This document shows, piece by piece, positions 1 through 64,000 of a DNA stretch of 64,000 nt; position 1 is the stretch's first letter; the number at the start of each line of letters is the position of its first letter. The notes below the pieces were generated by a model. That model saw nothing but the letters and a program-made list of their open reading frames with translations, ran no database searches and was not told the DNA's origin. A program made the translations under genes and the position numbers. Source of the stretch: Nitrosopumilus sp. (lineage in GTDB: Archaea > Thermoproteota > Nitrososphaeria > Nitrososphaerales > Nitrosopumilaceae); the NCBI GenBank assembly GCA_965197525.1, contig OZ240211.1:256001-320000 (forward strand), read 5' to 3'.

Positions 1-197
1 TATCTGATTTTAAAACACTTAAACCCAAACTAAGATATTATTTAGAAAATTATTTTTTTGAACAAGAGATTGATACTATGAGTTCATTGTATGCAAATGA
101 CACTCACAGAATGAAAAATATGAGATTAAAGATACTTCAAGCCTTAAAGGATAGAAAAATGATTGATGATGTGGGAGAACTAATTGAAAAGTTATGA
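1..197 (+). CDS. 3' end of a hypothetical protein, truncated by the window edge
   Basis: Frame open from nt 3 (SDFKTLKPKLRYYLENYFFEQEID...DDVGELIEKL) to TGA at 195-197. Does not resemble a UreC C-terminus. Confidence 0.5.
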   Translation, partial: SDFKTLKPKLRYYLENYFFEQEIDTMSSLYANDTHRMKNMRLKILQALKDRKMIDDVGELIEKL

Positions 198-498
198 CTG
201 GTAGAAAAAAATGTATCATATGCGGTTGTTCAGATCACAAGTTGTTTGGATGCAATAGACACGTTTCCAAGAAATGCAGCTGTTATGCTAATACTAACTA
301 ATTTTGTATAGATCATACTCGTTTAGGCCCTGACCTTTCATGAAAGTTCAAACAACATTTACACTCTTTTTCAAGACATTCTGATTCATTATGATGCCCA
401 CAAATACCACACTCACAACTATTTGTCATATTCGCTAATGTTTTGCATAGAATATATTTTTTATAGTAATTTTTTATGAGTTCTAGCTTAAAATTTAG

Positions 499-810
499 TT
501 ATTTTCTTGATCTTGATTTTTTTAGAGGCTTTGTTTCTAACTCTTTTTTAATCTCTTCTGCCTTGTTTTCTACTGCATGTATGATTTTTTGAATAATGCC
601 ATCTAAGTCGTTATCTTCAGCCGCTGGCTCAATAGTACTTGCAATATCTTTAATTGTACTTGAGATCTCTGCGCTAATATTCTCAAAACTTTCAGGGTCT
701 TCATATGCTGCATTGTAGAGGTTTTTGAGGCTATTCACTTGATTAATTACTTGTTCGGTGAGTACGATCTTGTAGCTAGTACCATTTACACCAAACTCAC
801 TTAGACTCAT
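499..810 (-). CDS. hypothetical protein (103 aa)
   Basis: Clean ATG-started ORF with natural composition, acidic core and Lys/Arg-rich tail. Confidence 0.75.
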   Translation of the reverse strand: MSLSEFGVNGTSYKIVLTEQVINQVNSLKNLYNAAYEDPESFENISAEISSTIKDIASTIEPAAEDNDLDGIIQKIIHAVENKAEEIKKELETKPLKKSRSRK

Positions 811-864
811 TACTCATTTTTGCAATTCTTTTGTTTATATTTATTTGGGGAATTGTATACGTGA

Positions 865-1090
865 TGTAGGATCCTAAAAGTCGCATACCTCTCTACCTAA
901 CATCGTATTCTAGCCTGTTTGCTGGCCAATAACAGTTTCCTCTGCAGGGACATCTTATGGGAGAATGCCTATGTAGCGTCTCTTGATTATCCCAATCAAT
1001 AGGGCTGTGCACCCGATCGTCGTTGTACCCCTCCATGAATCGATATATGGAACCCATCGTCATCGACGATATATGAAACAGTCTACCCAC
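865..1090 (-). mobile_element. degenerate IS481-like (integrase-core) transposase C-terminal remnant with right end
   Basis: Translation contains YNDDRVHSPIDWDNQET, resembling the YNxxRPHxSL motif of rve transposases, with frameshifts. Terminus reads ...GGATCCTACA (TGT..ACA-type end). The last ~84 bp match 63607-63690 at about 80% by eye. Confidence 0.6.
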
Positions 1091-1286
1091 ATGACTGTCA
1101 TGCAGGATTCATACCTATCTGTCATAGTACATTCACAGCAGTTTAGCTACATCTCCATGTAGATAATCATTTGTGATACACCTGCACTATAACAAGAGTT
1201 CGTACTATCAAATAGTACATATCTCTAGGGCATATCCCAACAAACATACAAGAAGAAGTTATATCTCATTAGCAAAAAGTAACAAT

Positions 1287-1766
1287 ATGTTAAAATTTAC
1301 AGCGCCTGTAGACAATATTTACAATACTAAAAAAAATCATACCTATGACACATTAGAGCAACTACAATTACCACGCTCAGATCTAGATAAAAGAATCTTG
1401 AGAAAAAAAACTGATAATGGAACAGACATAGGCATACAACTTGATCCAGGTATAGCATTACATCATGGGGACATATTCAAAGATAACGATGTAGAAATTC
1501 TCATCACGCAATTACCGGAAAAAACATTGTCAATCAAGTGTATGTCTTTGGATAGACTAGATGTATTCGTGTTACTAGGTCATATAATTGGTAATAGACA
1601 TAGACCTATATCAATCCAGAATAATGTTGTAACATTCCCAATACAATCTGATACAGAAAAAACCACATTTGAAAAATTATTTCATGATGTTCTACCTTAT
1701 ATTGAGATGACAATCCAAGAACAGATCTTTCTGCCTCACCAAAGCGCTGATGTACATGGACATTAA
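1287..1766 (+). CDS. ureE: urease accessory protein UreE
   Basis: LPRSDLDKRILRKKTDNGTDIGI, GHIIGNRH and C-terminal HGH; first gene of the ureEFGD run. ATG 1287 preferred over the track start 1173. Confidence 0.9.
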   Translation: MLKFTAPVDNIYNTKKNHTYDTLEQLQLPRSDLDKRILRKKTDNGTDIGIQLDPGIALHHGDIFKDNDVEILITQLPEKTLSIKCMSLDRLDVFVLLGHIIGNRHRPISIQNNVVTFPIQSDTEKTTFEKLFHDVLPYIEMTIQEQIFLPHQSADVHGH

Positions 1767-2457
1767 TGATATCCGACAAGAACTAGGCGTATTACAGCTG
1801 TCTGACTCATTCTTCCCTACTGGACTTTATGCGACATCAAATGGACTAGAATCCATGTTTCTTCAAAAACAAATTGACAATGCTGGCGACGTTGCTGAAA
1901 TTATTAACATATGCCTAGCCCAACAAATAGGTCCAACTGATTGTATTGCACTATCAGAAACATATAACGCTATGACCAATTACGGCGATCAAAAAATTGT
2001 TCACATAGATAACGCATTGTTTGTTACAAAATCTATCAAAGATATACGAGATGCGTCGACCAGATCAGGCATTCAACTAATCAAATGTGTAGCAGAATTT
2101 GCCAGCGACAGTAAACCGTTGTCAGATTACTATAACAACATTCTACAGCGTAACGCGTATGGTATCTTTCCTGTCGCATTTGGCATATGTTGCAACAGCA
2201 TGCAAATCCCAAAGGAAAAGAGCATACTCATGCTATTATACGGTTTTACAGTTAGTATGGTAGGTGCTGCCATGAGACTAGGCTTGATTCAGCACATTGA
2301 AGGGCAAAAGATAATTCATGACATCAAACCTGTTATCGGCAAAACCATGCTTGAAAATATCGATAAACCATTGTCAGATATGGCACAATTTGCCCCCCAA
2401 ATGGACATCGTCCAAATGTCACATGAGCAGTTAGATTCTAAAATGTTTATTACGTAA
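1750..2457 (+). CDS. ureF: urease accessory protein UreF
   Basis: LQLSDSFFPTGLYATSNGLE N-terminus and C-terminal HEQLDSKMFIT. Confidence 0.93.
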   Translation: MYMDINDIRQELGVLQLSDSFFPTGLYATSNGLESMFLQKQIDNAGDVAEIINICLAQQIGPTDCIALSETYNAMTNYGDQKIVHIDNALFVTKSIKDIRDASTRSGIQLIKCVAEFASDSKPLSDYYNNILQRNAYGIFPVAFGICCNSMQIPKEKSILMLLYGFTVSMVGAAMRLGLIQHIEGQKIIHDIKPVIGKTMLENIDKPLSDMAQFAPQMDIVQMSHEQLDSKMFIT

Positions 2458-2475
2458 AATTACGTCTTTGATCAC

Positions 2476-3129
2476 ATGCACATTCCGAGAATTGGTATAG
2501 GGGGACCTGTCGGATCAGGCAAAAGCATGTTAATTGAACGTCTAGTTCCATTATTTGCAAAACATGGATATCATGTCAGTATAATCTCAAATGACGTAAT
2601 CTCCAAAGAGGATGCCGATAGAATGCGAACAAATCTTGCTATTAATAAAAAACTTTTGCCTGAAAATCTAGTCATTGGTCTGGCAACAGGTGGCTGCCCT
2701 CATACTGCAGTGCGAGAGGACCCTTCGATGAATCTTGCCGTAATAGAAGAACTCGAGTCACAGCATCCAAACCTCGATCTGATAATTATTGAGAGTGGCG
2801 GAGATAACATTACTACTACGTTTAGTCCAATTCTGGCCGATTATTCCATCTACATTATTGACGTTGCAGGAGGTGACAAATATCCTCGTAAAGGCGGATT
2901 AGGAATTCAAAACTGTGATCTACTGGTAATAAATAAGATTGACTTGGCCCCGCTAGTTGGAGCCAACATTGAAATTATGAGACAAGATGCGCAAAGGATT
3001 AGAGACGATAAACCATACGAATTTGTCAATTGTAAAACAGATCAGGGTATACCATCTATTGCGCAACACATTATACATGATGTACTTTTTGACAGTCTTC
3101 CTAAATCTGCAGGTATGGCCCGTGACTGA
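2476..3129 (+). CDS. ureG: urease accessory GTPase UreG
   Basis: P-loop GPVGSGKS, GGCPH metal site, ESGGDN, NKID. Confidence 0.96.
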   Translation: MHIPRIGIGGPVGSGKSMLIERLVPLFAKHGYHVSIISNDVISKEDADRMRTNLAINKKLLPENLVIGLATGGCPHTAVREDPSMNLAVIEELESQHPNLDLIIIESGGDNITTTFSPILADYSIYIIDVAGGDKYPRKGGLGIQNCDLLVINKIDLAPLVGANIEIMRQDAQRIRDDKPYEFVNCKTDQGIPSIAQHIIHDVLFDSLPKSAGMARD

Positions 3130-4075
3130 ACTACAGTATCCACAAACATCATCATCTGACACACCGCAAATCATGCAAATGTACAACGCGCCACTAAAAC
3201 AATTACAAGTCGGAAGAGCAGGAAAAGTAGGAATTCTTGATATCGAACTGTCACTAGACAAGGATGCAAACAAGACTGTTATCACAAAACAGTTCTTTCA
3301 AGTGCCACTACAGGTTCAACGCATACTACATCTGGAGAAATCCATACCTCAGATGGCATATTTGTACATGTTATCATCCTCAGGAGGAATTTTGCAAGGT
3401 GATCGATACAGCATCAATATTACCTTGAAAGATAATGCCATATCTCACGTAACGACACAAGGCGCAACTCGAATATATGGCATGAACGCAAATTATGCGT
3501 CTCAAACTCTAAACATTACTACACATCCGGGAAGCTATCTTGAATATATCCCAGATCAAATAATTCCATACAAGAATTCTAGATATCATCAAAGAGTAAA
3601 TCTTCAAGTGGATAACAGTTCTACACTAATTTATGCTGAGATTCTAACCCCTGGTCGCGTTGCTATGCATGAATTATTCGAGTACGACATATGTTATCTT
3701 CAAACTTACTGTCAAGATCAAAATCAAAGGATCAAATTTATGGAAAATGCAAAAATTCAGCCAAAGGATCAACTAGTAACTAAATTTGGAATATTAGGTA
3801 ACTACAAAACAGTCGGAACAGTCTACATTATGACTCTGAAAAAATATTTGGGCAAGCTCAAGGATATGATAAATCAGGACATAAAACAGATCTATGAGAA
3901 CAATACCCGCATATCCTTTGGAACATCTACTCTTCCAAACAACTCTGGTATTGTAATCCGTATTTTAGGAGACAAGACAGATGATATATCTGATATTATC
4001 ATTAGGGTGCTGCAGATCAGCAGAAAAGTCATTCTTAACTCGTCATCATTACCAATCAAAGTACGAAAGAGCTAA
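3122..4075 (+). CDS. ureD: urease accessory protein UreD
   Basis: SSGGILQGD and TTQGATRIY motifs. GTG 3122 overlapping the ureG stop is the likely start; the track gives 2987. Confidence 0.9.
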   Translation: MTELQYPQTSSSDTPQIMQMYNAPLKQLQVGRAGKVGILDIELSLDKDANKTVITKQFFQVPLQVQRILHLEKSIPQMAYLYMLSSSGGILQGDRYSINITLKDNAISHVTTQGATRIYGMNANYASQTLNITTHPGSYLEYIPDQIIPYKNSRYHQRVNLQVDNSSTLIYAEILTPGRVAMHELFEYDICYLQTYCQDQNQRIKFMENAKIQPKDQLVTKFGILGNYKTVGTVYIMTLKKYLGKLKDMINQDIKQIYENNTRISFGTSTLPNNSGIVIRILGDKTDDISDIIIRVLQISRKVILNSSSLPIKVRKS

Positions 4076-4198
4076 TAATAGTAAGTATGCTAGTTATTGT
4101 CACTGATCCTCAGATCACTTTCAGGCAAATCAATATTTTTTATTAATAAATAATTTTAATTCATAAAATTCTATCTGAAACATCTTCGTACCCTTACC

Positions 4199-4540
4199 AT
4201 GATTCAGATTACATTCTATATCCGCACAAGTCATACTACAAAAATAAAAATGATTCAATTCTCAAAGAATCATGAAAAAAATCTAAATACGCTATACGGA
4301 CGAGTCAAAGAATCCATGGCACGTAAAGAGAAAAGCAGTTTGGAGCAATTCCTGATGATCTGTTGCTTTTATCTAGTCAAGGAGATTAGGAAAAAAACCA
4401 TAACAAACACCATCAAAGACAAGCTTGTTGCAGAATGCTCAGAGCATCGCACAAAGCAATTTTTACAAGATATCAAAAATATGTCAATTGAAGCAAAGAT
4501 TGACAACATTCCAAAAAAGATACTGCACTTTACGCCTTAA
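4199..4540 (+). CDS. divergent urease gamma-subunit-like (UreA-like) protein
   Basis: 113 aa next to ureD; residue pattern (RVKESMARKEK..LEQFL..C.YLVKEIRK...IEAKIDN.PKKI.H.P) loosely follows the urease gamma fold. By-eye similarity only. Confidence 0.5.
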   Translation: MIQITFYIRTSHTTKIKMIQFSKNHEKNLNTLYGRVKESMARKEKSSLEQFLMICCFYLVKEIRKKTITNTIKDKLVAECSEHRTKQFLQDIKNMSIEAKIDNIPKKILHFTP

Positions 4541-6864
4541 TCTAACAGCACTACAGGTTTTGAGCATAGTTTGAGCACTTTATTTGTAGTACTGCCTAAA
4601 TCAGAAGCAGTCTTTCCTATGCCCTTTTTACCCATTATCACCATGTCTACATTGAGTTTCTCTGCCAACTCGGTAATCTTCTCTGGCGGATTGCCCAATT
4701 TGACAATGCGTTTGTAGTCATTTATCTGCTTTGGGACAACAACACTTCTAAGAATCAGCTTACCTTCTTCTTGAATATGCAATGACATCTCTTCATCGAT
4801 ATTCTCCTCGTCATCGTTACTCCATTCCATCACGTGCAACAGATAGATTCGTACGCGAGCCGCTCCTCTAAATAGATAGTTTGCGTGATATAACGCCTTC
4901 AGTGATCTTGCAGAACCATCAATCGGAACTAGAATCTTCATTATTGGCTGCTCATCTACGGGAACCGCCGGGTCTACACTTCTGTTCATCTCACTATCAA
5001 TTGATGCCTTGTGAAATATCTCCCCGATACTCTTCCTTGCCTCAATTAACGGCAAAAATATTACTATTCCAGCTGCCCCAAATGCCCAAATTATTGCAAG
5101 CCATATCCAAAGATGAAATGATTGCTCCTCAAAGACAAACTCTGTCAGATAAAATGACGCAGGCCATACGATAACCAAAAATATAGATATGGAGAATCCA
5201 GCCCGTTTGCAGAACTTGAGTGATCGTAATAGAAACTCTTCATTGGTATCTTTCTTTAACATGGAACGAACCTTGTCATCAACTAGCAGGATCTTTTGTT
5301 TCATGATCTCAAAATCAAAGTTTTCAGGTTTTACCATACTGCCAATCAGTGTAACTCCTAGACTTACAAGAATCGATACAAGATTTCCTACCAGTAATGG
5401 TATTAGATTTCCTGTACTAGCAAGGGTGATCTCACCGTATAGATAGTTTGCAGACCACAGCCAAGACGATATACCACATATCAACCCGACAATAGCGGCA
5501 CTAGTTGCAGCATATCTGTTAGTCTTTTTCCATAGTATGGCAAAAGAGATAGGGGCAACTGCTGATCCTATGAGGATGCCCATCATAAGATAGACATACT
5601 GCAAACTAAATCCTGAATGAAACAACAACGATGCCAACAGCCCCATGCCTATCCCAAATCCTAAGATGGTAAATCGTGAGATCTTTATCAATTGACGTCC
5701 AGTCGATGAGGGTTTCAGATACGTGCGAAAGACATCGTATGTGACAAGTGATGATACGCTGACTAGCTGTGATGAACCAGCTGCTGTAACTGCCGTAAAT
5801 ACTATTGTTAGTATTAGTATTGCCCCAAGGTCACCCATGAGGTTTGCTGCAGCAGTAGGCGCGACTAGTCCTAATCCTATCTCACTCTCAGTTAATGTGA
5901 CTCCGGTTGCCACTGCTGCCAATCCCAATGTTGTTGCAAGCGTGAACGGAATTGCAAACCATGCAAGACCGCCCAAAATAAACCCGCCAGTAGCTGCCTT
6001 TGGTCTTGAGGCAATTGCCCTTTGCCAATAAGACTGGTCAACGAATACTGTCCCAAAATTTCCAACGATATTGATAATTCCAAATATCAATGCACCCATC
6101 GATGCTAGTGTCAGATATGTCCCAAGTGTATTTCCTTCTACAGGATGCAGTATAGAGGCCTGTGTCAGCTTTTCATACATTCCAGCTATTCCGCCAATCT
6201 CAGGAGTTGCAAAATAGATTACAGTTACAAATACTAGTACCACTACAAAGATCAGTGTAACGTTTAGATACTCGGCAAAAAATGTCGCCTTTAATCCTCC
6301 AAATATGGTGTACACCACAATACCTACAGGAATCAAAAATGCTGCAAGCGTAATGTCTACTCCCGTAAGGGCATTTATCACCACTGCACCACCTAGCACA
6401 AGCATTGCAGTTACAATGGTATTAGTCATCAACGCAAAAAATAAAAAAACCTTGTGCGAATGCTTTCCGTATCTTACATTTATTATTTCAGGAAAAGTAT
6501 GTGTCATCGGAGCCTTTCTTTTTACCTCAATTGCAAGTATTGAAAATAAGATTACCTGTATGCTAGCGCCTGCAGCATACCAGAAAGAACCGCCTATGCC
6601 GTACTCAAAAGTTACTGTTGATGACTGTAGCAAAGTTGCAGCCCATGTCCATGCAGATACAATTGATGATGCGATTAACCCTGTCTTTATTGTACGTCCT
6701 GCAGTGTAAAACCACTCGGATGTCTTTTTTGTATACAGCCATTTTGTTTCAGCTTTTACCATTAATGTAACTGATAGCGCCATTATCAGTCCCACACCAA
6801 TTAGTACAATATATCCAATATTTTCTGATAGAATGGCACTCAATAGCAAATATGTAACGTTCAC
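4537..6864 (-). CDS. dur3: DUR3-type urea active transporter (SSS family) fused to a C-terminal universal stress protein domain
   Basis: SAWTWAATLLQSS and NFGTVFVDQSYWQRA motifs, many TM helices; C-terminal KILVPIDGS...GNP...DMVIMG..G is a Usp domain. Confidence 0.92.
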   Translation of the reverse strand: MNVTYLLLSAILSENIGYIVLIGVGLIMALSVTLMVKAETKWLYTKKTSEWFYTAGRTIKTGLIASSIVSAWTWAATLLQSSTVTFEYGIGGSFWYAAGASIQVILFSILAIEVKRKAPMTHTFPEIINVRYGKHSHKVFLFFALMTNTIVTAMLVLGGAVVINALTGVDITLAAFLIPVGIVVYTIFGGLKATFFAEYLNVTLIFVVVLVFVTVIYFATPEIGGIAGMYEKLTQASILHPVEGNTLGTYLTLASMGALIFGIINIVGNFGTVFVDQSYWQRAIASRPKAATGGFILGGLAWFAIPFTLATTLGLAAVATGVTLTESEIGLGLVAPTAAANLMGDLGAILILTIVFTAVTAAGSSQLVSVSSLVTYDVFRTYLKPSSTGRQLIKISRFTILGFGIGMGLLASLLFHSGFSLQYVYLMMGILIGSAVAPISFAILWKKTNRYAATSAAIVGLICGISSWLWSANYLYGEITLASTGNLIPLLVGNLVSILVSLGVTLIGSMVKPENFDFEIMKQKILLVDDKVRSMLKKDTNEEFLLRSLKFCKRAGFSISIFLVIVWPASFYLTEFVFEEQSFHLWIWLAIIWAFGAAGIVIFLPLIEARKSIGEIFHKASIDSEMNRSVDPAVPVDEQPIMKILVPIDGSARSLKALYHANYLFRGAARVRIYLLHVMEWSNDDEENIDEEMSLHIQEEGKLILRSVVVPKQINDYKRIVKLGNPPEKITELAEKLNVDMVIMGKKGIGKTASDLGSTTNKVLKLCSKPVVLLD

Positions 6865-7500
6865 GTATTAAAATACGATCAATCATATAACATGCCTGAG
6901 AATTTTATCTGGAATTATTACACCATATGGTATAAGCAGTAGTGTTGTCATGGCTGGTCTTGTATGTTATAACACATCTTTGTTTTTATCATATGACTAC
7001 AGTCCCGCATTCTAAATTTTATGATTTGATTATATCATTATATGAATTGTGGATATTAAATTCATGAAAACATAATTGTTTTTGATGTTTGTTTTAATTG
7101 AACTCTATATACATTTTTTATAATGTTATTAATTTTTAATAACACAAATTTGAATTTTATTGTACATTTTTTCAAACTTGACGATGACGTTTATGTGAAA
7201 TTGTTATTATTCATGCATGTTTTGATAGGTTGTCATCTTGTGTGCTAAATTATCATTTCTAAAAATATAACATTCAAGATGATATACATACAATACATTA
7301 AACAAATGTAGGTTTTGGTTATAAAAGAATATTATTATTGTATAACTGCTTGCATGTGGTAATGTAGTATAAATAGAATTAAACCTAGTACTATGCTTGA
7401 CTAGTTCTACATAATTCTCTATCTTTTGTATAAGGAGAGTTTGTATAGTTATTCCATATCTGCAATTGATTTTCATCATAAAGATAATGATGTAAAGGAT

Positions 7501-7650
7501 TCACTGCATCATTGTGTCAGTAGAGGTTACAAAAATTCTTGGGTTACTGCACTACATGTTTTAATAGTTAATCGTCTTGCCGACATCGACTAAATCGACA
7601 TCTTTGATCATACATTCTATTTTTTCTAGATTATCTAGTACGCAATACTC
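7501..7650 (-). pseudogene. possible highly degenerate P-II (GlnB/K-like) remnant
   Basis: Frame reads EYCVLDNLEKIECMIKDVDLVDVGKTINY*NM*CSNPRIFVTS, echoing P-II KIE...TI...KIFV; two stops; lies between the two dur3 genes. Confidence 0.25.
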
Positions 7651-7779
7651 AAAATAATATAATTCATCCAACTACATGCTATTGTTGCCTACTCGATGTC
7701 AAAACAGCGAATTTTAAACATCACATATAACTAGACATAACTCGTCAAATGCTAAGTAATTTTCTAATAACCAGTCATT

Positions 7780-9813
7780 GTGGAGATAAGAAAATCCGTT
7801 CCGGTTGCTGCACTGTTTGTTATCTTTGTTACATTAATCGCCGCAGCTGGAGTTCTTCCACAGTCTGCATATGCTGCAGGTGAAATCTCTGAAGGTTTTG
7901 CAATAGGAGAGGCACTTCCAGAATGGATTGGTTGGGCAATAGTTGTCGGACTAGGTGCGGTATTTGCAGTAATCATCTCAGTAGAAGTAAAGATTGAGGA
8001 ACGATATCTTGGAGTCCATCAAACATCTGAGATGTTCAACACAGCAGGTAGAACCATCAAGACCGGTCTGACTGCTGCAGCCATAGTGTCTGCATGGACT
8101 TGGGCTGCTACTCTGTTACAATCCTCGACAGTAGCATACCAGTACGGTATCAGTGGTCCATTCTGGTATGCCGCAGGCGCATCAATTCAGGTCTTGTTAT
8201 TTGGTATTTTAGCTATAGAATTAAAACGAAAGGCGCCAAACGCGCACACTTTTCTTGAGATTATTCGTGCAAGGTTCGGTAACGGCTCGCACAAGGTATT
8301 CTTGGTATTTGCACTGATGACTAACATGATAGTGACTGCCATGCTCCTCCTAGGAGGCTCAGCTGTAGTAAACGGTCTGACCGGCATGGACATCTCCATG
8401 GCAGCATTCCTGATACCCATAGGCGTCATGATATACACGTTGGTAGGCGGTCTAAAAGCAACGTTTGTAGCCGATTACATGCATACCATAGTCATATTTG
8501 TAGTAATTCTAACGTTTGTAGCTGCAGTATACCTCAGTACCGACATTACAGGCGGCATAGAGGGAATGTATGAAAAGCTCGTAGCTGCAGCAGACCTGAG
8601 ACCGGTTGAGGGCAATGCCGCAGGTGCGTTCCTCACCATGGCATCCATCGGAGGTCTGATGTTTGGTATAATCAACATTGTAGGTAACTTTGGTACAGTA
8701 TTTGTAGATCAGGCGTACTGGCAGCGGGCCATAGCTGCAAAACCCTCCTCCACAGTAAAGGGATTTCTGCTAGGAGGGGCATGCTGGTTTGCAATTCCGT
8801 TCACTCTTGCAACTACCATGGGACTGACTGCGATAGCGCTTGATGTGGACCTTACCCCAGAACAGGTTCAGCTTGGTCTAGTAGTCCCTGCAGCAGCTAC
8901 TGCCCTTATGGGAGAGGTAGGCGCCATCATGGTTCTGACCATGCTATTCATGGCAGTAACATCAGCAGGCTCTGCTGAACTAATCGCAGTATCCTCGTTA
9001 ATTACGTATGATATCTACCGGACGTACAAAAACCCCGACGCATCAGGCAAACAGCTAGTAAAAGTCTCGCGTGCAACTATCGTGGGATTCGGCTTGGGTA
9101 TGGGAGGTCTTGCAGTACTACTACTCGGTCTGGGTCTAAGCCTGGGATTCGTCTATCTTGCTATGGGTATCTTAATTGGCTCAGCTGTCATCCCAATTGC
9201 CTTGACCATACTATGGAAGAGAACAAACCGCGTTGCAGCAACTGCAGGTGCAATAATCGGTTTGATGGTAGCTGTTACCACTTGGGTATCAGTTGCAGCA
9301 TCACTGCCAGAGTACGGAGGGGAGGTAACCCTGGCAAGTCTTGGCCACAACTTTTCCATGCTGTTTGGCAACGTTGCAGGCATTCTGACTGGCGGAGCAG
9401 TTGCAATATTTGGCAGCCTTGCATCCAAGACCACGTTTGACTGGAAGGATCTCAGAGAGAAGATCACACTAGTAGAGCTCAGCGCTGCAGCATCAGCTCA
9501 GGTAACAGAGAACGAAGAGACTCTCAAACGCGCATTCAAGTTCAGTCTCAAAGGCGGCGGTCTTATGACACTTGTACTAATCATAGCATGGCCAATGCCT
9601 TTGATTGCATCAAGTTACGTATTTGATCAATTCAGTTACGGTGCCTGGGTCGCAATATCTGTAGTCTGGGTTAGCGTGGCAGCAGGGTTTATCATATTCC
9701 TGCCAGTTATAGAGGCACGACACGGCATTGCGCAAGTAATTCGAGGGAATGGAGGAAATAGCAGCGACTCGGCATCCACTACGGCAGAAACTACGGGAAC
9801 AGAGAAGAAATAA
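7780..9813 (+). CDS. dur3: DUR3-type urea active transporter (SSS family), second paralogue
   Basis: SAWTWAATLLQSS, NFGTVFVDQAYWQRA; signal/TM-rich N-terminus; no Usp domain. Confidence 0.95.
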   Translation: MEIRKSVPVAALFVIFVTLIAAAGVLPQSAYAAGEISEGFAIGEALPEWIGWAIVVGLGAVFAVIISVEVKIEERYLGVHQTSEMFNTAGRTIKTGLTAAAIVSAWTWAATLLQSSTVAYQYGISGPFWYAAGASIQVLLFGILAIELKRKAPNAHTFLEIIRARFGNGSHKVFLVFALMTNMIVTAMLLLGGSAVVNGLTGMDISMAAFLIPIGVMIYTLVGGLKATFVADYMHTIVIFVVILTFVAAVYLSTDITGGIEGMYEKLVAAADLRPVEGNAAGAFLTMASIGGLMFGIINIVGNFGTVFVDQAYWQRAIAAKPSSTVKGFLLGGACWFAIPFTLATTMGLTAIALDVDLTPEQVQLGLVVPAAATALMGEVGAIMVLTMLFMAVTSAGSAELIAVSSLITYDIYRTYKNPDASGKQLVKVSRATIVGFGLGMGGLAVLLLGLGLSLGFVYLAMGILIGSAVIPIALTILWKRTNRVAATAGAIIGLMVAVTTWVSVAASLPEYGGEVTLASLGHNFSMLFGNVAGILTGGAVAIFGSLASKTTFDWKDLREKITLVELSAAASAQVTENEETLKRAFKFSLKGGGLMTLVLIIAWPMPLIASSYVFDQFSYGAWVAISVVWVSVAAGFIIFLPVIEARHGIAQVIRGNGGNSSDSASTTAETTGTEKK

Positions 9814-9886
9814 CACATCAAATGAACGTGAACATCTTACAAACCGTATTAAAGAATTAGATGAAGATACGCAGTCTATTCCAAAC

Positions 9887-9908
9887 TGAATGAATGAATG
9901 AATGAATG
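9887..9908. repeat. (TGAA)5.5 microsatellite
   Basis: tgaatgaatgaatgaatgaatg, ~75 bp downstream of the second dur3 stop. Confidence 0.9.
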
Positions 9909-10080
9909 TATGGTACAAGAAACCGATCCTATCAGTAAAGAAGATGCGTGCTTTGAATATGAAAAATGTAAAAAATAATTGGATAAAAAAGTGAATAAAA
10001 TTTTATGAAACAAAGATACGTGGTCTTGAAGAAGACGAATGAATAATCAATTATATATAAAAGTAAAATATCATAATAAT

Positions 10081-11187
10081 ATGCATAACTTTCACAAACA
10101 CACATTGCAAGACAAACAAAAAATAGTATCAGAATTTTGTAAATTAAATACAGATGAAATCAAAACTCTCAATACGCCAGATCCTCAAAAATACGATTCC
10201 TTGATTGAAAATGTAATTGGTACATATGTATTGCCAATAGGTGTAGCTACTAATTTTAAAATTAATTCTAAAAAATATTTGATTCCCATGGTAACTGAGG
10301 AGCCATCGATAATTGCAGCAGCATCATCCGGTGCAAAAGCAGTTATCGGAGATATTGTCACATCTAATTCTGATTCATATATCATAGGCCAAATTCAAAT
10401 AATAAATCCTGATTCAGATGCCAAAGGACAGATAAAAAAAAACATGAAAAACATTCATGCAGAAATAAATAAATTTTTATCAAAACATATGAGATGTTTG
10501 AGTGTAGAGTATGAAGATATAGCGATTCCTATGGATAACCCCGATATACCCAAAATGGGGAAAGTAGAAATAAAAATAGATGCCGGTAATGCTATGGGTG
10601 CTAACGCAGTAAACACTGTGTGTGAAGGGATGTCCCCACTGATTCAAAGTATTACAGGCGGTCGTGTGTTATTGAGAATATTGTCAAATGCAAGATCACA
10701 ATTTGTACGGGCAGAGGCGACATTTAATGTTGATAAACAGGTAGCAAAAGATATCTTACTTGCATATCAATTTGCGCTAGTTGATAGTAATAGGGCAATA
10801 ACACACAACAAAGGAATAATGAATGGTATTTCGTCTGTTGCAATGGCTACCGGGCAAGATACCAGAGCTATAGAGGCATCTGCTCATTTACACGCTGTCC
10901 AGCATGGTAGGTATGAACCATTAACAACGTGGAGAATTACACAGCAAGGTTTGTTAGGTGTTATTGAATTACCAATACCAGTTGGTGTTGTTGGCGGCAT
11001 GACTAAACATCACGATACTGCGACAATTGCGTTAAAAATGCTAGGAAATCCAAATGCTTACCACTTGGCAGAGATTATGGCAGCAGTTGGATTATGTCAA
11101 AATTTTGCTGCGTTAAGAGCATTATGTGTTGATGGCATTCAAAAAGGACATATGAAATTACATTCAAGACGACAGGTACAAAGTTAA
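10081..11187 (+). CDS. mvaA: class II (bacterial-type) HMG-CoA reductase, short C-terminus
   Basis: ENVIG, TEEPSIIAAAS, (N)AMGAN, THNKGIMNG, GQDTRAIEA, GHMKLH. Start 10081 or 10039. Confidence 0.9.
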   Translation: MHNFHKHTLQDKQKIVSEFCKLNTDEIKTLNTPDPQKYDSLIENVIGTYVLPIGVATNFKINSKKYLIPMVTEEPSIIAAASSGAKAVIGDIVTSNSDSYIIGQIQIINPDSDAKGQIKKNMKNIHAEINKFLSKHMRCLSVEYEDIAIPMDNPDIPKMGKVEIKIDAGNAMGANAVNTVCEGMSPLIQSITGGRVLLRILSNARSQFVRAEATFNVDKQVAKDILLAYQFALVDSNRAITHNKGIMNGISSVAMATGQDTRAIEASAHLHAVQHGRYEPLTTWRITQQGLLGVIELPIPVGVVGGMTKHHDTATIALKMLGNPNAYHLAEIMAAVGLCQNFAALRALCVDGIQKGHMKLHSRRQVQS

Positions 11188-11393
11188 GCTGTGTTTTTAT
11201 TTTAGTTTCTACAGACATATTTATTAAAAAAAAGTAATTAGATTAGTGATAAGAAAAGAACAAGGGCATAATTGCTATTTATTGTTATCAATACAAAATT
11301 TGTAATGTTTTGTACTGGTATCGCTATGTGACAAATTCATGTGTTTAACCAAGATTTTCAAATATTCTTTTAAAGAAATTAAGATGATATAAC

Positions 11394-12013
11394 ATGGGAC
11401 GTTGGAAAAAAGGTCAAAAAATGGATTATTTGTTAGAATATTCTACAGTGCAGCATTGGCAAAATAGATTAAGAACAAACGGTTTAAAAAACACAACAGC
11501 AAATTCTAGTACAAAATCTGTATATTTGTACAAGCTTTCAGATTTCAATCAATGGTTCAAAGGACGACCATTTAGTGTCAAAGTAACCATAATAAAAAAT
11601 AATAAAATGATACACGAGAATACACAAAAAACCTTTGACAATGTAGAAAAACTGCTAGATTTTGGAGAAGAAGTAAATGGAAATGTCCCGCAAATAAAAA
11701 AGATAGTCAGTATGTATCTAGATGGCCCAATACATGAACATCTGTCATGTTCTTCAATGGATGGTATCTGTCTGCAATAAAATCATATTTTAGTGTACAT
11801 GATGTAGAAATTAACATAAAGTTCAATGGTCGTAAACGAGACCAATTTAACATTGAGGGAGAAGCAGAATTAACAATATCGGAATTTTATAAAATGTTGA
11901 CATATTCCAAGGCAGACCATACACCACGTGCAGTTGTGATGGTGAAATTTCAATCTGATCTTGACTCCAGTACACGCCAAAATAGAAAAAAGTGCATTCG
12001 TCCGAACATATGA
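11394..12013 (+). pseudogene. frameshifted, 3'-truncated tyrosine recombinase/integrase-like gene
   Basis: Two overlapping ORFs (11394-11780, 11747-12013) join with one added base near 11762 (MDG-YLSAIKSYF). STKSVYLYKLSDF and RAVVMVKFQSDLDSST resemble the integrase N-terminal domain and box I; the catalytic C-terminal half is absent. Confidence 0.55.
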
Positions 12014-12108
12014 TCGTTCTTAAGACACATGTTTTTCATTTCATTCCACATTGATATTACTTGACGGTGTTGGGATATGGTGTTTCGCTTACCTGAGAAA
12101 TTTGGTTA

Positions 12109-13905
12109 CTACACCAGATTCTTAAACCGCTTGTCGCTCGTGATTGTGCCAAACATTCCATTAGAGATGTTGGAACCCATTGATTTCTTGAAATCAGGAT
12201 CAATGCTTGTAAGTGTCTCCAGTAATTCTATGCATTCATCAATCCTTCCCATATGTGCCAAAATGTCAGCCTTTAGATATTTTGTTGATGTCTGGAACGA
12301 ATCTGATCTCTCCGACCTATCTGCGTAGGTAAGTGCCTCCTCTTTCCTATTCAGTTTCATCAGAGTATTTGCTAGACCGTATAGTGCTACAGGGTGCTCA
12401 GGATCTGATCTCAAGACACTATGAAAGTATGGCAAAGATTCAGATATCTTGCCCGAATTAGACATTGCCGATCCCAGGTTAGTTTTTGCTTCTAGATCAT
12501 CTGGCTTTATGTCAAGAACCTTCCTGTAACATGTCACGGCCTCTTTGTTTTTATCTAAATTTTGCAATGCCACACCCTTGTTGTAATATCCCGAGTACTG
12601 GGCAGGGTCTATTTTAGTGACCATTTCAAAGCATTTCACCGCCCTTTCATGATTTTCTATACCGGCATATGCCATACCCATAATTTCATATGCATGAGCG
12701 TTACGCGGATTGATCAGAATTTCCTTCTTGCAACATTCTATCGCTTTGTCGTAGCTACGTAGATTGTAATGTGCAAATCCCTTGTCAAAATCAATGCCTG
12801 TATAATCTAAATTTTCTTGTGATACTATGGAAAAACAATCAAGAGCGTCTGAATACTGCCCTAATTGTATAAACGCTCTCCCCATACCCAAGCGTCCCAA
12901 ATGGTCGTCAGGGCAGTATTTTATGTATATGTTCCAGTATTTCATGGCGGATTCTGCATCATTTAGTCCATCCTGTGTAATTATTGCGATGTGAAATACC
13001 GCATGGGATTCGTCATCGTCCAAGGTGCGCAGTTTGTCAAACATCTCAATGGCATCATTGTACATACCATAGCGCTCTAACCGCAAAGCGTTTTTGTGTA
13101 CCAATGATGCATCTTTCATCTCTTTACACTTGGCTACCTCCTCATTGATTCGATTTTCTGCGACTTGCATCTCTGCCATGTTGTTGTAGTTGTATTTTAA
13201 TTCATATGTGTCCCCACTATGACTTGCAGGATAGTCACGTTGCGTGTGTGGCATATGCCTCAAGGTCATAAACGAATCCCATATATGTGACCAGCGGTCA
13301 GTGTTTTGAATCGTCGCGTGTTCTGTAGAGCGCAGATTTTTTACCTCTTCCCACTTTCTGATCAACTCACTGCTTGCCTCCTTGTTCTCAGGATAGTTAT
13401 CGAACACCATCCACCTGTTCAGCAGATCATTGACATCCTTTGTTCTGTCTTGCTTGAGCATCTCCTTAATTATGCCTTCCTCCTCGTCCAATTCAGTTAG
13501 CATCGTGCATAACTGACATGCATCCATAGCAATATGTGTCTTGAACCACTGCTGTATGATCTCCGACATTGTATTCTCAGTGTCCTTTGCAGTATCAACT
13601 GCCAACCGGATCGATTTGAGCGGCAGAATTAACATTCCTCCGTTGGCTCGTATCATAGCCTGCGCGGTCAACATGGCTGTTCTTTTGTTGCCATCACTCA
13701 AGGCATGCACCTTTGTAATCGTCTCCATCAATATTGCTGCCTTTTGATATAGTTCGGAGTACTTTTCATTACCGTAGATATTCATCCTGGGTTTTTCCAG
13801 TGCAAATTCAAGTTGACCGTTGTTTATGATCACTATTTTGGTATGCTGTGACTTGTTAATCTCCTCTATAATTGCCTTAACATGCTGTATGGTTGGATAG
13901 TACAC
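12109..13905 (-). CDS. Fic/Doc-family protein with C-terminal TPR repeats
   Basis: N-terminal HALSDGNKRTA (Doc-type HxFxD(G/A)NKR variant); about 8 TPR-like helical repeats in the C-terminal half (e.g. AYEIMGMAYAGIENHERAVKCFEMVTKIDP). Confidence 0.88.
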   Translation of the reverse strand: MYYPTIQHVKAIIEEINKSQHTKIVIINNGQLEFALEKPRMNIYGNEKYSELYQKAAILMETITKVHALSDGNKRTAMLTAQAMIRANGGMLILPLKSIRLAVDTAKDTENTMSEIIQQWFKTHIAMDACQLCTMLTELDEEEGIIKEMLKQDRTKDVNDLLNRWMVFDNYPENKEASSELIRKWEEVKNLRSTEHATIQNTDRWSHIWDSFMTLRHMPHTQRDYPASHSGDTYELKYNYNNMAEMQVAENRINEEVAKCKEMKDASLVHKNALRLERYGMYNDAIEMFDKLRTLDDDESHAVFHIAIITQDGLNDAESAMKYWNIYIKYCPDDHLGRLGMGRAFIQLGQYSDALDCFSIVSQENLDYTGIDFDKGFAHYNLRSYDKAIECCKKEILINPRNAHAYEIMGMAYAGIENHERAVKCFEMVTKIDPAQYSGYYNKGVALQNLDKNKEAVTCYRKVLDIKPDDLEAKTNLGSAMSNSGKISESLPYFHSVLRSDPEHPVALYGLANTLMKLNRKEEALTYADRSERSDSFQTSTKYLKADILAHMGRIDECIELLETLTSIDPDFKKSMGSNISNGMFGTITSDKRFKNLV

Positions 13906-13906
13906 G

Positions 13907-14035
13907 TTAAATCTCTGCTAGCCTGTTGTACACTTTAAAGTTTTTGGAAAGTGCTTCGGCTACTATCTTCTTGATATCTTCTTCGGTGACGTTTTTCATT
14001 GGCTTAAACGTTTCTTTTTGCTTCTCTTGAATCAT
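13907..14035 (-). CDS. putative antitoxin of the Doc-TPR gene (42 aa, not in ORF track)
   Basis: MIQEKQKETFKPMKNVTEEDIKKIVAEALSKNFKVYNRLAEI; stop 1 nt before the Doc GTG; C-terminal helix resembles Doc-neutralising tails of the N..Y.RLA type. Confidence 0.65.
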   Translation of the reverse strand: MIQEKQKETFKPMKNVTEEDIKKIVAEALSKNFKVYNRLAEI

Positions 14036-14163
14036 GATATCTGTTGATCTTCTTTATGTAAATATGTTATGCAGTAGTCAGTAGTCTGCGGTATCCCGAA
14101 AGTAGTTAATCCATCTTCAAAACTTGGAGATGTTTGCATGTGTGATGTTCTGGAGTGAGACAT
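14032..14163 (-). CDS. possible 43-aa ORF coupled (ATGA overlap) to the putative antitoxin
   Basis: MSHSRTSHMQTSPSFEDGLTTFGIPQTTDYCITYLHKEDQQIS; the only support is the 4-bp start/stop overlap. Confidence 0.25.
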   Translation of the reverse strand: MSHSRTSHMQTSPSFEDGLTTFGIPQTTDYCITYLHKEDQQIS

Positions 14164-14693
14164 AACTGTCTTGCGATAAATTCTGTTGTACAATTCATAT
14201 ATTTTAAATTAATAACTACATCTGTAAAATATGGAAATCTCTATCTAAATTCTTAAATATATTCGACGTCTATACAATTTATGCGAACAAGGGATCCCAA
14301 ATACAGAAAGTACATGTATGCTTTAATGGGTGTGTGCGCTGCTATAATACTACTAGTGAACATCTAAATCTTGGTTGATTGAGTGTACAGCAAGCATTAT
14401 CTGAATTTGTATCTATATCTTGTATGTCGGGGTATGGTAATCTAGTACTGTCTATAATCATCAAATTTTAAACCGATGGAGAAATATGCCATATGCTAGT
14501 TAAATAAACAGTTTTACAATAAAGATATCAAAATATCAATGCTATGTGATGCTGGTAATTATTATGATGGTGGTGGTGATGATGATGTATACATGATAAT
14601 GCATCTTAGCAAAGATGATAATCCGAGTAGAACCTATGAAAATCTCCAAAACCATACATTTCCTTTAAATTATGATTTATTTGATAACCCTGT

Positions 14694-16034
14694 ATGCAAG
14701 ATGATGCTTTTCTCAGATGCATAAATCCACAATGCGGTTTGGAGTATCCAATCCACAGTGCAAACGTATACTGCGAACATGGCCATTTACTTGATGTTAC
14801 ATACAAAAACAAGCCTTCAGTTAGTCTCAAGGATACATTTTACAAAAGACGCAACTCCGAAGGTAGTATCTTCAATGAGAGCGGGGTATGGAGATTTCGT
14901 GAATTGTTAAATTTCTGTCGTATAGATACAGAGGACATTACAGAGTGTTCCAAATATCTGGTATCCCTTGATGGTGCTGAGGGAAGACAATCAAAACCAT
15001 ACAGAATGTCAAAGGCTGCAGACTATATCAATACCTCAAATGATAACTTATGGCTACAACCAGAAGGCTACAACCCAAGCGGCTCATTTAAAGATAATGG
15101 CATGGCCACTGCAGTAACTCATGCAAAGATGATAGGTGCCAAAAAAATTGTTTGCGCGTCTACGGGCAACACCTCAGCATCAGCTGGAATGTTTGCAGCT
15201 AATGAGGGAATTGAGTGTGATGTATATATTCCAGCAGGGCAAATAGCTCCTGGAAAACTCAGTCAAGCATATCAGTTCGGAGCTCAAATCTTGCAGATTG
15301 AAGGAAATTTTGACGATGCATTACAACAATCACTGCATAATACACAAAACAACAACAATGGTTATACCGTTAATTCCATAAATCCATTTAGAATAGAGGG
15401 TCAAAAAACAATTCCGTTTAGAGCATTAGAGTACTTGAATTGGGAGACTCCTGATTGGATAGTGTATCCGGGTGGTGCATTAGGGAACACATCAAGTTGT
15501 GGCAAAGCACTAATGGAATTATATGAATGGGGGTGGATAAAAAAAATTCCACGAATCGCAGTTATTAATTCGCAAGGCGCTAGTACTTTATCTGACCTGT
15601 ACAATGGATCATTCCAAGACGAACCACTAACATGGAACAACGGCAATCCAAATACGGAATTGATCTCCGAGTACTATGACTATCTGAATAAACAGGATCT
15701 AAAACCAAACACCAAAGCCACTGCCATACAGATCGGAAGACCTGCAAATCTCCTCAAGGGATTGCGAGCATTAGAATTTACAAACGGTGTGGCGACTACA
15801 GTCTCTGATTCTGAGATGCTTGATGGAATGTCTGTTGTGGGTCTAAACGGATTTGATTGCGAGATGGCATCAGGTGCAACAGTAGCAGGAATAAAGAAAC
15901 TGATCGATGAAGACATAATCAAAACTGATGATGATGTTGTTGGAATCCTTACAGGCAGGCAAAAAGATGCAATGATACCTGTCACATATCACAACAATCC
16001 GGAGAATAAATTCGCGATTCCGCCAAAAAGCTAA
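14694..16034 (+). CDS. thrC: threonine synthase
   Basis: N-terminal Zn-ribbon, PEGYNPSGSFKD (PLP Lys), CASTGNTSAS, PGGALGN. Confidence 0.93.
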   Translation: MQDDAFLRCINPQCGLEYPIHSANVYCEHGHLLDVTYKNKPSVSLKDTFYKRRNSEGSIFNESGVWRFRELLNFCRIDTEDITECSKYLVSLDGAEGRQSKPYRMSKAADYINTSNDNLWLQPEGYNPSGSFKDNGMATAVTHAKMIGAKKIVCASTGNTSASAGMFAANEGIECDVYIPAGQIAPGKLSQAYQFGAQILQIEGNFDDALQQSLHNTQNNNNGYTVNSINPFRIEGQKTIPFRALEYLNWETPDWIVYPGGALGNTSSCGKALMELYEWGWIKKIPRIAVINSQGASTLSDLYNGSFQDEPLTWNNGNPNTELISEYYDYLNKQDLKPNTKATAIQIGRPANLLKGLRALEFTNGVATTVSDSEMLDGMSVVGLNGFDCEMASGATVAGIKKLIDEDIIKTDDDVVGILTGRQKDAMIPVTYHNNPENKFAIPPKS

Positions 16035-16172
16035 TCATTTTTCCGATGGGATCACTTTAAAACGTTTTTTGCCTAAAGGTTAAATTCTAGTCCAGCCAAC
16101 AGATGGTACCAAAAAGATGGTGCAAAAAATCTAAATGAGTACACAATACACTAATTTACAAAAATCTTCCCA

Positions 16173-17438
16173 GTGGAGAATGGTATGGTAGATTTATGGG
16201 TAGAGATCACAACGTTAGCTGTTCTTATAGGAATGTCAGGATTCTTCAGCGGATTGGAAGTTGCACTAGTAGGGGTCAGAAAATCAAAAGTTCTTCAATT
16301 GTACAAAGAAAAGAAGAAAGGTTCAAAGGCACTGTATCGACTAAAGACACACCCTACTTGGATGATGGCAAGTGTGAATCTTGGAAACAATCTAGTAAAT
16401 ATTGGCGCATCAGCACTTGCTACTAGCGTAGCTATCAGACTATTTGGTAATGACGGATTGGGTATCGCAGTCGGGGTTATGACGTTTCTTATCTTGATAT
16501 TCGGTGAGATTACCCCCAAGACGTATTGCAATGCCAACTCTACTAAGATTGCGTTACGTTATGCAGCAGTGCTGCTGATATTTAGTTATGCGCTTTATCC
16601 TGTCGTAAAATTCTTTGAGATAATCACAAAAGGGGTTGTAAAACTTACAGGCAGTAGTCACGAACCGCCTCCCATAACAGAAGATGAGATCAAAGGAATA
16701 ATCGAACAGGGATTAGAGGAGAAAGCTCTTGAAAAAGACGAGATGGAACTAGTTCACGGTGCACTCAAGTTTGACGACACTGCAATTCGTTCTGTTATGA
16801 CTCCTAGAACCAAAATGTTTACACTAAACTCCAAGATGTTACTCTTTGAGGCATTACCACACATCAACAAGTGTGGACATTCAAGGATTCCAATCTTTGG
16901 TAATACCAGTGATGATATTGTAGGATTTATTCATGTACGAGATGTTCTACATGAGTTTGAAAAAGACAACAAAATGGCAACGCTAGAGCAGATATCACGT
17001 AAAGCAGTGTTTGCATCGCAAGAAAAGATGGTCAGCGCGTTACTCAAAGAAATGAAGGGTAGAAAGACCCACATAGCAATAGTGCTCGACGAGCACGGTG
17101 GTGTTGAGGGGCTAGTGACATTAGAGGACTTGTTAGAAGAGATTGTAGGCGAGATTGAAGATGAGACTGACCTAGAACCTCCAAAATTATACGAACGAGT
17201 TGACAAGGACACTATAATTACAAACGGCGACATAGATATTGATATCATTAATGAGATATTTGACACACAGATACCAGAAGGCGATGATTATGCGTCCCTT
17301 AATGGATTATTGCACGAACGACTGCAAGATCTGCCGCAAGAAGGTGACAAGGTAGTACTCGATGATCTACGCATAGTGGTAGAAAAGGTATCAAAGAATA
17401 TTCCGAAAAAAATTCGCATTGCAAGGATTAAGGATTAG
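16173..17438 (+). CDS. CNNM/DUF21-CBS-CorC (hemolysin-like) membrane protein
   Basis: SGFFSGLEVAL, FGEITPK, tandem CBS domains, DLLEEIVGEIEDE, CorC-type C-terminus. Confidence 0.92.
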   Translation: MENGMVDLWVEITTLAVLIGMSGFFSGLEVALVGVRKSKVLQLYKEKKKGSKALYRLKTHPTWMMASVNLGNNLVNIGASALATSVAIRLFGNDGLGIAVGVMTFLILIFGEITPKTYCNANSTKIALRYAAVLLIFSYALYPVVKFFEIITKGVVKLTGSSHEPPPITEDEIKGIIEQGLEEKALEKDEMELVHGALKFDDTAIRSVMTPRTKMFTLNSKMLLFEALPHINKCGHSRIPIFGNTSDDIVGFIHVRDVLHEFEKDNKMATLEQISRKAVFASQEKMVSALLKEMKGRKTHIAIVLDEHGGVEGLVTLEDLLEEIVGEIEDETDLEPPKLYERVDKDTIITNGDIDIDIINEIFDTQIPEGDDYASLNGLLHERLQDLPQEGDKVVLDDLRIVVEKVSKNIPKKIRIARIKD

Positions 17439-18496
17439 AGATTAGATTTTGCAAAATATTTCTCTAGTTTATTCTTCTTTTCAGCCATATGAAATACGGA
17501 TTCAGTATGCGCAAATGCGTCTTTGTATGATCTATCAAATAACATAGCCTGTAACAGCATATGGTTTTCGGGAATCACTATCCCTGTTTGATCATCTGAA
17601 TACATCATCTGTATTGTATCTCCTATGGATACTGTCATGTTTGCATGAATGTGCAACATGTTGGTATCAGTAAAATTAAAGCCCATATTCTGTGCATAAT
17701 CTCTGACATCTTTTGTACCTTTAGCAGTCCACAATACTGCCACTCCGAATTCATCTGCAAACAAGTTGTGTATGTCTGATGGTTTTGGCGCAGGTGAATT
17801 TTTAAACCGAATATCAATAATATGTAAGTGCATCTGACGCGATGGAACTTTTATTGCACGAACGTATAACGGCGTATCTTTTTTGAGATACATCTTTGCA
17901 TCATCTCCATGGTGCGGTTTCTCTGTCATCTGTATGGTATCAACAACATCTTTTTCAGTCTGTTCAATATCTGCCCAACGCCTGACTAGTGTAAGATCAA
18001 ATCGTAACAATTCATTGTTGTATCTCTCTTGTAATGGTCCGATGACTCTGCCCATTCCAGTTACGTTGCAGCTTCCTTGCATTACGTGTGTTTTCTGGAA
18101 CGCTTTGTCATAGTTCATCCGCGAGTTAAATATCATGTCAGATACTGCCTGATCTCCAGTAGCTGATTCCCCGCCTTGATATATTGCACTAATGCCTTTA
18201 GGTTCGTACAGTGACACCTTGTTTTTATAACCCAATCCGTTTGGCGATGCATCAATAACTAGATCAGACTTGTCTAATGCGTCAGGTATTGTACCTGCAA
18301 TGTTGTAGTCGTTGAACTTGTCTATCCTGTCTTCTGGGACGTATATGTCAATGCCTTTGGATGTCGCAGTGTTTATCTTGTCATCTGCAGAGTATTTTCC
18401 TGCCCCTACAACTTTGATCTCAGGGTCATCCATAAGAAAAGCAGCAATCCTGCTACCGATTGAGCCATATCCGTTGACAAACACTCGTTTACTCAT
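17435..18496 (-). CDS. gap: archaeal type II glyceraldehyde-3-phosphate dehydrogenase
   Basis: VNGYGSIG Rossmann motif, YQGGE, catalytic GSCN, SDDQTGIVIPEN. Confidence 0.92.
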   Translation of the reverse strand: MSKRVFVNGYGSIGSRIAAFLMDDPEIKVVGAGKYSADDKINTATSKGIDIYVPEDRIDKFNDYNIAGTIPDALDKSDLVIDASPNGLGYKNKVSLYEPKGISAIYQGGESATGDQAVSDMIFNSRMNYDKAFQKTHVMQGSCNVTGMGRVIGPLQERYNNELLRFDLTLVRRWADIEQTEKDVVDTIQMTEKPHHGDDAKMYLKKDTPLYVRAIKVPSRQMHLHIIDIRFKNSPAPKPSDIHNLFADEFGVAVLWTAKGTKDVRDYAQNMGFNFTDTNMLHIHANMTVSIGDTIQMMYSDDQTGIVIPENHMLLQAMLFDRSYKDAFAHTESVFHMAEKKNKLEKYFAKSNL

Positions 18497-18645
18497 AATT
18501 GCTATACTCTAATCACCCATATTTAGCTTAGTCATAAAGACAGATCTTGAATCTAATCCAAACAGAGTATCCAATTACGCACTGACAAAATCACCATATA
18601 ACAATGTCATTATACTTTAAATGCTTAAACATCTTGATACTGTTA

Positions 18646-18954
18646 ATGGGATTTCTATCAAATTTTAAAAAAGAACTCCAAGCGGCTAAAAAAGCCAAAG
18701 CGGCTCAAATCAACGGCAAAGAGCTAAAAAAACTATTAAAAAAATTCAAAGAAGAACGCGATAGAATAGAAAAAGAGACAGGCATCAGACCTCAAATCGA
18801 TTCCAATACACAAATGTTCATGCAAAAAGTTCTAAACGTCTGGATTAATCAAGGGCGAAACATTGACGAAGAAAAGTTTTGGCGAGAAGTCGATTACAAT
18901 AGACAGTTTGACCATCCTGTAGAATACTATGAAATTAACAGAGATATGCGGTGA
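18646..18954 (+). CDS. hypothetical protein
   Basis: Charged, natural-looking ORF; ATG 18646 (MGFLSNFKKE) preferred over 18604. Confidence 0.75.
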   Translation: MGFLSNFKKELQAAKKAKAAQINGKELKKLLKKFKEERDRIEKETGIRPQIDSNTQMFMQKVLNVWINQGRNIDEEKFWREVDYNRQFDHPVEYYEINRDMR

Positions 18955-19091
18955 TGGGAACAGTAATAAGAATAATGAGGATATAACACTTCTCATAATT
19001 TTTTAACAGCAATACAAGATTTCAACTATATTCTAAACCGTGAAAACATTTTACAAAAGGCTAAATGGATTGACATATGTGAAATGTTATA

Positions 19092-19835
19092 ATGCTACAT
19101 CCTCTATCGCTTGCTATAGGTGCAGGCGTTACTGCTTTGGCAATAATGGTATCTTTTCTCATATTTACATCTGACTCACAAGAATTAATAATTGAACCCG
19201 CACCTGTTATTCCTACAGATATCAAACCATCACCTACGATAGAACCACAACGCCAAGCAATAATAACCTCAGAGACATTCTTGGCAAACGCGTCTCCCGT
19301 GTTAGGGAATCCTGATGCTGCAGTCACATTAGTAGAGTTTGGAGATTATCAATGCCACTATTGTAATGTCTTTTTTCATTCCACTGAGGATCAAATTATA
19401 ACCAAATATGTCAATACAGGCAAGGTAAAGATGATCTTCAAGGATTTCAACATTATAGGTCCTGACTCTGTTAACGCATCACATGGAGCACATTGCGCCG
19501 GTGATCAAAACTTGTTTTGGGAGTATCATGATATCTTGTACTCGAATTGGACTGGAGAGAACAATGGGTGGGCATCACTGGAGAATCTTGCAGTATATGC
19601 CCAAGAACTAGATGGCCTTGGCATCGATAAATGGTCTGCATGTATGGAGGAAGGCAAACACTCGCAAAAGATTCTTGCAAGTAATCAAGATGCCAAAACT
19701 TTGGAGCTGACCGGTACACCTGCATTCTTTGTAATAGGTCCTGCAGGCACAACAACACCACCGTTACAACTATTTGGAGCACAATCTTTTGAGACATTTG
19801 AGAGGGTTATTGAGGAGAGATTAGATGAAAGGTAA
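19092..19835 (+). CDS. membrane-anchored DsbA/thioredoxin-fold protein
   Basis: N-terminal TM helix, VEFGDYQCHYC, TGTPAF cis-Pro loop. Confidence 0.92.
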   Translation: MLHPLSLAIGAGVTALAIMVSFLIFTSDSQELIIEPAPVIPTDIKPSPTIEPQRQAIITSETFLANASPVLGNPDAAVTLVEFGDYQCHYCNVFFHSTEDQIITKYVNTGKVKMIFKDFNIIGPDSVNASHGAHCAGDQNLFWEYHDILYSNWTGENNGWASLENLAVYAQELDGLGIDKWSACMEEGKHSQKILASNQDAKTLELTGTPAFFVIGPAGTTTPPLQLFGAQSFETFERVIEERLDER

Positions 19836-19948
19836 TCCCAATTACGCTCAAATCACACAAAATTAGTCAAAAAATACTGCCAAACTAGTATAAAAGCCAT
19901 CTAATACAAATTCATTAGCCTTATTAATGAATCAGAGAATCCAATGAT

Positions 19949-21343
19949 ATGGCAGCAGGCATAGATGACATTGCAATATATATTCCCAGACTATATGTTG
20001 ACGCATCTGATTTTGCAGTTAATAGGGGTCTGGATCCTGTAAAGCTTCAAAAAGGTCTGGGCATATCCCAAATGGCAATAGTTGACGCCAATCAAGACCC
20101 TGCATGTCTTGCAGCAAACGCATGTCTTCGTATTATGCAAAAAAACAAGATATCTCCTGAAGATATTGGAAGATTGTACATCTCTACTGAATCAGCATTT
20201 GATGAGTCCAAGGCTATGAATTCTTACGTCATCGGCATGCTAGAACAAGTTTATGGTCAAGGTGCCTTTGAGCATTGTGGCGGCGTGGAGACAAAGTTTG
20301 CATGTGTGAGTGGGTCGTATGCATTATACGACAATACCAACTGGATTCGTGCAGGGGAATCAGAAGGAAAACACGCTCTTGTTGTGGTATCTGATATTGC
20401 AAAGTATGACTTGGGTTCAAGCGGTGAGATTACCCAAGGTGCAGGAGCAGTCGTCATGCTGTTAAATGACAATCCTAGACTATTATCATTTGACCCTCGG
20501 GTTACATCAACATCAATTAAAGATGAGTATGATTTTTACAGACCGTTTGGTAAAGAGACTCCCATAGTTCATGGACAATACTCTAACCTGTTATACATGA
20601 TCCAAGTAAGAAAGGCACTAGAGGCATACAAGAAAAAAGTGATATCATCAGGTCTGATACAAATCGAACCAGGTGAGACAATCCTTGATCATATGGATTA
20701 CATCAACATGCATCTCCCGTACAGTAATATGGGTAAAAAAGCACTAGCATACCTAGTCAGACACGAGTGGCGTCAGCTCCCCAGATGGAAGAGTATACTA
20801 AATGAGATAGGGATTGAAGAGCCAACACCCAAGGATCCACGTGGTACCATCGAGTCTGTACTAGGAGATGAGAAATTTATGGCACAAGATCACGAGTTCA
20901 CTAAATTATTTACGCAGACTGCAAGATACCAAGAGGTATACGAATCAAAACTTGCAAGCTCACTTGTTGCCTCAAGCATGATAGGTAACTTGTACACTGC
21001 ATCTTTGTACCTGGGATTTAGAAGTAGTTTGGAGTTTGAATACCAAAAGGGAATTGATCTTGAAGGAAAACGCGTGGGATTTGGCTCCTATGGTAGCGGT
21101 AGCAGTGCCATGGTGTTCAGCGGCGTCATTCAACCAGAGTATAGAGACATAGTAAAAAACATGAATCTAGAAGCTGAGATTGGCCCAAGAAAGAGATTGG
21201 CATGGCAAGAATACGAACAGCTACATGAGAATAAACTAACAATAAACGAGTCAATGATAGACTCTAAAAAAGAATTTGTTCTAGTAAATGTAGATACAGA
21301 TACTGCAACAAAAGGTGAGAGACGTTACATATACAATGAATGA
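19949..21343 (+). CDS. mvaS: hydroxymethylglutaryl-CoA synthase
   Basis: ETKFACVSG (catalytic Cys), TQGAGAV, HLPY, GNLYTASLY, GSYGSG. Confidence 0.95.
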   Translation: MAAGIDDIAIYIPRLYVDASDFAVNRGLDPVKLQKGLGISQMAIVDANQDPACLAANACLRIMQKNKISPEDIGRLYISTESAFDESKAMNSYVIGMLEQVYGQGAFEHCGGVETKFACVSGSYALYDNTNWIRAGESEGKHALVVVSDIAKYDLGSSGEITQGAGAVVMLLNDNPRLLSFDPRVTSTSIKDEYDFYRPFGKETPIVHGQYSNLLYMIQVRKALEAYKKKVISSGLIQIEPGETILDHMDYINMHLPYSNMGKKALAYLVRHEWRQLPRWKSILNEIGIEEPTPKDPRGTIESVLGDEKFMAQDHEFTKLFTQTARYQEVYESKLASSLVASSMIGNLYTASLYLGFRSSLEFEYQKGIDLEGKRVGFGSYGSGSSAMVFSGVIQPEYRDIVKNMNLEAEIGPRKRLAWQEYEQLHENKLTINESMIDSKKEFVLVNVDTDTATKGERRYIYNE

Positions 21344-21966
21344 TGCAACAAAAAATCATTGACGAGATAAAGAACTATCTATTTGATCATCTTGAGAATT
21401 CATCAGCCCGGATATCTGAGTTACTGCTTGATAACAAATTTGATGTTGTGATTAATGATGCAGTTGAGAATTGTTATGACAAGACAGTATCACTAGGAGG
21501 ATTGCCAGGTGTTAGTGTATTGGGTACCGGTCTATTACACTATCTACTAACTAGGGCACTGATTACCAGTCAAAGAAAGGTAACATACCGGTATGATGGG
21601 AATCATGATAATTGGAATGTCAGTAACAATCAAGATGATACATCTATTGAGAATAGCAATGAAATACTCTTGAATATCGTGATACCCGATATTAAAACGC
21701 TCAAAAAAGATCCAAAAAAATCACTAATTTTGTGTATTCCTGACACAGATGACCCTGCAGTAATTACCCCATTAACTGCCAGATTGGAGAAGATTCAGCC
21801 TCAACTGCAGAATATCTGGATGGTCTTGCCTAGTGACAACATCTCTACCAAATACAAGACATACGTACTAGACAAAAATAACAACACATTTTCAAATATA
21901 ATATTTGATATCGGTCAATTTACCAGCGTAAATCAACAAAATCAGTTTAAAATTTTAAAGATTTAG
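21340..21966 (+). CDS. hypothetical protein
   Basis: 208-aa ORF with ATGA overlap to the HMG-CoA synthase stop. Confidence 0.75.
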   Translation: MMQQKIIDEIKNYLFDHLENSSARISELLLDNKFDVVINDAVENCYDKTVSLGGLPGVSVLGTGLLHYLLTRALITSQRKVTYRYDGNHDNWNVSNNQDDTSIENSNEILLNIVIPDIKTLKKDPKKSLILCIPDTDDPAVITPLTARLEKIQPQLQNIWMVLPSDNISTKYKTYVLDKNNNTFSNIIFDIGQFTSVNQQNQFKILKI

Positions 21967-22138
21967 GTTCAAATCGACAAGCGGTTTTGATATTTGCTAA
22001 AGTTTGATCGTCCCCTCATCATCAGTAACACTCAATACTATTCCAAATATCTCAAAACACACATTAAAAATTTCTTGGAAGTTCATATACAAAACCCGAT
22101 TACTTATTAACTACCAAATAACAACATCAATGAATTAG

Positions 22139-23578
22139 TTGTCTAAATCATTATTAATGCTCCAAGCCCTATCATTGATAGCAGTTCTAATGCTTGTGGC
22201 CAATGCCAGTCTGACATATGCACAGGAGGAGGAGGATGATGCCAATAACGAATATTTGCCTCCGCTCCGACAACATGTAGACGGACTCACAGTTGATGCA
22301 ATACAATGCAATGCTCCAATGGAGTTATACCTAAGAGATTCTCAGACCCCTGTATGCATTACTCCTTCTGCATTTGAAGCTCTCATAGAACGCAACATAA
22401 ATCTGATTTTGCATAAATCATACGCTCATACTATATACACAATTGTTGATACAAGAGAATCCGTGGTTCAGCGCACAGTTGATGAGACCCTCAACATGTA
22501 CAACTCTGACAAAGATAACGCATTTGCAAACATTAATGACATATCTGCAAATCTCATTTCACATTACCCATTTGTCTTGGATCCTACAACCAAAAAAGTG
22601 GTAGCACATGGCGAGAATCCAAATAGGGTTGGTGTATCGTCCCTTATTCTAGGAAGCTATGCGGATAAACCGGCTGATCAAATAATGGAAAAACTACAAA
22701 GTGATGGGGAAGTATGGGTAGACTATGTATTCATTGATCCCTTAACTGGAGAGGACGGCCTCAAACGTTCTTGGCTCGTACTACATGACGGATACATCTT
22801 TGGCTCAGGATTCTACTATTCAGCAGAGGAGAAACTAGTTAATGTGATTGATAATGCCATCAAACTATACCAAGAGGATGGAACATTTGATAGAATCAAC
22901 GCACAGCAAGTAGAACCGAACTCACATTATCCGTTTGTTATTGATCCAGTTACCAATAACTCACCTGCACACGGGGCATTTCCTGATATTAGCGAGTCGG
23001 CAATAGACACGGATATAACATTTCAGGATATTGCAGATAGCATACAAGATGATGATGATAATGGTATAGTTCACTGGTATATCCCATTTAAAAATCCCAC
23101 AAATGATAAAGTCAACCTAAAACACGTCATCTTCAAATTGTATGATGATTATCTCTTTGGCGCAGGCTATTATTATTCAGGTGACGAAAAGGTCAAGAGT
23201 ATAGTAGAAAATACCATTGAGATGTATAAATCCGACAGGGCAAGCTTGGTTATCGATATCAACTCGCAGTCATCGGATCTTATTACCCCTCATTATCCGT
23301 TTATCATAGACCCTCACACCAAAACAATAGTGGCAAATGGAGGATTTCCAGAAGTTGTAGGAAGCACATCATTGCTATTTGGGGACCATGCAAATAAAAC
23401 ACCTAATGAAATAATAGCCGAGTTGTATGCTGACAAGGGTGTTTGGGTAGAATACGTGTATAACGTCCCTGGGACAGATTTTGAAGAAATAAAACGATCC
23501 TATCTAAAATTATCTGATGGATACATATTTGGTTCAGGATATTATTTTTCATCGTTTACTGTTGTTCCTAACCGATAA
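22139..23578 (+). CDS. secreted protein with three Cache-like ligand-binding domains
   Basis: Signal peptide; three repeats of HYPFV.DP...AHG...WV.Y...P...KRS...DGYIFGSG(F/Y)Y, the single-Cache pattern; no TM anchor or output domain. Confidence 0.8.
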   Translation: MSKSLLMLQALSLIAVLMLVANASLTYAQEEEDDANNEYLPPLRQHVDGLTVDAIQCNAPMELYLRDSQTPVCITPSAFEALIERNINLILHKSYAHTIYTIVDTRESVVQRTVDETLNMYNSDKDNAFANINDISANLISHYPFVLDPTTKKVVAHGENPNRVGVSSLILGSYADKPADQIMEKLQSDGEVWVDYVFIDPLTGEDGLKRSWLVLHDGYIFGSGFYYSAEEKLVNVIDNAIKLYQEDGTFDRINAQQVEPNSHYPFVIDPVTNNSPAHGAFPDISESAIDTDITFQDIADSIQDDDDNGIVHWYIPFKNPTNDKVNLKHVIFKLYDDYLFGAGYYYSGDEKVKSIVENTIEMYKSDRASLVIDINSQSSDLITPHYPFIIDPHTKTIVANGGFPEVVGSTSLLFGDHANKTPNEIIAELYADKGVWVEYVYNVPGTDFEEIKRSYLKLSDGYIFGSGYYFSSFTVVPNR

Positions 23579-23625
23579 GATATTTTGACTAGTGTGGATG
23601 ACGGCGTGGTATGATTGACAGTTCT

Positions 23626-24417
23626 TTAGCAAAGTAACAATTTAAAATCAATATTTTTTTTAAACAGGTCATACATGAAATCGTCATTACGAGTACGATG
23701 GGTACTCGTGCTCTGATTGTCTTGATTGCTATCACTGTATTTTTTATTATCATAACGGTTATCCACGTTAGCATCCTCGTTTAATCGATCGTAATGCTCA
23801 ATGAATGGAATTACACCTAACACCGTCACATCAAGCAGATTTGTTAAATCTCGTTTAACTTCATCTACATTGTAGGGACCAGAATCAAGATCATTAATGA
23901 TTACACCTTTGACTGGAATGCCGTATCTTTCACATGTCTTTACTGACATTATAGTATGGTTAAAAGAACCTACCCGGGTTGTCGTAACGATGACTGCAGG
24001 CAATCTAAAATCCTTGATTAAATCAGCAATATAGTAGTCGTCAAGAATCGGCGTCATGATGCCCCCTATCCCCTCGACGAGAAGCATCTTGTGTAGCTTG
24101 GATAACTGTCTATATCGGTCTAGTATCAGAGATATATTGGGTTTTATCTTTAATGTCTTCCAAGCAGTGTATGGGGATGCAGGCATTGGAAAAAATTGTG
24201 GATTTACCAGTTCTTCAGAGTCACTAACGCGTGCTGCATTGCAGATTATCTGCACATCTTTTGACTTGAATCCTCTATTTTCAGGTGCAATGGTGCCTGC
24301 AGCAAACGGTTTCATGACCCCTACATCTACTCCCATTTTATGCAAGGATGATGCCAAACCTGCAGTAATGACAGTTTTCCCGATGTCAGTATCAATTCCG
24401 GTAACAAATAATGACAT
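23626..24417 (-). CDS. bioD: dethiobiotin synthase
   Basis: FVTGIDTDIGKT, KPFAAG, VEGIGG. Confidence 0.95.
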   Translation of the reverse strand: MSLFVTGIDTDIGKTVITAGLASSLHKMGVDVGVMKPFAAGTIAPENRGFKSKDVQIICNAARVSDSEELVNPQFFPMPASPYTAWKTLKIKPNISLILDRYRQLSKLHKMLLVEGIGGIMTPILDDYYIADLIKDFRLPAVIVTTTRVGSFNHTIMSVKTCERYGIPVKGVIINDLDSGPYNVDEVKRDLTNLLDVTVLGVIPFIEHYDRLNEDANVDNRYDNKKYSDSNQDNQSTSTHRTRNDDFMYDLFKKNIDFKLLLC

Positions 24418-24526
24418 GGTACAAGATATAATGTTGGAATTTATTAGTTGATTGATTTGTTAGCCATGTTATATCATAACCCATCTGACATGTTGATTGA
24501 ATTGGACTAGACGTATTCGAAGATCA

Positions 24527-25172
24527 TTACAAATCATGCATGATATCGTCTTCTTTTTGTATTTTTGAGCTGGACATTTCAGGCATTGGCGATGACAGCC
24601 TCACTACCTGCACGTCAAGCCCTATTTTACTAAGCAAAATCACACAGATGGGTGTCTGTGTTGCATGTAATTAGGAAACATCCCTCCTTGATGTATTCTT
24701 CGTGGTGTGTTTGGTCGTATCCGAGCGCTATTATGTCGGGTTTGACGTTCATAACGGTACGAAAGATGTCTTTTTGTCCAACTAGACATACGTCTACCAT
24801 CCCAAGTGTGTTTGTAAGATTTTGACGTTCCTCTGCTGAATGACACGGTGTCTTTTTTTTCATACGCATGGCAGTATCATCTGTTGCGACTACTACCACA
24901 AGTACATCTCCTAGCTCCTTGGCTGTATTAAGAGTATATACATGTCCAGGATGAATGATATCAAACACACCTCCAGCTAGCACTACTTTGATTGATTTTC
25001 GTCCAGTTTTTGTAAGGGTTGTACCAGTTATCATTTTTTTCTGTGTCAGTCTGTCCAAACGTATACTTATTTCAGATGGAAGAAACATCTTGGACATTGT
25101 GTCGACAGGATCATCTCCGTTTATACTACATGTGTATAAAACGGTTAATGTATGTTTGTCGATTTGCTCCAA
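24527..25172 (-). pseudogene. ribL: FAD synthase / cytidylyltransferase (RibL-like) interrupted by a 46-bp insertion
   Basis: GGVFDIIHPGH and KPDIIALGYDQ motifs. The ORF stops at 24630 inside an insertion; the natural-looking tail KIGLDVQVVRLSSPMPEMSSSKIQKEDDIMHDL* continues in another frame to 24527. Confidence 0.8.
24632..24677 (-). other. 46-bp hairpin-forming insertion inside ribL
   Basis: Minus-strand ttcctaattacatgcaacacagacacccatctgtgtgattttgctt contains an ACACAGA/TCTGTGT stem; its 5' part also pairs with the downstream coding sequence GTAAAATAGGG. Confidence 0.75.
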
Positions 25173-25760
25173 GATGAATTAAAATACAGCACATGGTATT
25201 TATATTATTTGTGAAAAGAAGCATATTGTTTCAATTAGTGGAACGGTATTAGCGTTTGCGTCTAGGGCAGAAGATCCAAAAAAATTCAAAGCATATACAA
25301 TTTTATTATTCCTATCAAACAAAATTAAAAACATCCAAGTATATTTATGAAAGAATAATATCTATGAAAAACTAATTGGGATGAGTTTTTGACGCCGTGA
25401 TAATATAGTAGTATCACTATCCATTGCAGTTTCACAATAATTATACAAACCTTCATGTTCGCACTGTTTTATTGCCACGATATTGATGAGAACAGCAATC
25501 TGGTTGATTATGTGACAAATACCAACAGAGGACGATGCTTGTATAGCACGGTCTTCTTTGCGATTATTGCATTCTGCTTGTGTACTCTCATTTATCATAC
25601 AAGGAATGGCAGCTACAAATACTGTTGATTAGTTATATCATTATTAGTAATTTTAGCCTAGAATCATCATCAAACCAAATACGAATAGGTCCAATCAGCC
25701 ATTAACAATCAACTGCAATACCGGCAATTCCTTTTTAACTAGGGATAGAGCAATAACTAT

Positions 25761-25865
25761 ATGAATACTAGATTTGTAATTGTAGGAGTGGTGTTAGGCA
25801 TTATAGTCACACTTGCAGTGATCGTTGGCTCACCAGCAATTGGTGGTTTTGATGCGCTACGTTAG
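25761..25865 (+). CDS. small membrane protein (34 aa, not in ORF track)
   Basis: MNTRFVIVGVVLGIIVTLAVIVGSPAIGGFDALR; a single TM helix; stop overlaps the bioF stop. Confidence 0.6.
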   Translation: MNTRFVIVGVVLGIIVTLAVIVGSPAIGGFDALR

Positions 25866-27121
25866 TAGTTGTAGAATTTTTTATATCCTCTTTGAAAAAT
25901 ATCAAGTACTTTTTCAATATCTGTATCATTTAACCACGCAGTGACTGAAATTCGTAATCTTGCTTGGTTCTGAGGGACGGTAGGGTATCTTATTGGCTGT
26001 ACAAACACCCCATTTTTTAGTAAAAATTCACTAAACCCCAACGCTTTTTTCTCATCCTTTACGACGATTGGGATTATATGCGTGTTAGAATGTATCTCGT
26101 ATCCTATCTCACGTAGTCTGTGAATAATTTTTTGCGTATTCTTTTCTAATCTCTTTCGTTGTCTTTCCCTGCTTGCAGACATGATCTTCTTTTGTGCATA
26201 TTCTACTAAAACAGAGTGACTGAAATTCTTCTTTTGTGCATATTCTACTAAAACAGAGGGTAACGCTGATGTATAGATAAATGATTTTGATTTATTGATA
26301 CAGTAATCCACAACATTGTTTTGTGATGCAATATACCCGCCAAACGATCCCAACCCTTTGCTCAGACTACTAGTGTATATGTCAATACTCTTTGCAACTC
26401 TTAGGTGATCGGGAGTTCCACGTCCATCCCGTCCAATCACAAAGTCACCATGGGCATCATCAACTATGGTGATTGCATCTTCTTTCTGGGCTAATTCTGT
26501 AATCCCGTCAAGCGGCGCAATATCTCCATCCATACTAAATATGCCTTCAGTAATTACAAACTTTTTACCTGTACATTGCTTTTTCAACTTTTTGTTTAGA
26601 TCGTCTGTATCATTGTGTTTGTAGATTACGATACGAGCGCCTGTCAGCTTGCACGACTCTATGATACTGGCATGGTTTAATTCGTCACTAAATACGGTGT
26701 CTTTCTTATCTATTACTGTAGATATTACCCCAATATTTGCCATATATCCTGTCGGATAAATCAGACTACCCTCGTGTGATTTGTGTTTTGCAAGCGTGCG
26801 TTCTAATTTTTTAAAAGACTCGTCGTTTCCTGAAACGAGTCTGGAGCTTGACTGTATCTGTCGGAATAGTGTTTTATCATTAGCATATGAGGATGACAAG
26901 AATGGTACAGAGATACCCAAATAATCATTTGAGCATAGATTAATCAATGTCTTGTCATTGATTTTAATCTGCGATCCAACAGAAATCCCGTAACGTAACT
27001 TTCTATACAAATTATCATGGTATAGTTTGTGTAACTCTGCATCAATAAAGCTAAATTTATCGTTGTTGCTAGTATTCTTATTCTTATTACTACTATTGCT
27101 GTTGTTAGGACTGACGGCCAA
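25862..27121 (-). CDS. bioF: 8-amino-7-oxononanoate synthase
   Basis: NLCSNDYLG, SDELNHASII, EGIFSMDG, DDAHG, SSLSKGLG (PLP Lys). Confidence 0.95.
   Translation of the reverse strand: MAVSPNNSNSSNKNKNTSNNDKFSFIDAELHKLYHDNLYRKLRYGISVGSQIKINDKTLINLCSNDYLGISVPFLSSSYANDKTLFRQIQSSSRLVSGNDESFKKLERTLAKHKSHEGSLIYPTGYMANIGVISTVIDKKDTVFSDELNHASIIESCKLTGARIVIYKHNDTDDLNKKLKKQCTGKKFVITEGIFSMDGDIAPLDGITELAQKEDAITIVDDAHGDFVIGRDGRGTPDHLRVAKSIDIYTSSLSKGLGSFGGYIASQNNVVDYCINKSKSFIYTSALPSVLVEYAQKKNFSHSVLVEYAQKKIMSASRERQRKRLEKNTQKIIHRLREIGYEIHSNTHIIPIVVKDEKKALGFSEFLLKNGVFVQPIRYPTVPQNQARLRISVTAWLNDTDIEKVLDIFQRGYKKFYNY
26185..26258. repeat. 32-bp direct repeat with 10-bp spacer (in-frame 42-bp insertion) inside bioF
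   Basis: tcttcttttgtgcatattctactaaaacagag at 26185-26216 and 26227-26258; protein SVLVEYAQKK-NFSH-SVLVEYAQKK. Confidence 0.95.
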
Positions 27122-28085
27122 TTTCTTTTATCAATTCTATATCGCTTTTTGCATCATTTCCGCCCGTGGTAAGATACCCCTCAGTAATTATCCCATTTGC
27201 TCCACTTTGTAATAGCTGCTGACCTGAATCTTTTAATTTTGATTCTCGTCCTCCTGAAATTTTAATCACCGATTCAGGTAACAGAAATCGTAGTACGGAG
27301 AACATCCTCTGAATCTCCGATTCTTCCAAATCTGTTTGCAGTTCTAGTGGCGTACCAGGTATCGGTACAAGAATATTTACTGTGACTTCTTCTGGATGTA
27401 ATCTTGCTAGTTCTAATGACAGCTCTAATCTTTGTTTGCGGGTCTCGCCCAATCCTACTATTCCACCTGTGCATAACTCCAGTCCTGCTTGCCTTGCAAT
27501 ATACAAAGTATCTAATCTATCTTGATATGTATGAGTCGTACAAATTTCAGAAAACTTTGATTTTGCAGTCTCTAGATTATGGTTGTATCTTTTTACCTTT
27601 AGCTCTTTTAACGTTCTTGCTTGGTTTTGTGTAAGAAAACCTAGACTGCATTCTACAGTTATGCCTACTTTGGTGTTTATCTGTTGGATTATCTGACACA
27701 CTTTCTTAAAATCATCATCAGAGGGTTGTCGCCATGCAGCAACAAGACAGTATGATTCTGCACCATCGTCTTTTGCCTTTTGTGCTTTGGTAACTATCTG
27801 TTGAGGGGATGGCAGTTGAAAAGTATCAATTCCCGTATCAAAAAAGGCTGATTGTCCACAAAACATGCAATCCTCACTGCATGCATTTTTTTTAATGTTG
27901 TTTAATTGCTCCACATCCACCTTGTCGCCATTAAATCCACGGGTAATCTCATCAGCACAATGTGCCAAAAATTCCAAGTCCTCGTTTGTAGTATCAAATA
28001 ATCTTTGAGCGTCATCTGCAGTTATTACAATACCTGCAAACACCTTCTCCTGACACTCTGCAATGAATTCTTGTTGCCGACTCAT
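27105..28085 (-). CDS. bioB: biotin synthase
   Basis: Radical SAM CSEDCMFCGQS, YNHNLET, ISGGRE. Confidence 0.97.
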   Translation of the reverse strand: MSRQQEFIAECQEKVFAGIVITADDAQRLFDTTNEDLEFLAHCADEITRGFNGDKVDVEQLNNIKKNACSEDCMFCGQSAFFDTGIDTFQLPSPQQIVTKAQKAKDDGAESYCLVAAWRQPSDDDFKKVCQIIQQINTKVGITVECSLGFLTQNQARTLKELKVKRYNHNLETAKSKFSEICTTHTYQDRLDTLYIARQAGLELCTGGIVGLGETRKQRLELSLELARLHPEEVTVNILVPIPGTPLELQTDLEESEIQRMFSVLRFLLPESVIKISGGRESKLKDSGQQLLQSGANGIITEGYLTTGGNDAKSDIELIKEIGRQS

Positions 28086-28135
28086 ATGATATGCTGGTAC
28101 ATTCCATTAATAACAATACTGAAAATTAGTACTCG

Positions 28136-29461
28136 TCAAATACCAACATCGATTTTTGAGCTTGCAGATTTTATGGTCTGGACAGTCCTTTGCAGCAATA
28201 GATATAGCTCGTCTTGGGTTATTGCCAAAGGAGGCACCAACATTACAATATTTCCCAGTGTTCGCAGATAGATTCCGTGTTTTTTACCTTCTTTGTAGAA
28301 TACGCGATTAATCGACAAGTCTTGCGAGCGTATCGGAGTCTTTTTATTTTTGTCGCAGACTAGTTCAATTCCCATAAGCATTCCCTTGTGCCTAATATCG
28401 CCTACAACATCTATCTTGTATAATTCGTCGTAGAACTGTTCAAAAATCTTACTCGTCTTTTGAATCTCCTCTATCAATCTATTCTGTTTGTACATCAAAA
28501 GATTCTCGTTTGCAACAGCTGCTGCAATCGGATTTCCAGTATAGGTATGACCATGAAACAGATGCTTAAAGTCATCATACTTGCCTAAAAAAGACTCGTA
28601 AACTTTTTTGTTAGCAAGTGTTGCGGCCATAGTTAGATACCCACCAGTTAACATCTTTCCATACGCTACAATATCGGGCGTACTCTGCTGTTCTACATAC
28701 TGTACCATAGATCCCATCCTTCCAAACCCTGTTGCAATCTCATCTAGGACAAATAGAACATCATACTTTTTGCATAATTTGTGTATATTCTTTTGAAATG
28801 CCGGCAGATAGATTATCACCCCTCCTGCAACCTGGGCTCCGCTCTCCATTACAAATGCCGCAACAGTATTTTTTGCAAATCTTTTTTCAATCTTCTCAAG
28901 ACAGTAACTCTGATAATCCTCCACACTCAAACTTTTTGGTATACGATATATGCTAGGGACGGGAAACTGTCTAGTTGAAAATAGCTGCTTTTTAAAATTT
29001 CCGAAAAACTCTGGCACATACCCCACAGACATTGCACCAAACGTATCACCATGATATCCATTTTGCAGGGTTGCAATCTCTGTCTTTTCTTTATCGCCTA
29101 TATTTATCCAATATTGCAATGACATCTTGATTGCAATCTCCATTGCAGACGAACCGTTATCAGAGTAAAACACCTTGTGCATTCCTGGTGACAGTTTTAC
29201 TAGAGAATTAGCCAATTTTTCTGCTGGTTCGTGTGTTATATTGAATAGAGAGGTGTGCTGCAACCTCTTACTTTGTTGCGTCATTGCCTTGAGCAATCTG
29301 GGATTTGAATGTCCCCAAACATTGCACCACATTGATGCAACAGCATCTATCATGGTATTGCCGTGAGAGTCAGTCAACCATACCCCATTACTGTTTGTAA
29401 TCTTATCAAACTTTGACCACTCACTCATCTGAGTGTTTGGATGCCAGATGGAACTTTTCAA
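28136..29461 (-). CDS. bioA: adenosylmethionine-8-amino-7-oxononanoate aminotransferase
   Basis: WHPNTQM, ASMWCNVWGH, YHGDT, DEIATGFGR, GKMLTGG. Confidence 0.96.
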   Translation of the reverse strand: MKSSIWHPNTQMSEWSKFDKITNSNGVWLTDSHGNTMIDAVASMWCNVWGHSNPRLLKAMTQQSKRLQHTSLFNITHEPAEKLANSLVKLSPGMHKVFYSDNGSSAMEIAIKMSLQYWINIGDKEKTEIATLQNGYHGDTFGAMSVGYVPEFFGNFKKQLFSTRQFPVPSIYRIPKSLSVEDYQSYCLEKIEKRFAKNTVAAFVMESGAQVAGGVIIYLPAFQKNIHKLCKKYDVLFVLDEIATGFGRMGSMVQYVEQQSTPDIVAYGKMLTGGYLTMAATLANKKVYESFLGKYDDFKHLFHGHTYTGNPIAAAVANENLLMYKQNRLIEEIQKTSKIFEQFYDELYKIDVVGDIRHKGMLMGIELVCDKNKKTPIRSQDLSINRVFYKEGKKHGIYLRTLGNIVMLVPPLAITQDELYLLLQRTVQTIKSASSKIDVGI

Positions 29462-29702
29462 CGAATTTTGTATGTTTTTGAATCTTAATAATTAATTGAT
29501 CATATGTCTAGTCGTGGGATTATATATGGCAACGTGCATAAGTTTCTGTACACGATATTTTAGGATCATCATAGGCATAATGCCTATTGTCTGGGGAATA
29601 TCTTGTATGCCTTTTGTTATCTATCACAATTGATTTTCAATCTAATTTTATCTAATTCATGTTAATTGTTTTTTACATATTAAATAATACTTTCATAACA
29701 TA

Positions 29703-30239
29703 TCAGTTAAAATAAATATTGTTCAGATCCATCAGAAATGCATCTGATTCTCGATCATTCTTAAAATTCGGATAATATTTGAATTTATTAGATAAATAAA
29801 AATCTCTAACACCTTGATCATCTAATGGATTCAATAAAATATATCTACATCCTACTAATGATTCGATTTGTGGAACTATGGCAAAAACATAATTCAGAAG
29901 CATTGTTCCAATACCACGTCGTTGAAAATCTTTGTGAACAGATAAATGACTAATTAACAGGGCAGGAATATTTCCATTAATTTCTTTTTCTTTGATCACC
30001 ACAGTTGCAGTTGGTCTTATATGCGCCATTGCAAGTGTCATAAATCCAATTGTCTTATCATCTAGTCTGAATTCGTATAGTCGAACTAGCTTATGCTGTA
30101 CGTCAAACACGGATTGAATATGGTAATATTCTGTAAATTCATTAATGCTGGATTCAAATTTTTTATCTCGTTGTTCCGTCTCTATTTTAACAATTCTATA
30201 ATTAGAATTCCCGGGATCAAATTTAACAGTCATTTCCAA
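29703..30239 (-). CDS. GNAT acetyltransferase, toxin-like (TacT/AtaT type)
   Basis: PALLISHLSVHKDFQRRGIGTMLL acetyl-CoA motif; GCRYILL, DFYLSNKF. Real start may be ATG 30233. Confidence 0.85.
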   Translation of the reverse strand: MEMTVKFDPGNSNYRIVKIETEQRDKKFESSINEFTEYYHIQSVFDVQHKLVRLYEFRLDDKTIGFMTLAMAHIRPTATVVIKEKEINGNIPALLISHLSVHKDFQRRGIGTMLLNYVFAIVPQIESLVGCRYILLNPLDDQGVRDFYLSNKFKYYPNFKNDRESDAFLMDLNNIYFN

Positions 30240-30243
30240 AAAA

Positions 30244-30390
30244 CTAAAATTTTGGGTGCGGAACTAGTTTAATGTTTTCACGACCATTTTGCAATATTTT
30301 CATCTGCTCCTCTGTTTGACCTTGCTTCATTTCTTTTTGTAATTGAGCCCATTGTTTTGCATCAAATGGTTTGACTTCTCTAACTGCCAT
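30244..30390 (-). CDS. putative antitoxin upstream of the GNAT gene (48 aa, not in ORF track)
   Basis: MAVREVKPFDAKQWAQLQKEMKQGQTEEQMKILQNGRENIKLVPHPKF; stop 4 nt before the GNAT TTG; TTTATAA box ~25 nt upstream of the ATG. Confidence 0.65.
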   Translation of the reverse strand: MAVREVKPFDAKQWAQLQKEMKQGQTEEQMKILQNGRENIKLVPHPKF

Positions 30391-30753
30391 ACAATATATT
30401 ATAATTTATGTTATAAATATATTAATAACTCTGAACTTTGTTTTCCAATTCAAACATTTCGCATTTTTACGATTAATTTAGTCCGTAAACGGCCCAAGGG
30501 CGGGACATCACAGTTTGGGACGTCCGCCACAATACAGGTAGTCACCGAAGAGCTGCTGCTTACGATGGCGGTCGTGCGCCTCACAGAGGACATGTTCAAG
30601 ATCGAATTCGTGCGTAAACTGCTCCCCCCACATCTAAAATTAATAATTTATTATTCCTTGATGAATTTGCATACATCACTTAAAACACAAGACGTGTCAA
30701 ATTTGGCAGAGATTTGGAACAACGCTTTAAAAGCAAAATTGATTAAATAACGT

Positions 30754-31488
30754 ATGGCAGAAGTAACCCTAGCTGTTGCCGCTTTGGCAGGTTTGGGATC
30801 GTTTGTAGCTCCCTGTATTTTACCCATGATTCCAGCTTTTATAGCATATATTTCAGGCACCACGCTAGCTGACCTAAGTCAGAATAGTGGATCCAAAACA
30901 GTATCAATTAACCGAACAAACATCATCTTAAACTCTGTATTCTTTGTCCTAGGGTTCTCAGTAGTCTTCTCTACGCTCGGTGTCATAATTAACAGCGTAT
31001 TGTACTCTAGTGCAGGCGAGATAGTAGAAGGACTCAATCAGATTGGAGGAATAGTCATTGTTGGATTTGGGGTATTCTTGCTACTATCGATGAAGATAAG
31101 CAAGCTCAATATGGAGAAGAAATTCATTCCAAAGAGAGCCAAAGCAAGCTATCCAATGTCGTTTGTATTCGGACTTGCATTTGCAGTCGGATGGACTCCT
31201 TGTGTAGGACCTATTCTTGGCACCATACTTACACTAGCTGCTACCACACCATCAGTTGCGTTTAATCTACTATTGGTATATTCATTAGGACTAGGCATTC
31301 CATTTATCTTGATTGGAGTATTCTATTCCAGAGCCACAAGAATCATTCGTTCAATGAGCAAGCATCTCAAATATTATAATGTTATTTTAGGTGGATTTAT
31401 CATTGTACTAGGAATCTTGGTATTCACAAATCAACTAGCATACATCGCTAACTTTCCGCTACTAAACGAACTATTATTATTTGGATGA
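30754..31488 (+). CDS. ccdA: cytochrome c biogenesis/DsbD transmembrane protein CcdA
   Basis: SFVAPCILPMIP and GWTPCVGPILG conserved Cys motifs; about 6 TM helices. Confidence 0.94.
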   Translation: MAEVTLAVAALAGLGSFVAPCILPMIPAFIAYISGTTLADLSQNSGSKTVSINRTNIILNSVFFVLGFSVVFSTLGVIINSVLYSSAGEIVEGLNQIGGIVIVGFGVFLLLSMKISKLNMEKKFIPKRAKASYPMSFVFGLAFAVGWTPCVGPILGTILTLAATTPSVAFNLLLVYSLGLGIPFILIGVFYSRATRIIRSMSKHLKYYNVILGGFIIVLGILVFTNQLAYIANFPLLNELLLFG

Positions 31489-31521
31489 TGATGATAAGAT
31501 GAGGAGGAGGACAATAACGCT

Positions 31522-32658
31522 ATGAAAAATGAATTAAAGACGGCAATAATTGCCGGAGTTGCAATAGCTATAGGAATCGGGGTGCTAAGCGCGACGTTTA
31601 CAATACTTGATGAACAAGTGCAACCTGCAATCAATGACTCTATTGACGCTGATGATGATGATGCCAGCGCAAATTCACTTGTCAACATAGACAAATCAAG
31701 ATTCAAAACCGCCCCTGATTTGGTCGGAATAGCTCATTATCTTAACACAACTCCTGAAGAGCTAGAAGAAGAGATTGAAGGTAAAATAGTACTATACGAT
31801 ATATGGACATACAGTTGTATTAACTGTATCAGAACATTACCATACATCACTGCATGGAATGACAAGTATGCAGATCAAGGCCTATTAATCATAGGAATTC
31901 ATTCACCTGAATTTGAGTTTGAGAAAGATCGTACAAATGTGGAGTTGGCAATGGAAAAGTACGGTATAGAATACCCAGTAGTCATGGATAACGACATGGA
32001 GACTTGGAAAGCTTTTGAGAATAGATACTGGCCAAGAAAATACATTGCAGATAACGAAGGATACATCCGCTATGACCATATTGGTGAAGGAGCTTACCAA
32101 GAGACAGAACGAGTGATTCAAGAACTCTTAAAAGAACGATCACTGGCAATGGGTATGCAAACAGCAAGTGCTGATTCTCTTGTCGATATAGAAGAGTTTG
32201 AGCACTCTAGGTTCAGAACCCCAGAACTGTACTTTGGATACGACTTTGCATATAATAGAAACTATTTGGGCAATCCAGAAGGATTCCAACCTGGTAAAAT
32301 AGTATCATATATGCCACCTGAAAGTATTCAGAGGGACAAATTCTATGTAACTGGCGATTGGTTGAACCTAAGTGGCAGTATGAAACTTGTATCAGATAAA
32401 GGTGTAGTTCAGTTAGTGTACGGGGCAAAAGAGGTAAATATTGTAACTGAAGGTACAGGCACCTTGGAGATATTCCTAGATGGTGAACCGCTACCTGAAG
32501 AGCATGCAGGAGTTGATATAACTCCGGGCACCAACACCCTGGAAGCATCAGGTGCAGGGCTATACAACATAATAACAAGCGATGGTAGTGCACAACACGG
32601 ACTAGAAATAAGGATTACAGGTCAGGACTTTCAAATGTTTACATTTACCTTTGGCTAG
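31522..32658 (+). CDS. membrane-anchored redoxin/thioredoxin (DipZ C-terminal-like)
   Basis: DIWTYSCINC, GIHSPEFEFEK, NRYWP, RTPELYFG; follows ccdA. Confidence 0.9.
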   Translation: MKNELKTAIIAGVAIAIGIGVLSATFTILDEQVQPAINDSIDADDDDASANSLVNIDKSRFKTAPDLVGIAHYLNTTPEELEEEIEGKIVLYDIWTYSCINCIRTLPYITAWNDKYADQGLLIIGIHSPEFEFEKDRTNVELAMEKYGIEYPVVMDNDMETWKAFENRYWPRKYIADNEGYIRYDHIGEGAYQETERVIQELLKERSLAMGMQTASADSLVDIEEFEHSRFRTPELYFGYDFAYNRNYLGNPEGFQPGKIVSYMPPESIQRDKFYVTGDWLNLSGSMKLVSDKGVVQLVYGAKEVNIVTEGTGTLEIFLDGEPLPEEHAGVDITPGTNTLEASGAGLYNIITSDGSAQHGLEIRITGQDFQMFTFTFG

Positions 32659-32885
32659 CCACACTGTAAACAACTGCTAGACGATGCAAGATAGATTCGA
32701 TAATGTAGTAGGCATGTTACTGCTATGTGGGATTAATGATATGCACAAAGGAGCGAATCAACATAAATGTCATTTATCACCATGGGGATCATATGTGTCA
32801 CCATATAGACTGTAACTGCAGTTACATCATGTACGGTGACAATTTCCTTTAAAGCAGAGAATGTCAAGACTATGTAAGATTAATT

Positions 32886-33536
32886 ATGATAAGCAACTCT
32901 TGGAATAAGCCAGAAAATGAGAGTATCACCCAAAAAGTACTAGGCAAGGTAAAGCCTGATGAACCGTTAAAGAATCGAATCGACCTAGCACAACGAAAGT
33001 TACAAGCTCAGATCTCAAAACTAGAGGGCATTAATGAAAAACTACGGGTACAGCACGATGCAATATTTGCCAAAATAGTCAACGCTCAAAAAAATCGTAA
33101 ACCAGTCTACGCAAAAGCATATGCAAACGAGTTGGCAAACGTCAGAAAGATGAAAAATATGATAGGCGGTGCAAAATTATCCATGGAGCAAGTCAGACTT
33201 CGACTAGATACTGTATCTGAATTGGGAGACGTTGTAGTTACTCTCAGTCCTTGTATGTCAATCATCAAAGGTCTAAGCCCATCACTTAGTGGAATTATGC
33301 CCGAAGCAAATGCATCTATGCAAGATTTGTCACAAATACTAGGTGATGTGATGTCAGGATCATCAGTAGATAACGCTGACAGTCTAAGCATTGGTGCTGA
33401 GACTGACGCAGATACTATGGCAATCTTAGAAGAAGCACATAATGTTATTGCTGGTCAAACCAAGACTACAATTCCAGATATTCCAGAGAATCTCAAACAT
33501 GAGATAGTGCAAAAAAGAACAAACATCCTGGCTTGA
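32886..33536 (+). CDS. cdvB: ESCRT-III/Snf7-like cell division protein (CdvB paralogue)
   Basis: Coiled-coil Snf7 pattern: AKAYANELANVRKMK...LSMEQVRLRLDTVSELGDVVVTLSPCMSIIKGL. Confidence 0.85.
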   Translation: MISNSWNKPENESITQKVLGKVKPDEPLKNRIDLAQRKLQAQISKLEGINEKLRVQHDAIFAKIVNAQKNRKPVYAKAYANELANVRKMKNMIGGAKLSMEQVRLRLDTVSELGDVVVTLSPCMSIIKGLSPSLSGIMPEANASMQDLSQILGDVMSGSSVDNADSLSIGAETDADTMAILEEAHNVIAGQTKTTIPDIPENLKHEIVQKRTNILA

Positions 33537-33683
33537 TTGTTCGGTATGTGTAGATGATTAGAATTGATTTGCATTATACGAGTTGTACACGTTGCTCTTA
33601 CATTCAGTTTGTATTAGTACTACACTAGTTGATCGAAAACTTGCAAATTAATTCAAATTTCAGCAATATACAGATAAAGTCAA

Positions 33684-33899
33684 TTAACGTGTACGATTTT
33701 GTTTAACTAACAACAGTCTTTGTCTATCTTGGGTTCCTCGTGGATTTGTTCGCAGTACCATCCCACAACAAGGACAGTTAGTTCCGTCCCACGTTATAAA
33801 AATCGCACAGGGTGAGCACCTCTTCTGACCTGATTCATATCTGCTTAGTAACAATGGTTTTTTTGCCTTGTATTTATCGCAAGTGCCTCTACAGCCCAT
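33684..33899 (-). CDS. small Cys-rich (Zn-finger-like) protein
   Basis: CRGTC, KRCSPC, CPCCG motifs in 71 aa. Confidence 0.75.
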   Translation of the reverse strand: MGCRGTCDKYKAKKPLLLSRYESGQKRCSPCAIFITWDGTNCPCCGMVLRTNPRGTQDRQRLLLVKQNRTR

Positions 33900-34141
33900 G
33901 ATTTTAGTATGTATGTCTATTATATCTAGTATTAGATCTATCTTTTTGTTTCACTAAAAATAAAATTATGAAAAATAGAGACAATTTGACATAATCCAAA
34001 TTTACAGCCATGGAAAGATATTCCAAGAATTTGAAATAAACAATCACCAAAACAAAATTTGGTTGCAAAGACATCATAGTTGGTACACCAAGTTGCATCA
34101 ATGATCATCTTCAACTATACCATAATCATATACAAATCTCA

Positions 34142-34489
34142 TTATTGATTACTTGATCTCTTTTTACTCTTTAGAATCAAGACCTTTTTTATTCGAGATA
34201 TAGTAGGATAACTATAACCACGCCTACGATAGTTGGCAATCATCACCTTCCAGTTCTTTAATCTCCACTGAGCTTGTTCTTGTGTAACTGAGTGGACCTC
34301 TCTTTGAATGATGCTTTTTCTACCGACCTTTAGTGTTCCAGCATCCTTTGCAGCCCACCTATTCTTTGCAAATTTCAGCCCGGTAATAATCTCAGATATT
34401 GGCATCTCTTTAAAGTACTCTCCAAGTCTCTTCAACTCTGAATCCGTAGGCTGTTTTGAGACTGGAAGCTCAATAGAGGATTTTGCCAT
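34142..34489 (-). CDS. conserved-looking basic hypothetical protein
   Basis: Natural start MAKSSIELPVSKQPTD at 34489; the longer track version runs into the repeat array. Confidence 0.8.
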   Translation of the reverse strand: MAKSSIELPVSKQPTDSELKRLGEYFKEMPISEIITGLKFAKNRWAAKDAGTLKVGRKSIIQREVHSVTQEQAQWRLKNWKVMIANYRRRGYSYPTISRIKKVLILKSKKRSSNQ

Positions 34490-34617
34490 AAATATAGTAA
34501 TTTGCCATGCCTTAAGAGAATTACTAGTAGAGATGATAATTGTGGTGGTGTTCAAACCAGAATAATGAACTTGTCTGGCATTCATACAAGCAAGATAAAA
34601 TACAACAAACCTTACAC

Positions 34618-34842
34618 TGTTAAAAATTCGGGACATTTGATCCTGCTGTTAAATTCGGGACATGACAAATGGTATATTTCTAGAGTGTTAAATTAGGGAC
34701 ATAAAATTTGATATATTTTATGAGTGTTAAATTTGGGACATAATATGTGGTCTGGAGATTGTTAAATTAGGGAGTTTTCAACAAGGTGCTAAGTTAGGTA
34801 TATGACACCATGTTTGTTTCGAGACTGTTAAGTTAGGGAGTT
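34618..34842. repeat. array of seven ~17-bp direct repeats, consensus TGTTAAATTAGGGACAT
   Basis: Copies start at 34618 (2 extra A), 34647, 34686, 34725, 34760, 34787 (degenerate) and 34826; periods 29, 39, 39, 35, 27, 39; spacers unique. Confidence 0.92.
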
Positions 34843-34928
34843 CGTGTTGTCATCTAGGATTAATTCATTTAATCAAAAAATTACTCAAATGTAACACATT
34901 TAGATGGTTTTATTTTTAAAAATGAGGG

Positions 34929-35096
34929 TTATTTTGCTTCCACCATGTTTAGTCGTTCATTTATTTTTTTCACGTCTTCTTTCAACTCACTAAGTTGTTT
35001 CTTTACGAAAGTCATATCTTCGTCCAATTTACCAAATCGTGTACTAATATCGTTTTTTAACTCTGTAAGGGAGTACAAGAGCTTGTGTTCATCCAT
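34929..35096 (-). CDS. 55-aa coiled-coil protein (not in ORF track)
   Basis: MDEHKLLYSLTELKNDISTRFGKLDEDMTFVKKQLSELKEDVKKINERLNMVEAK; heptad pattern; AT-rich promoter-like region upstream. Confidence 0.65.
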   Translation of the reverse strand: MDEHKLLYSLTELKNDISTRFGKLDEDMTFVKKQLSELKEDVKKINERLNMVEAK

Positions 35097-35330
35097 ATTA
35101 TATAATAAATCATATTGTATATATGTTAAACGTATTATGGTTCTGTCGGGTTAACGGGTGCTGAAAATGCACACGGTTAACTCTTCAAATGGTTTTCCCA
35201 GAATGGGCTGAGTGTTAACTTGGAGTTTCCGGATGCGGTGTATCCTGATGCCATCGGATCTATCATTCCGGATGCGGTGCCTGATTGCAACGTTGTTTTT
35301 CTCAAAGGATGGGTTTGGATACCGCGTTTC

Positions 35331-38300
35331 TCAACTGGTGCTGACAGTGTATGTTTCATCCACACCTGTGGGGACGGCGTCAGTCAGCGGGTTGCCTGCT
35401 GCGTCTGTGATGCCATGGTCTGGAACTAGATCAATGTCGTAGGTGCCGTCCCGGGATACAGAGACTGTGGCTAGGTATTGGCTGCCGGACCCGGTTACTG
35501 ATGTGATGGGACCAGAGTTGGCGCCGTCACCGAGTGTAAGAGTCCAAGAGTTGAGGATCCCAGAGTCCAGATGATAGTTGTCATTCATGCGCAGCTGCCA
35601 GTCGCCGTTAATTGAGACGTCATCGCTGTATCCAAGTGTGTATGTTTCTACAATGTCGTCTGCAGAGCCGCCTGCGCGGTTGTGCAGTGTCATTACTTGG
35701 CCGTCAGGCGAGACGAGTTGCACCAGGAGATCGCCTCTCCACGGATGGGTAATGTCTACTGCAACGGATACTGCAGAGACTGTGCCTGATTCAGAGACTG
35801 TGATGGTGTCTGTCTTGTCTGTGTTGTGGGGCACTATGGCAAGGGATGGCGTACTGGTATACGTAAACGGATTTGAGCCTATTCTGCCCGTGCTGTTTGA
35901 AGACAGGGCAAAGTCGGATGCATCCACGCCGGTCACGTCCTCGCTGAATGTCACGCTGTATATCAGTGTCTGGTTGCCCGTGGTTGCGTTTGACGGGTTG
36001 AACCGCTCAATTGATGAGATTGTTGGGGCTGTGCGATCAACTGTATATGTGTGGTCTGCGCCAGTTGGGACGTGATCTATCAACGGATTGCCTGCGGTAT
36101 CTGTTATGCCGTGCCCGGACGAGGTCAAGTTGAGATTGTATGTACCCTCCTGTACGGCAGAGACTGTTATGTTGTATGTGCTGTTGGAACCTGACAGGTT
36201 GGCTATGGTACCGGTTGTGGTGGAGGAGTTGACTGTAAGCGTCCAGCTGTTCAGGGTGCCGTCGTCTGCTGAGGCATAGTTGTCGTTTATCCGCAAAGTC
36301 CAGGTACCTGCAATTGATACCCCTGTAAAGTCTGGTGTGTATGTCTGGTCTATGTCATTGGCGGAGCCGCCTGAGCGGTTGTGGACTGTCTTGGTTGTAC
36401 CATCAGGTGCAATAAGATCAATCTTGAGATCACCTTTGTACGTGTGGGAGACATCGACTGCAAGCGAGACTGACGTAACAGTGCCAGAGTCTGTAACTGT
36501 AATGGTGTCTGATATGGTGTTGTCGTCTTCAGTTATGTCAATGTCAGGAGAATTCGTCTGTGTGAACTGGTCGAAACTGGTGATGGTACTGCCTGTGGTG
36601 ATGGTACCGCTTGGGGTAATGGTATACATGACAAAGTCAGTAACATCCACACCGGTCACGTCCTCGCTGAACGTCACGTTGTATATCAGCGTCTGGCTGT
36701 TGGTGCTTTCCACAGCAGGATCATGTCTTGCAATCGATGATACAGTTGGTGCGGTGGTGTCAGTGACGTTGGTCTGCCCCACTATCACTTCGACGAAATC
36801 ATAGTAATCGTAATCCGGATATGTGTTGTTTACCTCTACGTAGAGGTGGTAGACAAACGCGTCATCCATGGACAGTCCGTCATCCGTTATGGTATGCGTG
36901 TCGTTGCCTAGGAACCAAATGGAAGGCCCAAATGCTGAATCAATATTGTCTGTCTGGTCAACCACATACCTCGTCGCATCTCCTGAATAATTCCAACCTA
37001 CGGTCGTAGAGTTGTGAGTCGTAGCAGCCCACATGTCAAGTATGCCTGCCTGGCGAACCGTGGCATTTACCAAGTTTGATGGCAGTGACAGGCCGTCTGC
37101 AGTGACAGCCTTTACTTGGTACGAGTATGACGCGCCCGGCTACACGGAACGGTCTATGTACGCTGTATCGGTGCTTTGCGTGTCGTTGACTAGCACGGAT
37201 AGGCCAAAACCAGAGTCGCGCAACACCTGGTAGCCTATAGGAGATCCTAGTGCGGGTTGGTACCACATCAACACCACCTCGGAGTCTGTGACCTTGGCGC
37301 CTAGTTCTGCTGGCTGGAACAGCGCAGCGTTTGTGACGACAATATCGACAACAAAGCTTGCAGTGGCGATATTACCGGAATCATCGGTGGCAGTACAGGT
37401 AACTGTGGTCCTACCTTCCCCAAACGTCGAGCCTGATGGTGGGGAGCACGACATGTCAACATCTGAGTCTGCTAGGTCAGTCACTGACAGGGCATCAAAT
37501 GTCACCACAGTCGAGTTCCCCTGCATCAACGTTTTGTCTATATTTGCAGGGGCGGGATCAAATACCGGTGGCGTGGTATCCTGCACCGTTACTATCTGGG
37601 TGGCAGTAGCCATGATACCAGAGGAGTCAGTGGCAGTCCAGATCACAGTCGTGTTGCCAACATGAAATGATGCCGTGGCGTTGTTGGTTATGGTTATGTT
37701 AGTGTCAGTGTCATGTGTGGCAATAGCGTTTCCTATGTCAACTGTGGTAAGGGAACTGGTAGCCTCGACTGTTACATCAACAGGTGCCGTTATTCTAAGT
37801 GATGACTGAACCACGGTTATGATCTGGGTACGAACCTGAACCGTGTTTGACGGTTCTGACAGTCTTCCTCCTGTACTGACTGATTTGATCTGATAAGAGT
37901 ATGCTGTGTCTGGTTCCACAGCAGAATCCACATATGTTGTCGCAGTACTGCCGGTATCAGTTACGAGTATCCCAAGAGAGCTAGATGTTCCACGCAGTAT
38001 CTGGTAGCCGGTTACTGGATCTGTTGGGGCATGCCAATTAAGAGTTATTGAGTTTGACGTGGATGTTGTCCTGACATTTGTTGGTGCTGTTGGTCCAGAT
38101 ATTATATTTATGTGAACTGTTGCAGGTTCGCTGCTGAGATGACCATCAAATGCACGAAACGTAAAAGAATCCATTCCCACAGCATTATTGTTTGGGGTAT
38201 ACCTATGCTCACTAGAGTTGATGGAAAATCGATCCAGCGTGCCGTTTTTTGGATCGGTCACTATTGAAAATGACAGGATATCATTTTCAGGATCAGAGCC

Positions 38301-40560
38301 AGTCAATGTTATGTCCACCGTTTCACCTGATTGAACAGTCACGGTTTGTGGAGTTGCAGTAGGTTTGAGGGTGACAAAATCCATGCTGTGCATTTTCATA
38401 ATGTTAAATGTTGATGCATACTCCTCGTTCCACAATTTATCAAAGTTTTTGAATGTTCTTGGTTTATCTTCGAGTATCATCATGATCTTATCGCTACCTT
38501 CTGCCATCATATCATGATTGACGTTATCAATGAAATCATGATCAGGGTGTGAAGAATTATCTGTAATGTCCCATAAAGCTGCTGCTACTCTTCCTTCCAC
38601 TGTTTGCCCCACTAGATTTCCATTAAGTATAGTTATAGCAGGGTTATTTATATTCCCAGATAAATCCTCATCATCATCTACAAGTGCAGCTCTCTCTAAA
38701 TCGATATGAGTATCATTATACCATTTGTATACACTAGCATTATCAACTAGACTAGGGACAAAATCCGCCCATCCTTCTGTCCATGCACAACCCTCATTGC
38801 CAGTAGAACCTCCAAAGGTGTGACCACTACAATTGGCGGTTGGAGGAAAGTTTGAACCGTATATACTATTCATAATGTGATGACCGTACTCGTGTAGTAT
38901 TGTAAATCTTCGTTGAGAATCGTCAGAAGTCCCTGGTAGAAGTGGTAAACCGTCAATATATATTGTGTCTAAACTCCGATCGTAAAAACTATCTGTATCG
39001 TCATCGTCCATAGTAAACACTTCAGGATCAGCGCCGCTCTGCCAGTTTACTGGAACTTTGGATATTACAATATTATATTCAGATGAGAAGTGATCATGAG
39101 CGTCTGAAATACTATCTGATATCCAAAGAGCGTTTTGTATATCGCCGTCTTCTGAATCAATCTGGGCGTTTATGAAAAATGCATTAAGATGGCTATTATA
39201 AACTCGATGGAATGATGTACGATACTCACGTTCATCAATATTTTGCACCTTTACATGATCGCCTTCACTGTAAACAGTTGCACGAATACGAAAAACATCC
39301 CCCTCTAAAAGATTAACATAGTTACTCTGAATATAAAAAAACACCATTAGACGAAGTATTACCACATCCTATACCGCTGGCTGTACCAGTACTATTATTA
39401 TATATTCCAATACATACCTTGGCAGAATTAACATAAGTCGTATCTCCTTCACCGAAAGGAATTTGATCGTTACGTACCCAAGTGCTTACTAAAAAAGATG
39501 TGGAATGACTGCGAGATGATGAAGATTGCGTTGATGCCCGTTTTGAAAATTCTTCATCTATCTCAGCATCCGTATGTCCTCCATCACGAAGGATCTGTCG
39601 GAAATCAGTCATATTCAGATTCAGGTGTGCACTCATCTGTTGGACAAAGTCTAGGGACTCCCCAACTCTTTGCTTAGGGTCAATGCCTTCAAAGTATGCT
39701 GCAAAGAATTCGGTGAGTAGATCTAGTGACGGTGGGACGTACCAGGAAGCGTCACCCCAGTCCTCATCATCAACCCAAGATTCAGAATCACTTTGTGTGC
39801 CCTTGGCAGATTTTTGCCCTAATGATGGGTAAAGTTCGGGATATCTAGCCATGCGTTCTGACCACAGCATTGTCTCTTCATCGTCAAGGTATATTCCAAG
39901 GTATCCTCCAGTCCGGTAGTAGGATATACCAGTTATGTGGTAATGTCCTTCATTGACAGCCCTAACTTCAATAGTATACGTCTTTGACTCGTCTGTATCA
40001 AGAGGTGTGAATTCTGTATAGTAGTAACGAAGTATTTCGTTGCCTGTTCTGTCTAACTCAATTTCATACTCAAGTCCACCAGAGTCAACTATCTCAAATC
40101 CAGAAGGTATTGTCCATCCGGTTATAAGATGTATACTGGATCTATTCTCTGTTGTATTGGTAACTGGTAGGCCATTATTAGTGATGTTTATAGTCACTGT
40201 TGCAGTCTCGTTAATATTTGGCAGTCGTGATATGCTTACTTCTGGTATTGTATGGCTTGATGTCCTAGGTGCTGTTTGATCAATCGATCCTACAGGACGT
40301 TCATAGGGTGCGGTCTCATATGACAGTATAAATCCTCTCTGTTTCAAGGGATCGACTGACGATGTAAAGACACATGCCGGTAAACCGCTTGGAGACTGCA
40401 TCAATACCCTATCATCACGGCATTGTATCTCTTCAATCGACACTCCTGATTCAAATTGTGCGTGTGGCGACTGTATGTCATTGGTATCTGCAAGTGCGGA
40501 AGTCATACTTACACTGAGTGTCAGAATTACCAGTATGGTGATTTTTAGTGTAGATGTCAT
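35331..40560 (-). pseudogene. ~1742-aa secreted/surface metalloprotease-adhesin gene broken by one frameshift and one amber codon
   Basis: Track ORFs 39322-40560, 37140-39365 and 35331-37073 join into one frame if the A7 run at 39335-39341 is A6 and TAG 37140-37142 is sense (DRSV*PGASYSYQVK vs intact DSAVEPDTAYSYQIK). Domains: signal peptide, HEYGH + EGWADF zinc-protease motifs, Ig-like, FN3 x2, HYR-like, two proprotein-convertase P-domains. Confidence 0.85.
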
Positions 40561-40601
40561 GTTAGATTAACAAAAACATATGATATAAGACTAGGGATAC
40601 T

Positions 40602-40627
40602 TGGTTCTGTGAAGTTATCGGGAGTTA
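40602..40627 (+). repeat. left terminal inverted repeat
   Basis: tGGTTCTGTGAAGTTATCGGGAGTTA, exact reverse complement of 41865-41890. Confidence 0.97.
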
Positions 40628-41889
40628 TATGTCAATCCCTAAAATGTATAAACCTCTGAACCGTAAGATATTCGTTGAAAGCGATAAAGTCAATATCACA
40701 GAAATATGCGCAAAACTCTGATCTAATGGATATGATGGCTATATTCACAAAGATGGTCAATCATTGCATCAAGATAGGGTTGAAAGAAGACACTCACAAT
40801 ATGAAGAGGTTGTCCATGTTATGTTATCATGAATTACGTAACTATGACATTTTATCAACATACAAGATATGTGCAATATCAAGAGCTGCAGGCATATTAT
40901 CAAACAGAAAACAATCAAACAAACGAGGTGTCAGAATAAGAGACCCAATAGTCAAAAATCCCTTTATGACAAACTGTTACGGCATAAAACACAACGGTGC
41001 ACTACTAACAATCCCATACAAGAAACATAACCCAATCAACATTTTACTCAACGATCACACCCAAAAAATCCTATCTGATCCTGCCTTGACGGTGCGCTCG
41101 TTTTCATTGACTGCTCTGAACATCAGTCTTTGTGTTTCAAAAACAGTGCAAGAGATAGAGTGCACCAAGAAAGTGGGAATAGACAGAAACCTAAGAAATG
41201 TGACGTGTGGGAACGAGGAAGAGGTGACAGTCTACAAGACAAACAAACTGTTATCCATAAAGGAGAACACAATACACGCCAGGGCAGGCTTCCACAGAAA
41301 TGATCGCAGGAAGAAAAATCAGTTCTACAAGGAAAAACAGAGAAGACTGACTAACAGAGCAAAGCAGTACATCCACAGAATCTCAAAGGATATAGTAGAC
41401 AACGCAGTCAAAAACAAGACTGCAATCGTCATGGAAAACCTGAAAGGAATAAGAAAATTGTACCGAAAAGGAAACAGTCAAGGTAACAAGTACAGACGTA
41501 GATTGAACGGGTGGCAATTCTACGAGTTACAACGCCAAGTAGAATACAAAGCCCAATGGGTCGGACTACCTCCAGTCGAGACAGTAGACCCAAGAAACAC
41601 GAGCACGCAGTGTCCGCAATGCGGAAAGAGACTCCAAGAGGACATGCAACAACATCGTAAATTGTCGTGTAATAATTGCGGTTTGTTTATGGACAGGGAC
41701 ATCATCGCTGCCATGAACATATCACGCAAGCTGCCCCCTAGGTTTAGGGGTAGTAGAGGTGACATAGATGAAGCACAGTCCGGCACTTTTGAGCAGGCGA
41801 TGACGGAACCCAGCACACCATTGGTAATCCGAATAGTCGATATGTCAAAGTCAAGTTTAGGGGTTAACTCCCGATAACTTCACAGAACC
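40603..41889 (+). mobile_element. non-autonomous TIR-bounded element carrying only tnpB (1287 bp)
   Basis: Perfect inverted repeats at both ends enclose a single ORF; no transposase inside; no target-site duplication visible. Confidence 0.85.
40675..41877 (+). CDS. tnpB: RNA-guided endonuclease TnpB family protein
   Basis: RuvC-I VGIDRN, RuvC-II IVMENLKG, Zn finger CPQC..CNNC, RuvC-III DRDIIAAMNI; all three catalytic acidic residues present; TATA-like TGTATAAA ~25 nt before the TTG. Confidence 0.95.
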   Translation: MKAIKSISQKYAQNSDLMDMMAIFTKMVNHCIKIGLKEDTHNMKRLSMLCYHELRNYDILSTYKICAISRAAGILSNRKQSNKRGVRIRDPIVKNPFMTNCYGIKHNGALLTIPYKKHNPINILLNDHTQKILSDPALTVRSFSLTALNISLCVSKTVQEIECTKKVGIDRNLRNVTCGNEEEVTVYKTNKLLSIKENTIHARAGFHRNDRRKKNQFYKEKQRRLTNRAKQYIHRISKDIVDNAVKNKTAIVMENLKGIRKLYRKGNSQGNKYRRRLNGWQFYELQRQVEYKAQWVGLPPVETVDPRNTSTQCPQCGKRLQEDMQQHRKLSCNNCGLFMDRDIIAAMNISRKLPPRFRGSRGDIDEAQSGTFEQAMTEPSTPLVIRIVDMSKSSLGVNSR

Positions 41890-41890
41890 A
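41865..41890 (-). repeat. right terminal inverted repeat
   Basis: TAACTCCCGATAACTTCACAGAACCa; overlaps the tnpB stop codon. Confidence 0.97.
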
Positions 41891-42131
41891 TCAACAAGTT
41901 ACAGCTAGTTTGTTGATTGGACATTCCCGATAAACTCGAATCGTCAAATAAAATAACATTTGACGTACTAGCAGTTTAACGGAATATTGGCATTTTTGCA
42001 TACTGTGTTATACATGGCAAATCCTAGAATTATTGTCGCAAAAGTAACTAACGGAACTAAAAGGAATAGGTTGGTTTTGTTTACCACAAGCATCATGGTA
42101 ACATTTGGCTATAAAAATTATCGTCGTCTAG

Positions 42132-42560
42132 CTAGTCTACCATCACAGTAAATGTGCCTTGGGTATGCGAATCGCGTAGCAATTGTACCATCTCCCGAGG
42201 AATCAGATCAGATGCTTTGTCACAACACACAGCCAACGTTCTCGGACACGTAAAATCGCTTTTTCTGATAACGATATCTGTATCGTGAGTCAGTAACAAA
42301 TTTGGGTGACCTGTTCCATTAATGGTAAATTTGTAGTCTTGTACACAAATAGTAATAGTTACTCTAGTATTGGGATCTCGTAGTCGATCTTTGAGTTCTT
42401 GAGGCAACTCATTGCAGCTAGCAGCTGCGTTGACTCCTATAATACAATCTCCACTAGGTGTTAGAGATGACTCTTTTGTAATCTCGATAGTGCGACGATG
42501 GTTTGATCGGATATTTGCATGTCCAAAAAACGAGATCTCAAACTCCATGACAGTGATCAC
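42132..42560 (-). CDS. DUF371 family protein
   Basis: GH.NI.S.H..TIEITKE..LTP.GDCIIGV and D.VIRKSDF.C.RTL motifs. Confidence 0.88.
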   Translation of the reverse strand: MITVMEFEISFFGHANIRSNHRRTIEITKESSLTPSGDCIIGVNAAASCNELPQELKDRLRDPNTRVTITICVQDYKFTINGTGHPNLLLTHDTDIVIRKSDFTCPRTLAVCCDKASDLIPREMVQLLRDSHTQGTFTVMVD

Positions 42561-42774
42561 GTTACACTTTAATTAAATCTACTAACAATAAATCAATCTT
42601 GGCTGATTCTAGTCAAAGAATTTCAGAATCGGAGATAAAGTATATTTTATGAAACCCGATAAGAATCTAGTAAGAAAAAGATGACTAAAACTAACCAAAT
42701 GACTGAGCATTTGGCAGAATTTTATTTAAAAAAGATACCAATGCTTAAATTAAACTCTCGAAGAAAAAAATCAA

Positions 42775-43512
42775 ATGATGCCATCACAACAAGGTTATGA
42801 TAGGGCCATCACAGTATTCTCGCCGGATGGCAGGTTATACCAAGTGGAATACGCCATTGAGACAGTGCGGAAAGGCACTATAGCTGTAGGCATAAAATGC
42901 AAGCAAGGCATCATTATTGCAGTAGAAGAGAAATCAAGAAAATTACAGATATCAGATACTGCACAAAAAATATTTCAAATTGATGATCATGTGGGAGTGG
43001 CAGCAGCAGGCTACATCCCTGATGCACGAAGTCAAGTAGATAATGCCAGATTCTTCTCTCAAAGCAATCAAATGATATACGATGAACCAGTTCAAGTAGA
43101 AACTATAGCAAAACATCTAGCCGATCAATCCCAGCAGTATACCCAATACGCAGGGGTCAGACCATTTGGTGTAGCATTAATCATAGGAGGGGTAGTAAAC
43201 AAGACTCCTGAACTATTTCTCACCGATCCTAGCGGGACATACATCTCTTATGATGCAATATCCATAGGTTCAGGTTCTGACAAGGTTTCTGACTTTTTAG
43301 AAAAGGACTACAAGGATGATCTAACTCTGGATGATGCAGCAGTACTTGCAACAGCCGCAATCTATTTAGCAAGTGATGATAAAAGCGGAACTGATCATAT
43401 TCGTATGTCGTGCATCAAAGAAGAGACAGGATTATACGAGCTGGTATCAAATGATCAAATAACTCAATACACAAATACTGCCAAAGAAAGATACCCCAGT
43501 GATAAAAATTGA
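42775..43512 (+). CDS. psmA: proteasome alpha subunit
   Basis: YDRAITVFSPDGRLYQVEYA signature. Confidence 0.97.
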   Translation: MMPSQQGYDRAITVFSPDGRLYQVEYAIETVRKGTIAVGIKCKQGIIIAVEEKSRKLQISDTAQKIFQIDDHVGVAAAGYIPDARSQVDNARFFSQSNQMIYDEPVQVETIAKHLADQSQQYTQYAGVRPFGVALIIGGVVNKTPELFLTDPSGTYISYDAISIGSGSDKVSDFLEKDYKDDLTLDDAAVLATAAIYLASDDKSGTDHIRMSCIKEETGLYELVSNDQITQYTNTAKERYPSDKN

Positions 43513-44362
43513 TCATTGTGCAATACGAGAGACAAATCTGTTGAAACTATCTGTTGCCATACCAACATCCGCACTGTCTGATGAATCACTCAAAATAGAC
43601 AAGACAAAAAAAATATCAATACTAGCAAGAGCGTGTGCCATCTTCAAAATAGACACCGTCTATGTGTACCATCAAGGAGAAAAAACATCAGATAGTACGC
43701 TAATTACTACAATCCTAAAATATTTAGAGACGCCGCAATTCTTGAGAAAGAGATTATTTCCAAAGATAAATGATTTAAAATTTGCAGGTGCGCTACAACC
43801 ACTGAGAATTCCTAGTCATAGTACGCCTGCCAATCCAAAGAGCATAGCCCGTAACGATGTCAGGGAAGGAATCGTTGTAAGTGTAAAGGGACGGCGGTTT
43901 GTAGATGTTGGAATAAATCAACTAATTCCGTTTTTTGGGAATAGCACACCTCCTGGTAAAAGAATAACCATACAGTTCAAAGAAGGCTATCCAAACTTTT
44001 CAATCAAAGAGATATCGCCATATGAATCACCGGTGTATTGGGGTTATGTTGTCAAAGAGCGGGCAAACCTATACTCGTTGCTATCAGAGTGGAACGGCCA
44101 GATTATCCTCACATCCAGAAAAGGAAAAAAAGCGACAAGAGAGCAGATCTTCAAGTATACGAAATCAGATCAAAGCACGTTGATTGTTTTTGGATCGCCT
44201 GAAAAAGGAATTCACGAAATTGTGGGTCCCAAGATAAACAAAGTACAAAATGCTAAATTGTTAAACTTCTTTCCAGATCAAGCAACCCAGACCGTACGAT
44301 TAGAGGAAGCTTTGCTTGGCACGCTTGCAATAATTAACATGTATAATCACGATAATGGCTGA
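43499..44362 (+). CDS. SPOUT-family RNA methyltransferase (DUF171 type)
   Basis: LARACAIF, KYLETPQFLRK, FGSPEKG, TVRLEEAL; usual position upstream of rpl3 in archaea. Confidence 0.88.
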   Translation: MIKIDHCAIRETNLLKLSVAIPTSALSDESLKIDKTKKISILARACAIFKIDTVYVYHQGEKTSDSTLITTILKYLETPQFLRKRLFPKINDLKFAGALQPLRIPSHSTPANPKSIARNDVREGIVVSVKGRRFVDVGINQLIPFFGNSTPPGKRITIQFKEGYPNFSIKEISPYESPVYWGYVVKERANLYSLLSEWNGQIILTSRKGKKATREQIFKYTKSDQSTLIVFGSPEKGIHEIVGPKINKVQNAKLLNFFPDQATQTVRLEEALLGTLAIINMYNHDNG

Positions 44363-44465
44363 GCGAAAGAACTTTCTATTATTGGCAATAGGGATGGGCA
44401 TAGTGGGAATAGCAGTCGGTGCCGCTACGATCCTAACTGCAGTACAGGACGTCATAGCACCGTGA
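44355..44465 (+). CDS. small membrane protein (36 aa, not in ORF track)
   Basis: MAERKNFLLLAIGMGIVGIAVGAATILTAVQDVIAP; overlaps the upstream stop by 8 nt. Confidence 0.55.
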   Translation: MAERKNFLLLAIGMGIVGIAVGAATILTAVQDVIAP

Positions 44466-44540
44466 TGATGGTTAACCTAAATTTTTTTCCAGGTTAACAA
44501 TCTTATGGTTTAATAGAGGGAGTTTAAGCACTCAAATCCA

Positions 44541-45542
44541 ATGGGAGCTAGAAAACGCCATTCGCCAAGAAGAGGGAGTCTTGCATACTCACCACGTGTA
44601 CGCGCAAAGAGCATGGAGGCAAGAATTAGAGCATGGCCAAAAGTTGACACTGCTGAACCCAAGATACTCGCTCACTGCGGGTTTAAGGCAGGATGTGTAC
44701 AGATTGTGAGCATAGATGATAGGGACAAAGTTCCAAACGCAGGAAAGCAGCTAGTTAGCCTAGGGACAGTCCTTGTAACACCGCCGGTACTAATTTTGGG
44801 AATAAGGGGTTATTCCAAAGATAATGATGGCAGACATGCAGAGTTTGATGTTTATGCTGAATATATTCCAAAAAATATTGCCAAGGAGATAAAGATAGAA
44901 AATGTTGCAGGTTCAATAGAAAAGGCAGAAAAAAAATTAAAACATGTACAAGAGATCTTTGCAATAGTTGCAGTATCTCCAAGGGATGCAGGACTAGAAC
45001 AAAAGAAACCATACATATTTGAAGCACAAGTAAGTGGAGGTAACAATGATATTTTAAAACAATTTACACATGTAAAAGAATTACTTGGAAAAGAGGTAAA
45101 GATCGATCAGATATTTGAAACGGGTGCAACAGTAGATGTTGCTGCCATTACCAAGGGCAAAGGATGGCAAGGCGTAATACAGAGATGGGGGGTAAAAAAG
45201 AAACAACACAAATCCCGAAAGACTGTCAGAGAGGTAGGATCACTTGGACCAATATCTCCACAAAGTGTAATGTATACCGTTCCAAGAGCAGGACAGATGG
45301 GATTCCATCAAAGAGTGGAATATGATAAAAGAATAATGATAATGGGCAATACAGAATCAGACGACAAGTTAAAGATTAATCCAGACGGGGGCTACAAGCA
45401 CTTTGGACTAGTCAAGGGAGATTTTATTATTCTAAAGGGATCCGTGCCAGGAACTTACAAGCGACTGATCAAATTACGTAGTCAGATTAGAAATACACCT
45501 ACACGAATCAACAAACCCAAGATCTTGGAGGTAGTTGTATAG
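44541..45542 (+). CDS. rpl3: 50S ribosomal protein L3
   Basis: PRRGSLAYSPR, TKGKGWQG, RAGQMGFHQR. Confidence 0.97.
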   Translation: MGARKRHSPRRGSLAYSPRVRAKSMEARIRAWPKVDTAEPKILAHCGFKAGCVQIVSIDDRDKVPNAGKQLVSLGTVLVTPPVLILGIRGYSKDNDGRHAEFDVYAEYIPKNIAKEIKIENVAGSIEKAEKKLKHVQEIFAIVAVSPRDAGLEQKKPYIFEAQVSGGNNDILKQFTHVKELLGKEVKIDQIFETGATVDVAAITKGKGWQGVIQRWGVKKKQHKSRKTVREVGSLGPISPQSVMYTVPRAGQMGFHQRVEYDKRIMIMGNTESDDKLKINPDGGYKHFGLVKGDFIILKGSVPGTYKRLIKLRSQIRNTPTRINKPKILEVVV

Positions 45543-45544
45543 TT

Positions 45545-46378
45545 ATGAGTAATAAAAACAAAGCACCCAGTGCACCCATACTTTCAACTAACGGCAAAAA
45601 AATAGAAGAGATGGAATTGCCTCTGATATTTTCAACGCCATACAGACACGACTTGATTCACAAGGCATTTACAAATCTGACATCGCATAAATTCCAAAGA
45701 CAGGGCAGAAAACCGAATGCAGGAATGGATGTAGTGGCAGATTCAAACGATCCGCCTACAGGACAAGGGGTATCCCGTGTTGCGAGAATGGCCGGAGGCG
45801 GAGGAGGTAGACAGGGTCAAGGCGCAGAAGTCGCATCAACTAGAGGCGGCAGACAAGCGCACCCACCAATAGTGGAAAAAGTAATCTACAAAAAATTAAA
45901 CAAAAAAGAGAACAAACTAGCGTTATGTTCTGCCATTGCTGCAACTGCATCAAAACAGCTAGTAGAGCGCCGAGGCCATATAGTCGATAATGTGGAATCG
46001 TTCCCAATCATAGTATCTGACGATATAGAGACAGTATCCAAAGCAAGCGACATGACTGCAATACTAGATAATTTGAAACTGCTATCAGATGTCAAGAGAT
46101 TAAAAAATAGAAAACCACGTTCTGGCCAGTCAAGACTGCGAGGCCGCAGCAAAAAGACAGGAAAGAGTGTTTTGTTTGTGACCGTTGATTCCGCTCAAGT
46201 AAAACAAGCAGTAGGAGCATTGCCTGGTGTACAGGTAAGAGATGTAAAAGATCTAAGTGTATTGGATTTAGCCCCCGGTTCTGACCCGATCAGACTAACC
46301 GTATACTCAAAATCGGCAATACATGCGATCGGAGAGATTAAATCAACCCATCTGAAAATAATGGTGAATGTGCAATGA
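45545..46378 (+). CDS. rpl4: 50S ribosomal protein L4
   Basis: GQGVSRVAR, GGRQAHPP, DLAPG. Confidence 0.97.
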   Translation: MSNKNKAPSAPILSTNGKKIEEMELPLIFSTPYRHDLIHKAFTNLTSHKFQRQGRKPNAGMDVVADSNDPPTGQGVSRVARMAGGGGGRQGQGAEVASTRGGRQAHPPIVEKVIYKKLNKKENKLALCSAIAATASKQLVERRGHIVDNVESFPIIVSDDIETVSKASDMTAILDNLKLLSDVKRLKNRKPRSGQSRLRGRSKKTGKSVLFVTVDSAQVKQAVGALPGVQVRDVKDLSVLDLAPGSDPIRLTVYSKSAIHAIGEIKSTHLKIMVNVQ

Positions 46379-46641
46379 ATATTGAACAGGCAATGAAGAT
46401 AGTGATAAAACCACACATAACAGAGAAGACCTTTGCGATGATAGAGGCAGAGAACAAGATTTGCTTTATTGTGGAGCGATCAGCTAACAAACAAGACATA
46501 TCACTTGCAGTTAAAACACTATACAAAGAAGATGTCAAAAAAGTAAATACCGCAAGAACGATTTACGGTAAAAAGGCATTTGTTCAACTAGAAAACATCG
46601 ACCAAGCCAGAGATTTGGCTACAAAAATAGGAATGCTATAA
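46375..46641 (+). CDS. rpl23: 50S ribosomal protein L23
   Basis: PHITEKT, NK.DI..AV, KKAFVQL. Confidence 0.96.
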   Translation: MNIEQAMKIVIKPHITEKTFAMIEAENKICFIVERSANKQDISLAVKTLYKEDVKKVNTARTIYGKKAFVQLENIDQARDLATKIGML

Positions 46642-46707
46642 TATGGAACATAAAGCGCATAATGTTGTAGAAGTGATGATGAGAACGATTACAAGGGGTC
46701 AAATGAC

Positions 46708-47103
46708 ATGGTAAAAGAATTTTTGTACAGAGGCATCCCAAAAGAAGAACTCGACAACATGTCACTAGAAAAACTCTTTTTGTTGTTTAACTCCAGACAA
46801 CGAAGATCGCTTACAAGGGGCATAACAGATGGTAAAAGAAAGCTGATTGGAGAGATAAAGGCAGCCAAAGCAGGCAAGCTAAAAAATCCCGTCAAGACGC
46901 ATGTCCGAGATTTGATTATTCTGCCATACATGGTAGGCGTTACAGTAAATGTATTTTCTGGAAAAGAGTTTCAGCCTCTAACTATCACAGCTGAGATGAT
47001 TGGGCATTACCTAGGAGAATACGTAATAACAAACAAGAGAGTTTCACACGGTGCTCCAGGCGTTGGTGCATCAAGATCCAGTCTCTACGTACCATTAAAG
47101 TGA
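46708..47103 (+). CDS. rps19: 30S ribosomal protein S19
   Basis: KTHVRDLIILP, MIGHYLGEY. Confidence 0.97.
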   Translation: MVKEFLYRGIPKEELDNMSLEKLFLLFNSRQRRSLTRGITDGKRKLIGEIKAAKAGKLKNPVKTHVRDLIILPYMVGVTVNVFSGKEFQPLTITAEMIGHYLGEYVITNKRVSHGAPGVGASRSSLYVPLK

Positions 47104-47108
47104 TTCAT

Positions 47109-47567
47109 ATGAGCAGATTTAGTTACGCGTTTCAAAACTATGACCATACAAGGCACGTACGCGCATCAGTCAGAGAGAAAGACATGTCGCACAAACACGC
47201 GCGTGAGGTAGCAGTAGCAATAAAGGGATTATCCATGGAGAAAGCAAGAGACTATCTACAGGCAGTCATTAATATGGACAGAGCAGTAGCTTTTAGGCGA
47301 TACAAAAACCAAGTTGGGCACAAAGCAGATCCCGGTATGATGGCAGGACGCTATCCACAAAAGACTGCCAAAGAATTCATCAAAGTTTTAGACAATTTAG
47401 AGGCAAACGCGCAGTTCAAAGGAATGGATATGGACAGAATTAAAATTATTAATGCTACAGTTCACAAGGGCGTTACAGTAAAGAGGTTTATTCCACGTGC
47501 CATGGGCAGGGCAACACCAAAGAATAACGTGTTAACGCATGTAGAGTTGGTTGGAAGGGAGGTATAA
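47109..47567 (+). CDS. rpl22: 50S ribosomal protein L22
   Basis: [17 protein letters not shown]; ATG 47109. Confidence 0.96.
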
Positions 47568-47575
47568 CAAGAGAG

Positions 47576-48337
47576 ATGTCTGCAGTAAAAAACGTAATTA
47601 AAGATAATTACAACATGATGTTGCTTAAAGATTATCTAAGAGAAGCCATAAAAGATGCAGGCTTTTCACATGCAGAGATCTCAAAGACGCCGATAGGAAC
47701 TCGCGTTGCACTACATGTGACAAGACCCGGAATAGTTATCGGCAGAAAAGGTTCAGGTATCAGGCTATTGACTGAAAAACTCGCAACTGATTTTGGACTA
47801 AAGAACCCACAAATTTCAGTAATAGAGATTGAAAAGCCAGAACTTACACCCAGCGTAATGTGTAACAGAATGGCATCACATATAGAACGTGGAACGGCGT
47901 TCAGACGAGCAACAATGTGGACGCTAAAACAGATCATGGAAGGTGGGGCAATGGGCGTCCAAATAACCATATCTGGAAAACTTAGAGGTGATCGTTCAGC
48001 CTTTGAGAAACATACTGCAGGAATATTGCCCAGAGCAGGATATCATGCAGAACTCATAGTAAAAGAAGACATTGCACATGTAAAGACTGCAATGGGACTG
48101 ATTGGAATAAGAATAAGAATTGCAATCAAGGAAAAATTAATTCCAGAATTTGAGATGAGAATTATGAAACCAAAGAAAGAACGACTGCAAGTTCAAGATA
48201 AAAAGACTGGAAAGATGCGAGATGAAACTGCAGGTGAAAGAAAGGCAAGAACAGAGTCAGAATATATTGCACTGGAAGAAGAGAAGATGAAATCAATAGA
48301 GACATTAGAAGAAGAAGAAGAGGCCAAGCTAAAATGA
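47576..48337 (+). CDS. rps3: 30S ribosomal protein S3
   Basis: KH domain [20 protein letters not shown]. Confidence 0.97.
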
Positions 48338-48561
48338 CTAGGACTAGCATGAAGACTATTAGGGAGTTAGGCGAGGTGGATCTCCAAAAGAAGATTCAAG
48401 AGATAAAAAGTGAACTAGTCAAACTCAAAGTTGACGGCTCAAAGGGAACGTTGAGAAAAGAGAGTGGCAAACTAAAACCATTGCGTCATGATATTGCAAG
48501 AATGTTAACTAGAATAAATGAGATAAAAAGAGAGAAACAAAAAGAGGAACAGAGACAATGA
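48334..48561 (+). CDS. rpl29: 50S ribosomal protein L29
   Basis: RHDIARMLT; position after rps3. Confidence 0.93.
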
Positions 48562-48851
48562 CCATAACTGCACAAAATATTATGTCACATGAATTCATAG
48601 GACTGGACACCAAAGTAGTGCATTCAACCAACCCTCAAATCATAGGATTAAATGGAAGAATAATTAATGAAACAAGATCAATGTTTACAATAGATGTCAA
48701 TCACAGAGTACCAAAATCAGTTCCAAAAGCTGGAAGTGAATGGGAATTCAAAATTCAAAAAGATATAGTAATAATTGATGGTTCTAAAATTATAAAAAGA
48801 CCCTATGATAGAATTGTTGGAGGGATAGGCAAGGAGAAGAAAGCGCAATGA
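48558..48851 (+). CDS. rnp1: ribonuclease P protein subunit (Rpp29/Pop4)
   Basis: HEFIGL, GRIINETR; canonical position between L29 and S17. Confidence 0.92.
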   Translation: MTITAQNIMSHEFIGLDTKVVHSTNPQIIGLNGRIINETRSMFTIDVNHRVPKSVPKAGSEWEFKIQKDIVIIDGSKIIKRPYDRIVGGIGKEKKAQ

Positions 48852-49171
48852 CTACAAACATAGGATTAAAAGTAAATGAACCAAAGAGAGAATGTACTGA
48901 CAAGCACTGTCCATTTCATGGTGGTTTATCCATCAGAGGAAAGCTATTTGACGGTCAAGTAACAGGCAGTAAAGCAAAACAAACAATAACACTACAGAAA
49001 GATTCACCAATCTACTTTAGTAAATTTAAACGATATGCTAGAGGTACTAGTACAATTCATGCACATGTTCCAATGTGTATCGATGTAGAGAATGGTAATC
49101 ACATACTAGCAGCAGAATGCAGACCGATATCAAAGTCAGTATCCTATGTTGTAGTGGAGGTTAGATCATAA
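48848..49171 (+). CDS. rps17: 30S ribosomal protein S17
   Basis: CTDKHCPFHG, ECRPISKS. Confidence 0.96.
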   Translation: MTTNIGLKVNEPKRECTDKHCPFHGGLSIRGKLFDGQVTGSKAKQTITLQKDSPIYFSKFKRYARGTSTIHAHVPMCIDVENGNHILAAECRPISKSVSYVVVEVRS

Positions 49172-49173
49172 CA

Positions 49174-49596
49174 ATGGCCAAGCAGGCAGGTAAAGGAGTA
49201 GAAGAGTTCCGTCCCTATGTGACCAAAGTGCTACCAGTTGGTGCAAATATTGTGTGTGCCGATAACTCTGGTGCCAAAATTTTAGAGATAATTAATGTTC
49301 CAAGACACAAGACTAGAGCGTCACGATTACCATCAGCATCAGTTGGTGACTTTTGCAATGTTGTCGTAAAAAAGGGACCTGCAGAGTTACGAAAACAAGT
49401 CCATGGGGCAGTAATAATTAGACAAAAATACGCAATTCGTCGATTGAACGGTGTTAGAGTATGCTTTGAGGATAATGCAGCAGTGATAATTACTCCAGAG
49501 GGTGAAACCAAGGGAACTGATATTAAAGGACCAGTAGCAGTTGAGGCATCTGAAAAATGGCCAAGGGTAGCTAATCTGGCATCAATGGTGGTATGA
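49174..49596 (+). CDS. rpl14: 50S ribosomal protein L14
   Basis: CADNSGAK, FEDNAAV, IKGPVA. Confidence 0.97.
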   Translation: MAKQAGKGVEEFRPYVTKVLPVGANIVCADNSGAKILEIINVPRHKTRASRLPSASVGDFCNVVVKKGPAELRKQVHGAVIIRQKYAIRRLNGVRVCFEDNAAVIITPEGETKGTDIKGPVAVEASEKWPRVANLASMVV

Positions 49597-49600
49597 TATC

Positions 49601-50233
49601 ATGAAGCCAACAAAAATGCGCAACAGGTTAATTTATCAGGCAACTTTTCATACAAAGAGCAAACAACTAACAAGCCAATTGTCAAAAAATTTGGCCAAAA
49701 AATATGGAAAGAAGAGCGTACGTGTTATTGAAGGCGATAGTATCAAGATATTACGAGGCGAATTCAAGGGAGTAGACGGCAAGATATCAGATGTATCAAT
49801 AAAGAGAAATGGTGTTGCAATTGATGGGATAAAAAAAGAAAAAAGCAAAGGTGATAAATTTGATGTGTATATCCATACATCAAATTTGGTAGTGACATCA
49901 TTGGATACGACTGACAAATGGAGAATAGAAAAATTACAGAAAGGTTTACCTCCAATACCATCTAGTGATATAACAGATGATAACGATGATAAAGTACAAA
50001 AAAGTGGTGTAGACAATATAGATGAACAACAAAAAGAGGTTGTCATAGAGAAACAAGATGACACTACGCACATGCAAATAAAAACGAAAAATGATAATGA
50101 TGGCGATGGCGATAAAGACGACGATAGTAATGATATCTCACACAAGGAAGATCTAAAAGATCAAACAACAACTACTAATGACACTAAAGAAACAAAAGCA
50201 GATATATCTAACACAAAAGAGGATGTAAAGTAA
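49601..50233 (+). CDS. rpl24: 50S ribosomal protein L24 with long acidic C-terminal extension
   Basis: KOW motif GDSIKILRGEFKG, IHTSNL, then ~95 aa Asp/Lys/Thr-rich tail. Confidence 0.95.
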   Translation: MKPTKMRNRLIYQATFHTKSKQLTSQLSKNLAKKYGKKSVRVIEGDSIKILRGEFKGVDGKISDVSIKRNGVAIDGIKKEKSKGDKFDVYIHTSNLVVTSLDTTDKWRIEKLQKGLPPIPSSDITDDNDDKVQKSGVDNIDEQQKEVVIEKQDDTTHMQIKTKNDNDGDGDKDDDSNDISHKEDLKDQTTTTNDTKETKADISNTKEDVK

Positions 50234-50949
50234 TGGTAAGTATTTCAGGTAGTAAAAAACTCAAACGCCAAATGGCTCCACAATTTTGGGGAATTACAAG
50301 AAAAAATAAGAGGTTTGTAATTACAGTAAAACCAGGTTCACATAAAAAAGCTCATTCCATATCGACTGCAGTGTTTTTGCGGGATATGTTAAAGATAGTT
50401 ACAACACTAAGAGAGGCAAAGACTGCAATCTATTCGGGCAGTGTGAAAGTTGACGGCGTCATACGAAAGTCGTTACATCACTCCATTGGACTAATGGATG
50501 TGATAGAGTTAGAGAACATGCCAGATATTTATCGACTTGTTCCAACAGAAGAGAAGCTCTTAGAACCAATAAAAATTCAAGAGTCAGAGAAGACACAGAA
50601 ACTTGTAAGAGTGGTTAGTAAAACGACAATTAATGGAGGAAAACTACAGATAGGATTTCACGATGGCCGCTCAATAATATCAGACAGTGCAGTCAGCGTA
50701 GGAGATACATGTCTAATCAAAGTACCGGATCAAAAAATTCTTAAAATTCTAAAACTGGAGACAGGCTCGCAAGGCCTAGTAACACGGGGAAATAACACAG
50801 GTCAAATTGGCAAGATAGAGACTATTGAAGAGGGAACATTCATCCTTCCAAAACGCGTCATCTTGGCATTAAAGGACAGAAAGATAGAGATTCCTGCAGA
50901 CATCATAATGCCAATTGGAAAGGAAGAGCCAATAATTCAATTAAAGTGA
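50233..50949 (+). CDS. rps4e: 30S ribosomal protein S4e
   Basis: LKRQMAP, VKVDGVIR, IGFHDGR. Confidence 0.96.
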   Translation: MVSISGSKKLKRQMAPQFWGITRKNKRFVITVKPGSHKKAHSISTAVFLRDMLKIVTTLREAKTAIYSGSVKVDGVIRKSLHHSIGLMDVIELENMPDIYRLVPTEEKLLEPIKIQESEKTQKLVRVVSKTTINGGKLQIGFHDGRSIISDSAVSVGDTCLIKVPDQKILKILKLETGSQGLVTRGNNTGQIGKIETIEEGTFILPKRVILALKDRKIEIPADIIMPIGKEEPIIQLK

Positions 50950-50956
50950 TAGCATA

Positions 50957-51478
50957 ATGTCTCAGATAACAGAATCATCAATGAAAAAGATCTCCCTTGA
51001 AAAGATTGTTCTCAATATGGGAGTAGGAAGATCAGGCGATGCAATAGTCGTTGCCAAAAAAGCACTAGATCAAATATCGGGAAGAAAATCTTCTGCACGT
51101 AATGCAAAAGACCCACAAAGAGACTGGGGAGTCAGAAAAGGCGAACCAATCGGTGTTGCCGTTACAGTTAGAGGTGACGAGGCTGTGCAGCTGCTAAAAA
51201 GACTGTTAGAGGCAAAGGGAAATACGGTTAACGGTAAATCATTTGATAATTTTGGGAATTATTCGTTTGGGATTCGTGAACATATAGATATTCCAGGCGT
51301 CAAATACGACCCACAGATAGGAATACTTGGTTTGGGAATATCAGTTACATTAACAAGACCAGGATACGGAGTCAGAACCAGAAGCAAGCACAAGGCCAGA
51401 GTAGGAAAGGCCCATATCATTAACAGCCAAGAGGCAAAAGATTATCTAACTAAAGAATTTGGAGTCACTGTAGCATAA
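50957..51478 (+). CDS. rpl5: 50S ribosomal protein L5
   Basis: KIVLNMGVG, FDNFGNYSFGI.EHIDIPG. Confidence 0.97.
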   Translation: MSQITESSMKKISLEKIVLNMGVGRSGDAIVVAKKALDQISGRKSSARNAKDPQRDWGVRKGEPIGVAVTVRGDEAVQLLKRLLEAKGNTVNGKSFDNFGNYSFGIREHIDIPGVKYDPQIGILGLGISVTLTRPGYGVRTRSKHKARVGKAHIINSQEAKDYLTKEFGVTVA

Positions 51479-51657
51479 TGGTTAAAGATAGATCGTACGA
51501 GGCCACAGGACGAAAGAAACATGACTTTGGCAGAGGGTCACGTTGGTGTAAACGATGTGGGGATTATACGGCAGTTATTCAAAAATATGATTTAATGATA
51601 TGTAGACGATGCTTTAGAGAAGTAGCAACATCTTTAGGGTTCAGGAAAAACAAGTGA
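51478..51657 (+). CDS. rps14: 30S ribosomal protein S14 (59 aa, not in ORF track)
   Basis: MVKDRSYEATGRKKHDFGRGSRWCKRCG...ICRRCFREVATSLGFRKNK, Zn-binding S14. Confidence 0.96.
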   Translation: MVKDRSYEATGRKKHDFGRGSRWCKRCGDYTAVIQKYDLMICRRCFREVATSLGFRKNK

Positions 51658-51663
51658 GATATA

Positions 51664-52056
51664 ATGCCTGCAACAAACATTTTAGCAAATCTATTTGTCA
51701 CACTGTACAACAACGAAACTAGAAGAAAGAGCGACTGTGTAATTCTTCCAACCTCAAAGCTGGGAGTTGAGGTTTTAAAGACACTGCAAAAAGAGGGATA
51801 CATAGGAGAATTCGAACATATAGACGATAAAAGAGGTGGAAAATTCAAGATAAACCTACTTGCAAAGATAACAAAATGCGGATCCATATCACCAAGATTC
51901 AAAGTAAAGAATAATGAATACAACAATTGGGAACAACAGTACCTGCCAGCATATGATAGAGGGATGCTGCTAGTCACCACAAATCAAGGTGTAATGTCAC
52001 ATCACGAAGCAACGCAGAAAGGAATTGGAGGATTTTTGATAGGGTATGTCTACTAG
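51664..52056 (+). CDS. rps8: 30S ribosomal protein S8
   Basis: EGYIGEFE, CGSISPRF, TTNQGVMSH. Confidence 0.97.
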   Translation: MPATNILANLFVTLYNNETRRKSDCVILPTSKLGVEVLKTLQKEGYIGEFEHIDDKRGGKFKINLLAKITKCGSISPRFKVKNNEYNNWEQQYLPAYDRGMLLVTTNQGVMSHHEATQKGIGGFLIGYVY

Positions 52057-52627
52057 TACCGTCGTTAACCAAACACAAAAATTTGATGATGAGGTTGTTG
52101 TCATCCCAAATGACGTTACCGTTACATTAAACAAACGAATGGTATCCTTTGTCGGACCTCTAGGTAAAACCTTCAAGAGCTTTCGTAATATTCCTGTGGA
52201 TATATCTATTGTAGATGACAAGATTATACTAAAAGCAACAGGTACAAAGAAGAGAAACTATGCAATTTTACATACTGCAAGATCAATTATTAGAAATATT
52301 TGCGAAGGCCTAGTTACAGGATATACAGTAAAGATGAAGGTTGTTTATGCACATTTTCCAATTACAGTTAAAGTGAATGGAAAAATAATCTCCATTGAGA
52401 ATTTTCAAGGCGAACGCGCACCTAGAACCACACGTATAGTTGGAAATACCAAGGTAACACCAAAAGGTGAAGATATTATATTAACTGGAGAGGTTTGGAC
52501 AGATATCACACAGACTGCCGCAAATATTGAACTTAGAACCAAGGTAAAAAACAAGGACCATAGAGTATTTTTAGATGGTATCTATGTATTTGAAAAGAAG
52601 AAAGGAATAGATAGTAAAAAGACATAA
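52046..52627 (+). CDS. rpl6: 50S ribosomal protein L6
   Basis: VYAHFPI, IENFQGER, RVFLDGIY. Confidence 0.97.
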   Translation: MSTSTVVNQTQKFDDEVVVIPNDVTVTLNKRMVSFVGPLGKTFKSFRNIPVDISIVDDKIILKATGTKKRNYAILHTARSIIRNICEGLVTGYTVKMKVVYAHFPITVKVNGKIISIENFQGERAPRTTRIVGNTKVTPKGEDIILTGEVWTDITQTAANIELRTKVKNKDHRVFLDGIYVFEKKKGIDSKKT

Positions 52628-52638
52628 CATCATTTACT

Positions 52639-52926
52639 TTGACTCTAGACCCCGATTTCTCAAAACAGACAGACGAACTAATAGTACAAACCTTGGAGTT
52701 GTATAAAAAATCTGAGGCGTCCCCCAGAGTTGATCAGGTGTGGGCTTGTGAAAGCTTGGGTGATTTTTTGTGCGGGTTTTTTGTCGGAGAGATGGTAGGA
52801 TCTGCGCTAGGAGCATTCCAAGTAATACACAAAAGAGAACCAACTCCAGAAGAGCATATGGATATTGTAAAACTCGTTGAGAGGCATTCAAAAGACATCA
52901 AAGAGTTTTTTGCTAAATTTAATTAA
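52639..52926 (+). CDS. hypothetical protein
   Basis: 95-aa natural-looking ORF (DFLCGFFVGEMVGSAL) directly after rpl6. Confidence 0.8.
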   Translation: MTLDPDFSKQTDELIVQTLELYKKSEASPRVDQVWACESLGDFLCGFFVGEMVGSALGAFQVIHKREPTPEEHMDIVKLVERHSKDIKEFFAKFN

Positions 52927-52989
52927 TTGCCACATTATTGGAAACAAAAAAAGAGGACGTGATAAAATTATCCGTACTAAAACACTGGC

Positions 52990-53406
52990 ATGCCTATTAA
53001 ACACATTGATCTTATACTTTGTATAGATATGATACAGTATATCTGGCTTGTAGGCATGTTTGGAATACTTTTTAGTACTGGAAGGTTGCTGACGGTGATG
53101 AATGCCTTTAAGATAGGGTCAAAAATCGTGGTTGGAATAGATGTATAGATTTCATGAGTCCTAGGAATAACAGCATTTACAGGCCACATCATCTTTGGCA
53201 ATGTAAATTTTTTACTCTTGTTTATTTTGGCAGGTCCTGGAATGACTGGGGGATTTATTGGTTCAAAATTTACAAACCGTCTAAGTCAAAAAAAGTTAAA
53301 GATCATACTTGTTACGTTACTTGTAATTACAATCGGATACCTGCTCGTTATGCTTGCTAATATATTGCTGCGACCATCTGTAATTACTTGTAGTACATGT
53401 TTCTAA
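52990..53406 (+). pseudogene. sulfite exporter TauE/SafE (TSUP)-like remnant
   Basis: One hydrophobic frame with stops at 53146 and 53155: ...VVGIDV*IS*VLGITAFTGHIIFGNVNF...GPGMTGGFIGSKFTNRLSQKKLK. Confidence 0.65.
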
Positions 53407-54009
53407 CTACTATTATTCCCAGTATTGATTTTGTGATTAGATGACGCTATCAAAATTTTAAGCCGAAAATTACTTGATGTATTCGAAAGATGTACTTTAT
53501 CTTTCTTAGAAACAACAAAACCAATGTTAGTTGGCTGTAATTAACAGAAAAATAATCTTATGATTTCTGTTAACGATAAGACAGTGTTTATTTCATTAAT
53601 ACTACAACTTTTCAGCAAAAGATGATTTTCATCTACATTCGTAAATAATTGCACTATATTCCAGATTCTATTTCTGCCTAGTTACCGTATGTATTTGTAC
53701 TGTAATTCACACACTGTAATTGGTTCACTGAGCGGTACAGATCTTAAGAGGTAGACGATCTTAGGATATCTGTTTCTGACATTGATATTTTGACATCAGA
53801 TTTTTTGATTTATTCAATCTAGATATAGTTAGTAGAAACTTCCATATGTAATTAAGCGTTTTGTGTTTTTATGATTAATAATGTACTATGGGTACTGTTT
53901 TCTTTGAAAATGAGTTTCAAACTACGGTTATAACGACAGTTCAATCATTTTTTGGTTTAGAGCAGCATTCGCAAAGATTAAATCACTTTCGTCAACAAAC
54001 AAATTTGTT

Positions 54010-54086
54010 GCCGCCCTAGCTCAGCGTGGTAGAGCATCCGACTGTTAATCGGACGGTCGTCAGTTCAAGTCTGATGGGCGGCGCCA
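54010..54086 (+). tRNA. tRNA-Asn (GTT), intron-less, CCA encoded
   Basis: Acceptor GCCGCCC/GGGCGGC, D arm AGCTCAGCGTGGTAGAGC, anticodon loop CTGTTAA, T loop GTTCAAG, 3' GCCA. Confidence 0.97.
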
Positions 54087-54377
54087 TTTTAAACTCTGAG
54101 AAGTTTGCAATATATCGAATTATTACTTAAATATTGTAAGAGAGTACGAAGTTAACGTAGGATAGATTTGGACCAATTTTTGAAAATATCTTGCCAGATC
54201 TATCAATAAAGTTTGATTGATCCAAATTTAATGCATTATCAATTTACTTGTATATGCTAATTAGCATGGTAGAAGGTTAGGTTAAGCACGAGTTATTGGA
54301 TTTACAGGTAGGGAACCTAACGCTTTACTCGGCCTAAATCAATATGTTTATAACCATTAAAATATTGACGTTATACA

Positions 54378-57278
54378 ATGTTGGGAATCACTGCTGGGTT
54401 TTCTGTAATATTACTTCTATTATCACTGTCTTTGGCATATACTGATAGTACTTTGACAGCATTTGCACAAGAGAACGAGTCCAACATACCAGACATAGTT
54501 CAAGTAGGAGTAATGCTCCCATCAACAGGTGATCTAGCAGCACACGGCCAAGACAATGGTGTCGGTGTTGAATTAGGCTTAACTGATTTTAATAAATATC
54601 TAGAAGAGATTGGTGCACATTGGCGCATGGAACTGATCAAGGAAGACACTCAATCAGATCCAATTGTAGCATTAGAAAAGATTCAATCTCTAAATTCCAA
54701 AGGTATCAAATTTGTGCTAGGTCCTGAATCAAGTGCAGAGGTACGTAACATTAAATCTTATGCAGACTCTAATGACATGGTATTAATCAGTCCAACATCT
54801 ACATCACCTGCTTTGGCAATTGATGACAACATATTCCGTATGATACCTGATGATACCCAACAGGGTAAGGTATTGGCACAATTGTTTGAGGAACAAAATA
54901 TCAAAGTAGTTGTCCCAATGTATCGTGGAGATGTTTGGGGTGATGGTTTGTTTGAATCAACAAAGATGAACTTTGAAGGATTAGGAGGAGTGATGGATGA
55001 CGGTCTGCGCTACTCTCCAGATGTAACTGTATACTCTACTGAAGCTAACTTGCTATCAGGTCTTGTTGCAGATTATGTTGCAGAGTATTCCACAGATGAA
55101 GTGGCAGTACTACTAATCGGATTCTCAGAAGCGGTACACATATTGAACTTTGCAGACTCTTATGATAACTTACATGAAGTAAGATGGTTTGGCTCGGATG
55201 GTTCATCAAATGACAGTACATTGTCAGATGATCCAATAGCTGCAGCATTTACAGAAAATGTCAACTTTGTAAGTACGCAATTTGCAACATCTACAAATGA
55301 AACCTATGAACATGTAAAGAATCACTTTATTGACTTCAAGGGTTCAACTCCAAACGCTTATGCTTATTCATCATATGACAGTGTTGCAGTTTTAGGTAAG
55401 ACAATACTAGAAACAGGCTCTGTTGATCCACTAACAGTCAGAGACTCTATAATCGAGGTTGCAGCAACACATACCGGTGCAATCGGTACTGTAAACCTGA
55501 ATGAAGCAGGTGACTTGGCAATATCAGACTATGATCTCTGGGGTATCCAGGATGGCACATGGTATCTATACGGTCATTACAATGCAGGTACCAGCATATT
55601 TGACTATACTGCTGATAAGATGATGATGGATGATGATAAAATGATGATGGCAGAATCCAACATACCAGACATAGTTCAAGTAGGAGTAATGCTCCCATCA
55701 ACAGGTGATCTAGCAGCACACGGCCAAGACAATGGTGTCGGTGTTGAATTAGGCTTAACTGATTTTAATAAATATCTAGAAGAGATTGGTGCACATTGGC
55801 GCATGGAACTGATCAAGGAAGACACTCAATCAGATCCAATTGTAGCATTAGAAAAGATTCAATCTCTAAATTCCAAAGGTATCAAATTTGTGCTAGGTCC
55901 TGAATCAAGTGCAGAGGTACGTAACATTAAATCTTATGCAGACTCTAATGACATGGTATTAATCAGTCCAACATCTACATCACCTGCTTTGGCAATTGAT
56001 GACAACATATTCCGTATGATACCTGATGATACCCAACAGGGTAAGGTATTGGCACAATTGTTTGAGGAACAAAATATCAAAGTAGTTGTCCCAATGTATC
56101 GTGGAGATGTTTGGGGTGATGGTTTGTTTGAATCAACAAAGATGAACTTTGAAGGATTAGGAGGAGTGATGGATGACGGTCTGCGCTACTCTCCAGATGT
56201 AACTGTATACTCTACTGAAGCTAACTTGCTATCAGGTCTTGTTGCAGATTATGTTGCAGAGTATTCCACAGATGAAGTGGCAGTACTACTAATCGGATTC
56301 TCAGAAGCGGTACACATATTGAACTTTGCAGACTCTTATGATAACTTACATGAAGTAAGATGGTTTGGCTCGGATGGTTCATCAAATGACAGTACATTGT
56401 CAGATGATCCAATAGCTGCAGCATTTACAGAAAATGTCAACTTTGTAAGTACGCAATTTGCAACATCTACAAATGAAACCTATGAACATGTAAAGAATCA
56501 CTTTATTGACTTCAAGGGTTCAACTCCAAACGCTTATGCTTATTCATCATATGACAGTGTTGCAGTTTTAGGTAAGACAATACTAGAAACAGGCTCTGTT
56601 GATCCACTAACAGTCAGAGACTCTATAATCGAGGTTGCAGCAACACATACCGGTGCAATCGGTACTGTAAACCTGAATGAAGCAGGTGACTTGGCAATAT
56701 CAGACTATGATCTCTGGGGTATCCAGGATGGCACATGGTATCTATACGGTCATTACAATGCAGGTACCAGCATATTTGACTATACTGCTGATAAGATGAT
56801 GATGGATGACAAGACTGCAATGGTAGATGATGATGATGATAAAGTTGACGAAAAAGGTGGCGGTTGTTTGATTGCAACTGCAGCATATGGTTCAGAGTTA
56901 GCACCACAAGTACAATTACTCCGAGAGATACGTGGCGATACTCTTATGAGTAGCGATGTCGGCTCATCATTTATGACCGGCTTTAACCAATTCTACTACA
57001 CATTCTCACCAACAGTAGCAGATCTCCAACGAAACAATGTCATCTTTGGTGATGCAGTCAGAACTGTCATTACACCTGGAATTTATACGCTTGGTGCAGT
57101 AATGGGTCTTGCTGACTCTAATGAAGAATCAGTTCTTGCCTACGGTATTTTATCCATTGTTACATTACTTGGAATATACATCATAGGTCCAATACTTGCA
57201 GTATTCGGTATTAGAATACTAGTTAGGAAAATGCAATCCAAATATCAGAGTGGCAAAGCATACCAGATAAAAAATTAA
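54378..57278 (+). CDS. ABC-type branched-chain amino acid-binding (type I PBP) surface protein, internally duplicated, with CFI-box-CTERM anchor
   Basis: Signal peptide; two copies of a LivJ-like domain (VGVMLPSTG, EDTQSDP, GPESS, FRMIPDD, YSSYD); GGGCLIATAAYGSELAPQVQLLREIR plus C-terminal TM. Confidence 0.92.
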   Translation: MLGITAGFSVILLLLSLSLAYTDSTLTAFAQENESNIPDIVQVGVMLPSTGDLAAHGQDNGVGVELGLTDFNKYLEEIGAHWRMELIKEDTQSDPIVALEKIQSLNSKGIKFVLGPESSAEVRNIKSYADSNDMVLISPTSTSPALAIDDNIFRMIPDDTQQGKVLAQLFEEQNIKVVVPMYRGDVWGDGLFESTKMNFEGLGGVMDDGLRYSPDVTVYSTEANLLSGLVADYVAEYSTDEVAVLLIGFSEAVHILNFADSYDNLHEVRWFGSDGSSNDSTLSDDPIAAAFTENVNFVSTQFATSTNETYEHVKNHFIDFKGSTPNAYAYSSYDSVAVLGKTILETGSVDPLTVRDSIIEVAATHTGAIGTVNLNEAGDLAISDYDLWGIQDGTWYLYGHYNAGTSIFDYTADKMMMDDDKMMMAESNIPDIVQVGVMLPSTGDLAAHGQDNGVGVELGLTDFNKYLEEIGAHWRMELIKEDTQSDPIVALEKIQSLNSKGIKFVLGPESSAEVRNIKSYADSNDMVLISPTSTSPALAIDDNIFRMIPDDTQQGKVLAQLFEEQNIKVVVPMYRGDVWGDGLFESTKMNFEGLGGVMDDGLRYSPDVTVYSTEANLLSGLVADYVAEYSTDEVAVLLIGFSEAVHILNFADSYDNLHEVRWFGSDGSSNDSTLSDDPIAAAFTENVNFVSTQFATSTNETYEHVKNHFIDFKGSTPNAYAYSSYDSVAVLGKTILETGSVDPLTVRDSIIEVAATHTGAIGTVNLNEAGDLAISDYDLWGIQDGTWYLYGHYNAGTSIFDYTADKMMMDDKTAMVDDDDDKVDEKGGGCLIATAAYGSELAPQVQLLREIRGDTLMSSDVGSSFMTGFNQFYYTFSPTVADLQRNNVIFGDAVRTVITPGIYTLGAVMGLADSNEESVLAYGILSIVTLLGIYIIGPILAVFGIRILVRKMQSKYQSGKAYQIKN
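54480..56809. repeat. two apparently identical 1154-bp copies (period 1176 bp)
   Basis: 54480-55633 and 55656-56809; shadow ORFs recur exactly 1176 bp apart (55045 and 56221); no difference seen by eye. Confidence 0.92.
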
Positions 57279-57414
57279 TCTCAGTACCACAAACAACACA
57301 CTCATGGAGAACTGCTACGCAACCAAAGAGTAGAAAACAACGTTGATTCAATAAAGACAGAATTCTCCACATATCCCAAAAATGCACATATGTACTAGAA
57401 TTCTCTTCAGTCTG

Positions 57415-57426
57415 CCCCCCCCCCCA
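57415..57426. repeat. C12 homopolymer, intergenic
   Basis: tctg-cccccccccccc-atcagg, just before the IS5 remnant. Confidence 0.95.
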
Positions 57427-57464
57427 TCAGGTAGAATGCGCGAAGCCCATGTCCATGTAGGGGT

Positions 57465-58191
57465 CAGCCTATCACATAGATGCTAGGAGGAGGATAGTTA
57501 CAAGATAAAGAGCAAATCAGGTTTCATAAAACTCAGTGTCATGGTACAACAGGACACCATGCAGATGCTTGGATTCACGGTAACTGACGAAAAGATTGGC
57601 GATTCCCCGCAGTTCGAGCCCCTGATAATACAGGCACTGAAGAATAATGGAATAGATCCAGATGTGCGACGTGCAACAGTCATGGCTGCAGGTACCGAGC
57701 CACTGCCGGATCATGTTAAAATTAAGATCAAGGCAGATGCAGGATACGACAGCAGGGAGAATTTTCAGATATGCAGAGTACGGCATTACACTCATCATTA
57801 AGATAAAACACAATGCAGAATACAAGGCAAGAGGATAAACATGGAATGCAACATTGCAGTGATTGACCAGCTGGGTGGCGACACTACAAGCCTTGCCAAA
57901 TTCCATGAGATGGACGTCAGGGAACGTACGGAAAACCAGAACGAGTGGAAAAACGTGCAGAATACGGTTCCCGATGGCAGGTGGAGATATTCTTCTCTGC
58001 GTTCAAGAGGATATTTGGAAGTTCGGTAAGGGCAAAAACAATGGATAACATTATTCAAGAGATAGCGTTGAAGATCCAACGCTACAACCAGTTCGTAGAC
58101 ATAACTCAGAAGGTGATCTCAATGGTATGATGAAAGTATGGACTAGATGCTATACAATCGAGTCATAACGGTGGCAGGTTATGAAACAAGC
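57465..58191 (+). mobile_element. 5'-truncated, frameshifted IS5-family transposase remnant
   Basis: Fragments GFIKLSVMVQQDTMQMLGFTVT, KADAGYDSRENF and YGSRWQVEIFFSAFKRIFG (YREK motif). Probable right TIR TTATGAAACAAGC at 58179-58191; left TIR not found. Confidence 0.85.
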
Positions 58192-58292
58192 TAGTTTTTA
58201 GATAATCTTTATATTTTGTCCGATTTGACAGATTAATAATGTTGAGTTGCATTGCAAGCCTTACACGGTCGAATAGATTGGAAGGCAGCATA

Positions 58293-61200
58293 ATGAAGTG
58301 GCTTGTTGTGGTAACACTTGCGTCGACATTGCTAGGTTTATACGGATACGCTTTTGCGTCATCTGTAATCATCACATCGCCCATCGCATTTGTAACGGAC
58401 GGGGTCGACGGGTTTGAGGAACTTGAGGGTCCAAAAGGCATTACAACAGTCACAATCGGATCCTCAACGTACGCACTTGCCGCGTCGTATAAAGATGACG
58501 GTGTCCAGATAATAGATATTACAGATCCGTACCACCCAAGTCCCGTTGCAGCCGTAACTGACGGGGTCGACGGGTTTGAGGAACTTGAGGGAGCACGTGA
58601 TATCACCACAGCTACGATCGGATCCTCAACGTACGCGATCGTCACATCCTCAGTTGACCACGGCATCCAGATAATAAATATTACAAATCCCTCAGATCCG
58701 GCTCCGGCATCACACATCAGCAGCATCACAGGTACATATTTCAAAGATCCTCGCGAAGTCGCCACAGTCTTAATTGGTTCATCAACATACGCCCTTATCG
58801 CAGCGCACGGAAGCGGCGTACACATAATGAATATCACCGATCCCTATGACCCAAACCATGTTGCGTCCCTGTATGATGGAAGCAAAGGATTCGAAGCTCT
58901 TGGCAATCCGCGCGGCATTACCACAACCACTATCGAATCCTCGACGTACGCCGTTGTTGCAGCGTTTGAGGGAGCAGTGCAGATCATAAACATCACTGAC
59001 CCGTCAAAACCGACTCCGGTAGGAGCAGTACACAATAGTCCCGACACCCGGCTTGGAGGTGCAACTGCTGTAACTGTTATAACGTCCAGCTCCTCAATGT
59101 ACGCCCTTGTTGCCGCGCAGACAGATAATGCCGTCCAGATAATAGACATCACGGATCTCTCCAACCCCGACCCTGTCACGTTCGTGCAGCATGGAGTTGC
59201 AGGATTTGATGCTCTTCGATACCTTGAAACTATTACCACCATCACGTTTGACTCCTCAACATATGCCCTTGTCACATCATTCATAGACGGCATCCAAATA
59301 GTAGATGTTACGGATCCCTCTAGTCCACCCCCCCCCCCTGCTGCGTTTGTGAGCAAATATGATGACAGATTTGAAGGCTTTCCATTTCCAGAAGATACAA
59401 CAGTCATCAAAATAGATTCTAGGACGTATGCCATTGTCGTATCCAATGTGGGTAATGGCGTCCAGATAATCGACATCGATCTCACCTCCGGTCCGGTGTT
59501 GGCATCTGCCACCCTGAACGAGGAAGCGGGCATGTTAGAGATCACGTTCTCAGATACAGTCGATGTCACCCCTGCAGGTATGGTTGACCTGTCAGGATTG
59601 ACCATCCGCGACGCTGGGCAGTCTGTTTCGCTGGCAGGAGCCATACTGAATACGGAGGTTGACTCGGCTGCGATCTCCATTGAGCTAACTGAGATGCAGG
59701 GCCGTTTAGTTGCAACCATGGCATCTCCACGGTTGGATATATCTGACTCTGCAGTGATTGACACCTCAGGCAATCTGATCGAGTTGTCGCGAGGCAACAT
59801 CATCACCGTAAATGACAGTGTTGCACCTGAGATCGTGTCTGCGATCATAGACGGTAATACAAGCATCCTAGAGATCACATTTTCAGACAGGATTGATGCC
59901 ACTCCGGCTTTCAGGATCCATGTTGCAGGCATGACCGTCCGCGATTCTGGGCAGTCTGTTTCGCTGGCAGGGGCCACACCAAGAACAGAGGTTGACTCTG
60001 CTGTGATCTCCATTGAGATGACCGAAGACCAGCGTCAGTCAATTGCCGTGCTAGCATCCCCGTTGTTGGATGCCAGTTACTTTAGCATAGTAGATACTGA
60101 CGGCAACCCAATTGAGGCATCGTCAGGCAACACCATTACCGTAAAAAACGTAAACCAAGTTCCCACAGTCACATCAATAGAGAGGAGCGATCCGGTAGAA
60201 GAGGTTACCTCCGAGCAAACCCTGGTCTACGAGGTGACCTTTAGCGAATCAGTAACCGAAGTGGACAAGACTGACTTTGCCTTGTCTTCTGATAGCACGG
60301 GTGGAGTCAGTTCTGCCCAGTTCACACAGACACGTTCTCCTGACATTGACATAACTGCAGCCAACACCATAACGGATACCATCACAGTCCCAGACTCTGG
60401 TACTGTTACGTCAGTCTCAGTCGCTATAGATGTCTCCCATACGTACATAAGCGACTTGAAGATAGATCTTGTTGCACCTGATGGTACAACCAAGACCATC
60501 CACAACCGCTCCGGAGGCAGCACCGATGACATAGACCAGACATACACACCAAACTTTGCAGGCGTTTCAATTGCAGGTACCTGGACGCTACAGATAAACG
60601 ACGACTATGCAGCTGCCGATGACGGTACCCTGAACAGCTGGACGCTTACGATCAATCCTAGTAGTAGTAGTAGTGATACCTCAAACCCTGTAACATCGAT
60701 CTCAGGTTCTGGCAATACGTATTACGTGACAGTCTCTGCCACACAGGACGGCACATACAACCTTGATCTGGTATCGTCAGGGCACGAGATTGTTGACACG
60801 GCAAACAATCATCTTACAAACACTACACCTACTTATGCTGACCACACCTACACGGTCAGCACCGTACCTGCTGACACCACTGCGCCAACACTATCATCAA
60901 TTGAGAGATACAATCCTGTTACTGCAACTACCGACAGCCAGACGCTAATCTACGAGGTGACCTTTAGCGAATCAGTAACCGAAGTGGACAAGACTGACTT
61001 TGCCTTGTCTTCTGATAGCACGGGTGGAGTCAGTTCTGCCCAGTTCACACAGACACGTTCTCCTGACATTGACATAACTGCAGCCAACACCATAACGGAT
61101 ACCATCACAGTCCCAGACTCTGGTACTGTTACGTCAGTCTCAGTCGCTATAGATGTCTCCCATACGTACATAAGCGACTTGAAGATAGATCTTGTTGCAC

Positions 61201-63041
61201 CTGATGGTACAACCAAGACCATCCACAACCGCTCCGGAGGCAGCACCGATGACATAGACCAGACATACACACCAAACTTTGCAGGCGTTTCAATTGCAGG
61301 TACCTGGACGCTACAGATAAACGACGACTATGCAGCTGCCGATGACGGTACCCTGAACAGCTGGACGCTTACGATCAATCCTAGTAGTAGTAGTAGTGAT
61401 ACCTCAAACCCTGTAACATCGATCTCAGGTTCTGGCAATACGTATTACGTGACAGTCTCTGCCACACAGGACGGCACATACAACCTTGATCTGGTATCGT
61501 CAGGGCACGAGATTGTTGACACGGCAAACAATCATCTTACAAACACTACACCTACTTATGCTGACCACACCTACACGGTCAGCACCGTACCTGCTGACAC
61601 CACTGCGCCAACACTATCATCAATTGAGAGATACAATCCTGTTACTGCAACTACCGACAGCCAGACGCTAATCTACGAGGTGACCTTTAGCGAATCAGTA
61701 ACCGAAGTGGACAAGACTGACTTTGCCTTGTCTTCTGATAGCACGGGTGGAGTCAGTTCTGCCCAGTTCACACAGACACGTTCTCCTGACATTGACATAA
61801 CTGCAGCCAACACCATAACGGATACCATCACAGTCCCAGACTCTGGTACTGTTACGTCAGTCTCAGTCGCTATAGATGTCTCCCATACGTACATAAGCGA
61901 CTTGAAGATAGATCTTGTTGCACCTGATGGTACAACCAAGACCATCCACAACCGCTCCGGAGGCAGCACCGATGACATAGACCAGACATACACACCAAAC
62001 TTTGCAGGCGTTTCAATTGCAGGTACCTGGACGCTACAGATAAACGACGACTATGCAGCTGCCGATGACGGTACCCTGAACAGCTGGACGCTTACGATCA
62101 ATCCTAGTAGTAGTAGTAGTGATACCTCAAACCCTGTAACATCGATCTCAGGTTCTGGCAATACGTATTACGTGACAGTCTCTGCCACACAGGACGGCAC
62201 ATACAACCTTGATCTGGTATCGTCAGGGCACGAGATTGTTGACACGGCAAACAATCATCTTACAAACACTACACCTACTTATGCTGACCACACCTACACG
62301 GTCAGCACCGTACCTGCTGACACCACTGCGCCAACACTATCATCAATTGAGAGATACAATCCTGTTACTGCAACTACCGACAGCCAGACGCTAATCTACG
62401 AGGTGACCTTTAGCGAATCAGTAACCGAAGTGGACAAGACTGACTTTGCCTTGTCTTCTGATAGCACGGGTGGAGTCAGTTCTGCCCAGTTCACACAGAC
62501 ACGTTCTCCTGACATTGACATAACTGCAGCCAACACCATAACGGATACCATCACAGTCCCAGACTCTGGTACTGTTACGTCAGTCTCAGTCGCTATAGAT
62601 GTCTCCCATACGTACATAAGCGACTTGAAGATAGATCTTGTTGCACCTGATGGTACAACCAAGACCATCCACAACCGCTCCGGAGGCAGCACCGATGACA
62701 TAGACCAGACATACACACCAAACTTTGCAGGCGTTTCAATTGCAGGTACCTGGACGCTACAGATAAACGACGACTATGCAGCTGCCGATGACGGTACCCT
62801 GAACAGCTGGACGCTTACGATCAATCCTAGTAGTAGTAGTAGTGATACCTCAAACCCTGTAACATCGATCTCAGGTTCTGGCAATACGTATTACGTGACA
62901 GTCTCTGCCACACAGGACGGCACATACAACCTTGATCTGGTATCGTCAGGGCACGACATCACAGATGAATCAAGCAATCCTCTTACAAATACTGCACCTA
63001 CTGATGCTGACCATACTTACACCGTCAGTACCACAGGTTGA
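58293..63041 (+). CDS. large secreted/surface protein: LVIVD-type beta-propeller, two Ig-like domains, four Ig/P-domain modules
   Basis: Signal peptide MKWLVVVTLAS (ATG 58293); about 7 repeats of STYALV....G.QIIDITDP..P; DVSHTYISDLKIDLVAPDG...GTWTLQIND P-domain x4; no protease catalytic domain. Confidence 0.92.
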   Translation: MKWLVVVTLASTLLGLYGYAFASSVIITSPIAFVTDGVDGFEELEGPKGITTVTIGSSTYALAASYKDDGVQIIDITDPYHPSPVAAVTDGVDGFEELEGARDITTATIGSSTYAIVTSSVDHGIQIINITNPSDPAPASHISSITGTYFKDPREVATVLIGSSTYALIAAHGSGVHIMNITDPYDPNHVASLYDGSKGFEALGNPRGITTTTIESSTYAVVAAFEGAVQIINITDPSKPTPVGAVHNSPDTRLGGATAVTVITSSSSMYALVAAQTDNAVQIIDITDLSNPDPVTFVQHGVAGFDALRYLETITTITFDSSTYALVTSFIDGIQIVDVTDPSSPPPPPAAFVSKYDDRFEGFPFPEDTTVIKIDSRTYAIVVSNVGNGVQIIDIDLTSGPVLASATLNEEAGMLEITFSDTVDVTPAGMVDLSGLTIRDAGQSVSLAGAILNTEVDSAAISIELTEMQGRLVATMASPRLDISDSAVIDTSGNLIELSRGNIITVNDSVAPEIVSAIIDGNTSILEITFSDRIDATPAFRIHVAGMTVRDSGQSVSLAGATPRTEVDSAVISIEMTEDQRQSIAVLASPLLDASYFSIVDTDGNPIEASSGNTITVKNVNQVPTVTSIERSDPVEEVTSEQTLVYEVTFSESVTEVDKTDFALSSDSTGGVSSAQFTQTRSPDIDITAANTITDTITVPDSGTVTSVSVAIDVSHTYISDLKIDLVAPDGTTKTIHNRSGGSTDDIDQTYTPNFAGVSIAGTWTLQINDDYAAADDGTLNSWTLTINPSSSSSDTSNPVTSISGSGNTYYVTVSATQDGTYNLDLVSSGHEIVDTANNHLTNTTPTYADHTYTVSTVPADTTAPTLSSIERYNPVTATTDSQTLIYEVTFSESVTEVDKTDFALSSDSTGGVSSAQFTQTRSPDIDITAANTITDTITVPDSGTVTSVSVAIDVSHTYISDLKIDLVAPDGTTKTIHNRSGGSTDDIDQTYTPNFAGVSIAGTWTLQINDDYAAADDGTLNSWTLTINPSSSSSDTSNPVTSISGSGNTYYVTVSATQDGTYNLDLVSSGHEIVDTANNHLTNTTPTYADHTYTVSTVPADTTAPTLSSIERYNPVTATTDSQTLIYEVTFSESVTEVDKTDFALSSDSTGGVSSAQFTQTRSPDIDITAANTITDTITVPDSGTVTSVSVAIDVSHTYISDLKIDLVAPDGTTKTIHNRSGGSTDDIDQTYTPNFAGVSIAGTWTLQINDDYAAADDGTLNSWTLTINPSSSSSDTSNPVTSISGSGNTYYVTVSATQDGTYNLDLVSSGHEIVDTANNHLTNTTPTYADHTYTVSTVPADTTAPTLSSIERYNPVTATTDSQTLIYEVTFSESVTEVDKTDFALSSDSTGGVSSAQFTQTRSPDIDITAANTITDTITVPDSGTVTSVSVAIDVSHTYISDLKIDLVAPDGTTKTIHNRSGGSTDDIDQTYTPNFAGVSIAGTWTLQINDDYAAADDGTLNSWTLTINPSSSSSDTSNPVTSISGSGNTYYVTVSATQDGTYNLDLVSSGHDITDESSNPLTNTAPTDADHTYTVSTTG
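59328..59338 (+). repeat. C11 homopolymer inside the coding frame
   Basis: agt cca ccc ccc ccc cct gct encodes SPPPPPA, where sister repeats have e.g. SDPAP or YHPSP. Confidence 0.95.
60226..62956. repeat. 3.8 tandem apparently identical 723-bp (241-aa) units
   Basis: Shadow ORFs recur at 60227, 60950, 61673 and 62396 with identical translations; identity breaks at 60225 and 62957. Confidence 0.95.
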
Positions 63042-63209
63042 GGACGCATCATATAGATGCTTGAACGATTCATAAGTGATATAGTAAGTATTTTATTTTG
63101 TGTTTTAAAAGAATTTAGTTACCCATGTATACTGATAATCAAAAGTTTATCGGTATGTAAATTTTACCAGACCACAAACCGTATTGGTTACATCATACCA
63201 AATTTATGT

Positions 63210-63606
63210 ATGGGCACAAAACCAGAAGATCTCAAAAAAACGTACAAGAAGGAAAAGGACATCAGAATCAAAGTTAGAATGGTTGCAGTAAACATGGTAG
63301 TCTTTAACAACGAAAGCATTGCGCATGCGGCAGATTTGCTCATGCAATGTCCTGATTGGATGTCCTCGTGGGTCAAACGCTTCAGGGACGAGAACCTAGA
63401 AAGCCTCCGGGATCTTCCCCGCACTTGACGGCCACCCAAAGTGTCACTCGAAGAGATCAACAGAATTCTCTCAAAGACAAATTACATCATCACGCCGAAA
63501 GTACTCCATGAAGACATCCACAAAAAATATGGGATAAAATACCACATGACATCTGTCAGAAGAATACTGCGACGCTGTAACATGTCTGCCAAGACACCAC
63601 ACCCCT
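63210..63606 (+). mobile_element. IS630-family transposase N-terminal (HTH) pseudogene
   Basis: MGTKPEDLKKTYKKEKD.RIKVRM...WVKRFRDENLESLRDLPRT*RPPKV...VRRILRRCNMSAKTP; in-frame TGA at 63426 (GGA expected); DDE domain absent. Confidence 0.85.
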
Positions 63607-63690
63607 CCTGCAGTGAAACTGTTATTGACCAACAAACCGGTAAGGAATATGATGTTAGGTAGAGAGGTATACTATTTTCAGGATCCTACA
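63607..63690 (+). mobile_element. right end of an IS481-like element, homologous to 865-948
   Basis: cctgcagtgaaactgttattgacc...gatgttaggtagagaggtat...ggatcctaca matches the reverse complement of 865-948. Confidence 0.75.
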
Positions 63691-64000
63691 ATCTACTGTG
63701 CTAATCTAAAATCTTTTATATATGATTTGTTTTACTAATTAATATGATATTTAAAGATGTATACGCATTAGTCTTAGTCATGTTCAGCCCAATAATAATA
63801 ATCAAGACAAATATGAAATCATTTATAGAAAACACCCCAACATCACATACAATACAATCTATAGATCCGTTGTATATAAAAGAGAATCAAGGATGGATGA
63901 TGATGTCTCATCTATCACATACGACCAAAACATACTGTATTGAACTTGAGTCTTAAAACGCGTGATTTGCATAAAAGTTTTTCAGGATTAAATGTGATTA

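Follow-up and report, generated by a model that had tools for sequence, protein, structure and literature searches.

In the thaumarchaeon Nitrosopumilus, we describe a family of transposons that carry a TnpB nuclease gene and a predicted omegaRNA between perfect terminal inverted repeats (TIRs). Their insertions bear, on one side only, a short T-purine motif immediately outside a variable 8-bp target duplication. We tentatively put forward the reading that the variable duplication, a product of a DDE transposase, doubles as the seed of the TnpB guide in this thaumarchaeal family, that the TAM, (W)TR, lies just outside it, and that TnpB decides which insertions persist or where they are made.

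The element from which we started lies in a 64,000-nt stretch of DNA (the window) of a sponge-associated Nitrosopumilus genome that is a single contig of 2.21 Mb and 99% complete. A 26-nt inverted repeat with 100% complementarity (40602–40627 and 41865–41890) encloses it, as the original prediction had reported from the letters alone; the number of equal matches expected by chance was 0 (100 shuffles of the window). Alignments of sister copies begin at the GG, placing the element ends at 40603 and 41889 (1287 bp). Because the sister copies align from this GG onward, the true TIR is 25 bp long and the 26th T/A pair belongs to the flank. The perfect 25-bp TIRs begin GGTTCTGT, and the parts of the window copy are as follows.

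40592–40602, + strand: left flank of the window copy, with TAG where sister copies carry W-T-R, followed by the unrepeated ggatactt
40603–40627, + strand: left TIR, 25 bp, beginning GGTTCTGT (repeat search, sister alignment)
40647–40652, + strand: TATAAA, which may be an archaeal TATA box judging by its sequence; it precedes the TTG start by about 28 nt
40675–41877, + strand: tnpB, 400 aa, TTG start (open reading frame, profiles, residues, dN/dS)
41676–41889, + strand: predicted omegaRNA scaffold, comprising the core at 41730–41847, a variable spacer and the right TIR as its 3′ end
41865–41889, − strand: right TIR, 25 bp, including the tnpB stop codon (repeat search)
41890–41905, + strand: putative guide flank of a read-through omegaRNA, placed by geometry; this 16-mer is unique in the genome

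The only long open reading frame of the element, and the sole gene between its TIRs, is tnpB. Its 400-aa product scores 73.8 bits against PF07282, the TnpB/Cas12f TNB domain (cut-off 26.3), and 121.7 bits against the NCBIfam guided_TnpB profile NF040570 (cut-off 100). The RuvC triad D170/E254/D342 and the CxxC...CxxC zinc finger (C313, C316, C332 and C335) are intact and conserved at 95% or more among 29 relatives from other genomes, bearing out the full-length nuclease that had been predicted. The best solved relatives are Cas12f and TnpB chains, with whose motifs E254 and D342 align. Between subfamilies, dN/dS is 0.08 at a dS of about 1.24 (residues 1–290); TnpB is subject to strong purifying selection and is therefore not an idle passenger. 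A frameshifted N terminus, suggested by an out-of-frame ATG at 40629, was rejected because all subfamilies keep a TTG (or ATG) start in the main frame. The stop codon, TAA at 41875–41877, falls within the right TIR, the overlap that had been noted at the outset. Judged by sequence and RNA structure, the element is a TnpB/omegaRNA module with putative DNA-cleaving activity. The lack of TnpA also held: there is no transposase gene within 40603–41889, and neither a Y1 transposase (PF01797) nor a serine recombinase (PF00239, Resolvase) was found in the 99%-complete genome by searches that were positive in 6 and 12 control genomes, respectively.

The window element belongs to a large family. Its own genome contains 16 copies at 93–100% identity and about 20 more at 76–86%, and all of these copies terminate at GG...CC ends; the element is multi-copy and non-autonomous, with exact ends. 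The search for further copies of the TIR that the original prediction had proposed was also productive, with GGTTCTGT occurring 115 and 103 times on the two strands (about 29 expected) and delimiting at least 40 TIR-paired units in this genome. The full-length tnpB units, about 33 in number, form 10 subfamilies whose TIR interiors differ, and 31 of the 33 have an intact open reading frame of about 400 aa. Roughly ten short derivatives (208–655 bp) arose by independent deletions with breakpoints at tnpB residues 268–308, and every one of them keeps the last 270–340 nt of tnpB. Most units in the genome (28 copies) lie between perfect 8-bp duplications whose sequence varies from unit to unit. The original statement that there is no target duplication was thus right for the window copy, which has ggatactt on the left and atcaacaa on the right, and wrong for most of its sisters.

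By conservation and covariation, the last 200 nt or so of the tnpB element encode a conserved, structured RNA, the ends of which are predicted. An alignment of the 3′ ends of the 10 subfamilies and 8 short derivatives yielded a consensus fold for the core (41730–41847) with 33 pairs, 98% paired, and with compensatory changes at 8 pairs compared with 0–2 in slid controls. Over tnpB residues 291–395, dS drops about threefold, from 1.24 to 0.39, and third codon positions are more highly conserved over the last 300 nt or so of the gene. A profile search of the genome found 51 copies of the conserved 3′ RNA block; an Rfam search with the core matched no family. The spacer between the core and the right TIR ranges in length from roughly 20 to 100 nt. 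Distant tnpB relatives in many cases lack a detectable left TIR and yet retain ...AGAACC 20–50 nt downstream of tnpB. Because these relatives retain it, this right end seems to be part of the RNA and not of the transposon alone. The 16-nt putative guides downstream of it are each unique in the genome. Sponge metatranscriptome contigs span the element, and one continues beyond 41889 into a different flank. We do not count them as support, because they are contigs only, DNA carry-over is possible and their depth cannot rank the parts.

The flanks of the insertions carry a one-sided motif. When units were oriented by tnpB or the RNA core before scoring, W-T-R was found directly 5′ of the left duplication in 26/26 own-genome units with a duplication (background 8.8%), and its complement was present at the mirror position on the right in 3/26. 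Two further units match the motif, giving 28 own-genome insertions. When the same subfamily in the Nitrosopumilus metagenome-assembled genome (MAG) OZ245003.1 was taken with a related unit from another MAG of that genus, the count was 7/7, and distant TnpBs (41–51% identity; other genera and families) had T-R at 9/9 insertions and W-T-R at 7/9. Pooled over 44 independent insertions (28 from the own genome and 16 from other genomes, at least seven genomes), T at −10 and R at −9 are both present in 44/44 and W at −11 in 42/44 (binomial P = 4e-42). As controls we used nine units that encode a transposase between the same 8-mer ends and are flanked by perfect duplications. The motif was present at 1 of their 18 sides (Fisher P = 4e-12), with the qualifications that a single orthologous insertion may account for two of the nine and that close relatives of the likely partner transposase are found in only two, at genome 746475 and 1956395.

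On this geometry an unoccupied site reads, in order, (W)TR, a single copy of the duplication and the right flank. The motif fits a TAM because it is adjacent, on the 5′ side, to the sequence that an omegaRNA read out through the right end would take as its guide, and on balance we lean towards the one-sided T-purine motif being the TAM of TnpB. Cas12f nucleases use TTTR or NTTR PAMs. The original prediction had suggested that, for want of a fixed target tetranucleotide, the TAM and guide logic of this TnpB might differ from that of known ones. A fixed motif, (W)TR, does exist; the logic may nevertheless differ, in that the motif stands outside a variable 8-bp duplication that would supply the first 8 nt of the guide.

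A candidate source of transposase is present elsewhere in the genome. Eight matches to DDE_Tnp_IS240 were found, four of them within GGTTCTGT-ended units, and these transposase-bearing units have the same ends and 8-bp duplications as the tnpB units. One example, at genome 746475–748444, is 1970 bp long, with 29-bp TIRs and the duplication ctattgtg; its transposase is encoded at genome 746963–748096. Longer transposase-bearing units hold passengers, one of which is a DNA methyltransferase. In the candidate partner transposase (378 aa), an IS6-like DDE domain is accompanied by a SWIM finger, a second zinc-binding domain and an HTH; the protein matches PF13610 at 42–61 bits (cut-off 27). The best NCBIfam family for the candidates is IS6 (whole profile), at 102.8 and 120.6 bits against a cut-off of 125, and on these profile scores the candidate is IS6-like rather than canonical IS6. 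The original picture of a non-autonomous, IS6-type DDE transposon with a cognate IS6 transposase elsewhere is therefore supported, with a correction: TIRs, duplications and copy number agree with it, and DDE_Tnp_IS240 proteins do occur in elements with the same ends, but the partner is a 378-aa protein below the NCBIfam cut-off for IS6.

The match between the two kinds of element varies among subfamilies. The TIR of the 746475 unit has its first 18 nt in common with one tnpB subfamily. The exact TIR of the window subfamily is absent from transposase-bearing units in the own genome, the best match being 16/25 positions, compared with 20/25 for a tnpB subfamily other than that of the window. Among 301 genomes sampled from the order, 123 encode a member of the transposase family; around its closest homologues in other Nitrosopumilus genomes, no TIRs were found. 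None of 29 tnpB loci of relatives contained a transposase, none of 30 transposase loci contained tnpB, and the tnpB and transposase elements of the own genome have one gene each; among the tnpB and transposase loci examined, no autonomous element with both was found. Because TnpB and transposase were never found in one element, the best reading of these comparisons is that the tnpB elements are mobilised in trans by the SWIM-DDE transposase.

The window copy lacks not only a duplication but also the landing motif, having TAG at 40592–40594. It probably lost both by a later rearrangement at its left side. Same-genus genomes share the gene order of the right flank (a small conserved ORF, a 142-aa gene and the proteasome alpha subunit) but not that of the left, with its two large secreted-protein genes, which argues that the left side was replaced after insertion. 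No reciprocal partner for the missing duplication was found among the 16 TSD-less copies in the genome. In OZ245003.1, two inverted copies carry tagaaact/ttatgtta and ttatgtta/tagaaact, both with W-T-R on the left. Such exchanged halves are the signature of inversion by recombination between copies, and this case therefore shows a route to TSD-less copies. The occurrence of TSD-less copies and of inversion between copies is compatible with, and not specific to, copy-in cointegrate transposition.

The comparison with empty sites proposed in the original prediction could be made for two OZ245003.1 insertions, the orthologous sites of which are uninterrupted in the own genome. For the window copy it gave none. 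In contigs from public runs, nothing links 40602 to 41890, and the single joint, from 40624 to 41868, runs from TIR to TIR. Same-genus genomes yielded no nucleotide-level empty site, identity there being about 65–68% with a non-syntenic left flank; the OZ245003.1 region orthologous to the window site holds a solo TIR-like remnant only. There are no paralogous empty sites within the own genome.

In our view the element is probably a DDE-type, non-autonomous transposon that has IS6-like ends of 25 bp, makes 8-bp duplications and retains its sole cargo, a TnpB/omegaRNA module, by homing. A transposase encoded elsewhere, for example by the 1970-bp element, would bind the common GGTTCTGT ends and insert the element with an 8-bp stagger. 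The omegaRNA would be transcribed through the right end, so that its guide would consist of the 8-bp duplication and the next 8–12 nt or so of flank. TnpB–omegaRNA would then recognise and cut the element's own unoccupied site, in which (W)TR precedes a single copy of the duplication followed by the right flank, and repair from an occupied copy would restore or spread the element. Such unoccupied forms might be generated when the element is lost precisely between its duplications; alternatively, a sister or incoming chromosome might supply them. The occupied site would be immune, as GAACC rather than TR precedes the guide-matching flank. Insertions away from a correctly oriented (W)TR would be unprotected and hence lost, and this loss would account for the motif being on one side only. 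IS6-type transposition is replicative, which makes the source of empty sites for homing an assumption of the model. Further points against it are the inexact TIR match between the window subfamily and any transposase-bearing unit, the widely varying spacer, the distant relatives in which the left TIR is undetectable, and the window copy itself, with its missing duplication and motif.

Two other explanations grant the element its transposon nature and differ over the motif. One, which we think unlikely, is that (W)TR is a target preference of the DDE transposase or its end complex and that TnpB is a passenger with no role in site choice or retention. Weak target preferences are frequent among DDE transposases, and the scarcity of close relatives of the likely partner among the controls leaves this account some room. 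It fits poorly with a motif that is strictly one-sided though in many copies the left and right TIRs share all 25 bp, that is almost absent beside transposase elements with the same 8-mer ends, that falls exactly at the TAM position relative to the right-end guide and that is kept across TnpBs 41–51% identical with different TIR interiors; the purifying selection on TnpB also speaks against a passenger. Less probable again is a part for TnpB or its RNA in insertion, perhaps with the right end tethered at a TAM while the transposase integrates 8 bp downstream. The invariance of the motif (44/44) is stricter than one might expect of a selective filter, and Cas12k-guided Tn7-like transposons, an established case of a Cas12 relative directing a DDE transposase, provide a precedent. 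At the time of transposition, however, the guide would match the old site, so only the 2–3-nt motif would be readable, and neither 60 tnpB loci nor 30 transposase loci revealed a co-localised transposase or adaptor gene.

The remaining explanations concern the identity of the element itself. We give very little credence to an ordinary IS200/IS605 (IS1341-type) or IS607 element, moved by a Y1 or serine TnpA, in which the inverted repeats are incidental. These families do hold most prokaryotic tnpB genes (PMC10691335), but dozens of copies here have 25-bp TIRs and 8-bp duplications, the 99%-complete genome has no Y1_Tnp or Resolvase domain where control genomes were positive, and homologous tnpB genes in this and other genomes have TIR ends of the same kind and not IS605 hairpin ends; for this genome the explanation is refuted unless a TnpA escaped the searches. 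Least credible of all is that the two repeats are the ends of two unrelated neighbouring insertions. The missing duplication of the window copy would suit such an origin; the whole unit, at 1287–1291 bp and with both ends and clean duplications, nevertheless recurs at least 20 times over two genomes, which refutes this explanation. The original prediction had named the confinement of the TIR to this locus, IS605 ends on homologous genes and a chance pairing of insertions as findings that would count against it, and the data point the other way on each.

The linkage of TnpB to DDE transposases is already published, and the window element is a further form of a known arrangement. Branches DDE-1 to DDE-6 of TnpB are linked to DDE transposases, IS630 being named (Altae-Tran et al. 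2023 PNAS, PMC10691335), and a 2026 review adds ISL2 and IS1031 (IS5 family) and treats the rarity of prokaryotic DDE–OMEGA pairs as an open problem (PMC13565253). Recent mobility is evident in some of the DDE-linked branches (PMC10691335; PMC13565253). Like the window element, the DDE-1 to DDE-6 branches have TnpB within symmetrical DDE-type inverted ends and not IS605/IS607 ends. Their transposase, however, is in the same locus, whereas tnpB and transposase were never found together in the window family, which, going by the published descriptions, also stands apart by its IS6-like SWIM partner, its variable 8-bp duplication and the TAM-like motif outside it. IS6-like partners, a trans-only arrangement and a TAM outside a variable duplication are not named in PMC10691335 or PMC13565253, and no paper on the window element family was found in the literature full text.

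The ends and duplications ally the family with IS6. The IS6 end consensus is GGTTCTGTTGCAAA, with GG at positions 1–2 and G at position 7 (PMC6807381), and the family makes 8-bp target duplications, with one member with a passenger gene and two MITEs on record (PMC7986276). The window ends begin GGTTCTG, matching GGTTCTGTTGCAAA, the consensus of the family to which IS26, IS257 and IS1216 belong; some window subfamilies read GGTTCTGTTGCAT. All tnpB subfamilies begin GGTTCTGT, some continuing TGCAT, and so have ends of the IS6 kind. Short perfect inverted repeats, 8-bp duplications and a partner transposase with a DDE_Tnp_IS240 catalytic domain extend the likeness. Canonical IS6/IS26 elements, by contrast, are about 800 bp long and encode a transposase of about 230–250 aa with H-HTH and DDE domains (PMC6807381, PMC7986276), whereas the autonomous form of the window family spans at least 1970 bp, its 378-aa transposase has additional SWIM and zinc domains, and the tnpB form lacks a transposase gene of any kind, IS6-type DDE or other. 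No thaumarchaeal IS6 members are described in PMC6807381 or PMC7986276. On comparison of ends, duplication and protein, the element is IS6-like by its ends and duplication and is not a member of IS6/IS26.

The IS200/IS605 family (ISDra2, IS608 and the solo-tnpB IS1341 group) resembles the window family in the order of its parts, with a left recognition motif, tnpB, a 3′-overlapping omegaRNA and a guide in the right flank, and in the role proposed here, cutting the empty site to restore the element (PMC13565253). In structure, however, it has subterminal hairpins and no TIRs, makes no duplication, uses a Y1 transposase and has its TAM abutting the left end, whereas in the window family the 8-bp duplication stands between the motif and the left end and would supply the opening 8 nt of the target. 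The element has none of the structural hallmarks of IS200/IS605 or IS607. The eukaryotic TnpB relatives known as Fanzor offer another parallel, being RNA-guided TnpB-type nucleases in transposons with TIRs and target duplications (PMC3627910; PMC13565253). In Fanzor elements the duplication is fixed (TA or TTAA) and forms part of the TAM (PMC13565253); in the window family, a variable duplication would form part of the guide, with the TAM beyond it.

The accepted role of TnpB is to restore IS605 and IS607 elements after scarless excision, a role that is not obviously transferable to DDE transposons, which duplicate their targets and may not excise. For this question the family described here is a natural data set: its independent insertions number in the dozens, some derivatives lack a transposase or keep the omegaRNA only, and transposase-bearing units serve as controls. 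As every surviving insertion carries a likely recognition motif, and carries it on a single side, the way in which landing site, duplication and guide are linked is directly testable. A 400-aa archaeal TnpB with a short predicted TAM is also a candidate compact tool. If the proposed link is true, transposase-less elements and omegaRNA-only miniatures would be kept alive in trans, and the family would represent a prokaryotic coupling of OMEGA homing to a duplication-making, probably replicative, transposon.

The element with tnpB as its sole gene (window 40603-41889) has the following neighbours:

37140-40560, minus strand: two large repeat-rich proteins of 741 and 412 aa, left of the element
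41987-42151, plus strand: small ORF of 54 aa, just right of the element (noted region 41967-42151)

The 741-aa and 412-aa proteins are probably secreted. We found no counterparts of them at the corresponding locus in the same-genus genomes sampled, and the element therefore sits at a synteny break. The 54-aa ORF is conserved at 50-68% amino-acid identity in same-genus genomes and may be a genuine short gene; it shares 20 nt with the 3′ end of the 142-aa gene that converges on it. Within the element, ATATGTCAA is present twice, just inside the left TIR (40627-40635) and in the conserved RNA core (41839-41847); because other tnpB subfamilies lack the left copy, this repetition is probably due to chance.

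Elsewhere in the same genome (genome coordinates), we identified these units:

699962-703151 (L023): GGTTCTGT element with transposase and passenger genes
583727-588872: GGTTCTGT element with transposase and passenger genes
1394563-1396016: 1454-bp unit, duplication gaaaaata, with TTG on the left
545578-547221, 874684-876327, 879510-881153 and 1029177-1030821: units of a second tnpB family
562158-562546: 389-bp short derivative of the second tnpB family

The 1454-bp unit contains an omegaRNA core, a single TIR that matches the window's at 22 of 25 positions, and a 264-nt piece resembling the 5′ part of the element that bears the transposase. It appears to be a relic, either nested or chimeric. 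Reviews of the IS6 family record a passenger gene for just one member (PMC6807381, PMC7986276). Among the passengers of the two GGTTCTGT transposase elements listed above is a 371-aa DNA methyltransferase-like ORF with a DPPF motif. In different genomes, transposase-bearing elements of ~2.5-2.7 kb adjoin the same conserved gene in L123 and L126, and likewise in L119 and L127. The duplications of L123 and L126 are near-identical (tgttctag and tgttttag), so the insertion common to these two loci is probably inherited. The closest homologues of the 378-aa SWIM-DDE transposase, at 63-68% identity, are found in other Nitrosopumilus genomes (L101-L107); no inverted repeats are detectable around them, and these copies may therefore be immobilised or domesticated.

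Two inverted element copies lie in the Nitrosopumilus MAG OZ245003.1:

1323880-1328064: L167
1449933-1454117: L170

The halves of their duplications are swapped, which indicates a ~126-kb inversion via recombination between the copies.

The second tnpB family is unrelated to the window's element and comprises ~1644-bp units outside the window, with open frames of 526-582 aa, inverted ends beginning GGGAATTAC and duplications of 7-8 bp. W-T-R, the motif directly 5′ of the left duplication in the sister tnpB insertions, is absent from the bases 5′ of the duplications of these own-genome units.

In distant relatives of the window's tnpB (41-47% identity; L075, L076, L079, L082-L084, L086, L090, L093 and L095), the right end ...(A/T)(C/G)AGAACC is kept 20-50 nt after the gene, and none of these loci has a left end to match it. 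Throughout the clade, the conserved 3′ end of the omegaRNA may thus coincide with the IS6-like right terminus.
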